DNA of 63,269 nucleotides, filler included, from Octopus bimaculoides (lineage: Eukaryota), in assembly GCF_001194135.2 (NCBI RefSeq). It is 5 parts of 5 records of this genome, joined end to end, with 100 filler letters (N's around TTAATTAATTAA, not from the genome) between each part and the next. Parts side by side here need not be neighbours in the genome. Positions count along the whole stretch, not along the records: positions 31,477 to 41,724 come from NC_068987.1; 4 more parts are not named here. One strand, given 5' to 3'. Shown piece after piece: positions 1 to 63,269 of the stretch. The position numbers were made by a program, and so were the translations under genes. The notes below the pieces were generated by a model that saw nothing but the letters and a program-made list of their open reading frames with translations, ran no database searches and was not told the DNA's origin. The stretch's first letter is position 1. Every line of letters begins with the position of its first letter.

Positions 1-169
1 TCTCTCTTTCTCTCTCTGTGAAAGTATCTGTCATTACAGTATCGAAATGTGATTGTTTCAGTTAGTGGAATAGTTTCATTTTTAAAGTGAAAGTATTTGA
101 CATGAGTGTTTTTGTTTCACTTTTGACACGTAATACTTAAATAGTGGAGGAGATATTATGTTGCCGTGG

Positions 170-336
170 GCTCGAACTGTGCAAGAAGTTAAAAAATTTT
201 TTTGACTAAAACACAACTGGAACCCTAAGTAAGGCATGTGTAAAATTTGAATGAAATTGGTTGCGTAGTTCTCGAGTTTTAGGGATTCACACAGACAGAC
301 AGACAGACACACATTCTCATTTTTATATATATAGAT
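170..336 (+). mobile_element. Possible 3' end of a non-autonomous rolling-circle (Lep1/DINE-like) repeat
   Basis: AAAATTTGAATGAAATTGGTTGCGTAGTT followed by (CAGA)n and a TTTTATATATATAGAT end, an architecture resembling non-autonomous Helitron-type repeats. Pattern recognition only. Confidence 0.3.
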
Positions 337-647
337 GACCAGTTTTGATGATGAATTTCATCATATCAAATATTAATAAAAAATTTGGAATTTGAAGTAA
401 AAACGGTTTGTATTTATCTTCTGTTTGGTAGTTAGAACATGTCTGGAGTTTTTTTTTTGTTAAGATGACTTTAAATATAATTTGTTTGTAAATTATTTGG
501 TATAGAGTCCAAGGTGTTAGAGAGAAAGAGAGGGGATGAATTTGTCTATTGTCTAAAACAATTTGTGTGGGTTCCTGCTGAGGGAGTGGTTTTGTGTCCA
601 GCTGTATGTGTGTTGTGTTGAATGTCCTCTCAGGATTTTGAGCAAAA

Positions 648-800
648 CACCCATGTTTCCAAAGGTGAATTATTCAAACCCCAAAGAATACTTCTCAACA
701 CATGGCTATGATGCTCCCCCACTACTTCTGCTCATGATTAGAGATGCACATATCGTCAGCCACCAAGGGACATGCTCAACTGGTTAAGGTCAAACAACTG

Positions 801-801
<1 letters not shown>
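648..801. repeat. Interspersed repeat, partial copy 1 (matches 55509-55662)
   Basis: 154-bp direct match to 55509-55662 with about 5 mismatches by eye. Ends directly at an (ATT)n tract. Confidence 0.9.

Positions 802-843
<42 letters not shown>
801..843. repeat. (ATT)n microsatellite
   Basis: Seen directly. Confidence 0.95.
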
Positions 844-844
<1 letters not shown>

Positions 845-849
845 GATGG

Positions 850-1330
850 CAAGCTGTTCCAGAGGACTTTCCATGGATAATTTCCAGATATTCTTGGCCT
901 GGCAGTGCTACCAGAGGGCACTACTGTTTTGAGATAAACTCTACAGGTATGGATGTGCTGTCATATGGGCTTCTCCAAAGTCTCGCAGAGCAAAGAAACC
1001 ATTCTGCATGCACTCATTCAGTGTCTGGGCATTGCTGATTTGTGGGATTATGTCAAACAGTTACTACCATGTGTGAGACAGATCCGTTTATCGGCTGAGT
1101 CTGTAGCGATGATTGCCCTGCCACCCTCTTTCAATCAGGCAGGCAAGACAGTTTTCCTTTGCCTCAGGCTGTGGTGAAAGAGGTTGTTTGGTGGACAAGG
1201 CTGAAAGGTGTGACGATATACAGTCCTGTTTGGTAGAATTCTCATTGACTTCTTCAAGTTTCATTCGAAAAGGAAACTGAGAATGAAGAGAGAGAGAGAA
1301 ACGCTGTCCTCAAATGAGTTTATTGAAAGG
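850..1330 (+). mobile_element. Decayed Tx1/L1-like LINE 3' fragment (zinc-knuckle region)
   Basis: ORF 953-1177 contains SKVSQSKETILHALIQC..IADLWDYVKQLL, resembling the C-terminal Cx2C..ETxxHxxxxC knuckle of L1/Tx1 ORF2. Confidence 0.45.
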
Positions 1331-1750
1331 TGGATGAAAGTCATGAAAATGGCCAGAGTGGATTGTACCTCTTTAAGTAGATGTGTGAGATGGAGAGAAG
1401 GAATTGGAGAGGGCACTTGCTCTTGATGTTCAGGGAATCTTGGACAGTGGGGTTCCTCAACTGTCCCTGGAGATCACCCTGTATCAGGAGTGTCACATCT
1501 TTATCATCCTCCCCCACTTTCTTTCCTTATATCCTTGTATACTATGTATTTGTTCCTTCCATTTCATTGTATGCTATGTATACTTACCTATTTTTTTTTT
1601 CTTTATTACATGTAAACCCCAACATTTTGTCTGTCTTTGTATTGTCCCCTCATCCTTCACCCTGGTGGCAAATAAATGAAATTATTATTATTATTATTAT
1701 TAAGTCAGCGAGCTGGCAGAAAAATTAGTATAGTAATTAGTATAATAAAA

Positions 1751-1980
1751 GCGATGAGCTGGCAGAAACGTTAGCACACTGGACGAAATGCTTAGTGGTA
1801 AAATGCTTAGGGGCAATTCTGTTCAGCCCTTTATATTCTAAGTTCAAATCTCACCAAGGTTGAGTTTGTCTTTCATGCTTTCAAGGTTGATAAAATAATG
1901 TACCAGTCAAACAGTGTGAACAATATAATTGATCTTCTCCCTCCCCAGAAAACTGCTGGCCTTGTGCCAAATTGGAAAAA
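1751..1980 (+). mobile_element. SINE family A copy
   Basis: GAGCTGGCAGAA..AAATGCTTAG..GATAAAATAATGTACCAG..GGCCTTGTGCCAAA, homologous to copies at 44664, 46405 and others in the window. Confidence 0.75.
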
Positions 1981-1981
1981 A

Positions 1982-2026
1982 TTATGATGATGATGATGAT
2001 GATGATGATGATTATTGTTATTATTA

Positions 2027-2072
<46 letters not shown>

Positions 2073-2092
2073 CATTATTATTATTATTATTA

Positions 2093-2125
<33 letters not shown>
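1982..2125. repeat. (GAT)n/(TAT)n compound microsatellite
   Basis: Seen directly. Confidence 0.95.
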
Positions 2126-2689
2126 TTTCTTTGCTAAAATGGTAAGGCATTTTTCTTCCNNNNNNNNNNNNNNNNNNNNNNNNNNNNNNNNNNNNNNNNN
2201 NNNNNNNNNNNNNNNNNNNNNNNNNNNNNNNNNNNNNNNNNNNNNNNNNNNNNNNNNNNNNNNNNNNNNNNNNNNNNNNNNNNNNNNNNNNNNNNNNNNN
2301 NNNNNNNNNNNNNNNNNNNNNNCCACCACCACTGCCACCACCACCACCACCACCATCATTCCACCTCTCCTAATAACACTCCACCCACTACATCCAAAAC
2401 TTCAGCATTGTTTTATTTATTTATTTATTTTTTATTATTATTGTTTTTTACTTTTTTTTTTTTGTTCCTGTCCTACAAAAGGAGTTTGTGTTATTTAATC
2501 CCAAACTAATTAGTGACTATTGCGTTAAAAGAAGGGAACTAATTGCTGAGTATATCGTTGGAGATAATAGCCTACTAATGATGAGATAAGTTCCGTTGAA
2601 ATAATCTCCATGAAGTGCCGCAGATATTTCAATAAATCTAATTCAAGCAAATACTTCTTTAGTGAAACATTGTTCACTTATACATACAC

Positions 2690-2810
2690 AAACTTAAATA
2701 CATATACACTTAAATACATATACACACACACACATATATATATATATATACATATACACACTTACACATTTATATACATATGTATATATTCATATATATG
2801 TACATATATT

Positions 2811-2841
<31 letters not shown>

Positions 2842-3124
2842 NNNNNNNNNNNNNNNNNNNNNNNNNNNNNNNNNNNNNNNNNNNNNNNNNNNNNNNNNNN
2901 NNNNNNNNNNNNNNNNNNNNNNNNNNNNNNNNNNNNNNNNNNNNNNNNNNNNNNNNNNNNNNNNNNNNNNNNNNNNNNNNNNNNNNNNNNNNNNNNNNNN
3001 NNNNNNNNNNNNNNNNNNNNNNNNNNNNNNNNNNNNNNNNNNNNNNNNNNNNNNNNNNNNNNNNNNNNNNNNNNNNNNNNNNNNNNNNNNNNNNNNNNNN
3101 NNNNNNNNNNNNNNNNNNNNNNNN

Positions 3125-3174
<50 letters not shown>

Positions 3175-3347
3175 GCTGTTTGAATTAGTATTTTCTTCTG
3201 ACTTTTCATGTCCAGCTTCAATTTCATTTTCTACTTCTTTGATTATTTATCCACCATTGCTTTCTCTTTCTTCTTCTATGGAATTCTTAAAGCAGTCCCT
3301 GTCTCTGTAGAAGTGTATACACATCTATTCATGTGTCCATACATATA

Positions 3348-3381
<34 letters not shown>

Positions 3382-3445
3382 CATACATATATGTGTGTGT
3401 GTCTGTATATATATATATGTGTATATGTATATATATACATACATA

Positions 3446-3476
<31 letters not shown>

Positions 3477-4022
3477 GTATGTATATGTATATATACAAAT
3501 ATATGTGTATATGTAAGGGGTGAATGTGTATTCATACACATTCATACATTTATGTACACTCTCAAACACAAATACTCTCATGTAAACACACCAAACACAA
3601 ACGCATGTACTCTTCATATATGTATGTAGGTGAGAGAGAGAGTGTGTTTGCATGTGAGCCTGTGTATACAAAAGCACATCAATGTGCATGTGCAAGTGAG
3701 TGCACATATGTGTACACATATGCATGTATGTGAATGTGCATTCATACCTCTTTACTGATGTATTCATATGTTTATATATCACATGGTTACATTTGCATAT
3801 ACTCAAATGTGTTTAACAATGTATGCATAACCAGCAAGTTCATACATGCATTCATAAACGCATATGTACATATTCATATTGCACACATGGATATTCATGC
3901 TTGCGTACAAAGAACACAAATCCCTACAGCCTATTAATATACACACACTAACAAATGCATGCATATAAGTAAGTGTCAGTGTGTCTATATGTCCATATAT
4001 GTATGTAAGTGTATGTGTATCC

Positions 4023-4062
<40 letters not shown>

Positions 4063-4093
4063 ATATATCTAAATATATATATATATATATATA
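2690..4093. repeat. TA/CA/TACA low-complexity microsatellite block with assembly gaps
   Basis: Seen directly. Produces spurious YI/HT-rich ORFs. Confidence 0.9.
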
Positions 4094-5087
4094 NNNNNNN
4101 NNNNNNNNNNNNNNNNNNNNNNNNNNNNNNNNNNNNNNNNNNNNNNNNNNNNNNNNNNNNNNNNNNNNNNNNNNNNNNNNNNNNNNNNNNNNNNNNNNNN
4201 NNNNNNNNNNNNNNNNNNNNNNNNNNNNNNNNNNNNNNNNNNNNNNNNNNNNNNNNNNNNNNNNNNNNNNNNNNNNNNNNNNNNNNNNNNNNNNNNNNNN
4301 NNNNNNNNNNNNNNNNNNNNNNNNNNNNNNNNNNNNNNNNNNNNNNNNNNNNNNNNNNNNNNNNNNNNNNNNNNNNNNNNNNNNNNNNNNNNNNNNNNNN
4401 NNNNNNNNNNNNNNNNNNNNNNNNNNNNNNNNNNNNNNNNNNNNNNNNNNNNNNNNNNNNNNNNNNNNNNNNNNNNNNNNNNNNNNNNNNNNNNNNNNNN
4501 NNNNNNNNNNNNNNNNNNNNNNNNNNNNNNNNNNNNNNNNNNNNNNNNNNNNNNNNNNNNNNNNNNNNNNNNNNNNNNNNNNNNNNNNNNNNNNNNNNNN
4601 NNNNNNNNNNNNNNNNNNNNNNNNNNNNNNNNNNNNNNNNNNNNNNNNNNNNNNNNNNNNNNNNNNNNNNNNNNNNNNNNNNNNNNNNNNNNNNNNNNNN
4701 NNNNNNNNNNNNNNNNNNNNNNNNNNNNNNNNNNNNNNNNNNNNNNNNNNNNNNNNNNNNNNNNNNNNNNNNNNNNNNNNNNNNNNNNNNNNNNNNNNNN
4801 NNNNNNNNNNNNNNNNNNNNNNNNNNNNNNNNNNNNNNNNNNNNNNNNNNNNNNNNNNNNNNNNNNNNNNNNNNNNNNNNNNNNNNNNNNNNNNNNNNNN
4901 NNNNNNNNNNNNNNNNNNNNNNNNNNNNNNNNNNNNNNNNNNNNNNNNCATACACACATAATGGATAATGTAATTATAGACATGCTTTATGCTATATCTT
5001 AATAAAAAGATGGGATAGCCGCTGCTGGGAGTGCCTTTTACTGTCCATATGTCTTGAAATTTACAGCAAAACAGTAAATGTTGCTGC

Positions 5088-5090
5088 CAT

Positions 5091-5154
<64 letters not shown>

Positions 5155-5165
5155 GCTACTACTAC
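5088..5165. repeat. (CTA)n microsatellite
   Basis: Seen directly. Confidence 0.95.
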
Positions 5166-5372
5166 TTCTGCTTCTGCAAGCTTTAGATCAATAATACCAA
5201 CTTCACACTGTGACTGCCATCATTCCTACCATCAGCAACAGACCCTCTGTTTCTTTGTTGTTGTTTAGCCCCGGGCCAGTTCTGATCAGAAGACATATGA
5301 ATGATCAAAGATATTTTAGTCATGATGATCACACATCATTTTAAATGTTTGGTTTTCAGGCATGTATATATT

Positions 5373-5442
<70 letters not shown>

Positions 5443-6499
5443 ATGCTTCCATTTTTTTTAAGGTACTAGGATATGTGAAAAGAGGGAAACTCAGCTGCTA
5501 TTTCTAGCAAGTTGGATGACATTGAAGTGACTTCAGTCAATGATTCTGTTCGATTTCTCAACCTACAGGATATTTAAGCCAAACCTTCCTCAATGTACGC
5601 CTTACTGTGTTGAAAAAAAATACATTTTGTGTATTATAGTATTAGATACCTTGAATCTTAATAAAAGTTTAGACAGTCACTACTAGAATACATTAATCAA
5701 AACCAAGAATGTGTGAGTGTGTGTGTGTGCAAAGAAAAGGAAAAGCATTGAAAATGCACTTTAAGAAAATTCAGTTAAAATTACTTTACCAGTTTCATAA
5801 TTTTTTGATTTTCAAAAGTTGTGTATCATGGGAAGTCCTGGAACTATATCATATTTGTTGTCAGGGCTAAATTTTAGTAGGTGTTTATCACAGATTATCT
5901 GAGAGAAAATTCTTTCATATTTGATCAACAGTGCTAGCTGTGAAACAAAGCAGACTGTTTGAAGTTACACATTGTTGCTTTTCATTCTTTTGCTTGGTCT
6001 GAGGATTTTAGAATAATTTTATATCAGAACTAGAAAAGCACTCAGAGAGCGCAGACCCCCACCAAGCAGCTCTTTTCCACCCATATACATGCATGCTGAA
6101 AATCACCCAATTTTCCAAACCAATGCCAGCAAAAACATAACCTCCTCCCATACTTATCTCAACCATCGCCATCATCAACACTGTCTCTGCTTTCACCACA
6201 ATCACCGTCAAAACTACGATCACTGCAACAGTTTCTTTACACAGTTGAAAATCCATTATCTGATACTCATGGGACCAAGATTGTTGCAGATTTTTGATTT
6301 TCCTAATTTTGGAGTAATTTATTAAAAACAAAAAAAATGCATCTACAAAACAGAACAGTTTGAGGATAGAAACCAGGTCTAAACACAATAGCTGATAGAC
6401 ATAGTCTGAATGTAGTTCTATATAAATCTTTAATAATTTTTTTTATACTTAAGACCATCAGAAATGTTAAGATATCAGCCTCTACCCACGTTGTCATGC

Positions 6500-6890
6500 T
6501 TTGATTAAGATGTTACAGCATCTATTCATATCTGAGTGTGGGTGGTTTATCTGGTATTTGTTGGGGGTAATCATCTAGGGATTGTTTGAATGCCATGAAG
6601 TCACTTTCCTCCTTTATGTGTGTCAGACACGATGTTGAAGAGAACAGGACCAATTGAGGTGAAATAGTTCTGTCATAGTATTGTGATACAAACATTTCTG
6701 TACTGGACGGATGGCACGGGGGTCAAGCCTCAGACAGACTTTAAAGATGGGCAATGTTGATGGAATATTTTCCACATCATATAGATGATATAGAGCTTAC
6801 AGCGGTGGTAGAGGGAGCAAAGCCTGAGCTTTTTGAGTCGATCCCAATAGTCAAGGCTTGTCATGTCATCCTCCACAGACCTCCACCAAG
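6500..6890 (-). mobile_element. CR1/L2-type LINE 3' relic
   Basis: Minus-strand translation gives YMWKIFHQHCP and NYFTSIGPVLFN, typical of the end of CR1-like ORF2. Frameshifted, with stops. Confidence 0.55.
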
Positions 6891-6916
6891 CAGCTTATTT
6901 TAAGATAGAAATGTGA

Positions 6917-7225
6917 ATAAAATTACTAATAGAGAAACGAAAATAAACTTTGCAAACAGCAACTCCACCATAGGTTACGTAGAAACGATGAACGTGTTTT
7001 CAAGGGAGATAATCAAAGAACGTAACATTGTAATACTTCATGTAAAGTCAATATAACAAATGAAAAATCCTTCAAGAATCCATAAAAATTTCATCATCTG
7101 TTCCTTGTGTCATTACCACCTTTTCCTGTAAGTTTCATTGAATACTGTTTACAACTTTTTGAGTTATTTTGTACACAGACGGACAGGCTGACAAACCAAT
7201 GATGATTAAAACATAACCTCCTTCC
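6917..7225 (+). repeat. Dispersed repeat (homologous to 17320-17665) with 3' hairpin, Helentron/HINE-like
   Basis: ATAGAGAAACGAAAAT(T)AAACTTTGCAAACAG..GAAAC.ATGAACGTG is shared with 17320-17457. Ends in a CCTCC..GGCGGAG hairpin-like motif. Confidence 0.55.
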
Positions 7226-7404
7226 TTGGCGGAGCTAACTAGACAACCTTGATTGTTTAGTACTCTTGTTGCATAAGCAAATGTATTTATGGAATTCAGT
7301 TGGTTGATTCTTTTTGCTAACATTACAATGGTCACTTAGCATGATGCTGGTTAGTCTTTTGATCACCATTACCTTTTGCCAAAGATGCATGGAGCTTAGG
7401 TGTT

Positions 7405-7500
7405 TCACTCAAAAACACACACATCGCCCAGTCTGAGATTCGAACCCATGATCCCTCAATCTTGAGTCCACTGCTCTAACCACTAGGCCAAGTGCCTCCA
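7405..7500 (-). mobile_element. tRNA-derived SINE head
   Basis: Minus strand has TGGCCTAGTGG (A box) and GGTTCGAATCT (B box), followed by TGTGTGTTTT rather than an acceptor stem. Confidence 0.7.
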
Positions 7501-7523
7501 CATGTGTGTGTTTGTGTGTATAT

Positions 7524-7559
<36 letters not shown>

Positions 7560-7919
7560 GAAGCATCCAAAAGTTTAAAATGGGGGTCTATACGATAACT
7601 GCATATGGATCGTAAGTTCAATCTACCCTGTTACAGTTTCTTTGAATTTCAGCACTAAAAACATAATTTATTTACAATACATCAGTTCATATAGCTATCA
7701 GAGACAGTTAGCAGATCAATATAGTTGAGTCATAGACTAGATTCTCCTAATCAGTTCACCTAGCTGCCAGAAATAGGCACCAGACCACTCTGGTTCACCA
7801 ATTGGCATGGTCTACCACTCTGGCATTAGATCCACAATATACTTATGCTGAAATATTATTGCTGTGCTAAATCATACAAACTTTTATTAAACACAGCTAT
7901 CCACCATCTGGTGGATTCT

Positions 7920-8050
7920 CATTATATGTCATGTTCATAGACAAGCTGTGTGTGTGAGAGTGTGTGTGTGTATGCATGTGTGTACATACATATACATATA
8001 TATTTATACATACATACATGTGTATATGTATATATATTTATATATATATG

Positions 8051-8096
<46 letters not shown>

Positions 8097-8579
8097 CATG
8101 TATATGTATATATATATATATATATATACACATATATGTATAAATACATACATACATATATGTCCATATATTATATACACATACACATATACATATATAT
8201 ATATATATATATAAATGTATATAGATGTATATATATACATAGATATATACTCACACACATGTATGTATGTATAAATATATATATATAATGCATGTATATA
8301 TATACACGTATATATATATAAATAACTACATACATGTATATCCATATATTATATACACACACACATACACATATACATACAGGCACATGCGCATACACTG
8401 TTACACATATTTACATCTACATATTTATATACGGTGTACATTTTCTTGTATCTCCCCATTAAAAAGACATAACTACTCAAAAGATGTCTGCAGTGGATGC
8501 GTATAGATTTTGATAATATGTGTGTGTGTGAGTGTGAAACCGTATGTTTACACGTTTTTATGTTTCTGTGTAAACGTTT

Positions 8580-8645
<66 letters not shown>

Positions 8646-8989
8646 GTGTATGTGTGTGTGTATCTGTGTGTGTGTGTATTTGTGTGTGTGTGTGTGTTTG
8701 TGAGTGTGTGTGAGTGTGCACATGTCTGTGTGTATGTATGTGTGTGTGTTTGTGTGTGTGTATGTGTGTGTTTATGCATGTGAAACTATGGCTGCAATTG
8801 CAAGTATAAAACTATCAGTGAAGATGTTTGCAAACTTATATGCATACTTAGGTACAGATCAATATGTATACATGTGTGTGTATATATATATATGAATGTA
8901 TGAATCTGTGTGTATGTGTGTGTGTCTCTGTGTGTATTTCTGTGTCTCAGTACATATGTATATACATGCATATACATATATATATATAC

Positions 8990-9044
<55 letters not shown>

Positions 9045-9098
9045 CACACACACATATATACATATTTATATAAACATACATATATATGTATGTGTGCG

Positions 9099-9165
<67 letters not shown>

Positions 9166-9320
9166 AGAGAGAGAGAAAGACAAAGATAGAGAGACAGACA
9201 GACAGAAATATACATATATACACAAAAATGTAAAGATATATAGATGCATATATGCATTCATATACATATGCATTGATATATATATATACACATGTGTGCG
9301 TGTGTGTGTGTGTTAGTGTG
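7920..9320. repeat. TA/TG/CA microsatellite-rich low-complexity block
   Basis: Seen directly. Confidence 0.9.
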
Positions 9321-9653
9321 TTCACTTTTCATCTAATTCCTAGATTTGCCCACCAAATCAGGAATTTGATTGTTGTGGATCTATAGAGACTGGAGGAATG
9401 AGAATCAATAGAAATGTTGACATTTCCAGGTCAGTTCTGATGTAATTCTTGTAGAATTAATCTTAGTTACAAATTACTTTTTCATCTATCAAATACAATA
9501 TTTTACAAAATGAAAAGTTACGCTTAATGGATTGTTATGCAGCTGTATGTGTGTGTTTGTGTGCATCACAGTGTGTGTACATGTATATGCATGCGCATAT
9601 ATATATATATATATATATATAAACATATACGCATACATATATACATGTACGCA

Positions 9654-9714
<61 letters not shown>

Positions 9715-9989
9715 TGTATGAGGCTTATAAGATGAATCTGAAATTTTGGCAGGCTTTCTTTTGAAAAATGTTTTTAAAAAGGTCTTTTTACTTGACATTT
9801 GTAGCTCTCCCTACCATGAGGTAATTTTAGAGGTTTGTGTTTTCAAATTGTTAGGACATCCAACTATTTATTTCCCCGTGAAAAACTTCACCTCTATCAT
9901 TAGCCACCACCCCACTACAAACACTAAAATATTCATGAATTCAAAGAGTTGTCTCATTAACTAAAATATTATAACTCATGCTTTAGTTA

Positions 9990-10202
9990 TCAATTTCAAA
10001 CTGTGGCACAAGGCCAGCAAGTTCAAGAGACAAATTAAGTCAATTGTACTGACACCACTACTCAACCTGTACTTATTTTATCAACCTTCAAAGGATGAAC
10101 TTCAAAGTTAACCTTGATAGGATTTGAACTCAGAACATAAAGGTAGACAAAATGTTGCTAAGCATTTTGCCTGGCATGCTATCATTTTACTAGCTTGCTG
10201 CC
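9990..10202 (-). mobile_element. SINE family A copy
   Basis: GGCACAAGGCCAGCAA..GTACTTATTTTATCAACC..GAACTCAGAAC..GCTAAGCATTTTGCC is the reverse complement of the family A consensus seen elsewhere in the window. Confidence 0.75.
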
Positions 10203-10705
10203 TTGTTTTTGTTTTTGTTTTTTTTAAACTAGTTATTGATATATTAAAAGCAAGATTTGACACATTAGTTAAAAAGTTCTTAGAAATATCTGTTATGGAA
10301 TTTTGTCTCAAAACTATTCTAATTATATATAGATAAATACAGTGGATATTTTAAATATATATTTATTGAAATTTTTTTTAATAACATAGTATAAATTAGT
10401 TCTTGGCTAATATTATATTAAATTATATTTTCATCATCATCATCACACCAGTTTTAACATCTATCTTTTCATGTTTGCATGAGTTGGCTGAGTTTTATTA
10501 AAGCCAATTTTTCTATAGCCTGATGCCCTTCCTATTGCCAACTCTTTCTGGTTTCCACACAAGGGAATGTTTCCCCATAGTCAGATATGTTCCTGCCAGA
10601 TATTGGAACTAAATGGCATTCATTTATAATAATCACATAGAGTCAAAACAAAGAGACATAAATATATATGCACGCATATACACACACACACACACACACA
10701 CATAA

Positions 10706-10736
<31 letters not shown>

Positions 10737-10755
10737 CATATATATATATATATAT

Positions 10756-10925
10756 GGGAGAATATACAAATAATAACAACAGACGAGGACAGGTGGTGTA
10801 AATAACAAAAGTATATATTAGTATGACGCTCGGGAATACGGAAAGTCTTTGACGTTTCGAGCTACGCTCTTCAACAGAAAGAATACGGAGACAAGGAGAA
10901 AAACACGGAGAAAAAAATTGAATAG
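10756..10925 (-). mobile_element. Penelope-like pseudo-LTR fragment carrying a hammerhead-like motif
   Basis: Minus strand 10881-10847 reads CTTTCTG TTGAAGA GCGTAGCTC GAAA CG TC AAAG. The fragment runs into (TA)n. Confidence 0.5.
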
Positions 10926-11381
10926 TGTTCAGTCAACGGTCAATCATGATAATGGCCGATCATAATAATGGCCGATCATNNNNNNNNNNNNNNNNNNNNN
11001 NNNNNNNNNNNNNNNNNNNNNNNNNNNNNNNNNNNNNNNNNNNNNNNNNNNNNNNNNNNNNNNNNNNNNNNNNNNNNNNNNNNNNNNNNNNNNNNNNNNN
11101 NNNNNNNNNNNNNNNNNNNNNNNNNNNNNNNNNNNNNNNNNNNNNNNNNNNNNNNNNNNNNNNNNNNNNNNNNNNNNNNNNNNNNNNNNNNNNNNNNNNN
11201 NNNNNNNNNNNNNNNNNNNNNNNNNNNNNNNNNNNNNNNNNNNNNNNNNNNNNNNNNNNNNNNNNNNNNNNNNNNNNNNNNNNNNNNNNNNNNNNNNNNN
11301 NNNNNNNNNNNNNNNNNNNNNNNNNNNNNNNNNNNNNNNNNNNNNNNNNNNNNNNGGGGGGGGAAGAGAGGAAGAGAATAC

Positions 11382-11418
<37 letters not shown>

Positions 11419-11452
11419 CTTACATGCACGTCTATACACATAGATACTATGA

Positions 11453-11646
11453 ACTGCTTTCAGTTTCTGTCTACCAAATCCATTCACAAGGCTTTAGTTG
11501 GCCCAGAACTATAATGGAATACACTTGTTCAAGATGCCACACAACAGGACTGAACCTGGAACCATGTGTTTGGGAACCAAACTTATTACCACACAGCCAC
11601 ATCTGCACTTATGTATACATACATATGTACATACATACCCATGCGT

Positions 11647-11688
<42 letters not shown>

Positions 11689-11825
11689 CAAGCTTCCACA
11701 CAGTTTTCATCTACCAAATTCCTTTTGTTGGTCTGAGGTTATAGTAGAAGACTAACCCAAGGTACCATGCAGTGGGACTGAACCTGAAAACTCATAGTTG
11801 CAAAATGAACTTCTTAACCACACCT
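11453..11825 (-). mobile_element. Two partial SINE family B 5' halves separated by (CA)n
   Basis: CTACCAAAT..AAGGC/GG..GGGACTGAACC..ACCACACAGCC motifs match the full copy at 15630-16028. Confidence 0.7.
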
Positions 11826-12174
11826 TAGGATTTAAAAACGAAAATATTTAGGAAAAAATTCACATCCTAAAAATGTTGAACAGCATTCTACATCATTTAT
11901 TTATCAACACTCTACATCATAGAAAAGCATGATGAAGTGAAGGTTATATATATTATTCATTATAAACTAATAAAAATTAAAGATATGTTGCCATTTTTCT
12001 ATGCATAATGTATAGTTTGTAGCCTATAGGCAGTTATGTATGCATGTCTTTTCTGAAGCTCTATTTTATTGGATTAATGGTATTCTGAACATCTTAGAAA
12101 TGAATGACATTTCAACCAATCAACCAATACTAGACTGTCTGAATCTCTCAAATAAACAAATAAGGCATCAAGCT

Positions 12175-12502
12175 GTTAGATCAGGTTATGAAAGTTACAG
12201 AGAGGGTCATAGCCCAACTAATTAGGGAGCGAATCAATTTAGATGAGATGCAGTTTGGGTTCGTGCCAGGTAAAAGCACTACTGATGCCTTATTTCTAGT
12301 GAGACAGCTGCAGGAGAAATACCTAGCTAAGGATAAACCTCTGTACCTGGCTTTCGTTGACATGGAGAAAGCCTTTGACAGGGTCCCCCGATCCCTTATC
12401 TGGTGGTCAATGAGGAAACTTGGGATAGAAGAATGGTTAGTGAGAGCTGTGCGAGCCATGTACAAAGATGCTGCCAGTAAGGTGAGGGTTGGAAATGAGT
12501 AC
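12175..12502 (+). mobile_element. RTE-clade LINE reverse transcriptase fragment (cut by gap)
   Basis: Open frame QFGFVPGKSTTDALFLVRQLQEKY..YLAFVDMEKAFDRVPR, matching non-LTR RT domains 2-3 of RTE type. Confidence 0.88.
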
Positions 12503-15500
12503 NNNNNNNNNNNNNNNNNNNNNNNNNNNNNNNNNNNNNNNNNNNNTTAATTAATTAANNNNNNNNNNNNNNNNNNNNNNNNNNNNNNNNNNNNNNNNNN
12601 NNATATATACATATATGCTTAAATATTCATCAGCTGAAAGTCTCTACTCTTTGCTTTTTCTTCTCTTGGAAGTATACATATATACTCTGTTCGTATTTCA
12701 TGCACAATCCGTTATAGTTAATATATTCAATTTGTTTATCCACATAATTGCCTCCACTTTTGCTCAACTCGATCCCTCTTAATTATAGCCATCCATTTAC
12801 CTCGCGGAATTCATCTCCTGTAAAGTCGTCGGAGTCTTAAGTTTGGATCATTTCAGTGCTAATGTATCTTGTATACTGAAAATCTCTGGATCTCCTCTGT
12901 GAATTATATGTGTGTGTGTGTGCATGTGTATGTGTGTGGGGTGCGTGTGTGTGTTTCTTTCAGTTTTCTCTATCAAATCCACTCCGAAGACTTTGTTCGG
13001 CCCGTGGCTATAGGAAAATATATTTGCCCAAGTAGCCACGCATTTAGGTTGAAAAAGGAATCATGTTGTTGAGAAACAAATTGTTATCTTATATCAACCC
13101 AACACATGCACAGACACACACACATTCATAGAGGCATACAGGCAAACAGAGAGAGCCATATAAACCGGCCTTCTCTGTTTCTACTTTTCTTCGAGGATAT
13201 AATCTGCATTTTGTTTTCAATTAGAGTTTAACTTTTTTCTGTTTTCCAACCTCTGCTTTCTCATTAATATTTTTGCAGTCTTATATAATTTAATTTTATC
13301 TATTTAGAGTTTAATTTTCTTCTAATTTATTAGTTGTTATCTGACTTCCTTTCTGTGTCTCTTCATTAGCCAACCATAATCACGTTTCGTTGTTTCTGTT
13401 TCTCAACTAACTTCCGTAAAGGATCATTCAACTTCTTTAAAATAAGTTGTTTTTAGTTTAAAATTTATATTTTCATTGCTTAGATTTTTCATAATTTTAT
13501 TACAATGGTATTCAAAAATCTTACACATTAGTAGCTGGAAGTTACACATGAATGGTCTACCTAATGACTGCCAATCTGACCTTATAGAACCTAAAATTTC
13601 AAATTCTAAGCTCTTATTTCTATCAGAAATCTCTTTAAATAATGTTTATTCATGCATTGCGATATGCTATATTTTTTGTAGTTGGTACAAAAGCGTGACA
13701 ATAATATTTCAAGTTATTTGCCCAGAAACTAACACTAAGTGTTAAGTCATATCCGCATTGCTAATTCGAAACCCATTTGAAAAGATAATCTTTACTTCCT
13801 TCCATTAAATATTATTCCTTGTAATAAATTTTAGAGTCACTTCTATACACGATTGGAAATGCGTCTAAATTTTATATGACAAATTGTTATATGTTTAACT
13901 GTCTAGATACCTGATACTGAAAATTTGCGATGGCGGTGAAAAATCTGTTGATGGCAGCCGAATTCATGCGTCCTTTCTTTACATTAAGTCCACATTCTCT
14001 ATATCACAAATTGTTTGACTGTCGATAGCTTCCTTTCCTTATTTTGTCTCAGTCTTATTTACTATGTTTTTCAATACTAATGATCAAAATTAGTATTATT
14101 GATTTAGTAGATTAGTAGACTAAACAAATGCAGTAGTTACTGTTTATAATGTATTTAAGAGGTAGAAAAATAGTGAATACATACATTACGTAAGATTTGA
14201 AATGACGAAGGAAATATATACAGGGTTGGCCAAGAGTCACGTAACAATATATCAAAACCATTTAATTCCAAGATTTATGTTTTACAACTGAATGAATTTA
14301 ATATAAGAATCTAAATATGAAACATCATGAAAATTGTTCAAATTGAAATCCTTCTTGGCGACACGTTTTTCCATTCGTGGCAATACAAATTTGCAGATAG
14401 TATTTATGGAATTTTGATTTACTGTCTGGTTACTTTTCGCCGACAATGTACGTATATATACCGGAAGTAACTGTGTTACACTCACAGTGATTTAAGTCAG
14501 CTACACATATCACCAACCGATATCGTCACTGATAATATGACGATGCTGAAACTTGATTGTTTAAGATATAATCGCACGGTAAGGAAAATTCGACTGGATA
14601 ATTCTAATAAAACGGTCTCAGTACTTTCATTTTGTTATATTTTATGGAAGATTCCTTGCTAAGTTAGTCTAGGCGTGTTTTTACCACAGAAGGAAAATAT
14701 TGCAATAAATATGGCATGTCTTTTTCTTCATGTACTTCTGGAAACAGCTAACATATGACACTAATATAGCAGGTAATATTTGTTTCAAAAGTAGACATAA
14801 TATTAGGAAATGAGAAGTTCATTGATGGGATAATCGTAATCGACTACGATGATCCATCAATGGACTAGTGTATAAATTTATACACCCCAAAATAATGAAT
14901 GCTGCTGCTAACTTTGACGAGCTTTGATATCGATACTGAAGAGCTGTTCACATTTGTAAGGCATCTTCCCCGTTGCTGTATCGATTCATCCAGTGTAGCA
15001 TCCTAGTGATATGATAATTACAGCAACAAAAATGCTAGAAACAATAGATTTCTTATATAGTTACTCAAGATCACATTAAATACATTTCTTCACTTGAAAC
15101 TTATTAATAGCGCAGATACCAAAACGATGAAAGACGACGTGAGTGAAGTAAATACATCTAGGATGATTTTCCTATTGTATCTGATATAGAGAGATAGCCA
15201 AACATTAGGATTATGTCATATACTGTGGAAAGCGGAGGGACAAATCCAATTAGGTTTTAGATGCTCTGAATAAATTCTACAAATAATTGTGTATGACACA
15301 TTGATGTTCCTGCGAATTCACAGACTTTATTGTCATAAACATAGCACATGATAACATATCTTGGCGTGAAGCCAATCACGCTCTACGCTGTTAAATTATT
15401 ATAGACAACTAGGTAGATTGACATATATATGTGAGTTTACAGAAGTAAACTAATAGTTCAAAAATACGAAGGAACCCTCCCGAGATGGAACAAGTAAAAC

Positions 15501-15629
15501 CTACGTGGGATTTGGTAACTTAACTTTGTCACACAACTTTTGGACGTATTCTACAGCTTTAAATTGTACAAGATGTGCTACTCTTTATTCTCTCTCTCTC
15601 TATCTCTATCTCCCTCTCTTTCTCTCTTT

Positions 15630-16028
15630 TCTCTTTTATTTCTGTACTTGTTTCAGTCATTTGACTACAGCCATACTGGAGCACCGCCTTTAGTCGAGCA
15701 CATCGATCCCAAGATTTATTCTTTGTAATCGTAGTACTTATTCTATCTTTCGCTAGGTGACAGGGACGTAAACACACCACCATCGGTTGTCAAGCGATGT
15801 TGGGGGAGGGCAAACACAAACACACAAACATATACAACAGATACACACATATATATACACATGTACGACGGTGTCTTTCAGTTTCCGTCTACCAAATCCA
15901 CTCACAAGGCTTTGGTCGGCCCGATGCTATAGTAGAAGACACTTGAGCAAGGTGTCACGCAGTGGGACTGAACCCGGAACCATGTGGTTGGTAAGTAAGC
16001 TACTTGCCACACAGCCACTCCTGCGCCT
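15630..16028 (-). mobile_element. Full-length tRNA-derived SINE family B
   Basis: A box TGGCTGTGTGG, B box GGTTCAGTCCC, central (TG/TA)n and a GGTGCTCCAGTATGGC..GACTGAAACAAGTA tail. Homologous to 47192-47566. Confidence 0.85.
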
Positions 16029-16607
16029 ACATGTTATTTCCTTTATCAATATGTTCCCTGGTGATATTTTTTTTGTTTTAGGAAGGAAGATTTGAACGCT
16101 TGCACTTCTTTATATTCAAGAAATATCACGCTTAAATTTGTATTTGGATATCTATAATTGTTGTCATAGGTTTTCACGTCGACATAGCTGTGAAATATTT
16201 TGTCTGTTATACTGCATTCTTTTTTTGTTATGGAAAAATCATCACATTTGTTGGCTGTCTTTTCTTTCTTTAATATTTTAAATCTTAATATTTTATTAAC
16301 ATTTTTTGCGCTAGCTGCTTTGGTTCGTTCAATGTAAACTCACTTGAGAGTTGATCGGAAAAAGAAGCCATTTTTGCGCTAGAGTTAGACAGAAAATAAA
16401 ATGGAAGTTTTAACAAAACCAACCTTGCTGTCTAACCCCTGTAGACTGCAGACATTCTAAAATTTCCAGTAATAACCCTAGTTCAAATAATATTCAAAAT
16501 GAAAATTAATACCTGCGTTCAACTTGAAAGTCATTGCTAATTATCGGAGAAATGCTTTTAGCGTCTGCAACTTATAACAGCGCGTACAATGAATGACAAT
16601 GATGAAA

Positions 16608-16621
16608 ATAATAATGATGAA

Positions 16622-16683
<62 letters not shown>

Positions 16684-17037
16684 TGATGATAATAATGGTT
16701 ACGTATTTTGCACAAGGCCGGAAATTGTTTGAAGAGGTTTGAGTCGATTACATTGAATCTATTGCTCCGAGCTAGAAAGAATGAAAGGTAAATCGAAAAC
16801 GACGAAAGTTGAACTCAGAACACGAAGAGTGCCGGAACGCCATTAATCATTTTGTCTTTCACGTTAAAGATTCTATCAGTTCGTCGCCTTAATAATAATT
16901 AAATTGATAGCAGTAATGATAACAACAAAGTTAATAATAATAATAATAACAACAACAACAACGACGACGACGACAACGACAACGACAACAACAACAACAC
17001 CAATAATAATAATAATAAAAATAATGATAATAATAAT

Positions 17038-17088
<51 letters not shown>

Positions 17089-17090
17089 CT
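16608..17090. repeat. (AAT)n/(AAC)n tracts flanking a degenerate minus-strand SINE A (about 16700-16850)
   Basis: Microsatellites seen directly. GCACAAGGCC..GTCGATTACA..GAACTCAGAAC are SINE A motifs. Confidence 0.7.
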
Positions 17091-17319
17091 GCATGATACC
17101 TCTTCAAGGCAGAGCTAGAAATGCAATTATCAAGTAGATAATAGGTATTAAGCAGGATCGATATATTCAAAATTGGTAAAGCTAAAAATTGTCATGGATA
17201 AATTAAAATTATTATTGTTACTGAACATGTTAAAGTCATTTAATTTCTGAACGGCTTTGCTGCCGTGTATTTATGTACTTTCAATATGTATCCATCGGTA
17301 TAGATAGTGACATGAGTAA

Positions 17320-17665
17320 AATTAATAATAGAGAAACGAAAATTAAACTTTGCAAACAGTAACGCTGCCATAACTTACACGGAAACCATGAACGTGCTTT
17401 GAAGGCAAATGATCAGAGAAAAATTTGAAAGTCAACGCATTACTTCATGTAAAGTAAAGCAAATATATCCAATAATCCAGAACTCTTGCCTGACAGCAGA
17501 TCGATTCCAAAATCTAATCAGTTCGTGCTAGTCACGAGGCCAAACGTCCTTGAAAGTTTCATGTGAATCCATCCAGTGGATATTGAGATATCTTGTCCGC
17601 ACTCAAACAAACAAACAAACGCGACTGAATATATCCCCACCTTCGCTAAGGTGGAGGTAATAATA
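17320..17665 (+). repeat. Dispersed repeat with (AAAC)n and 3' hairpin CCACCTTCGCTAAGGTGG, Helentron/HINE-like
   Basis: 5' part homologous to 6917-7055. The terminal microsatellite plus stem-loop followed by TAATAATAAT is typical of DINE/HINE-like elements. Confidence 0.5.
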
Positions 17666-18908
17666 ATATTAAATCAATGACAATGCAATACTACCAAACA
17701 GCAATAAATAGAATAGAAAACTACAGGAACAAATAAAATAACAAGCCAATAATATTTAAAATAAATCATGAAAGATTTGAAAAATAATGCATATGTTTGG
17801 AACGCACCAGCAATTCTAGGAAGAGAACAAGCTGACACGTATCCGAAATACTTGTGCAAATGCTCTGATAAAAATTAAACAGTGCTCAAAGCAGCTCCAC
17901 AAGTTAGAGTATCAAGGACTTATTGGAATGAATATTAACTGCGTCTCGGAAATGACTAAACAATACTCATACTCGTGGAAGACACCAGAATACGTTTGCG
18001 TGAGAAGTGGTTCCAATTTCTTTGCACGAATTTTAAGCTTTAAATATTTTCTTGGTAACTCGAAATAAAATGCCTTCAAAGGATTTTACTGATCAATTTG
18101 AGAACTGGAGTATATCAGTTTTTTCTTTTATTTTCTGGAAGACATTAAGTAGATGATATAATATAAAATAAGGAGATCTATTTGATACTCTATAAAATTT
18201 AATATTTTTCCCCATACAATCTGATGGTCTTGTTACTGATTACACATTGTTGTGTGTTACAAACAAATTATTCTATTTACGATCTACAGTCCTTCTCTCA
18301 TTCAAAGAATTACATCATCCATGACCTCAGTCTATTTTTTTCTTCTTCTTTTAGGCAGTTGTTCAAGCATTCAACAATAGGAAGCATGTATTGATTGGTT
18401 GATGATTTTCTATAGTTAAATGTGATCAATATCTTATCGGTGGAATACGAATAACCTCCGTGTTGTCTATATGCTACATTTATATTGTTTGTGAAATGTT
18501 ATCACGTTTGAAAATCTTTCGTATAGAAAATGTGTCTACGAAGAGAATAACATCATTGCAGAAATTTGTCTTTGTGTGCATTACCTGGAGTCAATGTTTT
18601 AATTATGGCTTTGCTCTATCGCAACAAAATTTATTTACTAAGAGAGGCAAATAACAAAGCCCAAATGGGATATGTAAATAAATTTTGTAGAAGAACGAAA
18701 GAAGTGATTTATGCTGCGTGATATNNNNNNNNNNNNNNNNNNNNNNNNNNNNNNNNNNNNNNNNNNNNNNNNNNNNNNNNNNNNNNNNNNNNNNNNNNNN
18801 NNNNNNNNNNNNNNNNNNNNNNNNNNNNNNNNNNNNNNNNNNNNNNNNNNNNNNNNNNNNNNNNNNNNNNNNNNNNNNNNNNNNNNNNNNNNNNNNNNNN
18901 NNNNNNNN

Positions 18909-18943
<35 letters not shown>

Positions 18944-19560
18944 ATATATATCTGTTAAAGTATTTCTTGTTGCTTTGGTGTTTTTACGTTAACAATTTAC
19001 TAAATATATTCAATGAATTAAGTCATCTAAATGACGGAAACATTATTAAAACAGCGAATGAGAGCCTACTCACTCGAGCAGCCACTTAAAATTAGCTAGG
19101 AAATCTTCACCCTATTGACCTAAAATGACATGTTAGACAAGTCCTGCCAAAAAAATAACAATAAGTTTAATGTCTGAAAATTTCTCAAAACGTATTATAC
19201 TCGATAAGAGTTGATCTGGCATAAATCAAAGTTAAAAACAAAAGTATGAAACGTATAAGTGCCATGGGTGACAAGAGAGATATATTTCCCAATGCACATT
19301 CGCTAATATTTCAAAGTGAAATGCAGGAATGAAAATAGGATTTCGAAATGAATAATATAAGTTATAAAAATATATATGGTTTAGAAACCTGAAGTTCTTG
19401 TCACTTCAACACATTGTTATAACTTGTATGAAGTTGAAAATAAATGAAAATGGCGAATGGAAAAGGAACAAAAGAAAACAAAAAAAGCTTAAGTAACATA
19501 CGGAATTTTAGGGAGATTGGAAGAAGAAGAAGCAGCATCAGCAGCATTAGTAGTGGAATA

Positions 19561-19596
19561 AGGGTTAGGGTTAGGGTTAGGGTTAGGGTTAGGGTT
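19561..19596 (+). repeat. Short interstitial (TTAGGG)n tract
   Basis: Six AGGGTT units seen directly. Confidence 0.9.
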
Positions 19597-19959
19597 GTAG
19601 GGCGAGCAAAACACAAAGGAGGTGGAGAAGTAACAACTGAAGCAGCAGCAGCAGCAATGATAGTATCAGTAAACGTGAAACCAATAAAAGTATTTATTAT
19701 CACAGTTGCTGCAAATCGACCCCAGGACTTATTTTTTTGTAAGCCTAGTATTTATTCTATCGATTTTTTTGCCGAACAGCTAGTTTACGGGTCGTAAACA
19801 CACCAGCATCTGTTGTCAAGCGATGTTGAGGGGGAGGGACAAAAAAATTGTGATCTCTACGGTCAACATTAGATAGGATCCATAGGCAGAGACCCAGATA
19901 ATGGGAGCCACACTCATTTTTCCCGATGCATGAATCTTCTTCCAGAGGCTGGGATAGCG

Positions 19960-21260
19960 AGCTATTCATGATGCACAGACATGTGTCATTCCAAACTCAT
20001 CTAAACACGATAAACTCCGCCTCATCTCTTACATCTTAGAGAGAGTAGGTAAGAAACATGGCATGGATAGGTCCCTGATCAGCTTGGGTGAACGAAATGC
20101 TTTTCATAGAATCGACTACCAAAGCTGTCCTCCCGATGGCAGTTTTTGGTCCCCCTCTTCAGTGGTTGGATCGCTGCGATGTACAGCGACATCTGATCGG
20201 CGGTGGTCAAAGTGAATACCTGCACGTCGGAATCATGTATTAACGAACGTTCGGTCCGTCAAGTATGTCAAATCTTGTTTCTTTTGCATGTGCTGGCTCC
20301 CCAGGCATTGGTACGGAAACTGGAGGCTTCGAGATACATCTTGCATGAAATTGGATGCAGAAGGTTCGAGTAGGCCTCCGAATTCCTTATAATAGTATCG
20401 GAGATCTCGCTATATTTTAGACAGGATTTTCTGCAGTGTGTCTCATGGAGAGAACCAGGGTCCCGGTTTATGTGTACACAGAAAAGATGTGCTTGCCGCT
20501 TGTTAGTGTGACCAAACGTAGACTGTCTTCTGCCAGTCTGCAACTGAGGTATTTAGAATTTCCACACTGCAATTCCATACGGAATTAGTGACGGCCAAGA
20601 GTTGAATCGTCTTGTAATTTCCCGAGAAATATTTGGACCAAGACTCATGGACATTTCCCAAAATTTGTTGGACTTGCAGTGGTAGGGTGGCGGCGGAGAA
20701 TCGTAGTTTTCTAGACAAACTCTATGGACACAAATTTCTGTCTTACGGACATATGTGAGATGTACACAGGGTGAATACACGCATCTGAAAGCAATTGATC
20801 AGTGTACCGGCATTGCAGTCTTTTGGAGCATTTGGAACAAGTGTTGAGGCGTGCAGGACGTTTCTGTTTATGAACAAAATTCATACTGTTGGTTGCCCCG
20901 CAGCCTTCTTCTGACCGTTAAGGGAAGATACTTTTCTCTGTATGGTGGCCATGATGAAAGGGGTTGTGTGGTAGACGAGGTTGAAATAAGTTAAGACATA
21001 TACTTTTTTCTTTGCTCATGCTCTCGACGACTTTTTCAAGTTAAAAATGAAAAGGAAGCTGAGGGAAGAGAGGTAAGTGCTTGGCCCAGTATATTTGTTT
21101 AAAACTGGGTGAATATGGTGAGGACGAACCATGTGAATTGGCCAAGTCTGAACATACGCCAAGGCCGGATCGGATGATGCGGAGTGAGTTTCCACCTCAA
21201 ATGACATTGGCGGACATAGTGACCACAATGTATAGGCTTCCTTGGTTGCCCCACGGTCAA
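19960..21260 (-). mobile_element. Possible highly decayed LINE relic (RNase H-like traces, I/Nimb/Ingi-like)
   Basis: More GC-rich than its surroundings. Weak minus-strand motifs xLDG..IAAIQ..VVDSMKS. Speculative. Confidence 0.25.
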
Positions 21261-21427
21261 AATCACCGCTCTTTCGTACATTTTGTTTTCATTGTTATTG
21301 TGTTAAAGTATTTTTGCCTAGCCTCCCTTTGTCCCTTTCATTTTGTGGCCAATAAAGAAAATAATAGTGGTAGTGTTCGTGGTGGTAGTGTTCGTGGTGG
21401 TGGCGTTCGTGGTGGTGGTGGTGGTGA

Positions 21428-21467
<40 letters not shown>

Positions 21468-22185
21468 CATGATGGTGTTGCTGGCGTTAGTTGTAGTGAT
21501 AAGTGTTGCGTTTGGTGAAGAAGTAGTACTCGTATATATTGATGTAGAGTACATATAAGAAAATACGGTGAAAAATAAATAATTAACAGTACATTTAGAA
21601 AAAATTAAATGAACTGAAACTACAATAAAAGGACAGAAAAATGGTGTAAAACTGGTTGAAGTAGATGAAGTGAAAAAGAAAATAAGAAAAGAGCAAAAAA
21701 TATTGAAAACAAAACAGAAAGGATATCGGTAAATAAACTGGCAACGGAGGAAAAAAATACCAATTCAGAATTTCAAAAGTAAGAAATAGTAAAAAACAAA
21801 AAACACTAAAAAATATATAATGAAAATATAGAAAATGAAGATAAAAACATATACGAATACGAGAATGTAACAGAAAAAAAAACAAAAAAAAATCAAAAAT
21901 CATTTTTAAAACAAAGAAAGTAGAACAATAAGTTAATATATTGTTCAGAAACTTGACAGTTAAAATTTATTGCTGAGTAAAATTGGAAAATAATAGAGAT
22001 TACGTTTATATTTAATGGGATTAGTGATACAGGAAGAGGGAGTATGGATACTTAAAAGGGAAGCAATCCTATTATAAAATTCTGTATAAGGATAAGAATC
22101 GGTAGGTACGTGTGTGTATGTGTCTCTGTGTGTATGTATATATGTACACACACACACAAACACACGCACACACTTAAATACACAT

Positions 22186-22281
<96 letters not shown>

Positions 22282-23435
22282 TCATACACACACACACATA
22301 TATATACACATATATACCCTATTTATCTATTTACACACACACCAAGACACACACGCACACGTGCACAAATATATACACACATAAACACATACACGCACAC
22401 ACACACACATATGGGCTATGCGAATGTGCAAATGTGTGTGTTTATTTGCATATGCGTGCGACTCTTAATGTCTTCATGTGTGCGAATTAGATGGTAAATG
22501 ACACAAGACTTCTACAATAAATAGTAAAAGAAATTGTGAAAATGAATAACCAGAGTTTCCTGTTCATTCAGTTAAAGAACAGATGATAAATTAAGAGACG
22601 ACTGTTGAGTTTAGCACTGTTTTCTGTCTCAACGTTATGAAACACTGAGAAAAATATTGATTTTCCGCTTATATTTTGTTCTTATTTTCTTTATTATTCG
22701 CAAACCGTGTTTTATTAAGAAAAAAGTGCGGGTCGTGGTCTATTGATTTGACCTCAGTATATTAACGGCATTTCGATTTATCGATCCATGAAAAACAAAA
22801 GGAAAACTCAATCAGGGCGTTTGCATGAGCAATATAGCGTGATAGCATCAATACGTTCGATTTGGCAGGACGCATTGTACATATTTGTATTAGAACATCT
22901 GTTGGAATAAACGAACAGAATAAAGTACAAACATGTAAGTCATTATATAAATTGCTGGTATATACTATACTTGTGTCACAATAATTTGAATCATATAGGG
23001 AACAATTGCATGATTTTGGATAGTTTGATGGGTGATTTCTACCATCTTCTCTCAGTGTAGCATAGTGGAATGAATACGCTGTGGAGACGATAGTGTCCGA
23101 AAGTCTTCTTCACGGTTCATTGAATTCTCGCCTGTAAACTAAATGGTATTTTCTCCAAGGACGTGTCATCTCCGCTATGAGTGGATCATCTTCATGCACA
23201 AACAAATACCGTTTTTGAAATGGCATCCTATACTCTTGGATATATATGAACACATAGGATAATATATTGTCAGTTACCGAATTGTCTATATAAATTACAT
23301 TTGATTTAAAATATATTCTCAAAATCGAGCTCTTGTAGCGTCATCATTTATAGATATATGTTATCTGACAACGTATTTAATTTTGATTTGTTGCTTTGGA
23401 GCAATGACAAAAAACCTGTTATCATAGAATAGTCA

Positions 23436-23722
23436 GAAGTACCAGTGAAATACTGAAGTTGATGTAATCGACCAGAACCCTCCCCAAAATTTCAGGCCCT
23501 GTGCCTTTAATAGAATGGACTATTTAATCGGCAGAATGCTGCGAGCTAGCAGCATTGTTAGCACGCCGGTCAAAAATGCTTAGAAGTATTTCGTCTGACT
23601 TACATTCTGAGTAAATATGACACCGGGGTCGACTTTGCCTTGCATCTATCAGGGTCGATAGCATAAGAACCAGCTTATCCCCTTCCACAAAAATACCGTT
23701 CTTGTGCCAAAAGTTGAAATCA
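23436..23722 (+). mobile_element. SINE family A (partial plus near-complete copy)
   Basis: GTACCAG..GATGTAATCGAC..GGCCCTGTGCC, then GCGAGCTAGCAG..AAATGCTTAG..GGTCGACTTTGCC..TGTGCCAAAAG. Confidence 0.7.
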
Positions 23723-23899
23723 TAATTAATGTGAAGGCCGTATAAAGGTATAGAGAATGAAATGTAAACATTGTGAGTAAATGTTTGCCATAAAGCTTTA
23801 GATATCACTGGTCACACTTCCAACATCAAAAGTGTAAAACATAGAGGTCGCATTCTCTCGGAATTGTTACTTTACATGAAATATCACAACCAACGCAGA

Positions 23900-24430
23900 T
23901 CATGATATAAAAGTAATGACAAGTATGTATGTTAATTCAGATTTCCATGCGTGGTTAAGATTATTGATTTTCCACCATGTGGCTTTGGACAGTCTAAATG
24001 TGTTTTGAAAAGAATGGACATGTCTTATAGAAATATCAGAGTATGATTGGCATGAGCGTAGCCAACTCTTTAAATCGAAAAGGGTAATAGTAAATGCAGG
24101 AAATGCTGTGATATAATGCAGCTTGTTGTTAGGCAGGAGTATGGTGTGACACTGAGACAAATTTATTCTAGTACATCGGTAATTTTATGGGAGTTGGGAA
24201 AGAGTAGATGGACATTGCTATGTTCAGCGGTTCCGACTAAGTTATAAAAACAATGTTAATTGTACTGTCAGGTGAGTTTTGTAAAGTGTCAAGAATAACA
24301 GCATCTGGACCTGATGAGAATGGCATAGTGTTGGAATACATTCCCAAATATATCTAATGTTCGTCTTTCTGATTTCACTATGTCCATTCTATCTAGGTTC
24401 TGTCTACGTCTAATATTATTCTGCAAATTA
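23900..24430 (-). mobile_element. CR1-type LINE relic
   Basis: Minus-strand VDYNL..DIVKSERRTLDIFGNVFQ resembles the CR1 RT C-terminal region. Many stops. Confidence 0.35.
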
Positions 24431-25494
24431 TAATCTACATATGAGAGCGCACGCGTATGTATATCCGTGTATGTGTAAATATGTGACTGTGCGAGTGTTT
24501 CTATATGTACAACTATGTACGAACAGCCATATGTTATGTATATGTGTATATGCGTATGTCTCTGTGTTTTCACAGAGAAACTGATGTAGAGAAAGACATA
24601 AACCAATATATTGATAAGAGGTTGAGGACCGAATTTGGCAAGGAAAATCGAAGCAGTGTAGATAGCCAACTGTCCATCAGATCTCAGTTGAATTAATAGA
24701 GTAATAATTATATACAGTGCCAAGAATGAAGAACTTGTCAGTTCCCATCTATTGCAAGTGAAAAATAAAAGATTAAGTGTGTGGATGTGTTTGGGAAAAC
24801 ATTTTCGCCATCAAAAAATTGTTACCAAGTGGATTTTCTGATTCTGTAAGTGATACAACATTGATATACGTTAGGTTTTCTTTCGCGAAAATGACTATTC
24901 TCAACTAGGAAGACTTCTCTATGCAACAACATAATTATCTGTCGTCTCACGCCGTACAAAATAATATAGTCTTCCACAACAATATTTAATTGCATGTAGG
25001 CATGTATATATTTGTGAAGAAATGTATACGAGTTTATGCATATAGTGTGCTTGTGTGTGTGTGTGATTTTGTGTATACGTGCGTGTTCCTGAATGCTAGA
25101 TCATACAGCAAAATGAAATGTACGTATGAGTGTGTATGTATAGGTACGTGTGCATTAATGTACATATCCACATTTCATTCCAGCAACGTATATGTCATCA
25201 CTATAGATGTTGCTCAAATTCTGTGGATGGAATAAGAACATTAGTATTTAATAGCATATATATGTTTGTGTATATGTTCATATCTATCTATATGATTATC
25301 TACATATCTATGAATGTATCTTATATATATATATATNNNNNNNNNNNNNNNNNNNNNNNNNNNNNNNNNNNNNNNNNNNNNNNNNNNNNNNNNNNNNNNN
25401 NNNNNNNNNNNNNNNNNNNNNNNNNNNNNNAGAAAGAGAGAGATGAGAAAGACAGACAGAGATAGTGAGATAACATATAACAGATGTACGTATA

Positions 25495-25569
<75 letters not shown>

Positions 25570-25575
25570 TGTTAT
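25495..25575. repeat. (ATT)n microsatellite at the 3' end of the R4/Dong-like element
   Basis: Seen directly. Confidence 0.95.
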
Positions 25576-27200
25576 TATTTTCTCTTTATCACAGGTCTTG
25601 TTGAAGCTCCTGGATTCTTCCATGCGTAGAGGGCTTACTACCTGCAGCGTACTTGTTCTTTTCTGCTATCTAGGACTTAGGCAAAGCTTTTGTAACAGTT
25701 CTACTGGGTACACGTTTCTAATTTTCTTTGTATTCCACTTGATGCCTTCTAATATTTTTCCGAAGGATCTAACAAAAATTGGCACTATCTTTACTTGCTT
25801 ATGTTTCCATAGCCGCGCTATATTGTACTTAAGAGGATTATATCTATCTATATTTTTGTCTTCCTTCTTGACTATTCGTAGGTGAACGTGACATGCAACA
25901 TCAACTATATAGTTCATGAGGTTGTACCTTTTCCATCTAGGACCGCTCTGTTATGCTCTAATACCTGATTGGATGAGGGAATCTCAGAGGATTTTGCTAC
26001 TGTTCGACTCTTGCCTCTGTCTAGCCTTCACATTTTGCAAAGTTTCCAATATAGTACTTTGCGTTGGTTGTGTCGTCACAACTTGTAGTCGTTTGGGGCA
26101 AGACTAGGACATTTGTTCGTAATATGGGCAATGATTTCATCCACTCTATTGAAGATTCGACACAGCGGAGACACACATTCATAAAGTTGACCATCAAGTG
26201 TGTGCATGGTCAAGTATTCCCAGATAGTTATAACTGGATTGAGGTTCAATTGCCATCATGATTTAACCACTTGGCATATATATGCTTTCTGTCCTGGCAA
26301 GCTTTCTTTAACTCATCAATGTCGTAGCACAATTTGACTGTTCAAACTCCATCTTAATATCATTGGACTAGGCTGACCAGTTCTGCCTCTGTTTTTGTTA
26401 ATAGCTTCAAGTCACCCATGAATAGCAAGTGGTTTAGTTTTCCTTTACCACTTTCTAGATCATGCCCCAATTTTCTTTTCTGTAGTATTTCACTCACGAA
26501 TATTTCCTAGCATGAATATCAGTGTGGACACACTGTCCCACTGAAGTATTCCTCTCTTGATATTCACCTCTCCTAGTAATTGCTCCCAGAATGTCAATTC
26601 CGTTTTCCATCATTTCATGCTATTCCATTTTACGTTTCTCATATTCTCTGCTACTTCATACATTTCCATTGTTCTTATTATCCAGGAGTGTGGTATCGAC
26701 TTTGCAAAAGTCGACACAAGCCATGCTCAGGTCTGTATGTCTTCTCTTGCAGTTCCTGATAATTAGAATATTAACTAAGAGCTGGTTCTTCGTTCTACTG
26801 CTCCTTTTCCAGCGTCCTTTCTGTTCAATTGGTAGCAGCCGACTTTTGTCCAAGCTTTTATGTACATCATCTGCCAAATCAGCTGACATTAGATTCCACA
26901 TTAGCGGAAGGTATGTTATTGCGCTTAAGTTGGATGCAGCATTCCCTTTTCAAGATCTTTGGTACATAATGTATTTCCCTTTGACATCCAGCTGGGTACT
27001 GCGCTTTCCTGCAAATGCACATCTAGCTGCTCTGCTATCTTTTCAAGGAGCCCTCTTTGTGTCTTCATCCAATAAGCTTGGAACCCATTCGGTTCTGGGA
27101 TGTTCCAAATTGAGAATTTTCTTTACTGCATTTTCATCAATTATTTAGTTCTCTTTATGTGTTCTTGGACTTCTATATTTCTTAAACTATCTTGGATTTC
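25576..27200 (-). mobile_element. Decayed R4/Dong-clade non-LTR retrotransposon (RT + CCHC + REL endonuclease)
   Basis: EQKGRWKRSSRTKNQLLVNILIIRNCKRRHTDLSMACVDF (RT), DVAC..KKEDKNIDRYNPL..VKIVPI..ELLQK (REL endonuclease). 3' end abuts (TAA)n. Confidence 0.75.
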
Positions 27201-28124
27201 ATGCAGATAGATAGATAGATATATAGATATATAGATAGATATATAGATAGATAGATAGANNNNNNNNNNNNNNNNNNNNNNNNNNNNNNNNNNNNNNNNN
27301 NNNNNNNNNNNNNNNNNNNNNNNNNNNNNNNNNNNNNNNNNNNNNNNNNNNNNNNNNNNNNNNNNNNNNNNNNNNNNNNNNNNNNNNNNNNNNNNNNNNN
27401 NNNNNNNNNNNNNNNNNNNNNNNNNNNNNNNNNNNNNNNNNNNNNNNNNNNNNNNNNNNNNNNNNNNNNNNNNNNNNNNNNNNNNNNNNNNNNNNNNNNN
27501 NNNNNNNNNNNNNNNNNNNNNNNNNNNNNNNNNNNNNNNNNNNNNNNNNNNNNNNNNNNNNNNNNNNNNNNNNNNNNNNNNNNNNNNNNNNNNNNNNNNN
27601 NNNNNNNNNNNNNNNNNNNNNNNNNNNNNNNNNNNNNNNNNNNNNNNNNNNNNNNNNNNNNNNNNNNNNNNNNNNNNNNNNNNNNNNNNNNNNNNNNNNN
27701 NNNNNNNNNNNNNNNNNNNNNNNNNNNNNNNNNNNNNNNNNNNNNNNNNNNNNNNNNNNNNNNNNNNNNNNNNNNNNNNNNNNNNNNNNNNNNNNNNNNN
27801 NNNNNNNNNNNNNNNNNNNNNNNNNNNNNNNNNNNNNNNNNNNNNNNNNNNNNNNNNNNNNNNNNNNNNNNNNNNNNNNNNNNNNNNNNNNNNNNNNNNN
27901 NNNNNNNNNNNNNNNNNNNNNNNNNNNNNNNNNCATATATATATGTCTACACCTCTGTATATATGTAAATATATAAATATAATATATATGCATATAAATT
28001 TACATATCCATATATGTATATATGTTTGTATGCATGTGCATATATGTATATTTATATATATGTGTGTGTGTTTATAGATATATATGCATATGTATGCATT
28101 CATCTATGAATGTATGTAATTATA

Positions 28125-28174
<50 letters not shown>

Positions 28175-29129
28175 CGTGTGTATGTATGTGTGTGTGTGTG
28201 TTTGTGTGTGTGTATGTGTGTGTGTGTGTGTGTATCTCTCTATCTATCTATCTCGTTGCACTAATATCTATATAAATATAGCAATATAATTGTTTGGTGA
28301 ATTATATGAAACACGCTAAAAATCATTCACACAAAGAATAATATATATGTATACAATTATTTCTCTTGACTTCTGGCAATTTTGCTGAAAACGAGCCACT
28401 GGAAAGAACGAAATAGATCACTGTCTTGGCATTCAATGATTCTAATTACAATACTGAACGCTTCACTTGTTGTGTTTCCAATAAAATTTACCATCATTTC
28501 ACTTGTCTGTCTTATATCTCATATTCTTGTTTTAATACCTTGAAGTTTAGATCGCTAATACATAAATAATACAAAAAATAAAAAAAACAAGAACTAATAT
28601 ATATATATAATTTCGATTCGTGTATACGCATATATTTCAACGTTTTTGGCTACTGATGTAATGATTGTATGTATCAATACATGACCCCCCCCCCCCCAAC
28701 ACACACACACAACGACACTCTCACGCACACACAAAACTACACAAACACACACGCACATACACACACGCACAAGAGCACACAGAATTACATGTAGATAGTG
28801 AGAAGGATAAATGGATAGAGAGAAACAAACGTAGTGATTATATGTTTTCGAAATAATTTTGCACACCCACACTTTCAAATTAAAATTCAAAATGATTATA
28901 AACGAACATCACGCTTGAAATTCTCGGAGTACCACCGAATCTTAATGAAATTGTTTTGATCCATACATGTAACTCCCAATAAATGTTTTGACTGCAGTTT
29001 TTGTTTGTCAACGAAGTCGTATATAGAGAGTTCTGTGAATAAATTGCTGTATGAATCAAGCAAAAATTAACGTAACACTAACATGTCATATATTTACCAA
29101 AATTACGTAAAAATATCTTATATATATTT

Positions 29130-30030
29130 AATAAATTCACCACCGGCTTCTACTGTGGATGACTATGACAATCTCTTTGAAAATCTCTTTGTTTCACTTG
29201 ATAAATGCTGCCATAATCCTTGTCTTCAGTTCATCTTTTATTTTACAAAGAATTGTGTTGGTCACTCGCTCAACTACGCTCCACGCATCATAATCAAGAG
29301 GATTACAGTCTGGGGATTTACGTGGCTAGATGTTAGGGGTGACGCAGTCGCATGTGACATGGTGCAGACTCCTGTTGCCAGGCATATGGTCTTCCGGTAG
29401 CCACTCCCTTGACTCACGGCAGCACTACTACCTCCAGCTACTTCATGTAGGACTCTATGATGAATATCAGGCTGTGTAGCAGGATCAATAGAGACACAAT
29501 GTCACCAACACTAGTAATTACTCCAACCACTATGATGTTGACTGGATGTTTGATTGCTATCACTCAGTACATGTTTTGGGGACACGACAAGCCAAATTTC
29601 AATCATGTGATCCTAGCAGAATTTTTTCACGTCTGAGAAAAACCAATGCATTTTCAGTTGAAGGAGACGCTAGAATTTGATCTAAATCTTTGAGGCGTGG
29701 TGTTTCTTTTTGTTCTTGATGCGTTGGATCAAATATTGGCCCTTTTTCATCTTGTATGAGGAATTCCGAATGTCTTCATGCACCACCTGCCTGATAAGAA
29801 ACTGAGACACTCCCATATCCCTGGTGATGGATCTCAATGATTGGGAGCAACATATTAAGTAGTTACTTTCTTATCACAATAATCAGAGTTAGTTTTCCAA
29901 GTTGTCGTACCTTTCTAATAACTTTGGAATTGTCTCCACTCTCCTCCGATTGACAACCAGGCACTCTGAATAGCTTCTACTGGAGCTTCCAGCGCGAATG
30001 CCAAACAGCACAGCTTCTCGTTTCCAAATT
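29130..30030 (-). mobile_element. Decayed Tc1/mariner-superfamily transposase (maT/DD37D-like)
   Basis: Minus-strand motifs WFFSDVKKF, IKHPVNIIVVGVITSVGD, GRPYAWQQESAPCH, SPDCNPLDY and DELKTRIMAAF. Frameshifts and deletions. TIRs not identified. Confidence 0.7.
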
Positions 30031-30825
30031 TTTGGCATTTGGTGTTTTTCTTACAGACAGTGGCCAACTGAACCTATCACCCTGTTGTCGACAAAATCAA
30101 AAACAATCAATGCGCATACGTGAAATCAAAAATATAATATCAAATGGCGACAATTTATCCATCGCACACCGTATATATATANNNNNNNNNNNNNNNNNNN
30201 NNNNNNNNNNNNNNNNNNNNNNNNNNNNNNNNNNNNNNNNNNNNNNNNNNNNNNNNNNNNNNNNNNNNNNNNNNNNNNNNNNNNNNNNNNNNNNNNNNNN
30301 NNNNNNNNNNNNNNNNNNNNNNNNNNNNNNNNNNNNNNNNNNNNNNNNNNNNNNNNNNNNNNNNNNNNNNNNNNNNNNNNNNNNNNNNNNNNNNNNNNNN
30401 NNNNNNNNNNNNNNNNNNNNNNNNNNNNNNNNNNNNNNNNNNNNNNNNNNNNNNNNNNNNTAATATATCAATGATGATATACAAATATGTTATACTACGA
30501 TAACATTAGTAAATTCGTAAATACCAGTAATGAAGAGACGATAGAAGGCGACCGTATCAAATGAATAACAGAAATATTTATTGTGGCATTAAAGTGTATG
30601 TCTGTGTGAGAGTTTGAATGCGACATATAACAACATAATTAAAGACAGGCCGTCGTACAAAGAAAAGTATGTATGTGAGTGATACATGTATGTGTATGTG
30701 AGATATTACAGCAGATAGAAAGAGTCAGTAACACGTGAGCATTTATACCAGTTCTTGAGTACACATTAGTATGAGTCTGTATGTGAAAGGAGTTGAGGCT
30801 GTGTGTGGCAGGGCTGATCACTAGT

Positions 30826-31376
30826 TGTGATTGGGTGGCTTCCATGCCGGGCCGTGACTCTTGTTATACAGATGTTCGTCGCTGGCTGAGATCTCTTGTC
30901 TGTTTATTATCGTGGTGAAGCTAAGTCACCTAACAGAATCGAAGAGAGAGATGTGCCGCGGTGGTTTAGTTTCGTGTACATAGTAAGTCGTGTAGACGCT
31001 GGTGGAGATTGATGCTGGTTAATAGTAATCGTAGAATCGTGTTGGTCATGACGATGATGCTGGTTAGTAGTCGTAGACTCATGTTGCTGATGTGGCGGCG
31101 TTGTTGGTGGTCATCGTTGGACGAAGCTGCTGATGTGTCGCTGGCTGCCGTTGCTGCTGCTGTCGTGTGGTACACGGAATAGATGTCAAAAAGAAACTGA
31201 ACCGAGACCTTTTTCTGGGTATGAGTTGATCTATTTATAGCGAATTATCGGCTCCCGAAGGCTTCAGAAAAATACTCTATCACGTGACCTTATTAGGGGC
31301 CGTGATTGGTCAGTTTGCGTTCTGGCGGGAACGGTTCCAAGAAGTTGCCGCTTCGAATATTAATCAGTCACGTGAT
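30826..31376 (-). mobile_element. Probable LTR (minus strand) followed by a PBS-like sequence
   Basis: On the minus strand: CACGTG x2, CCAAT, CTATAAATA, AATAAA and a ..TCACA end followed by ACTAGTGATCAGCCC. 5' end lost in the gap. Confidence 0.4.
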
Positions 31377-31477
31377 NNNNNNNNNNNNNNNNNNNNNNNN
31401 NNNNNNNNNNNNNNNNNNNNTTAATTAATTAANNNNNNNNNNNNNNNNNNNNNNNNNNNNNNNNNNNNNNNNNNNNT

Positions 31478-32310
31478 TCTAATGGGATGGTTGAGCGATT
31501 TCATAGGCAACTGAAGGCTGCCTTACGCGCCTCGCCCAACCCACAGTCTTGGGTTGAATTTCTTCCGGTCGTCCTCCTTGGATGCCGGACTGCGGTCAAA
31601 GCTGACCTGGGTTTCTCCTCGGCGGAGCTTCTTTGCGGTACCACACTGGCGTTGCCTGGTACGATGGTGGTACCAGACTCGTCACAACCACCACATCCAG
31701 AGTCCTATGTTACTCGGTTGCGTGAGTATTTCTCCAATCTTCCAGCTATGGGTCCCAGACAACAGTCACCTCCTCTCAAGTGCTAGCAGACATTGAGTCT
31801 TGGTCTCATGTGTTCATTAGGGATGATTCTGTCAAAGGACCCCTTGTTTCTCCCTATAAAGGACCCTTTCATGTGCTTTCTCGCACTCCAAAGTTCTTCC
31901 AGGTCGACGCTAATGGTCGTACAGAGGTTGTGTCTGTCGACCGTCTGAAAAAAGCGTACCTTGAAAAACCCTCAACTTCCGTGGACGACGTGCCCGTTTT
32001 TCAAACACTGCACACACCACTGTCAACATCATTACCACCACACACACCACTGTCAACATCATTACCACCACACACACCACTGTCAATATCATTACCACCA
32101 CACACACCACTGTCAACATCATTACCACCACACACACCACTGTCAACATCTTTACCAATGCATATACCAACATCAACACCATCACAAGCACACACACCAG
32201 AAACCACTCCACCTTCGTCGTTGCGACAAAACTCAAGTGACCCTTATGTCACTGGATCTGGCAGGACAGTGCATTGGCCAAAGAAACTGGCAAAGACTAT
32301 TTACGTTTAA
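31478..32310 (+). mobile_element. Gypsy/Ty3 integrase C-terminal fragment
   Basis: NGMVERFHRQLKAAL..WVEFLPVVLLGCRT, GPY/F-type motif SPYKGPFHVL..VSVDRLKKAY, tail YVTGSGRTVHWP. One frame break near 31785. Confidence 0.88.
32011..32160 (+). repeat. 30-bp tandem repeat, 5 units, in frame within the integrase tail
   Basis: Unit CACACACCACTGTCAACATCATTACCACCA, encoding HTPLSTSLPP. Confidence 0.95.
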
Positions 32311-32736
32311 CTTATTGTATTTCATTGGACAATTTCAGTGCTTTCTTATCGAATATTTTCTTTCCTTTCAGGAAACCCCCCCCAAAAATCAGACTTTTAC
32401 ATCGCGTGATTCCAGTTTTCCTGGACAGTGGTCATCACGGTTGTTTTGTCATTGTCTATTTTAGTTTTCACTAGGTGGCACTTACTGCCCATTTACTTGC
32501 ATGTTTTCTTTCCTCAATTCTTTTGTACATTGCATGCATGTATCNNNNNNNNNNNNNNNNNNNNNNNNNNNNNNNNNNNNNNNNNNNNNNNNNNNNNNNN
32601 NNNNNNNNNTCATTTCTTTGATTTTTCTTTATATATATATTTGTGCCACATCTTGTGGGTGGTTTCGGTAGCCATCTTGCCTCAGGCGCCACTCCAATTT
32701 TTCCATTTTCGTGCTTCCGCACTCGAGGGGGAGCCA

Positions 32737-33160
32737 TGTAGTGGTGCCTAAAATCAATCGCCATTTCCGGAGAGTTTATCCACGCATGCGCAGGGACAGG
32801 GACTAGTTCCGGAAGGAATACAGGAAGAGTCTCATGCGCATGCGTAGTCATCCATATCCAAGCGTTCGCGCGTACTTCGATCTCTTTGCCCGCTGACCTT
32901 CGTGGTGGCTAGACGTCGCAATGGCAGCTCTCTGACAACCCAACACTGGAGCTACACAGATAACCAGAGAGTAGGAAAACGATTTCTAACCACGCAACGT
33001 CATTGACGGCGTCTCATCTAACCAAGGGGCGACGTACTGCTGAATTCCCTACTAGTGTGAGCAGAATTCTATTGTAATAAAAATATTGTTGTGTTGTTCG
33101 TTTAGAGCCTGCATTCCGTTTTCTTCTTTGAGAAATTTAATGTACGGAATCGGAATACAC
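32737..33160 (+). mobile_element. Gypsy 3' LTR preceded by a polypurine tract
   Basis: GAGGGGGAG (32726-32733) then TGTAGTGG start. Internal GCGCATGCG-type motifs and AATAAA near 33077. Right boundary approximate. Confidence 0.6.
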
Positions 33161-33164
33161 CTAA

Positions 33165-36100
33165 TGGTGTATAACCACTTCCCTACAGATTAAAATACCT
33201 TCATTAGAAGATCCCCCCAGTCTTTTGGTTGACCTTTTGACTGAGGCTTCGCCTTTCTCTACCGAATTTCTTAAGCGCATTCGCGCCTACAACTGCGCCT
33301 TCCAAATGACTTTATTTGGGGCTAACATCATTAGAGAAGGAGAATTCATGCCATCCTTTAAAGTTCAGGGGCAAATATATCACAGGTTTAGTTCTCTCTA
33401 GCCAGTCGATACTGCGTCGCCTCAGTTTCTACAACTTTACTTCGTTGGCGACTATGCAAACCAGGCTACCAGACGGTAGTCCTTCTTACCTGGTACCAAC
33501 CTAGCCTTAATACGTCAGCTCCACGAGTTGATTCACGAAACAAACAGCTATGTTCACAGTTTTAAGTATGCCTTAGAAATAGCTGACTCTTCAGAGTTCA
33601 CATTAGTTATCAATGCAGATCATAGGCCTTCTGGGCAACAGGCTCGCGCTATAACGAGCTCTCGTGTAATGAGGTTGTGGTGCTTATTCAAGGTGAACAA
33701 CACCAAAATAGGGACATAGTCTTGTGCCGCCAAAACGATGCGCTCCAACGAATTTGCAAAACCCATAGGTCCTATGACGCACTTCAGTATCCCCTACTTC
33801 ATACTCATAGAGAAGACGGTTTTCACTTAAACACTCCCCAGCAAAATCTATGCTGTTAAAATTGGGTCTCAGCGCTTACAATACATACGGTTGAATCAAG
33901 CTAAGCTACGGGTTGAAAAGTACATCCATCTCAGAGATAGCATCAATANNNNNNNNNNNNNNNNNNNNNNNNNNNNNNNNNNNNNNNNNNNNNNNNNNNN
34001 NNNNNNNNNNNNNNNNNNNNNNNNNNNNNNNNNTCAAGCTAAGCTACGGGTTGAAAAGTACATCCATCTCAGAGATAGCATCAATAGCAATGTTACCCCT
34101 AGAAGGATAGGCCAATTTTGCATCCGTCTTCCTTTACTAGTAATCCTCGATATATGCACGAACGTACGCAAGATGCCATGATTTACGTTCGGTACTACGG
34201 TGGGCCCGACCTTTTCATTACCCTCACTTGTAATGCCAGGGTGAATGAAATATAAGTGAGTCTTCTGCCCGGTTAACAACCCCATGATAGGCCTGATGTC
34301 ATCGCAAGAGTTTTTAGACTGAAACTACTTAAATTCAAAGATCTCCTCACCAATGGCCAAATATTTGGCCATGTTAAAAACTTCATGTTCACTGTTGAGT
34401 GACAAAAGAGAGGCATGCCTCACGTACACAGACTTCTGTGGTTAAGTCAGAAAATAAATTCAAATGACAGACAGGCTAATTTCTGCTGAAATACCTGATC
34501 CGGGCATTGATAGTGAACTCTATGGCATAGTGAAATCTAATATGGTCCATAGCCCTTGTGGGCCTGCCTTCACAAGGAAAGATTACTTGATAAATGGTGT
34601 ATGCTCTAAGAAATATCCCCCAAAATTTGTGTTCCAGACTCAAACTGCTCAAGACAGGTACCCACTGAATAGGTGTAGGAAGCCATGCGATAGAGGCTTA
34701 ACCTTAACAATAGGGAAATTCGAAGTTGACAATAGATGAATAGTACCTTACTGTCCGCTTCTTTCAAAGACATTTAAAGTGCATATCAACGTTAAATTTT
34801 GCAATTCCATCAAATCAATCAAATATGTCTGCAAATACGTTAACAAAGGGTCCAATGCCGCCATGTTTGGCCTCTAAGGCATCAATCAACACGATGAAGT
34901 AATGCAATACTAGGCTGCACGGTACATAAGCAGCAATGAAGCGTTTTGGCGTATTTTTGGTTTTCCAACACACGAAAGGTATCCTGCCATTGTCCAGCTT
35001 GCTGTTCATCTGGAAAACGGCCAAAGAGTGTATTTCAGTGAAGCCGCTGATGCCCAGGTAGCACAGGCTCCATAAGATACTACACTTACTGCGTTTTCTA
35101 AACTTTGTCAGGTTGATCTTTTTGCACGGACACTCCTTTACCCACAAGTTCCATCCTACTACACCCAGAACAACAAGACGTGGAGGAGAAGGAAGACAGG
35201 TAAAACTGTTGAAGGGCACGAAGGCATTAAGTTCGATGATTGCCTTGGGCGCGTTTATACAGTGCACCCAAATCAGACTGAGTGCTTTCATCTCCGTCTT
35301 CTTCTACACGAAGTAACAGACCCAACTTGCTTTCAGGATTTAAGAACTGTGGATGAAAACGTTTTTGTGACATACAAGGAGGCATTTTAACAGCGTGGTC
35401 TTCTTGAAGATGATGGGCAGTGGCAAGCCTGCTTATCAGAGGCTTGTGTATCCAAATCGCCTGGAAGCCTTAGAACACTTTTTGCTGTTATACTGCACAA
35501 TTGTGCACCCAGTAGCCCGTATTTTTTGTGGCTTCAATTTAGGAATGACCTGTCTGAGGACTTTAGGCGAGCCGTTCAGCTTCGATTCCCTACTTTAAAC
35601 ATAGGTTTCACCGATACAATATACAACCTAGCGCTGATTGAGATTGAAAAATGTTCGTAACTAGACTTATTCTTGCAAAAGTAAGGCTACAAAAGTGCAT
35701 CACAATAGCTGTAGCAACTTCAAGCATAGCTGCTACTCTGCTCCCTGGTGGTAGGACTGCACACTCTACGTTTAAGCTTCCCCTTAACCTCGCAAGTTCA
35801 CCAACGCCTGTTTGTAACATTTCAAAGACGTCAGACAATGGGCAATTGCTCGCACAATGCCACTTGATTGTTTGGGATGAATGCACAATGGCTCACAAGG
35901 GTGCCCTTGAGGCATTAAATAGAACTTTGCGAGACATAAAGGAAAGCCACGAACCATTTGGGGGTGTCACTGTGTTGCTATCTGGGGACTTTAGACAAAC
36001 CTTGCCAGTAATTCTAAAAGGCACAAGGGCAGATGAAGTAATGGCATGTCTTAAGTCTTCACCTGTATGGGGTAATGTTGTTACTTAAGTTAGAATCCAA

Positions 36101-37148
36101 CATGAGAGCGCGCCTCCATGAGGACCCATTGTCAGAAGATTTTGCGAGGGACATTCTTCTTGGCAATGGTGAAGTTCCAGAAGACGGAAATGAAGATGCT
36201 GACATAAGTAACATTTGCACAATAGCCAGTAGTGTCCAGTGTCCTTAAGACCAGGTCTTCCCAGGTCTAGAAGTCCACAACAGAGATCTAGATTGGCTTT
36301 GCCAAAGAGCCATTTTGGCTCTTAAAAACGTTGTGGTCAGTGCAATCAACAACAGCCTCTTATTGCGTTTGCCTGGGGACATGACAGTCTATAAGTCAGT
36401 AGACACCGTTCCCAATCAGGGTGAGGTAGTTGATTATCCCACTGAATTTTTGAATTCCTTGGAGCCATCAAATGTACCTCCACATATTATTACTCTTCAA
36501 GTAGGTAGCCCTGTTATGCTGATAAGGAATTTAAATCCATCGACGTTGTGTAGTGGTACACGCCTTGTTATCACAAAATTACTTCCCAATGTCATTGAAG
36601 CATCGATTATGACCGTCTGTGGTAAAAGTCAAGACGTCTTGATACTGCGAATTCCCCTTGTGCCTTCGACTACTGACTTACCATTCACATTCCGCAGAGT
36701 GCAGTTTCCGATTAGACTCAGTTACGCCATGTCCATTAATAAGTCTCAGGAGCAGTCGCTGTCTGTCGTTGGACTTTACTTAGCCGAACGATGCTTTTCA
36801 CACGGTCAGCTGTATGTTGGCTGCTCAAGAGTGGGTTGTAGGAACAGTTTACATGCCTTCATCCCCCAGGGGAAAACTAAAAATGTTGTTTATAAGAAAG
36901 TTTTGTAGACTTGCTGTACTGGCGCCATATTTCAGTCCTACATTATTGCTGTTATAATTTTTGTTGCTTTATTTTTTCACTTGATTGTTGTCGTAATATT
37001 ACACGTACAGTTCCCTTAAAGAGTTACTTAGGTGTTAGTCTTTCCATAAAGCGTGAAATGTGCTTAGAGGAGGGGGTGTTAATCGCTTTATTAGTTTCTA
37101 AGCCTTTTCGAGCTAACGCACCCGGGCAGCGCCGGGTACGCCTGCTAG
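33165..37148 (+). mobile_element. Decayed autonomous Helitron (Rep HUH + PIF1-like helicase), 5'-truncated or interrupted
   Basis: IRAYNCAFQMT, FKVQGQIYH, HRSYDALQYPL, PDLFITLTCN, KRGMPHVH, SIKYVCKYVNKG, HLENGQRVYF, ATLLPGGRTAHSTFKLP, IVWDECTM, FGGVTVLLSGDFRQTLPV, QFPIRLSYAMSINKSQ, SHGQLYVGCSRV. Many stops and frameshifts. 3' hairpin plus CTAG|T. Confidence 0.93.
37121..37148 (+). other. Helitron 3' terminal hairpin and CTAG end
   Basis: CCCGG-gcagcg-CCGGG (37121-37136), then CTAG at 37145-37148 followed by T. Confidence 0.85.
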
Positions 37149-37417
37149 TATTGGAAAAAAAAAACATGCTGAGTGGAAATTTCAAAGAGTGAACGATCTG
37201 AGATATATCGATGATAAGAAGAGGTGAAATTATCGTGTCGGAAGTGAGCTTGAATGCAAGTGACATGAGACTAGTTAGCTCTGAGGATCAGACAACTTTT
37301 GTACAGTAAAAAATACATAGTGAGGAAACAGCCGGTTTGTGAGTGGGAAGTTGGAGTGTATTTATGAGTGATTTCATGCCAATTGGCCGAGTGTTCTACC
37401 TTCTGATGTGGTATAGA

Positions 37418-37453
<36 letters not shown>

Positions 37454-37549
37454 TGGTGGCAGGGCATGTGAAGTAACAACCCCGTCTCGGATGTGGAAAT
37501 AGTACTTCATTATGGTTCACACTTGAATTTTGTAGAGGGTAAATGATGT

Positions 37550-38280
37550 GTGTGTCTGTATGTCTGTGGAGAGACTGGAGTACTTTCTAGTTCTGAAAAG
37601 GAAGCCCAATGTTTGAGAAGCAGTTTATACTTTGCTAAGAACGTGCGTTCGCCAGGAAAGATCTTCTGTAATGGTAAAGCTTTACATTTGATGCGATCAT
37701 GAAGGTTCTAGCTGTGTACTGTTTATATTTTTGTTGGAGGTGGAGAATACGACAATATTTTCTTAATATGTGTAGTGATTGTAGCTTTATGTTGTGGAAG
37801 AGAATAAGATTAGCGTGACCTTATACTGGAAAATGTCCACGAGGTCTCTTAGTTGAGTCAGTACAGATTTAGTGTATGGTGTCTTGGTGAAAATGAACAT
37901 TTCTTGGACGCACAAGGAAAGGTGTCTAGGTGCAAGTGAGTAGCGTTTAGATACACATGGTGTAATATCTAGATGTAAGTGAATAGCGTTTGGATGCACA
38001 AGGTATGATGTCTAGGCGCAAGTGAATGGCGTTTAATGCACAAGGTATGGAAGGAATGAACATCTGTGTAGGAATGGGCGTTATCAGAAGTGAAGGTAAG
38101 TATATAGAGAAAGAGTGTCGTTGTTAAATCAGAGTTGGTAGAATGTGGTTCCAAGAGAGGTCTATCCAAAGCAAAGTGTATATTACCCAATACATTGTTT
38201 TCGTAAGACGGTAGTGCCATTTGAAAGAGACTTGACTGGTATTCCTAACAGTTGGAGAGACCATACAGAGATTTCCTAAT
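37550..38280 (-). mobile_element. Penelope-like element relic (post-RT Cys motif and GIY-YIG region) with about 43-bp tandem duplication
   Basis: Minus-strand DTFPCASKKC, PRGHFPV and ENIVV resemble the PLE 'GTFPCxxxRCxTC..GP.G.F....FTC...NVVY' segment. The unit is repeated about 3 times at 37910-38050. Confidence 0.5.
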
Positions 38281-38732
38281 TGACTCATTTTTATGGTTGT
38301 TTTGGGAGATCGTTATCATTGAAAAATAGACAAACATGGTGATTTGTATTTGGTCGCTTTACTGGTCCTGTCTCAGAATATAACATAGATGTAAGAAAGG
38401 ATAGAGAGATATCTATGATCATATAAAGTGTTAGATCAGACAAGAAGTTAGCTAGGTAGATTGAGAGAAAGCGGTGAGGCCCTCTGTTATTGACGTAAAA
38501 ACTTCGTTTAATAAACAAAATGAGATATAACTCTCGTTACAAGAGATGACCCCTGTTATTGTCCGATCCTTGATTTAAATAAACATATTCAGAATCATAT
38601 TTCATGACGTCATAATTTATTTCTACTTATTACAAATTAACAAATGTTACCAAAAACTCACAAATCGCAATGATAAAGCAAGGGGTATAGGGGCGTATTT
38701 CATCTTTCGTATTTCATCTTTCGGGTTTCTCA

Positions 38733-39770
38733 ATGTCGGAATTGAACCATTTATGGAAAAAACTATCCTGTTCCCAAAGTTCCTCTCTTCTAAAAGTACA
38801 TCTCAATACGGAAAAATTAGAAAATCTGAAATCCAAAAGGACTAAATTTGGAGGAACAATAAACGATTGTATCCGAGTAGGTTGCAAATATCCCAATATT
38901 TCTATTGGAATCTATGCGTGTGACCAACATGCCTACACAACATTTGCCGAAATTTTCGATCCGATTATCAAAGCATACCATAATATGACTGCTTTTACCC
39001 ACCCATCAGCAGATTATGGAGATCCGAATCTCCTTAATTTATTCGCTTTAGAATCTACAAAAGATAAAGTAATTTCTTCTAATATTAATGTCAGTCGAAA
39101 TTTCGATGGCTACCGTTACCATCCAATTCTTACCAAAGGCGATCGTTTAGACATTGAGAAATTAGCCGTGGAAGCTTTAACTAACCTAGAAGGAGATCTT
39201 ATGGGGCGCTATTTTTCGTATGTTGGTATTTCACCGGAAGATCGCAAAAATCTAATCAATGAGAACATATATTTCGACAATTCCAATAGACTAAAAAAGG
39301 CAGCGGGTTGTTACGATGATTGGCCAGCCGGTAGAGGTGTTTACTATAACTTGGATAAAAATTTGGTATGTTGGGTAAACGAAGAAGATCATCTACGTAT
39401 ATTCTGCTCCGAGAAAGGACCTCGGTTGGCTGATGCTTACAAGAAGTTGGTTCGGATGCTGCAGTCCCTTGAGAAAAAAGTTATGTTTGCTCAAGGTACT
39501 TCCGGTTATTTAAACTTTTGCTGTAGTAATTTAGGAATTGCTATGACCATAAGCTTAATTGTTAAACTTCCACGTCCAGATTTAAAACCGGATTCTTTAG
39601 AAATCTGTAAAAAATATTGCCTCGAATGCAAACCCATTCAAAATATGTCTTCGTATTGGATTTGTGAGATAGTAAATAAGCGGGTGATTGGAACAACGGA
39701 ATACGAAACAGTTAATTCTGTTGCAATGGGAACGGTGCGAATATTAAATATTGAAGACGACAATAAATAA
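38733..39770 (+). CDS. Intronless, divergent arginine-kinase-like (ATP:guanido phosphotransferase family) protein, 345 aa; probable pseudoenzyme
   Basis: Uninterrupted ORF alignable over its full length: SSLLKVHL, KRTKFGGTINDCIR, GIYACD, FDPIIKAYH, DWPAGRGVYYN, WVNEEDHLRI, FCCSNLG, NKRVIGTTEYE. AATAAA overlaps the stop. Confidence 0.92.
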   Translation: MSELNHLWKKLSCSQSSSLLKVHLNTEKLENLKSKRTKFGGTINDCIRVGCKYPNISIGIYACDQHAYTTFAEIFDPIIKAYHNMTAFTHPSADYGDPNLLNLFALESTKDKVISSNINVSRNFDGYRYHPILTKGDRLDIEKLAVEALTNLEGDLMGRYFSYVGISPEDRKNLINENIYFDNSNRLKKAAGCYDDWPAGRGVYYNLDKNLVCWVNEEDHLRIFCSEKGPRLADAYKKLVRMLQSLEKKVMFAQGTSGYLNFCCSNLGIAMTISLIVKLPRPDLKPDSLEICKKYCLECKPIQNMSSYWICEIVNKRVIGTTEYETVNSVAMGTVRILNIEDDNK

Positions 39771-39910
39771 ATTAAAACAAAACTGAGATATGAACGCGGA
39801 GAAAAATGATAAACTTACGGCAGATTTTTCTTTTAATTAAAAAAAAATCGACGTGATTGGAACGTTCTTCGAAATTTAGAACATTGCCAAATTACGTAAT
39901 ATTTGTATTA

Positions 39911-41724
39911 TCTTAATATATAAAACTGAAGTTGTGTGTCTGTGTGAAGCCTTTTAAAAAGTTTATAGAAATCCACATTTTCCACTTTTTCGTAAAAATA
40001 TTTACATCAATGGAATTTTCTCGATGTGAACTTTCCAGTGCAGTAATTAGATTTTTTAAATTCCGTTTACTTTGTGTGATTTAAGGGAGATTTGGCTGTT
40101 GTTTCTAGCAACTTTTATATTTCTTCCCTTCTACCTGGAACACCGTTCTTACGCACACGCTCAACATAAAAATATAAAGAGTAAGAGTAAAAGAGGGACA
40201 GGGAGAGAGAGAGAAAGTGATACATACAACGTCATAGATTAAACTTTCATCTCAGNNNNNNNNNNNNNNNNNNNNNNNNNNNNNNNNNNNNNNNNNNNNN
40301 NNNNNNNNNNNNNNNNNNNNNNNNNNNNNNNNNNNNNNNNNNNNNNNNNNNNNNNNNNNNNNNNNNNNNNNNNNNNNNNNNNNNNNNNNNNNNNNNNNNN
40401 NNNNNNNNNNNNNNNNNNNNNNNNNNNNNNNNNNNNNNNNNNNNNNNNNNNNNNNNNNNNNNNNNNNNNNNNNNNNNNNNNNNNNNNNNNNNNNNNNNNN
40501 NNNNNNNNNNNNNNNNNNNNNNNNNNNNNNNNNNNNNNNNNNNNNNNNNNNNNNNNNNNNNNNNNNNNNNNNNNNNNNNNNNNNNNNNNNNNNNNNNNNN
40601 NNNACAACTGCAGGTTATTTTTGAGAAGTGTTCCCCACTCGGTGGTGTTTCGGAGCAAGTCGTCCATATTTGTTTCATTTTTCTCTATTATGTGCTTATG
40701 TGCATCCTTAGATTTCTAATGAAGTAATAGGCAGTGAAGAGAAGCCGTCATAAGAAAACTTTTAACTAGCTCTATTCCTTTCTCTCCCTCTCTCGCTCTC
40801 TCAAACGCATATACGTGCAAGTACACAATCATTCAGTAAAATATAACGCATGTTCGTGAATGTTTTGTAAATATACCACGATTTTCACTAGGGTGTTAGA
40901 GTTAGGGCTTTAGGGTNNNNNNNNNNAGGGTTAGGGTTTTAGGGTTAGGGTTTTAGGGTTAGGGTTAGGGTTTTAGGGTCAGGGTTAGGGGTTAGGGTTT
41001 AGGGTTACAGTTAGGGTTAGGATTAGTGTTACGGTTACGGTTTTAGGGTCAGGGTTTTAGGGTTAGGGTTAGGGTTTAGGGTTAATATTAGGGTTAGTGT
41101 TAGGATTAGGGTTGGGTAATCGTGTGGGTGTTAATGTGAAAAATTACAGATATGTGAAAAGTACCGACCCAGCCATCTATTATATCTTTTGTTGTTCTGT
41201 TTAATATATACATAGATTATGCCTCCAAAGAAGAGAGTTTGCTGGGGAAAGAAAGCAACCGGTTTAAAATGACAGCAATAGACTGCAGCAATTCACCACA
41301 TTCCAGAAGCTACTTTGAACATAATGCAAAATGGTGCATCAACATCTTCTGCTCAATCTGATAGAATTCTAGCAAAACTGTGTATCAACAGATCGCCAGC
41401 AATTGCTTCATCACAAATTGCCGTCCTAGCTCCTGCTAAAAGGGATTACCCTGCTATATATAATCAGAGCAGCGCAAAAAGTTGTTTTGCACAAGCATTT
41501 CTATAGCCAATTAGACGGATGAAATTTACGTACGCTTAATAATGTTACGCAAAACAGCCTTCTGACTTTCCCTATTAATTTCATCGTCTTTTGAATTATG
41601 AACATATTTACATCATAAGGATTTTTTCGTTGTAAGGCTTTCTTTTTTAGTTGATTTTCCCCTATCAAGACTTATCGTAGATGGCGTAATAAGTCACACC
41701 CGGACAAGGTCGGGTTATACTGCT
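39911..41724 (+). mobile_element. Probable non-autonomous Helitron (5' A|TC, 3' hairpin, CTAG cut by gap)
   Basis: Starts A|TCTTAATATATAAAACTGAAGTTGTGTGTCTG. Decayed MPPKKR start at about 41219. Ends ACCCG-gacaaggt-CGGGT..ACTGCT[gap], similar to the 37118-37148 terminus. Confidence 0.45.
40889..41117 (+). repeat. Degenerate interstitial telomere-like (TTAGGG)n array
   Basis: TTAGGG with TTTTAGGG, TCAGGG, TTAGTG and TTACGG variants, about 230 bp including a short gap. Confidence 0.9.
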
Positions 41725-41930
41725 NNNNNNNNNNNNNNNNNNNNNNNNNNNNNNNNNNNNNNNNNNNNTTAATTAATTAANNNNNNNNNNNNNNNNNNNN
41801 NNNNNNNNNNNNNNNNNNNNNNNNTATATATATATATGTTAATTCTCTAAATGAAGTATTAACAGTAACTGCACGATAAAGTGTAGTATATTGCCACTTA
41901 AGTGTGGCTGACCCCTAGGGGTGGATGTTA

Positions 41931-42120
41931 CTGTTGCTTTTAGCCCCAGGAGGACATCTCCTCCGCTATCGGACGCCGACGAAGGGAAATAACCCTGAAA
42001 TCCGGATCCGTTCGTGCTGCAGATGTTGGTGAGAGGGATAACTACCCTTGGCAAACAGGACACAGTCGTGTGTCGATAAGCCAGCTGGAGGAGATGTCCT
42101 CCTGGGGCTAAAAGCAACAG
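41931..42120. repeat. Perfect 34-bp inverted repeat enclosing 122 bp
   Basis: 41931-41964 CTGTTGCTTTTAGCCCCAGGAGGACATCTCCTCC is the exact reverse complement of 42087-42120. Confidence 0.95.
41970..42014 (+). ncRNA. Minimal type-I hammerhead ribozyme-like motif (Penelope/retrozyme type) with U4>C core variant
   Basis: CGGACG (stem I) CCGACGA (core) AGGG-aaataa-CCCT (stem II) GAAA TCCGGA (palindromic stem III) TC CGTTCG (stem I'). Predicted cleavage after AUC at 42008. Confidence 0.72.
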
Positions 42121-43000
42121 GCTCATAATGTCTGGAGTGCGCGCGTGTGCAAATGTATATGCATCTGCATCTGAATGTGTATTCACATCATCGAGTTTTA
42201 ACTCGCGCGTCAAGCCGTAATTCTTTATTTCAAATACGTTACTTAGAGATTCGATAAATAAAGATCAATAAAATATGTAGCAGACTGAAACAAGTACTGA
42301 GGTCGATATTACAGACTAAAACCCTTAATATCGGTGCTGCAGTCCAATGATTGAAATTAGAAAAAAGAAAATTAGAATCAGAATTTCTTTCTGATATATT
42401 TGTCAATCAATATTCCATCGATTTATACAGTGAGCCGTAGATAAGCTTCTGCATAGCCGTATCTGCAACGCAGTTTTCCTTCTTAGGCCTTCAAAACAAA
42501 TCTGTATTTTACAGTAGGCTTGCCATTGAAGGAGCCTCCACGCAATTGTTTGCCTTGCTAGAAATAGCAGTAGAGTCTCTTTCAAATAAAACACTACAAT
42601 CTTTAAAAGAGAACGCTCGCTGGATAATATAGTTTTACATACTCTTAAAGTGAGATTGTCATAACTGGAATGTTTTTTTTTATTATAGGCCCTACTGAAT
42701 TTGAACTGATCTGGAAGTAAAAATTAGCTTTTCGTATTTTATTTTATCACACTAAACGCGACTTCACTTCCCAGAGATATATGTCAATATGTGAATAGGC
42801 GATCGTGCCTATTCATTTCTGAACTTCCTATTCTTCGGCATTGGTTTAAGTGAGCGGCATTAGTTCTTCGTTCGTTGTGATTTCCCTCCATCTTTTTTTT
42901 TTTTTTTTTGGCAAGAAGCCTGAAATATTCAATGGAAGAAAGATCGGAATATGTGACGTTCATAACTTTTTAAAGAGCATTAGAGGCATAAGAAAATGAA

Positions 43001-43363
43001 TTAGTTACAGTCGAAGATAGGAGTCAGAGCGCGAACTTTACTTTTAAATATATCGCTCATGCCTTCTGATTCATTAACTAAAACAATGTAAATGAGCCAC
43101 TCCCCAACACAAGACAGCCAAATCTGAAACAATAAATCTGAACAACATTCACCAGTCAATTTTACTACACCATTAACGAAGGAAGCTTTCATATTATGTA
43201 GTGCACCATCAATATCTATGACATTTATCATTTCTATATTACTGAATATTTTAAGTATCGATGTATTTGACCAACTCCCAGTGCTCTTTCTTTTTATGTA
43301 ACCTTTCCCAAAATATTTTAAAACCAAAAAATAAACCGTTGTAGAAGATTGACACTCCTCCAT
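43001..43363 (-). CDS. Uncharacterised intronless 120-aa ORF, possible retrocopy
   Basis: Non-repetitive ORF in AT-rich DNA, ACCATGG start context, A17 tract 91 nt after the stop. No confident family. Confidence 0.3.
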   Translation of the reverse strand: MEECQSSTTVYFLVLKYFGKGYIKRKSTGSWSNTSILKIFSNIEMINVIDIDGALHNMKASFVNGVVKLTGECCSDLLFQIWLSCVGEWLIYIVLVNESEGMSDIFKSKVRALTPIFDCN

Positions 43364-43764
43364 GGTTCATAAGTAATGGAGAGTAATATAAATTGATGAC
43401 CACTACCAATACAAAGTAGTAGTAAAATTATCGATTTCTTACATAGGCATAAAGCTACAACAGTAAAAGTTATTGATTATATTTTTATGGAAGCACAAGA
43501 TCTCAGATGAACAAGGGATAAGAAATGGCAATGTGTAATGTTTATACCATCTGAAAGCACATTAGGCATGTAAGGAAAATGAGATGATTATAACCGGGAA
43601 TCTGAACTGGTTCATGGTTTCCATTCGCCTCTATTCTCCGACGTTGTCATAGTAACAAGCAAAATTAATAATTTCATGTTTTTGAGGGGAGGGTGTTGAA
43701 AAGTCGTGATATATTTCAAGATCATTAAGAGTGCTAAATAAGTGTATATGAATCAACTGAGAAT

Positions 43765-44126
43765 GGAAAGTGGATTGCGAACTCGTACAAAAGTACAGCC
43801 GTCACTCGCAAGCGAGTATAACTTGGTAGCATGTACCATGTTTTCACTGTTTGTTTTAAGGACCATGTAGTCGTGAGGAGACACAGGCATCCTCTCAAAC
43901 TTCCCACCCTTGACCTAATGCAACATCCATTATGTGACTGTCGCAATGGAGGAGGGCTGCACCAGCGTTCGGCTGGCATATATTTTGCAGTTGAGTGAAC
44001 TGGGGCAATATGAAATGAAATGCTTTCATTAACGACACAAATATGCCGTCCACTCCAGAAAACGAACCCACAACCATACGATTGTGAGCCCAACACCCCA
44101 ACCATTAAGCCACGCGCATTCACGCA
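43765..44126 (-). mobile_element. tRNA-derived SINE (third family)
   Basis: Minus strand TGGCTTAATGG (A box) and GGTTCGTTTTC (degenerate B box), then a TTGCCCCAGTTCACTCAACTG body. Confidence 0.6.
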
Positions 44127-44663
44127 CTCGTACTACAGGGAGCTTATCTCTATTTTATTGCCATAATAACAATGAAAATTATTGATTTTTTTTTTTTTTT
44201 TTTTTTTTTTGAGAATGCACAAAATCACGTTTTTGTAGTGGAGTCTAAAGTCAATTTATCGACTCAGAAAGAATGAAAGTCAACTCCAATGAGATTTGAA
44301 TTTAGAAATATGAAATATGAAACTAAAGACAAAACGCATTTAAGTCTAGCTCTACTGTCTCGATCAAACATCTCAGTTATACTCAGAACTGTAATAATTA
44401 TTAAAACCAGTTACTGTCTCTGGGCCATTTTGTGAGCAGAAACAATTCTTTATATTTTTCCATACTGTAAGAGGTCAATGAACAAGAGTTTGTCTGTGAT
44501 TGTCAAAACCAATAAATTATTGATATATGTGATGTTTATGTGTGTTTTGAAAATGTGTATGGAATAGACAGATAGAAAGAAAGACATAGGAAGAGGGGAG
44601 TAAATGTAAAGAGCATGTGATACTTCGACGAGTTGGAATACGTTGTAATAATTGTTTATTATT

Positions 44664-44882
44664 AGGCGCCGAATTGGCAGAATCGTTACCACATCGGGCA
44701 AAATGCTTAGCGGCATTTTGTTCGTCTTTATGTTTTGAGTTCGAATTTCACCGAGGTCGACTATTCTTTTCATTCTTTCGGGATCGATAAAAGAAGTATC
44801 AGTTGAGTACTGGAATCGATGTAATCGACTTGCCCACTCCTCCGAAATTACTGGCCTTGTGCCAAAATTTGAAATCAGTATT
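44664..44882 (+). mobile_element. SINE family A copy
   Basis: Near-complete match to 46405-46618. Confidence 0.85.
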
Positions 44883-45531
44883 TATTTATCTAAAAATATA
44901 TGCCAAATTATGACTTATATATTTCAAATGTAGAGTACACCTTAAAAAAATTAGTTTTAACTTTGCAGTGAAAATCAAAATAGATACACTATATATATTT
45001 ATCTCTTCGTGTGCAGAAGAAATGGGGTAGATCTAATTAGTTCTTACTCTTCTTAGATCTTTATTAAAGAAAGAATACCCATCTATCTACGGAGAGATTA
45101 GCAGCTTGAAGTTATTATTAATAGAGCCAAACCAGAACTCAACTAAACTGTTCAGTGTAATTTGCATAATTGTACATGTGTTGCAAATGTATATCAATTA
45201 ATTCATAGTCTGCGTTGTCAGCACCTGTACAGCTATGCAAATTAAAGTGACTGGTTTAGTTGAGTCCTGGTTTGTATACATTATAAATATCTACCAGCTA
45301 CTTACTCTCTCTGTGGACAGGAGATGGTAATTCCTTCACTGATATCAGTCAAAGAAGACTGGAAACTACTAAAATCAATCCAATATTTTCTGTCCACTAA
45401 GAGACAAAAATTTGTGGAACATCCACTTTGGTTACTTTTCATAGCAAAGCTACAATTGTACAGTCCTTAAAAAAGGTATATCGTTTATTTCAAATTATCT
45501 AAAAATAGTATGTTGTGCGCTATGAAATAAT

Positions 45532-45688
45532 GATTTCAAATTTTGGCGCAAGGCCAGCAATTTTAGAGGATGCGTATGTCGATTACATCGGCCCCAGTAC
45601 TCAACTGGTACTTATTTTATCGACCCCGAAAGGATGAACGGCAAAGTTGACTTCCGCGGCATTTGACTTCAGAACGTAAAGATGGACA
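45532..45688 (-). mobile_element. SINE family A copy (3' two-thirds)
   Basis: Reverse complement of the family A body (GTCGATTACATC..GGTACTTATTTTATCGACCCCGAAAGGATGAA). Confidence 0.85.
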
Positions 45689-46404
45689 TGTGCGCTATGA
45701 AATGATAATAATAAATTATAACTTTATTAGAAAATCGATAAGAGCAGATTTTGTGAACTGGTTTAAATACCAAGTCGAAGCTACTTATGTTACCTATAAC
45801 TTTTGGAAATATATAGCATAAAGCTCCATTTCTTGTTCCTTGTTAAAAATTAAAGGACGCGCAGATAGACTACCGCACAATCAGCCGAGCGTTTGATATT
45901 TTACATTCTTTCGTTGGCACTGCTCTGATTTTGATAGCGTTCTCATTCTTTCGTTGACACTGCACTGATTTTGATAGTGTTCGCCAATTAATTTTACTAA
46001 TTATTTCCATTAAGGCCACGAACAAATTATCAGTACATACTTAGTTCACTAAACTTTATATTTCTATAAACTGTGTATTTCTTATTAGTTCTTTATTAGT
46101 ATTAAGTTTTATCCATTTTTGATCGAATTATCCTATGAATATCAGACGCGGAAACAAGGCATGAATTTCCTAGTGGGGAAGGGTAGATATTATTGGTGCA
46201 AGAAATTAATATTCCTTTGATCGCAACTCGGAACCGAACTGTTGGCTCCGATCATCACTAAATTATGCTTTAAAATGCAATCAGAAATCAATCCATTAAT
46301 AGCTAGAAGATGAGTGGAATGGGAAACGCTGTGACATTGTCAGTATTATTATTCCCGAATTTTGGTGGAGGGGGCCAGTCGATTACCATTATTGGTAACA
46401 TACA

Positions 46405-46618
46405 GGTGGCGAGCTATCAGAATCGTAAGCACGCCGAACAAAATGCTTAGCGACATTTCGCCCGTCTTTACGTTCTGAGTTCAAATTCCGCCGAGGTCAA
46501 CTTTGTCTTTCATCCTTTCAGAGTCGATAAAATAAGTACCACTTGATCACAAGGGTCGATGTAATCCAGTAGTCCCCTCCCCTCAAATTTCAGGCCTTGT
46601 GCATATAGTAGAAAGACT
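46405..46618 (+). mobile_element. SINE family A copy
   Basis: GGCGAGCT..AAAATGCTTAGCG..TTCAAATTCCGCCGAGGTC..GATAAAATAAGTACCA..GGCCTTGTGC. Confidence 0.88.
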
Positions 46619-47191
46619 AATTGATTAAACATAAAATAAAGCGAAACAATTGTAAAGGAGAATCGAAACATGATCGCAATTGTACCGGGCTGTGAATTTT
46701 ATCTAACGATAAGGCATCTAACCTTGGGTCAGTAAATCTTCAAAGACGACCTTTTCATTATTTATTTACTGATCTTATCCTAAATATTATCAACAGATGA
46801 CTTTATTTGTCCGTATTCTATATTTCTCTTTCATTATCTTGGTCATCAGAATTTAACCTGTTAAAAAACAAGTTTTTATTGTTAAGAAATAATGTCTCTC
46901 TCTTAGTGTAGGTTTGTTTAGATGCTGAATTTTTTTTAAATTTATTTTATTTTACCTTGAAATAAGTATTAGAATCTTTAAAAAAACTTTTCCACTATTG
47001 ATTTTTATCATTTAAATTTTCTTATGCACCAATTTACGTTTCTGATTAAAGTCGGATGTAGGTGGCATGAGGAGCGTAATACCATAACCAACTGCTTTTA
47101 TGCAATGTATCTTGACCACGTCAACGTAACGGAATATATCCCACAGCAAGCTTGGTGTGTAGTTTGAACTCAACACTGCAAGTCAAATAAA

Positions 47192-47566
47192 AGGCGCAGG
47201 CTTCCCAACCACATGGTTCCGGGTTCAGTCCCACAGCATGGCACCTTGGGCGAGTGTCTTCTACTAACCTCAAGCCGACCAAAGACTTGTGAGAGGATTT
47301 AGTAAACGGAAACTGAAAGAAGCCCGTCGTGTATATATACTTATGTATGCGTGTCTTTGTGTCTGTGTTTATCCTTCCATACAGCTGGTCAACCGGTGTT
47401 GGTGTGTTTGCGTCCCCGTAGCATAGCAGTTCGGCAAGAGACGGGTAGAATAAGTATCAGGCTTTAAAAAATAAGTACTGGGGGTCCATTCATTCGACTA
47501 AAAATTCTTCTAGGCAGTGCCCCAGCATGGTCGCAGTCTCACAACTGAAACGAACGAGAAATAAAA
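47192..47566 (+). mobile_element. SINE family B copy
   Basis: CCAACCACATGGTTCCGGGTTCAGTCCCAC..GGAAACTGAAAGAAGCCCGTCG..CCAGCATGG. Homologous to 15630-16028. Confidence 0.85.
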
Positions 47567-47779
47567 ACTAAAAACATATTGATCTTTACCATAATTAACT
47601 GTATCTACTCACAGTGTCTCTTTACATATGATAATTAATGCTACAGTTTCTGTGAAGCACTGATGACGATATTCATTCGTATCATTAAAAAAAAAAACAA
47701 AAAGAAAGAAATAAAGACCACATTGTTCCGTAATCCAACAGATAGTCGCAATGTTTTTCCGAGTACATGCAGCTACAAT

Positions 47780-47948
47780 ATTAACTTCGAAGTTTGAGGA
47801 AAGGCCAGAAATTTCAGGTGTAGGATTAAATCGATTGCAACGAACCCGGTGCTCAACTAGGTGGAATTTAAACTCAGAACGTAAAAGTGGACGAAATGCC
47901 GCTAAGCATTCCGCCCGGCGAGCTAAACGATTTTGCCAGCTCACCGCC
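47780..47948 (-). mobile_element. SINE family A copy
   Basis: AACTCAGAACGTAAA..GCCGCTAAGCATT..CGATTTTGCCAGCTCACCGCC. Confidence 0.8.
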
Positions 47949-48192
47949 TTATATATGGCCACAATATTAAATACTATTCCCTCATGAAGTTTCATTGTTG
48001 TTAAGATCTTTCGTTGAACTTTCCAATACTTCTTCAATTTACAACTTGAAAATGTATGTATGTATGTTCTGATTTTTATCTTTCACATTTTGCACCAATA
48101 GCAATAAGAGCTGCCTTTTAATACAGAAAGGTTGGAATTTAAGCATGAAGTAAGTATAAATATGTTATATGTATAAATGTGGTTAGGGTGTT

Positions 48193-48224
<32 letters not shown>

Positions 48225-48727
48225 TGAGAGAGGCAGGTAGGCATAAAACAAAATACAGTTATTGAGGTCATTTGACCAGTGGATATAAACATTTTGAAAA
48301 TCAATGAGAGTGGTGTTATTATGAATTACGGTTTCGAAATGCATGACTTCTCTCCCCAAGAAACGAAAAATGAAGTTTGCAAGAATCTTTACTCAACACA
48401 ACGATCTTTTCGACGCTGCTTGCATCTCTTCCTTACAGGTGGGATATTGCACAGCTAGTTGTGTTGCATCCGTCTTTGCAGGATGTATCTCGTCAGGTAT
48501 CACATTTTAAATAATATATTTCGTTACATATACTGAGTTTCGCTTGGTATGTTGTGGTCACCTGTAAGATATTGACTATAACCGTGGAATTCCTGACGTA
48601 GATCCAGTGACAATTATATCATAACCGTGAATGACATCAGGTAGCCTACACGGTCTAAGTGCTTTAATCGGCATGCTAATAGACATATACCTAAAGATCA
48701 AATAATTACTTGCGTGTGTGTGTGTGA

Positions 48728-48765
<38 letters not shown>

Positions 48766-49331
48766 TCAAAAGACCAACGAAACCTACCCGAGAAGTTTAT
48801 GGCAATGCATGACTTCTCTGTCCACGAGCACCACGAGTTACCAATCTGGCACCCCTTTTGTTCGTTATATTATTATCAGGCATAAGCAAAACTATTCAAC
48901 CGACCACATGAGATATGCAGACGACAGTAAATTAATGCTGCCGATCAAGACAAACATTCATATTTATGCGTGCCTATGAGGCCTAAATGCTATTATATTA
49001 CTGTATGAATGAAAATAATATCTTGTTCATTCCCCACATCATTCAGTGTCATCTGTTACGGAAGAAAGATATTCAACGGCAAGAAGTTTTACTTTACCCA
49101 AACAAAAAAAAAAAAAATTCAAACCCTGGACTATGCCGGCAGATTCATGTTACTCTAAACATATTAAATAAACTGTCAACATGTCGGCGTCTTAGTAGCT
49201 AGGTATCAAAAACATTTACTATGTGAGGCCAGACATTGTTATTGACATAATGAAAATATCTTGTTTTGAGCAGGTTGGCTGACGAAGACTTGCCAAGTCA
49301 CACAAAAAATTTCGAAATGTATTCATAGATA

Positions 49332-50374
49332 TTAGGTTGTTTCACATGAAATGGTGCATTTCTAATTACTTGTTATTTCAGTCATTTAAAAACTCAATTA
49401 TGTCTACATTGCATTTAATCTTGACTATTTTTCTTTCTCAACAATATTGATATACAAAATTCGTACCCATAGACCTTATGAAAATGATAGCAACCAGACT
49501 ATGTTGAGTGATTTTCTCGTATGAGTACAAACTGGGTCACTCTGCCGCAGGAGCTCTACGGAATATTAAGCGGGCCTTTGGTAATGGTTTTGTTGACATT
49601 AGAACTGTTCAAAGATGGTTCCAAAGTTCTCGTTCAGATGATAGCCTTGAAAATAAAGCAATGGGTAGGCCAAAATCAGTTATTCGGCATGATGGATTAA
49701 ATGCTTTGGTTGAACAAAATCCGGGAACAAAGGTTCGAAAACTCTTTGACAATAGCAGGAGAACAGGAAAGTTATTAGATGCAGAAGAGTCACCTAAACA
49801 CTACCCAAACCCACCATTGCACCCTAAAAAGTTAGTGGTCACTGTATGGTAGTCTGCGAAGGGAGTTATTCATTAATCATTTTTGCAGCAAGGAAAAACG
49901 GTAACAGTAACATCGTATTGCCAGGAAATTGATTGAATGCACGAGAATTTGAAAAAGAAGCAACCCAGACTAGTTAAAAGAGCTGGCCCAATTTTGCTCC
50001 ACGACAATGCACGTCCTCACACTCCTCAAGCTACGGTCCAAAAATTGCAAAGCCTGAATTATGAGATTTTGCAACATCCTCCCTATTTCCCTGATATCTC
50101 TCCTACTCATCAACACTTATTTAAGCATTTTGAGCTTTTCATAATGAATAAAACATTCTTCAATAGAGAAGAGGTAATTGAAGCATTCGGACAGTTTATC
50201 ACAGGAAATTATTAATTTTTTTTTTAAAGATGGAATATACGACATAGAGAAACGTTGGGTAAACATCATAAATGAACATGGATCATACTTTGGATAAATA
50301 AATCAGTTCTCTAACACTTCTGAAGCATTTTATTGTTACCTTTCAAATACGACATTTCATGTGAAACAACCTAA
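49332..50374 (+). mobile_element. Mariner transposon, internally deleted and decayed, with intact TIRs and TA target duplication
   Basis: 22-bp perfect TIRs TTAGGTTGTTTCACATGAAATG flanked by TA (49330-31, 50375-76). Motifs YEYKLGHSAA..RTVQRWF, HPKKLVVTVW, LLHDNARPH and HPPYFPDISP. WVPHEL region missing. Confidence 0.93.
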
Positions 50375-52439
50375 TAAATAAAATGACGAAAACCTTTATT
50401 ATTGGAAACGTCTCTGTATATTACCCTGAAGAGAAAGTCAAATGTATGTAGAATGTGTGGGGTTCTAGAAAACCTTATTCTAAACTTTCGTATGCAAGAG
50501 TACAAGAGTGAAAGAAGAAGAATCACGAAGAATAGGGGAAACTGTGGAACTCCGCGGTGTTCCTTTTTCTAAACGCTCGCATCAGAAGCCCATACAGGAA
50601 CTTTTTGGCATTTAAAAAATGCATAATTGTAGAGCTAACACATACAAAAAAAGACATGAAACCTCACCAAAATTTCTCCTGAAACTTTAAAAATATACTT
50701 TGCTGCATTTATCTCTAATATAGAAGACTATCCATCTGCAAAAAGAAAAAAATTCCTATGAAAGAAGAGTACACTTGAATCGATCCGTTGATCCGCCAGT
50801 TTCGTATACCGAAAAACCCAACGAATAACATTTCAAGCTTAGTCATAGACTGAGATGAATATAAAACAAATGAACAAGATTCAACACCCAAGGCAATACT
50901 CCAGCATGGCTCCGTCTGTGGCGGCTAAAACAAAGTAAAGAATGCAAAGAACATGTCACAAGAATATTACACCTAAGGTGTTTTCCTTCACTTAACGAAA
51001 ACACAAATTCATTCATCGCTAAGTAATTCACGTTGGAGACGACATATATTACTCTGTTAGATTTGTGCCACACACTGCAAAACAACGAGGTTGTTGCATT
51101 TTAAACACTCCTCAAAACTGCTGAAGCAGTAAACTATCCTCCTGACTTGCCACCTATTTACAATTATGTGGATTGGACCATTTCAGTTTATCATAAGCCA
51201 TCAGCATAAACAGTTTTTTTCAATGACTTCATTAAAATTACCATCCACATTATATGTGTGTATAAATGTATGTGTGTATATATATATTTATGTATACATA
51301 TATATATATGATGTATATATATATATATATATATGTGTGTGTACATATATATGATGTATATATGTGTGTGTGTGTACATATATATATATATATATATATA
51401 NNNNNNNNNNNNNNNNNNNNNNNNNNNNNNNNNNNNNNNNNNNNNNNNNNNNNNNNNNNNNNNNNNNNNNNNNNNNNNNNNNNNNNNNNTACACATATAT
51501 ATAATGTACATAGATATCTTTATAATGTACATATATATATATATATATATACATGCACACTGTTATTTTGTTTCTTTACTCTAGCTTCCATTCGAAGTAT
51601 AATTTCCAACAATGAGCCATTAAGAGCAATATCAGCTGTTAATGTTTCATTTCATTTATAGTTCTGCATTCGTCATTCTATAAACGATCATTTATACGAG
51701 AGACAAGCATTAACAGAGGCGGCTATTTGTTTGAATTGAGTCAATATTTATAAACATAACAAATGTATGATAGTTTTTAATTTCCTATTGATTTTTCACT
51801 TCGCTGTAGTTTTACGAATTCCTTAACGCTTTGTTGAGGTGGTTAGATTATGAGTTGGTTTCAAATTTTCTACATTATTTGTTTGTGTATCTATTTTATT
51901 TGTTATTGGATTTTGTTGGAGATTTTTAAGAATTACGAAGAAGAGACAAGACAAACAGATACATACACTTCTACCAACTTTGACACACACTCACATACAC
52001 ATATATGAAAAGATTTTTTATTTTTAATGTCCAAAGAATGTAGTAGTGATTTGTCGGCAAAAATAATTTAGTAAATTTTGATAAGCCTGTATGACGTTGG
52101 GAGACGAGAAACCTGACGTTGTGTGTGAAAGTCTTTGTTTGAGAAACATATTTGCAAAATGTTTGATATAGCTCTGAGAATATTATACATTAGGAGAAAG
52201 ATGTAAGGCAGGAGAGTGTTGTTCTCCATCCCTTTTTTTTTCTAACGCATTCATCTCCTAAGAGAAAGTAACTCGGTAAGCTTAAGTAATTCCCTATATG
52301 TACGAAAATCTGTAGTTGAACTCAGCCATTCGATAAATAGATATGGATAGAATAGTTACAGGACTTTTACTGGACGTTGATTTAAGTAACTTGAAGTGTT
52401 TTTGAAGGTTACGTCCCAGAATGACAATAGTCCATTGAC

Positions 52440-52990
52440 TAGAACTGCAGGAGCTACTTAAAGATATTGCAAGCTTTTCTGATGGTAACTAAAGCCATCG
52501 CAATGTTGAAAAGCCGTTCTGTATCTTCTGTGGATATCTTAAGGTCACATCTGTTTCGCCTCTTAGCTTGTACACTTTGCATTAGTTGGGCAGCATGAAC
52601 TGAATTAGCCTTCGCTTACAGAGGGATTCTATCTGTGGTCGTTTGTCAGCCACAGCCAACTTGAACTCGTCTCAGCTACCATGGCTAACTTCTTGGTGGT
52701 TTACCTCAGTTGTTTGGGTTCCAAACCAATCTTCTACAGAAAACTGTGCACTGATCTTACTGGAAAACCGCAGCAACCGACTCCAATAGGGAATGAGGGT
52801 GGGACCAGGGATATTGTGCGCCCGACCATTATACTTTTTGCAAGTCTCTATCATATGGTTGTGATATTTTTCTTTGAATCTCATCTCCAGCGAATAGATG
52901 TGCAACATCAGGAGCTCGACTACTGCTGCTGGTACTTGATAGTACACCAGTACATTATGGCTTAGCTGGTGAGGCACACTTAGCTTAGGC
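52440..52990 (-). mobile_element. Possible RTE-type LINE 3' relic
   Basis: Minus-strand LAVADKRPQIESLCKR..VQAKRRNR..ACNI resembles the RTE ORF C-terminus. Weak. Confidence 0.3.
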
Positions 52991-53299
52991 CTTGACGAGA
53001 TATAATCATACAACAAAGGAGTGTGTTGTTGTTTTTGTTTGCCTCATTAATGATGTGGATGATTGCTTATATATGTTCAAGGCATACAGAGTAGTCTGGG
53101 ACTCCCCCCTTCGGGGGGGGGGGCACACCCGTGTCAATGATCTCATTGATAAGATGTGTTGTCAATCATTTTCAACGGTGGACTAAAAGATCTTCCTTTC
53201 GACATCTAACAGAGAGATCTGCCGGAAATGGTCAAGTCTTGCTGAGTTCTTTGCTTTAGGAACAAAACAACCCTCAATAAGTGTTGAGAGAGAGAGGGG

Positions 53300-53300
53300 G

Positions 53301-53386
<86 letters not shown>
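53300..53386. repeat. (GA)n microsatellite
   Basis: Seen directly. Confidence 0.95.
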
Positions 53387-53389
<3 letters not shown>

Positions 53390-54661
53390 AACAAACAGAC
53401 AGAGACCTCTTTTGAATTTAACGATACAACGTAACTCCCGAGTTTCACGTTTCTGAATTCTAATAATGCGTGAGTTGACTTTTCCTTCAATCTTGTTAGA
53501 TCGATAAAAAAACGACCAGCAACATAATTAGGTCAATTTAACTAAATATATTCACTTAGTTTTCAAAGTTAGCCTTCAGTCAAAAAAGTTCTGATGGTGA
53601 GAATAGAAGAGATAAACAGCGTATATTCAATGGATGAGCAATAGAGTTAATTCAATAGAATTAATTAGCAGTGATCGGCAATTCATCAGTAAGTCCATCT
53701 TATGGTGTATGCATGTTTAATATTTGCTTGAACTAGCGTTCGTTAATTGTGTGAAGATAAACATGTTTCTGTTATTCCTTAGGGTTAGGTTTTTCCTAAT
53801 AAAACAAACTTACCACCAAAAACGTTCCAGTTGTAAACATACCATATTTTTGTATATCATGGACAACTTTCTCCAATTTATGCTTCTTTATATAAGGCAG
53901 TAGAGCGTAATATGAGATGGGGTGGAATTTAACTCCTATTTTCTACTGATTGAGCAACAACATAGGTTAAATGAGTTGAAGCAATCAATTACCATAAACT
54001 AGCGTATTGATACTAATGTGGTTAATGCGCATAAATAAGGAATTTTATTAGAAACTTCAAAAGAAGCCTTTCTCTAAGTTATTTCCATGCTGCTTTCACA
54101 GGAATAAATATAAAGCAGTGATCCTAGAAACGGTATGATAACTGCTCACTCGTTGTAATGATGTCTCTTGCAAATAAATGATTTTCTCAAATATGGAAAC
54201 ATACATAGTTTTGATAGAATAATTGTCAGAATTTCTCGTAATATCTTCGCAGGAAATTATATATTCATGGAATATTTTCCTTCTAAGAATGCCATGAAGA
54301 GGTATTCAACCATGTTAAGCTGTCGAAGAAAAGAAAACCTCACAGAATCCGTTTGTAATATAAATTGATTATTGCAGAGACAAATTTTCCCAACCACAAA
54401 TTGACTGAAATTATTTAATTTGCATAATATCTATGATTAGTCAAAATAATATTTTTTTTACGGCCGTAAGTTAAAAATATTAGATGACATTCAATAACCG
54501 AAATCCATGAGACAGCTGACTACGTGTGACAACCATTGTGATTTCGTCCATAATGTAGGGTACAACCAAAGTGGCGGTTCCAGAGAAAAGGGAAGAAAAG
54601 GTTTATAAGATAAGTTCTTTCAACAAAATGTAAATAAAAGAGTCTAGGACGTTTATTCCCA

Positions 54662-54870
54662 TGGACAATAACCCCCCCCCAAGGACAATTACCCCTGAAG
54701 ACAACAGATGATGATTTAAAACTCCTTAATATATTGGAGAAGGGGTTATTAACCAAGGGAGTAATTGTCCTGGGGGGTAGTTGTTGTCAAGGGGAATTGT
54801 CCTATGAGGGGGTAATGTAATTGTCCTATGAGGGGGTAATTGTCCTATGAGGGGGTAATTGTCCTGATAC
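54662..54870. repeat. Inverted arrays of GGACAATTACCCC / GGGGTAATTGTCC (foldback/MULE-MITE-like)
   Basis: Two left-arm units and about 5 right-arm units in opposite orientation. The right arm includes 19-bp tandem TAATTGTCCTATGAGGGGG. Confidence 0.65.
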
Positions 54871-55011
54871 GAAATAGAAATATAGACAAAATGAAATCTA
54901 AGACAAAACTTATTAACAAAAACCATTTTTTTTCTCTATATCAATTTAGCGAATGTTTGTTTTCTACATATTTTCCTTCTCATTTTTAGACATTTGTCTT
55001 GTTTTCTTTGT

Positions 55012-55069
<58 letters not shown>

Positions 55070-55269
55070 TCACTCACTCACTCACTCATCTATCAATAGC
55101 AAAATAATAGTGATATTAATTCAATCATAACCAAACATTACTTCTCATTTAATGATGATTAACAGTTCGACTAAGGAAAACAGTTCTCAGCGTGGTGGCC
55201 ATCATAACTTGACCAGTTTTGTCTTTGTAATTACCAGGAACTTTGGAGATTATTTTGAAATCTTTCACT

Positions 55270-55790
55270 CCACGCCTTATGATATGACACTGGGGTGAAA
55301 TATACGAAGCCCAGTATACCCATCATGACGACCCGTCAGATAAGGGTACACCAGGCACATGCATCACAACCATGTGTGCGAGCATGGTGATCTTATATCA
55401 AGATAAACAGCGCCTGACCTTGCAAGTTAGAATTTTTTCTTCAGATAAAGTAGCTCATCCTGCTCAAAAGGTCCCTGAATAAGGGTTATTTACGCATGTT
55501 GAACGAAGCACCCATGTTTCCAGAGGTGAATTATTCAAACCCCAAAGAATTCCTCTCAACACATGGCTATGATGCTCCCCCACTACTTCTGCTCATGACC
55601 AGAGATGCACATATCGTCAGCCACCAAGGGACATGCTCAACTGGTTAAGGTCAAACAACTGACAAGCAAATCTGTGGTAATGAGCAGAATATTTGCTCTA
55701 GCCCATCTTTTATACCAAGACAAAACAATGTACATGATAATTAAGATCCGAAGCCATGAGAGTCACTGTCTGGTACTGCATCAGGGCATT
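55270..55790. repeat. Interspersed repeat, longer copy 2, abutting (ATT)n
   Basis: 55509-55662 matches 648-801. The flanks continue non-coding and end at TTTATTATTATT. Confidence 0.75.
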
Positions 55791-55809
55791 TATTATTATT
55801 AATATTATT

Positions 55810-56340
55810 CCTTCACGACACAGTCTACGTAAAAAATGCACCGGAATCTTTAGTCATCTGTCAAGTCACAGCAATGACCTCAGACAGATAATACTCTCCT
55901 TAAGAAGTGCACTGTGCCCAATAAGGCTGATTTTTGCATGGGATTTCCAGTTGCCTTAAGAAGTCTTGAAATCTCAATGGAATTGAGCCCAACGCTCCGA
56001 TCACCACTGGCATCACTTTTACATTACCCTCTCGCATTCCATACTGTCTTGCCATTTCTATTTTCAAATCAGAGTACTTGGTGATTTTTTCAACCTCTTT
56101 ACTCACAACATTCATATCATTTGGTATGGCTACATCAATGATCTGATAGTATTTGTCTCTTCTTCAATATGATAACATCCGGTCGACGGTGTTCGATTCC
56201 ACGATTCGTCTGAAAATCATAGTCCCAGAGTATCGTTATTTTCCCATCCTCCTGCATAACTTTACTTGGTACATGCTCGTACCAGTTCTCTGTTACTTAA
56301 TATTGGTATTTACGGCATAAGAGCCAATGAAGATACACTA
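55810..56340 (-). mobile_element. R4/Dong-like LINE 3' fragment (REL endonuclease)
   Basis: WYEHVP..ILWDYDF..RRPDVII..IIDVAIPND..EKITKYSDLK..PVVIGALG. 3' end at a TAA tract. Confidence 0.8.
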
Positions 56341-56363
56341 TTATTATTATCATTATTATTATT

Positions 56364-57260
56364 AATGCCTTTGCACAGCTTCTAACGCTGGAGATATACT
56401 AAGGTGTCAGATGTTCACTACCAGTGAACTAAGGTAACACATCATATTTTTCGAGCACCTTCCGGCGTATTCGAGCGGTTCCAAGCAGTGCTGTTTTCTG
56501 CAAGTGCTCCACCCTTATTGCAGCCCCTATTTGTTCCATGTACTTCTCAAGATTTTTGCTCACTGTTCCCAGGGCTCCGACAATTATTGGTACTACTACC
56601 ACCTTTTTCATCGACCACAAGTGCTTAACTTCCCAAGCTAACCTGTCATATCTCTCGACTTTTCTTTCTTCCTTATCGCATACCTTGTCAGCTGGGCATG
56701 CTATATCTATGATCCAGCATAGTTTGTTTTCTTTCTCAATTAAGACTATGTCCGGCTTCCTATTCTCTATCTCATATCTCATGGTCGCACTGAATCATAA
56801 AATCCCATAGGATCTTTACATTTCTATTTTCAACGATGCCTTCAGGTTTGTGGTCGTACCAATTTTTTGCTCTGTCAAGTCCATACTTTTTGCAAAGTGT
56901 CCAATGGACAAGCCTGGATATATTGTCGTGGCGTCTCTTATGTTCCTTCTGGGATAGTGGCGTACATTGGCTGGTAATATGCCATACAGTTTCACCGTTT
57001 TATCCACAGATTCTGCACTTATCACTTTCTGCAGTGTTGTCTATTCTGTATTTTATGAAGTTTGTTCTTAGTGCTTGCTCTTCAGCAGCACAGATTAGAG
57101 ACTCCGTTTCTGGTTTTAAATCACTTTTTGTCAGCCACAGCCATCTTTTTTCTGTTTGTGTAATCTTCAACATCTGTATGAAATTGGCCATGCATTCTTT
57201 TCTTTACCCACCTATTTTCAGTTTCATTCGTTTTCAATTTCTTGTATAGTGCTTTATCTT
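56364..57260 (-). mobile_element. Second R4/Dong-like LINE 3' fragment (CCHC + REL endonuclease + 3' UTR)
   Basis: LKPETESLICAAEEQAL..CRICG..ETVWHI..C..RRHD, KPDIVL..DIACP..PIIVGALG..LQKTALLGTARI. Ends at (TAA)n 56341-56363. Confidence 0.85.
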
Positions 57261-59359
57261 TGTAATCTTTCAGCCTACACTAGCCTGACCCACTTACTTC
57301 TAATAATGTGAATGGTATTGAGTTTCAATTGCCGCAAACAGACGGAAATATCGATTTCTGATATGTGTACGGATTTTGAGTGAGGATATAGTAGGCTACA
57401 TTAATCCCAGTAATTGACCAGTGTTATATTCTTCACTCATCTAACTCGAGAAGGATGAAAGAAAAAAAAAAAAGATTTTGGCAGGATTTGATCCGTGAAC
57501 GTAAAGTGCTGTAATTAAAAACCGCATGGCATTACATCCGACGTTCGACTGAGTTTGTCAATCGACCACTGTAGAACTGAAATATTAGCAACAAGGTTGT
57601 TGCTCCTGGGAAATGCAGTTCTTGAAAGGAAGGTGACGGGAAAGAGTTAAATGTAAACTTTGAAAGGCGTGATGCAGTAGGGGCGATAAGGAGCTGATGA
57701 ATGATGGCACTGTGTCAGCGTAGTTGTAGGGAGAGGTGGCTCGGTCAGTAAGTTTAGAAGCACTCAGGCTATCGTAGTGGGTATACGAGACAAATGGGAA
57801 ACATAACTTAACAAAAGGTCATTGTTTGGAATGTATTGGTAATAGTAAACAGCTTTCCTATTAGGCAGACGACCGTATCTTTTTGGTTTGCATACTGAAA
57901 ATGTATATATTTATATGCCTGTATGTGTTTTTGTATGAGTATTTACTTGTGGTTATCCCTGCATGCATTATATGTGTGATAATGCACAGTCCCGGTTATG
58001 TGATTAATATTAAATTGCAATTCAAATCATTCTTTATCGATGTCTTCTCCTCTGAGAGATGCAGTGTAACTAGCAGAGTTAACAATCAACTAAATTCTAT
58101 TGGTTCGTTTGTCTGTTTATAGCGGATGGTGAGTTTAAATCAAATTAGCCACTATGTTTCAATGTTTTGCAGTGAGTGGTAATTATAAACTTAATAAACG
58201 TCATTGTTTTTTGTGACTGTCATAATTCATTTTCTGGATATAATATCAATTATAGTAGTAGTAGTAGTAGTAGTGGTAGTGGTGGTGGTAGTAGTAGGGG
58301 GGCGTGATGGTCATTGTCGTGGTGGTAATAGTCGCTGTCGTCGTGGTTTTGAAGGTAGTATGAGGAAGAGGAGCTACTGTAATGCTGGTGGTGCTGATCT
58401 TCATAGCAGCAATAAGGAGTGAATAGTCTATAACGCTTGTATTATGGTGGCGATAGCATATCTAGTGATGGAACAGTTGATATTTGGAAACTGTTTAAAA
58501 CGACTTTGGCTCAATGATTTATGTGAGGCTGTAGCTGCAATCGATACATTTCATACCAGAACTCATATACATCATTAGAGTGTTTGTATTTTTTTTTTAA
58601 CGTAATAACACTTCTCCAAACTAAATCAAATAGTTTGCATCAGTTTAATTAGTTGGTAATAGTTTCACAGTATGTATAATTAATAGAGATAGAGAGATGC
58701 TGAAGATAACTGATGAAAATACTCTGGAAAACTAGATAGATAGAAATCATTCCGACTTCGACGCTGGTTAGTTAAATTAGTTGCTTCATGTCGGTAACCT
58801 GTTCATTAATTGTTAATTAGATGTTGTACAACCTGGACTGAATCCAAAAGTGACCATCCATCTGATAAATAGGCTTCATTTAGCAATAGTTCTTAGTCAA
58901 ATATCACTCATTAACTTGTGCTCCCGGTATCTTTCACCACAGCTGGGTTTTTTTGGGGTTTTTTTTTTAACCTCTGAACTGTGTGCATTTATTCCTCTCG
59001 CGCTTTCTTCGTCACTATTCCTTTGTTTCCCCCTAAGACTCGATACTCAAATCGTCAACTGCTTCAGCGCGAATACTTGATCCATCAACAACTGATCCGA
59101 AAAAAAAAAAAAATCAGAATTATTATCAATCGTATTAACTTTATCAGTTTTTATCATCCAATCAAGGGGAGTTTGGAAAGGCTGGTAGTAAGCTCACTCT
59201 TCAAAACGAAATTATAAAGCAGCATTGACTGACTGATTTATAATCGGTCAACAGTCAGTAAGAAACCAAATAGTTACTAACTAAATAGTGATGAAAACTA
59301 TTTAGCACCTCCAGTTAACTATAGTTTAGCTATTACATTTTTTCTTTTATTCACTGGAT

Positions 59360-59725
59360 TGCTCTCGAGAAAGTGGCTGCGTCCATTGTCGTCACAAGAC
59401 ATCCGAAACAGGAGAGACAGAGCAATGTGAATGATGTTCTTCTTAGCTTTAAGTCAGTGATTGCGGGTAAAATATGACTGAGGTAACATTTCAGAGAACT
59501 GATGTTTCGTGACGGAAGATCGAGTGAAAATGGTCGCTGTAGAGATGAAGCAGGGGTGAGGATGAGACATGATATAGGCAACGAGGGGTAGAAAGACAAA
59601 TGAATTCGATGGGTCTGTGTGGAAGTGGCACGAGACCAGCCAGCTGCGGGGAGTAAACACTAGTGCAGAAGCAATAGAAGAGTCGGAGCAAGATGGCCAT
59701 ATGTCAGCGGGTCAGAGATAATACG
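59360..59725 (-). mobile_element. CR1/L2/Jockey-group LINE 3' relic
   Basis: LLRLFYCF..SPQLAGLVPLPH..SIF..ETSVL resembles the RT C-terminal 'LFYRYF..CS.EL....FFPRT..LWN' segment. Confidence 0.45.
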
Positions 59726-60020
59726 TGTTGATGATGTGGTGAATGCGGGAGATTAGAAGTAAGACACCTACCTTCTCTTCGTCGAAGCAGACCTCTCCGG
59801 TGGTAACGTATCCTTCTACGTGACCCGACCCGAAACGCTAAAAATAGCAGCTGCTGTCCCTCACCTTGTCGAAGCGCTCACACGTTCAGCACTCTCGGCT
59901 ACCCCGATCGAAAAAAGGCCCAATCGTCTCCTGCCTGTGCGCGCATCACCTACGGGCCCTTCCTCTTCCGGTCAGCTCCCAAGTTCTGGTCCGCTCCCCA
60001 GCTGCTGACGTCATCTCACA
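59726..60020 (-). mobile_element. Gypsy 3' LTR (about 295 bp)
   Basis: On the minus strand it begins TGTGAG after purine-rich AGGGTGGCG, just downstream of the integrase tail, and ends ..CAACA. Confidence 0.55.
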
Positions 60021-61022
60021 CGCCACCCTGATCTTAAAGATCATGTCCACCCTACTCCATGTCGAAGTCCACCATCCAACTGGGCGGGTGCCTTGTGCGT
60101 CGAGATCTTCTCAAGTTAAGCACCTCGTTCTCCTTCTCTCCACAATCGTCATCCGACGAAGCGACAATCCTGGGAAGGTCCAAAACGTGTCGCGGCATTC
60201 CATCCACGGAGACAGTGTTTCTGGAATTTACCGCAGTCACCGTTCCTCTGATTCATTGAGACGTACAACGCGCCTTCGGAAGCTTAACCCAGACTTCCTC
60301 CCTTATTTTCACGCAGGCAGGTTCCTTCTCTTCCTCGTGACATTCCGGCGCTTTACTGGGATGCCTCCATTCGTATTTAAATACCGCTCTGTGTGGCACA
60401 GATTCTTAAGCTTGTCCGGATCGGGGAGACATGTTATACCAGAAAATTGCCCCCACCGGCGAAATGTGCCCTCTTTCCGCTATGACCTTGACTGTCCAAT
60501 GGTGCCTCTCTACGATTCCGTTACCGCTCGGCCTATACGCTGCTCTGAACAAGCGACGCACTTTCCACCGGTCGAGCATATACCTCAATGCTTCCGAACG
60601 AAACGCTGCCCCGTTGTCCATTAGCAGTTCTTCCACGAGACCCCTCTTTAAAAATATTCCGTTCAAAATCTGCGCAATCTTGTCAGCAATGCCCGTCCTC
60701 AACCTCCAAATGGCTATCCGGCCCCGCCCGCAGTCGACCATGGGGAGATACATTCCCTGACGGTAGTGCTCACATTCACAGCTAGTCTCTTCCAGTTGTG
60801 CTCCACCGAAAGGTTTCCCTGCTCATGCCCACACGGAGCAGGGTCAATGGACTGGCACTTGTCGCAGCTCCCGACCACTTTCCGGATGCTTCTCCTAGTG
60901 ACGTCAGCATCAATCATCTTCGCGAGATACAGGGTCCTGTCCACACCCAAGTGATGCATAGCATATAGTCTCTTCAGTTTGGAGTCATCCAACCGACACG
61001 CCGCAGCTATCCCTTTCTTTGC
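60021..61022 (-). mobile_element. Gypsy/Ty3 integrase (HHCC + DDE), frameshifted, cut by gap
   Basis: HHLGVDRT..CDKCQ zinc finger, ELLMDNGAAFRS, AAYRPSGNGIVERHH, tail RRSRRTRHPPSWMVDF. Confidence 0.88.
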
Positions 61023-61374
61023 NNNNNNNNNNNNNNNNNNNNNNNNNNNNNNNNNNNNNNNNNNNNTTAATTAATTAANNNNNNNNNNNNNNNNNNNNNN
61101 NNNNNNNNNNNNNNNNNNNNNNATTTCTGGTGGGGAGGCTTTAGTCTTGTGCAGCAATTAAAAATCCTTCAGACTCTGCTTTGAATCCTGAGCTTCTTAA
61201 CCATTGCTGGGATTTTTCTCTGTCTATTTCTTTTGCATTTAGTTTAGCCCATTATTTACCATGTAGGGGTTTTTCTTGCCATGGTTTTATCATGGTCCGT
61301 TGCTGTTCTAGTTTTAGTTTGGATTTCATTTGTTTTATAGCTTTTGAACTCTGGGAACATTTGTCTGGCCAGCG

Positions 61375-63269
61375 GAGACCACACCCGTTAACTATCCAGA
61401 ATACAGAGGTGCCTCAACTTCAACGCAAGCCTGCGCATCATTAACCAAGGCATCCCTAAACCACCCTTTAAAGGATTTCGACAACAGACAGAGCGTTTCA
61501 CAAGTGGCGACCTGCCCTTCCACAAAAAGCGAAAGAGCTGTCTCTCCAACCTGATCAACCACGAATCCGGACAGGGCATGACAGTCAGGCGGTAGGTAAT
61601 GACCGATGCGATAAACACATTGGCCACCTCCACCCTTCTTTCAGGGATAGCCACCGCCAAGACCAGGTCTTGACTACTGCAGCCACCCTGCTCAATACCT
61701 CCATCCAGTTCTTCTCTATCTGGAGGCCTGGTTCAAACCAAACTCCCAGAAACTTAACCGGTCCCTCCGTCCAGCGCCCAACAACGCTGTCTGNNNNNNN
61801 NNNNNNNNNNNNNNNNNNNNNNNNNNNNNNNNNNNNNNNNNNNNNNNNNNNNNNNNNNNNNNNNNNNNNNNNNNNNNNNNNNNNNNNCCCGGTTAATCTT
61901 TGCTCCTGCCACCTCCTCGTTAGCCTCAGTAGTCTTACCCACTTCACGTTGGCGTGCTACTGAGGTTACGCTGATAGTGATATCATCCACGTAAGCCGTA
62001 ACAAACTCCTCTAGACCTGGTTCTTTCGGAATGCCACTCAACCTTCACAGTAGGGGCTCGAGAGCCACCACATACAAAAGCGGTGAGAGCGGACATCATT
62101 GACGAACCGAGCGTCTGATGCAGAACGGCTTCGAAAGGAAACCGTTCACCTGAATTATCGAGTCAATGTTGTGGTACAAAGTGATAAACCACCTGGGAAG
62201 CCAAGGCCCAGGACGAACCGCACAAGCACAGTCGCCAGGTATCGATGGTCAACCCTATCAAAAGCTTTAGACTGGTCCAAATGTACCAATACTCCACCTT
62301 TGCCAGATTTATTACCAACCTATTGTATAGCGGATAAGATGGAGGGTATCCTGAATGGTTCTGCCTGGGACGGCACATGTCTGTGCCTCCCCGACTATAC
62401 CATCTGTGACACGTGCCAACCTTTTTGCTGAGACCTTGGCCAAAATCTTCACTTCTGCGTTTAACAGAATGATGGGCCTGAAATTCTTTATAACGTCCCC
62501 CTTGTCCGGGTCCTTTCTGACCAACGTCACTTCTCTCCGGCGCACAGATCTGGGGATAAACCCATTCTGTTGCCAGTTCGGGTAAACGTCAGCCAGTAGA
62601 GGTCCGAACAAGTTTGACATACATTTATACAGCTCGTACGGAAGACCATCAAGTCCTGGCGACCTACCCGCTTTACAGTCGGCCAAAGCCTCCATCACCT
62701 TCACAGGCGTGATTGGCTCTTCGCAAGACTCCGCATCCGACCCCGAGAAGCACGGCATCCTGGCAAGAAAGTCCTCGAGGGCTCTCCTACCACCGGGACC
62801 ACTGTCACCCCAGAACAGCTGGGCGAAGTACTCCCGAAAGGCCTCACACATTTTCTCGGGTTTGTTTACCAAGACGCCATTATGATTCGTCAAAGACCGT
62901 ATTGTAGAACTATTTCCTTGCCGAGCTTCCACCACTCGGGCACATCCAGCTGTCTTGATTCTTTCACTTCCCAATGCACGTAACTTAGCTCTGACAATAC
63001 TACCTATGTGCTGGGCTTCATGATGCTGGTTTAATTCTATTCTTTTCACCCTCGCTTATTTGATGGCTCTTTTTAGGGCGTACCACCATTTGGTATTAAT
63101 GATAGTACCTGTCAATGTCCTCTGTCTTAACAACTTCTTGATCCGCTTTCTGTATTCCTCAATCGCCAAAAAGAACGTATTAAGTTTCCAGTAACCAAAT
63201 CCTTGACTATGTAACTTACCTATTGTCAGTTTACAGGTAACCATCTTGTGGTCACTGTAGCTGACTAGA
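61375..63269 (-). mobile_element. Tx1/L1-like LINE ORF2 (end of APE + RT), mildly decayed
   Basis: SDHKMV..GYWKLN, RSPGLDGLPYE, NFRPIILLNAEVKILAK, GRTIQDTLHLIRY, DQSKAFDRVD, PLSPLLYVVALEPLL, YVDDI, KFLGVWF, GGLGMP. Confidence 0.9.

What the first reader, a model, noticed from the sequence alone, without database searches (positions are those of the whole stretch)
38733..39770. Intact, intronless arginine-kinase paralogue that has lost most ATP-binding residues: candidate pseudoenzyme retrogene
Seen: a single-exon 345-codon ORF with no stop or frameshift, surrounded by heavily decayed TEs. Hand alignment to horseshoe-crab (Limulus) AK numbering, from memory of that sequence: STRVRCGR becomes SSNINVSR (R124>N, R126>N, R129 kept). 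CPTNLGTTMRASVH becomes CCSNLGIAMTISLI (C271 kept, R280>T, H284>I). LQVRGTRGEH becomes LECKPIQNMS (R309>K, E314 loop shortened or lost). H185>N and R330>V. The specificity loop DSGV becomes NISI (D62>N). NEEDH/R229, W221, Y68 and R193 are kept. Established: R124, R126, R229, R280 and R309 bind the nucleotide phosphates in phosphagen kinases, and cephalopods have recruited enzymes as low-activity structural proteins (GST-derived S-crystallin, ALDH-derived omega-crystallin). Inference: a retroposed copy kept under selection for a non-catalytic or altered role (structural, scaffolding or guanidino-ligand binding).
Basis: partly seen in the sequence, partly recalled or inferred. Interest (0 to 1): 0.78.

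Follow-up and report, generated by a model that had tools for sequence, protein, structure and literature searches.

The report
Dead arginine kinase retrogene in octopods
Octopuses and the paper nautilus Argonauta carry a conserved, intron-free copy of the energy enzyme arginine kinase that keeps the enzyme's predicted fold but has lost most residues needed to hold ATP, so it is probably a non-catalytic "pseudoenzyme" with a new, still unknown job.

Summary
Window 38733-39770 (+) is an intact single-exon 345-codon ORF of Octopus bimaculoides with both phosphagen-kinase domains.

It is not a decaying copy.
- Intact single-ORF relatives exist in O. vulgaris, O. sinensis, an unnamed fourth octopodid, and three copies in Argonauta hians.
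- All carry the same Arg-to-Asn losses.
- dN/dS is about 0.21 at unsaturated dS 0.25 (binomial p 4e-11).
- The CDS has no indels, and third codon positions diverge like the flanks.
- A CRE-like block, TGACGTCATAAT, sits 115-128 bp upstream of the ATG in six gene copies, with one mismatch in the seventh.

The canonical AK of the same genome lies on another chromosome and has five GT-AG introns across 21 kb, so origin by retroposition is the best reading.

The AlphaFold model is a confident AK fold.

Best explanation: an octopod-restricted, selectively maintained pseudo-arginine kinase. Loss of activity is inferred, not assayed. Expression and role are untested, and the crystallin-like idea has no evidence either way. 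The gene is annotated only as "arginine kinase-like", and I found no paper on it.

The parts
38733..39770 (+). Complete single-exon CDS (345 aa plus stop) of the arginine-kinase-like paralogue of Octopus bimaculoides
   Evidence: ORF list and sequence. The exact protein is encoded on GCA_001194135.2 CM046607.1 as a one-piece gene call.
38772..38972 (+). N-terminal phosphagen-kinase domain (aa 14-80)
   Evidence: Pfam PF02807, E 9.9e-20.
38895..38915 (+). Altered guanidino-specificity loop NISIGIY (canonical DSGVGIY; Limulus 62-68)
   Evidence: D62>N, S63>I, G64>S, V65>I; Y68 is kept in Octopus and is F in Argonauta.
39075..39098 (+). SSNINVSR motif replacing canonical STRVRxGR. R124>N and R126>N are lost; R129 is kept.
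   Evidence: N117 and N119 are invariant in all seven genes of the clade.
39153..39758 (+). C-terminal 'catalytic' phosphagen-kinase domain (aa 141-342), scoring about half the bits of the canonical enzyme
   Evidence: Pfam PF00217 gives 132 bits here, 258 bits for canonical P0314, and 110-128 bits for the other clade members.
39378..39398 (+). Retained NEEDHLR motif (E224, E225, D226, H227, R229)
   Evidence: Only the Argonauta copy P0002 has E225>A.
39519..39560 (+). CCSNLGIAMTISLI replacing CPSNLGTTMRASVH. C271 and N274 are kept; P272>C, R280>T, H284>I.
   Evidence: Position 280 is T/Y/V and position 284 is I/L/M across the clade.
39621..39653 (+). Shortened catalytic loop LECKPIQNMSS (canonical LQARGIHGEHTES). 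R309>K, H312>Q, and a 3-residue deletion removes E314.
   Evidence: The deletion and Q303 are shared by all clade members; position 309 is K or R.
38604..38621 (+). Conserved upstream block ATGACGTCATAATTTATT containing a full palindromic CRE (TGACGTCA, 38605-38612), 128 bp before the ATG. Candidate core promoter element.
   Evidence: Alignment A2. The 12-mer TGACGTCATAAT occurs once per gene copy at -115 to -128 in O. bimaculoides, O. vulgaris, O. sinensis, the fourth octopodid and two Argonauta copies; the third has one mismatch. One TGACGTCA is found in the window against 0.12 expected.

Best explanation
The ORF is a functional gene, not a relic. It belongs to an octopod-restricted family of arginine-kinase-derived proteins.

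Origin (inferred). A spliced AK mRNA of a coleoid ancestor was reverse-transcribed and inserted at a new locus. The source was most likely the isoform that uses the alternative first exon '1b'. This happened before the Octopus/Argonauta split.

Loss of the nucleotide site (substitutions shown, consequence inferred). In the stem lineage the protein lost the nucleotide half of the active site:
- R124N, R126N, R280T/Y/V and R330V/Q/L/M removed four of the six arginines that hold the phosphates.
- H185N and H284I/L/M removed the adenine-ring contacts.
- A 3-residue deletion removed E314, one of the two guanidinium-orienting glutamates.

What remains.
- The model predicts the full two-domain AK fold.
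- Part of the guanidinium/transferred-phosphate pocket is kept: E225, C271, N274, R229 and K/R309.
- Much of the cleft lining is strongly conserved, in a new form: SSNINV, N178 and Q303 are invariant.

Mechanism (inferred). The protein can no longer bind MgATP productively or transfer phosphate. It acts by binding something rather than by turnover. Candidates are a small guanidino or phospho-guanidino ligand held in the remodelled cleft, or a protein partner.

Persistence (shown). The gene has been under purifying selection for the whole history of incirrate octopods, has a conserved CRE-containing promoter-proximal element, and has duplicated to at least three copies in Argonauta.
For: Shown:
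- Intact ORF with both PK domains.
- Residue losses established by two independent alignments and shared by all clade members.
- The roles of these residues come from the literature. S122/H185/H284 contact the nucleotide ring and R124/R126/R229/R280 form the phosphate-guiding cluster (PMC12467219). R126/R229/R309/R330 H-bond the transferring phosphoryl, and E225/E314/C271 are essential for the guanidinium (PMC11075012).
- Seven intact single-ORF genes: O. bimaculoides, O. vulgaris, O. sinensis, a fourth octopodid in SRR11869384/85/91/94, and three in A. hians, one of them unannotated at L004:2203-3300.
- NG86 dN/dS is 0.21 at dS 0.247 (p 4e-11), 0.22 at dS 0.06 (p 3.6e-4), and 0.20-0.26 for Octopus versus Argonauta, where dS is saturated.
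- Codon-position identity is 94.5/95.1/85.3% with no indels in the CDS. The flanks are 86-89% identical and have indels.
- Of 84 columns invariant in 24 canonical AKs, 44 are kept, 11 are replaced by a different residue that is itself invariant in the clade, and 29 vary.
- Conserved upstream CRE block.
- The parent gene has five GT-AG introns and lies on another chromosome.
- The N-terminus scores better against exon 1b than exon 1a in all five clade proteins.
- The clade is monophyletic (100% bootstrap) and sits inside mollusc AKs (87%). Identity is highest to coleoid AKs (42.7-44.2%). It shares 3 of 19 coleoid-specific states (C213, M271, E73) against 0 of 18 arthropod-specific ones.
- AlphaFold pLDDT 94.4 and pTM 0.90; Foldseek TM 0.89-0.93 to substrate-free AK structures.
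Against: - No enzymatic, ligand-binding or expression data exist here. Inactivity is inferred from residues.
- R229 is kept and position 309 stays basic. E225 and C271 are kept. Residual or altered chemistry, or a different phosphoryl donor, cannot be excluded.
- Newly fixed R128 could in principle compensate. I had no coordinates to test this.
- No poly(A) relic or target-site duplications are recognisable, so retroposition rests on intron absence alone.
- The NJ tree places the clade at the base of mollusc AKs rather than with coleoids. This is probably long-branch attraction, and coleoid affinity rests on three shared states and 2-4% higher identity.
- The fourth-species Logan contigs are collinear with genomic DNA through the promoter, so they are not proof of transcription.
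- The AlphaFold alignment is dominated by canonical AKs, which biases the model toward the AK fold.
- The dN/dS of the canonical AK against an unidentified transcript was 0.165. The short-term ratio therefore does not by itself separate the two genes.
Confidence: 0.75

Rival explanations
1. It is still a working phosphotransferase. It would use a rebuilt nucleotide site or a different phosphoryl donor or acceptor, so it would be a neo-functionalised kinase rather than a pseudoenzyme.
For: E224/E225/D226/H227/R229, C271, N274, R329 and a basic residue at 309 are retained. The cleft lining is more conserved than the rest of the protein: 55 of 84 canonical-invariant columns are fixed in the clade against 100 of 261 other columns. 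R128 is a clade-specific invariant basic residue.
Against: Four of the six phosphate-binding arginines, both adenine-contacting histidines and E314 are gone in every member. Positions 280, 284 and 330 now vary among hydrophobic or neutral residues, which is not the pattern of a rebuilt binding site. One Argonauta copy has also lost E225. The specificity loop is altered at D62, S63 and G64.
Confidence: 0.08
2. It is a neutrally decaying processed pseudogene whose frame happens still to be open.
For: It is intronless, sits among decayed transposons, and has lost catalytic residues.
Against: Seven independent intact ORFs exist across lineages whose synonymous sites are saturated (dS 1.2-1.5). dN/dS is about 0.2 with p down to 4e-11, the CDS has no indels, and an upstream motif is conserved.
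Confidence: 0.01
3. The intronless copy did not arise by LINE-mediated retroposition. It arose by DNA-level duplication followed by complete intron loss, or by capture and dispersal by a Helitron.
For: No poly(A) tail or target-site duplication is visible. A same-strand Helitron remnant lies upstream in Octopus (window about 33500-36908). A block of about 250 bp from it is 70% identical to sequence 0.5 kb upstream of one Argonauta copy. The Argonauta copies sit at two scaffolds and share the promoter, so at least those duplications were DNA-based.
Against: All five coding introns are absent at once and the gene is on a different chromosome from the parent, which is the classic retrocopy signature. 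The Helitron block is absent upstream of the other two Argonauta copies, and Helitron coding sequence is a repeat, so the match may be coincidental. Hallmarks of an insertion this old would be expected to have eroded.
Confidence: 0.1
4. It is an abundant structural protein recruited like a cephalopod enzyme-crystallin, or a sperm or testis structural protein.
For: Cephalopods have recruited GST and ALDH as crystallins (established knowledge, not tested here). Retrogenes are often testis-expressed (established knowledge). The proteins have 11-13 cysteines against 5-6 in canonical AKs, and most have a more basic pI. The promoter-proximal element is a full CRE.
Against: No expression data of any kind were available. 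No paper links an AK-like protein to octopus lens, sperm or any other tissue. The strong conservation of the remodelled cleft (SSNINV, N178, Q303) suggests binding-site constraint rather than only bulk structural constraint.
Confidence: 0.1

Closest known systems
Canonical cephalopod arginine kinase (O. bimaculoides XP_014774299.1; allergen Oct f 2 of Amphioctopus fangsiao; EC 2.7.3.3)
   Same: Same two Pfam domains and the same predicted fold. They share the NEEDHLR motif, C271, N274, R129, R193 and W221, the mollusc-type N-terminus, and the coleoid-specific C213 and M271.
   Different: Only 43% identical. It is single-exon against six coding exons. It lacks R124, R126, R280, R330, H185, H284 and E314, and the specificity loop is altered. 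It has about twice the cysteines. Its protein sequence evolves about 3.5 times faster between Octopus and Argonauta: 41% against 12% residue differences.
Pseudoenzymes in general (catalytically dead paralogues kept for binding, scaffolding or regulation, e.g. pseudokinases or the AdoMetDC prozyme, PMC5201418)
   Same: It is a homologue of an enzyme, lacks key catalytic and cofactor-binding residues, and is under purifying selection with conserved orthologues.
   Different: I found no described pseudoenzyme of the phosphagen-kinase family. Most canonical AKs are monomers (own knowledge), so a prozyme-like heteromer is not an obvious mechanism. No partner or ligand is known.
Other degenerate phosphagen-kinase-like domains in sequence databases (3-4-domain protist proteins such as Mallomonas annulata P0052; single-domain proteins of the snail Bulinus truncatus P0096 and the weevil Ceutorhynchus assimilis P0126)
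   Same: They have PK-fold domains in which several of the same eleven catalytic positions are substituted.
   Different: These are independent lineages. Each one tested by BLASTP is closer to canonical AKs than to the octopod clade, and they show different substitution patterns. All are uncharacterised as far as I could find.
Cephalopod enzyme-crystallins (GST-derived S-crystallin, ALDH-derived omega-crystallin)
   Same: Taxon-restricted enzyme duplicates with reduced or lost activity in cephalopods (established knowledge).
   Different: There is no evidence of lens expression or abundance for this protein. The comparison is analogy only.
McsB protein-arginine kinase (bacterial PK-like domain)
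   Same: Distant homologue of the same catalytic domain (PDB 6fh1, 8wtc; E 1e-6 to 4e-7).
   Different: McsB is an active ATP-dependent kinase. The octopod protein derives from animal AK and lacks the nucleotide site.

Membership tests
Phosphagen (ATP:guanidino) kinase superfamily, by homology and fold | N-terminal helical domain plus C-terminal alpha/beta domain (Pfam PF02807 + PF00217) | tested here: met
   E 9.9e-20 and 2.5e-38, both above the gathering scores. AlphaFold pLDDT 94.4 with Foldseek TM 0.89-0.93 to AK structures.
Phosphagen (ATP:guanidino) kinase superfamily, by homology and fold | Active-site signature around the reactive cysteine, C-P-x-[ST]-N-[IL]-G-T (PROSITE-type pattern, recalled from memory) | tested here: not met
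   Octopus has C-C-S-N-L-G-I; Argonauta has C-[LV]-S-N-[IL]-G-T. The Pro is lost in all members and the Thr is also lost in Octopus.
Arginine kinase, EC 2.7.3.3 (as an enzyme) | Arginine cluster binding the nucleotide phosphates (R124, R126, R229, R280, R309, R330) | tested here: not met
   Only R229 is kept and position 309 is K/R. R124N and R126N are fixed; 280 is T/Y/V; 330 is V/Q/L/M.
Arginine kinase, EC 2.7.3.3 (as an enzyme) | Adenine-ring contacts S122, H185, H284 | tested here: not met
   S122 is kept; H185N is fixed; H284 is I/L/M. Roles are from PMC12467219.
Arginine kinase, EC 2.7.3.3 (as an enzyme) | Guanidinium-orienting triad E225, E314, C271 | tested here: not met
   E225 is kept (A in one Argonauta copy) and C271 is kept. 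E314 is removed by a shared 3-residue deletion. Roles are from PMC11075012.
Arginine kinase, EC 2.7.3.3 (as an enzyme) | Specificity loop D62-S63-G64-V65-G66-x-Y68 | tested here: not met
   N/R/I - I/S/T - S/T - I - G - x - Y/F.
Arginine kinase, EC 2.7.3.3 (as an enzyme) | Measured ATP:L-arginine phosphotransferase activity | not testable with these tools
   Needs recombinant protein.
Retrogene (processed, functional retrocopy) | Coding region lacks all introns of an intron-bearing parent located elsewhere | tested here: met
   The parent has 6 coding exons and 5 GT-AG introns over 21.25 kb on CM046603.1. The copy is one exon on CM046607.1.
Retrogene (processed, functional retrocopy) | Poly(A) tract and target-site duplications at the insertion | tested here: inconclusive
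   There is only a short A-run at 39842-39850, conserved within Octopodidae but not in Argonauta, and no flanking direct repeats. Erosion is expected at this age.
Retrogene (processed, functional retrocopy) | Evidence of function (selection, conserved orthologues) | tested here: met
   dN/dS is about 0.21 (p 4e-11), with seven intact genes.
Retrogene (processed, functional retrocopy) | Transcription | not testable with these tools
   The only non-genome-assembly contigs (L007-L010) are collinear with genomic DNA and may be genomic.
Pseudoenzyme | Enzyme homologue lacking residues required for catalysis or cofactor binding, yet evolutionarily maintained | tested here: met
Pseudoenzyme | Demonstrated absence of catalytic activity and a non-catalytic function | not testable with these tools
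   Needs biochemistry and genetics.
Enzyme-crystallin | Very high expression in lens | not testable with these tools
   No expression data; no literature.

The most novel reading that the evidence does not exclude
The clade is a ligand-binding protein that has kept the guanidinium/phosphoryl half of the AK pocket (E225, C271, N274, R229, K/R309) and discarded the nucleotide half. It would then bind arginine or phosphoarginine without turning it over. That would make it a phosphagen sensor, buffer or carrier specific to octopods, driven by a CRE (cAMP-responsive) promoter. It would be the first functional pseudo-phosphagen-kinase, and a new way of reading cellular energy state.
Probability: 0.12. 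Interest if true: 0.8.

Novelty: new variant of a known kind. Interest (0 to 1): 0.58.

Why it matters
Phosphagen kinases are textbook enzymes whose active site is almost invariant across animals. In 24 canonical AKs and a creatine kinase examined here, R124, R126, H185, R280, H284 and R330 never vary.

This clade has dropped that nucleotide site and has still been kept by selection since before octopuses and argonauts diverged. It has also been amplified in Argonauta. That makes it a natural experiment on what an AK fold can do without ATP.

It adds a well-supported case of a functional retrogene in cephalopods. It also flags that proteins annotated "arginine kinase-like / Oct f 2-like" in octopod genomes should not be counted as kinases in metabolic, allergen or gene-family analyses.

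The database scan suggests that dead phosphagen-kinase domains have arisen repeatedly (protists, a snail, a weevil) and have gone unstudied.

Tried and rejected
- The direct homology search and the clade-profile search returned no canonical cephalopod AK, because of the word filter. I therefore searched with a retrieval-only chimera: the window protein with canonical motifs restored. This pulled canonical coleoid AKs to the top of the single-domain hits. The chimera was used only to fetch real proteins; all comparisons use real sequences.
- I looked for squid, cuttlefish or Nautilus members of the clade. There are none. Every other degenerate or high-ranking representative tested is closer to canonical AKs. 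Absence from decapodiforms is provisional.
- I tested whether the Logan contigs L007-L010 are transcripts. They share one 5' end and stop in an (AT)n repeat, but they are collinear with genomic sequence through the promoter. I rejected them as expression evidence and used them only as a fourth species.
- I looked for synteny or shared neighbours between Octopus and Argonauta. Only a Helitron-derived block matches. UGDH lies about 9.6 kb downstream in O. bimaculoides but was not detectable in the other loci's flanks.
- The Rfam scan of the piece gave no hit.
- The 3' flank alignment shows only patchy conservation and no shared poly(A) relic.
- Seven literature searches found nothing on this paralogue or on phosphagen-kinase pseudoenzymes.
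- The NJ tree could not resolve placement within molluscs (3-4% bootstrap with cephalopods), so I used shared derived states instead.
- A spatial check for compensating basic residues was not possible, because no model coordinates are returned.
Full report
**1. What is in the sequence**

Window 38733-39770 (+) is one uninterrupted ATG-to-TAA frame of 345 codons. Pfam finds both halves of a phosphagen kinase: PF02807 at aa 14-80 (E 9.9e-20) and PF00217 at aa 141-342 (E 2.5e-38). The closest solved structures by sequence are arginine kinases (AKs), for example L. vannamei 4bhl (E 2.9e-64) and Limulus 1m15 (E 1.2e-59).

An exact-protein look-up places the window on Octopus bimaculoides chromosome record CM046607.1 (GCA_001194135.2). 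There the gene is called as a single piece. A UDP-glucose dehydrogenase gene starts about 9.6 kb downstream.

The rest of the piece is repeat-rich:
- PIF1-helicase fragments of a decayed Helitron at 35651-36908.
- Helitron-type coding text upstream of them.
- An integrase-like ORF tail with a 30-bp tandem repeat at 31487-32310.
- TTAGGG-like repeats at 40927-41117.

**2. The residue claims**

I parsed the HMMER alignment to 4bhl, whose numbering coincides with Limulus AK over the aligned range. The result:
- Lost or changed: D62>N, S63>I, G64>S, R124>N, R126>N, H185>N, P272>C, R280>T, H284>I, R309>K, R330>V.
- Deleted: E314-H315-T316 fall in a 3-residue deletion.
- Kept: Y68, S122, R129, R193, W221, E224, E225, D226, H227, R229, C271, N274, R329.

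A separate MAFFT alignment with 24 canonical AKs and a creatine kinase agrees. It also shows that R124, R126, H185, R280, H284 and R330 are invariant in all of those enzymes.

The functional meaning of these residues comes from the literature:
- S122, H185 and H284 contact the nucleotide ring, and R124, R126, R229 and R280 form the cationic cluster that guides ADP/ATP (PMC12467219).
- R126, R229, R309 and R330 H-bond the transferring phosphoryl group.
- E225, E314 and C271 are the essential guanidinium-orienting residues, and loop 62-68 closes on the arginine headpiece (PMC11075012).

**3. It is a conserved gene family, not a relic**

Relatives found:
- P0001, 97% identical, in O. vulgaris (CAI9726195.1) and O. 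sinensis (XP_029639512.1).
- Two Argonauta hians proteins, 59-60% identical: GAB1608683.1 and GAB1608508.1.

In every genome the gene range equals 3 x (aa + 1), so each is a single exon.

A third intact, unannotated Argonauta copy of 365 aa lies 7.8 kb upstream of one of them, at L004:2203-3300.

Four Logan contigs from runs SRR11869384/85/91/94 carry an intact 345-aa orthologue from a fourth, unnamed octopodid. It is 90% identical at the protein level and 91.6% at the nucleotide level.

All seven genes have N at positions 124 and 126. The six whose loop region was aligned or read share N at 185, Q at 312 and the 3-residue loop deletion; for the fourth octopodid this was read directly from its sequence. 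Positions 280 (T/Y/V), 284 (I/L/M) and 330 (V/Q/L/M) drift among uncharged residues. The nucleotide site was therefore lost once, in the common ancestor, and has stayed lost.

**4. Selection**

Nei-Gojobori estimates:

| Comparison | dS | dN/dS | One-sided binomial p against neutrality |
|---|---|---|---|
| O. bimaculoides vs fourth octopodid | 0.247 | 0.21 | 4e-11 |
| O. bimaculoides vs O. vulgaris | 0.06 | 0.22 | 3.6e-4 |
| Octopus vs Argonauta | 1.2-1.5 (saturated) | 0.20-0.26 | not computed |

- Codon-position identities between O. bimaculoides and the fourth species are 94.5%, 95.1% and 85.3%.
- The CDS has no indel in 1038 bp. The flanks are 86-89% identical and carry indels.
- Of 84 alignment columns invariant in canonical AKs, 44 are kept, 11 are replaced by a different residue that is itself invariant in the clade (including R124N, R126N, H185N, H312Q), and 29 vary. 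Overall, 155 of 345 positions are invariant across five proteins.
- The Octopus-Argonauta protein divergence is 41%, against 12% for the canonical AK of the same two taxa. The clade evolves faster than the enzyme but is clearly constrained.

**5. A conserved upstream element**

Upstream sequences of Octopus and Argonauta are otherwise barely alignable. The exception is the block ATGACGTCATAATTTATT, which contains the palindromic CRE TGACGTCA.
- The 12-mer TGACGTCATAAT occurs exactly once per gene copy, 115-128 bp before the ATG, in O. bimaculoides (window 38605-38616), O. vulgaris, O. sinensis, the fourth octopodid and two Argonauta copies.
- The third Argonauta copy has one mismatch.
- There are no other hits in about 21 kb per locus.
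- One TGACGTCA is found in the whole window against 0.12 expected.

I read this as a conserved promoter-proximal element. That is an inference. It also shows that the Argonauta copies arose by DNA duplication of an already established gene together with its promoter.

**6. Origin**

The canonical O. bimaculoides AK (P0314, XP_014774299.1, "arginine kinase Oct f 2") was retrieved with a retrieval-only chimeric query. It lies on CM046603.1 and spans 21.25 kb. I rebuilt its CDS exactly from six exons with GT-AG introns after codons 51 (phase 1), 137 (0), 187 (2), 242 (0) and 303 (1). The window ORF runs straight through all five positions.

The parent locus also holds an alternative first exon, 1b, at L006:12961-13110 (MSDLKELWETLKKA...). 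In all five clade proteins the N-terminus scores higher against exon 1b than against exon 1a (113-147 versus 78-118). This suggests the retrocopied mRNA was the exon-1b isoform, or that exon 1b keeps the ancestral state.

Phylogenetically:
- The clade is monophyletic (100% bootstrap) and lies within mollusc AKs (87%) on a long branch.
- It is most similar to coleoid AKs: 42.7-44.2%, against 37-41% for other molluscs and 34-36% for arthropods.
- It shares 3 of 19 coleoid-specific states (C213, M271, E73), 13 of 36 mollusc-versus-arthropod states, and none of 18 arthropod-specific states.

No poly(A) relic or target-site duplication survives. No squid, cuttlefish or Nautilus member appeared in any search.

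The best reading is one retroposition in the octopod stem, or earlier in coleoids with later loss. It predates the Octopus-Argonauta split, which is of the order of 100 My from my own knowledge. The saturated dS is consistent with that depth.

**7. Structure**

An AlphaFold2 model built from a 46-sequence alignment is confident: mean pLDDT 94.4, pTM 0.90, no disordered segment. Foldseek aligns it to substrate-free AK structures at TM 0.89-0.93 and to transition-state (closed) forms at 0.85-0.86. The model predicts that the fold is intact.

Two caveats apply. The alignment is dominated by canonical AKs. From sequence alone, R128 is a clade-invariant basic residue absent from canonical AKs.

**8. 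How it most likely works**

Shown: the fold is predicted to be kept, the nucleotide-side residues are removed, the E314 loop is shortened, the specificity loop is altered, and the gene is under purifying selection with a conserved upstream element.

Inferred: the protein cannot bind MgATP/MgADP productively and is not an ATP:arginine phosphotransferase. It works by binding.

The retained residues (E225, C271, N274, R229, K/R309) are those nearest the guanidinium and the transferred phosphate. Cleft-lining segments are the most conserved parts of the clade: SSNINV, LEGDLMG-YF-YVG, FD-SN-L-KAAGC-DDW, CW-NE-DH-R-FC. A remodelled ligand pocket therefore seems slightly more likely than a purely structural role.

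The proteins are also cysteine-rich (11-13 against 5-6) and mostly more basic than AK. I cannot interpret this without expression data.

**9. Comparison with what is known**

By homology and fold it is a member of the phosphagen-kinase superfamily. It fails the defining catalytic features of arginine kinase, so it should not be filed as EC 2.7.3.3. It fits the definition of a pseudoenzyme and of a functional retrogene, although activity and transcription are untested.

I found no publication on this paralogue or on any phosphagen-kinase pseudoenzyme. Databases call it only "arginine kinase-like" or "Oct f 2-like".

It is not unique in kind. These are mostly 3-4-domain proteins such as one from the chrysophyte Mallomonas, plus single-domain proteins of the snail Bulinus and a weevil. 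All of those tested by BLASTP are closer to canonical AKs than to the octopod clade, so they are independent events.

**10. Verdict**

It is a new variant of a known kind: a pseudoenzyme retrogene, apparently the first documented for this enzyme family. Interest is moderate to fairly high for enzyme-evolution and cephalopod-genomics specialists. It is limited by the absence of expression or biochemical data and by the general frequency of pseudoenzymes.

Noticed in passing
L004:2203-3300 (+) (Argonauta hians BAAFZT010000067.1): A third intact 365-aa copy of the dead-AK gene lies 7.8 kb upstream of the annotated copy GAB1608508.1. Its exact sequence is not in the protein collection, so it is apparently unannotated.
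   Followed up: yes
L006:12961-13110 (+) (O. bimaculoides canonical AK locus, CM046603.1): An alternative first coding exon ('1b', MSDLKELWETLKKA-DSKSLLKKHLTPARYEKLKNKKTKFGGTLADCIRSG) sits inside intron 1 of the canonical AK gene. It resembles the ancestral mollusc N-terminus and the retrogene N-terminus more than exon 1a does.
   Followed up: partly
window 34953-35228 and L004:1447-1696: A block of about 250 bp is about 70% identical between Octopus (3.5 kb upstream of the gene, inside a decayed Helitron) and Argonauta (0.5 kb upstream of copy C), on the same strand. It reads like Helitron coding sequence and is absent upstream of the other two Argonauta copies. It is either coincidence between repeats or a trace of Helitron involvement in moving the gene.
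   Followed up: partly
window 33528-36908 (+): A decayed Helitron-like element. PIF1 helicase fragments are at 35651-36085 (E 3.5e-45) and 36315-36905 (2B domain, E 2.7e-16), preceded by broken ORFs with Helitron Rep-region text at 34464-34739. The region is shared with O. vulgaris at 88-92% identity, so it is older than that split.
   Followed up: partly
window 40927-41117: An interstitial array of about 30 degenerate TTAGGG-type (telomere-like) hexamers lies about 1.2 kb downstream of the gene.
   Followed up: no
window 38694-38729: A 14-bp unit (CGTATTTCATCTTT) is tandemly duplicated just before the ATG in O. bimaculoides. In the upstream alignment O. vulgaris has a 6-bp gap and one substitution within the repeat, and the Argonauta copies lack it.
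   Followed up: no
window 31487-32310 (+), repeat at 32011-32199: An integrase-like ORF tail (MVERFHRQLKAALRA...) is followed by a 30-bp x 6.3 tandem repeat that encodes PPHTPLSTSL units. There is no Pfam hit. It is probably the 3' end of an LTR-type retroelement cut by the piece's edge.
   Followed up: no
proteins P0051-P0068, P0052 (Mallomonas annulata), P0096 (Bulinus truncatus), P0126 (Ceutorhynchus assimilis): Many phosphagen-kinase-like domains in the representative library have lost several of the eleven catalytic positions scored. Most are 1000-2400-aa proteins with 3-4 tandem degenerate domains. Some are single-domain animal paralogues. They appear to be independent of the octopod clade and uncharacterised.
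   Followed up: partly
L007-L010 (Logan contigs of SRR11869391, SRR11869384, SRR11869394, SRR11869385): Four runs of an unnamed octopodid give near-identical 1.62-1.63 kb contigs with the same first base and an (AT)n end. One run differs by a single amino acid (N84S), a likely polymorphism. Whether these runs are DNA or RNA could not be determined here.
   Followed up: partly
window 38733-39770 and clade proteins: The clade proteins have 11-13 cysteines against 5-6 in canonical AKs, including clade-invariant new ones (C193, C225, C299). Their pI is about 7.9-8.7 (5.7 in one Argonauta copy) against 6.4-6.8 for canonical AKs.
   Followed up: no
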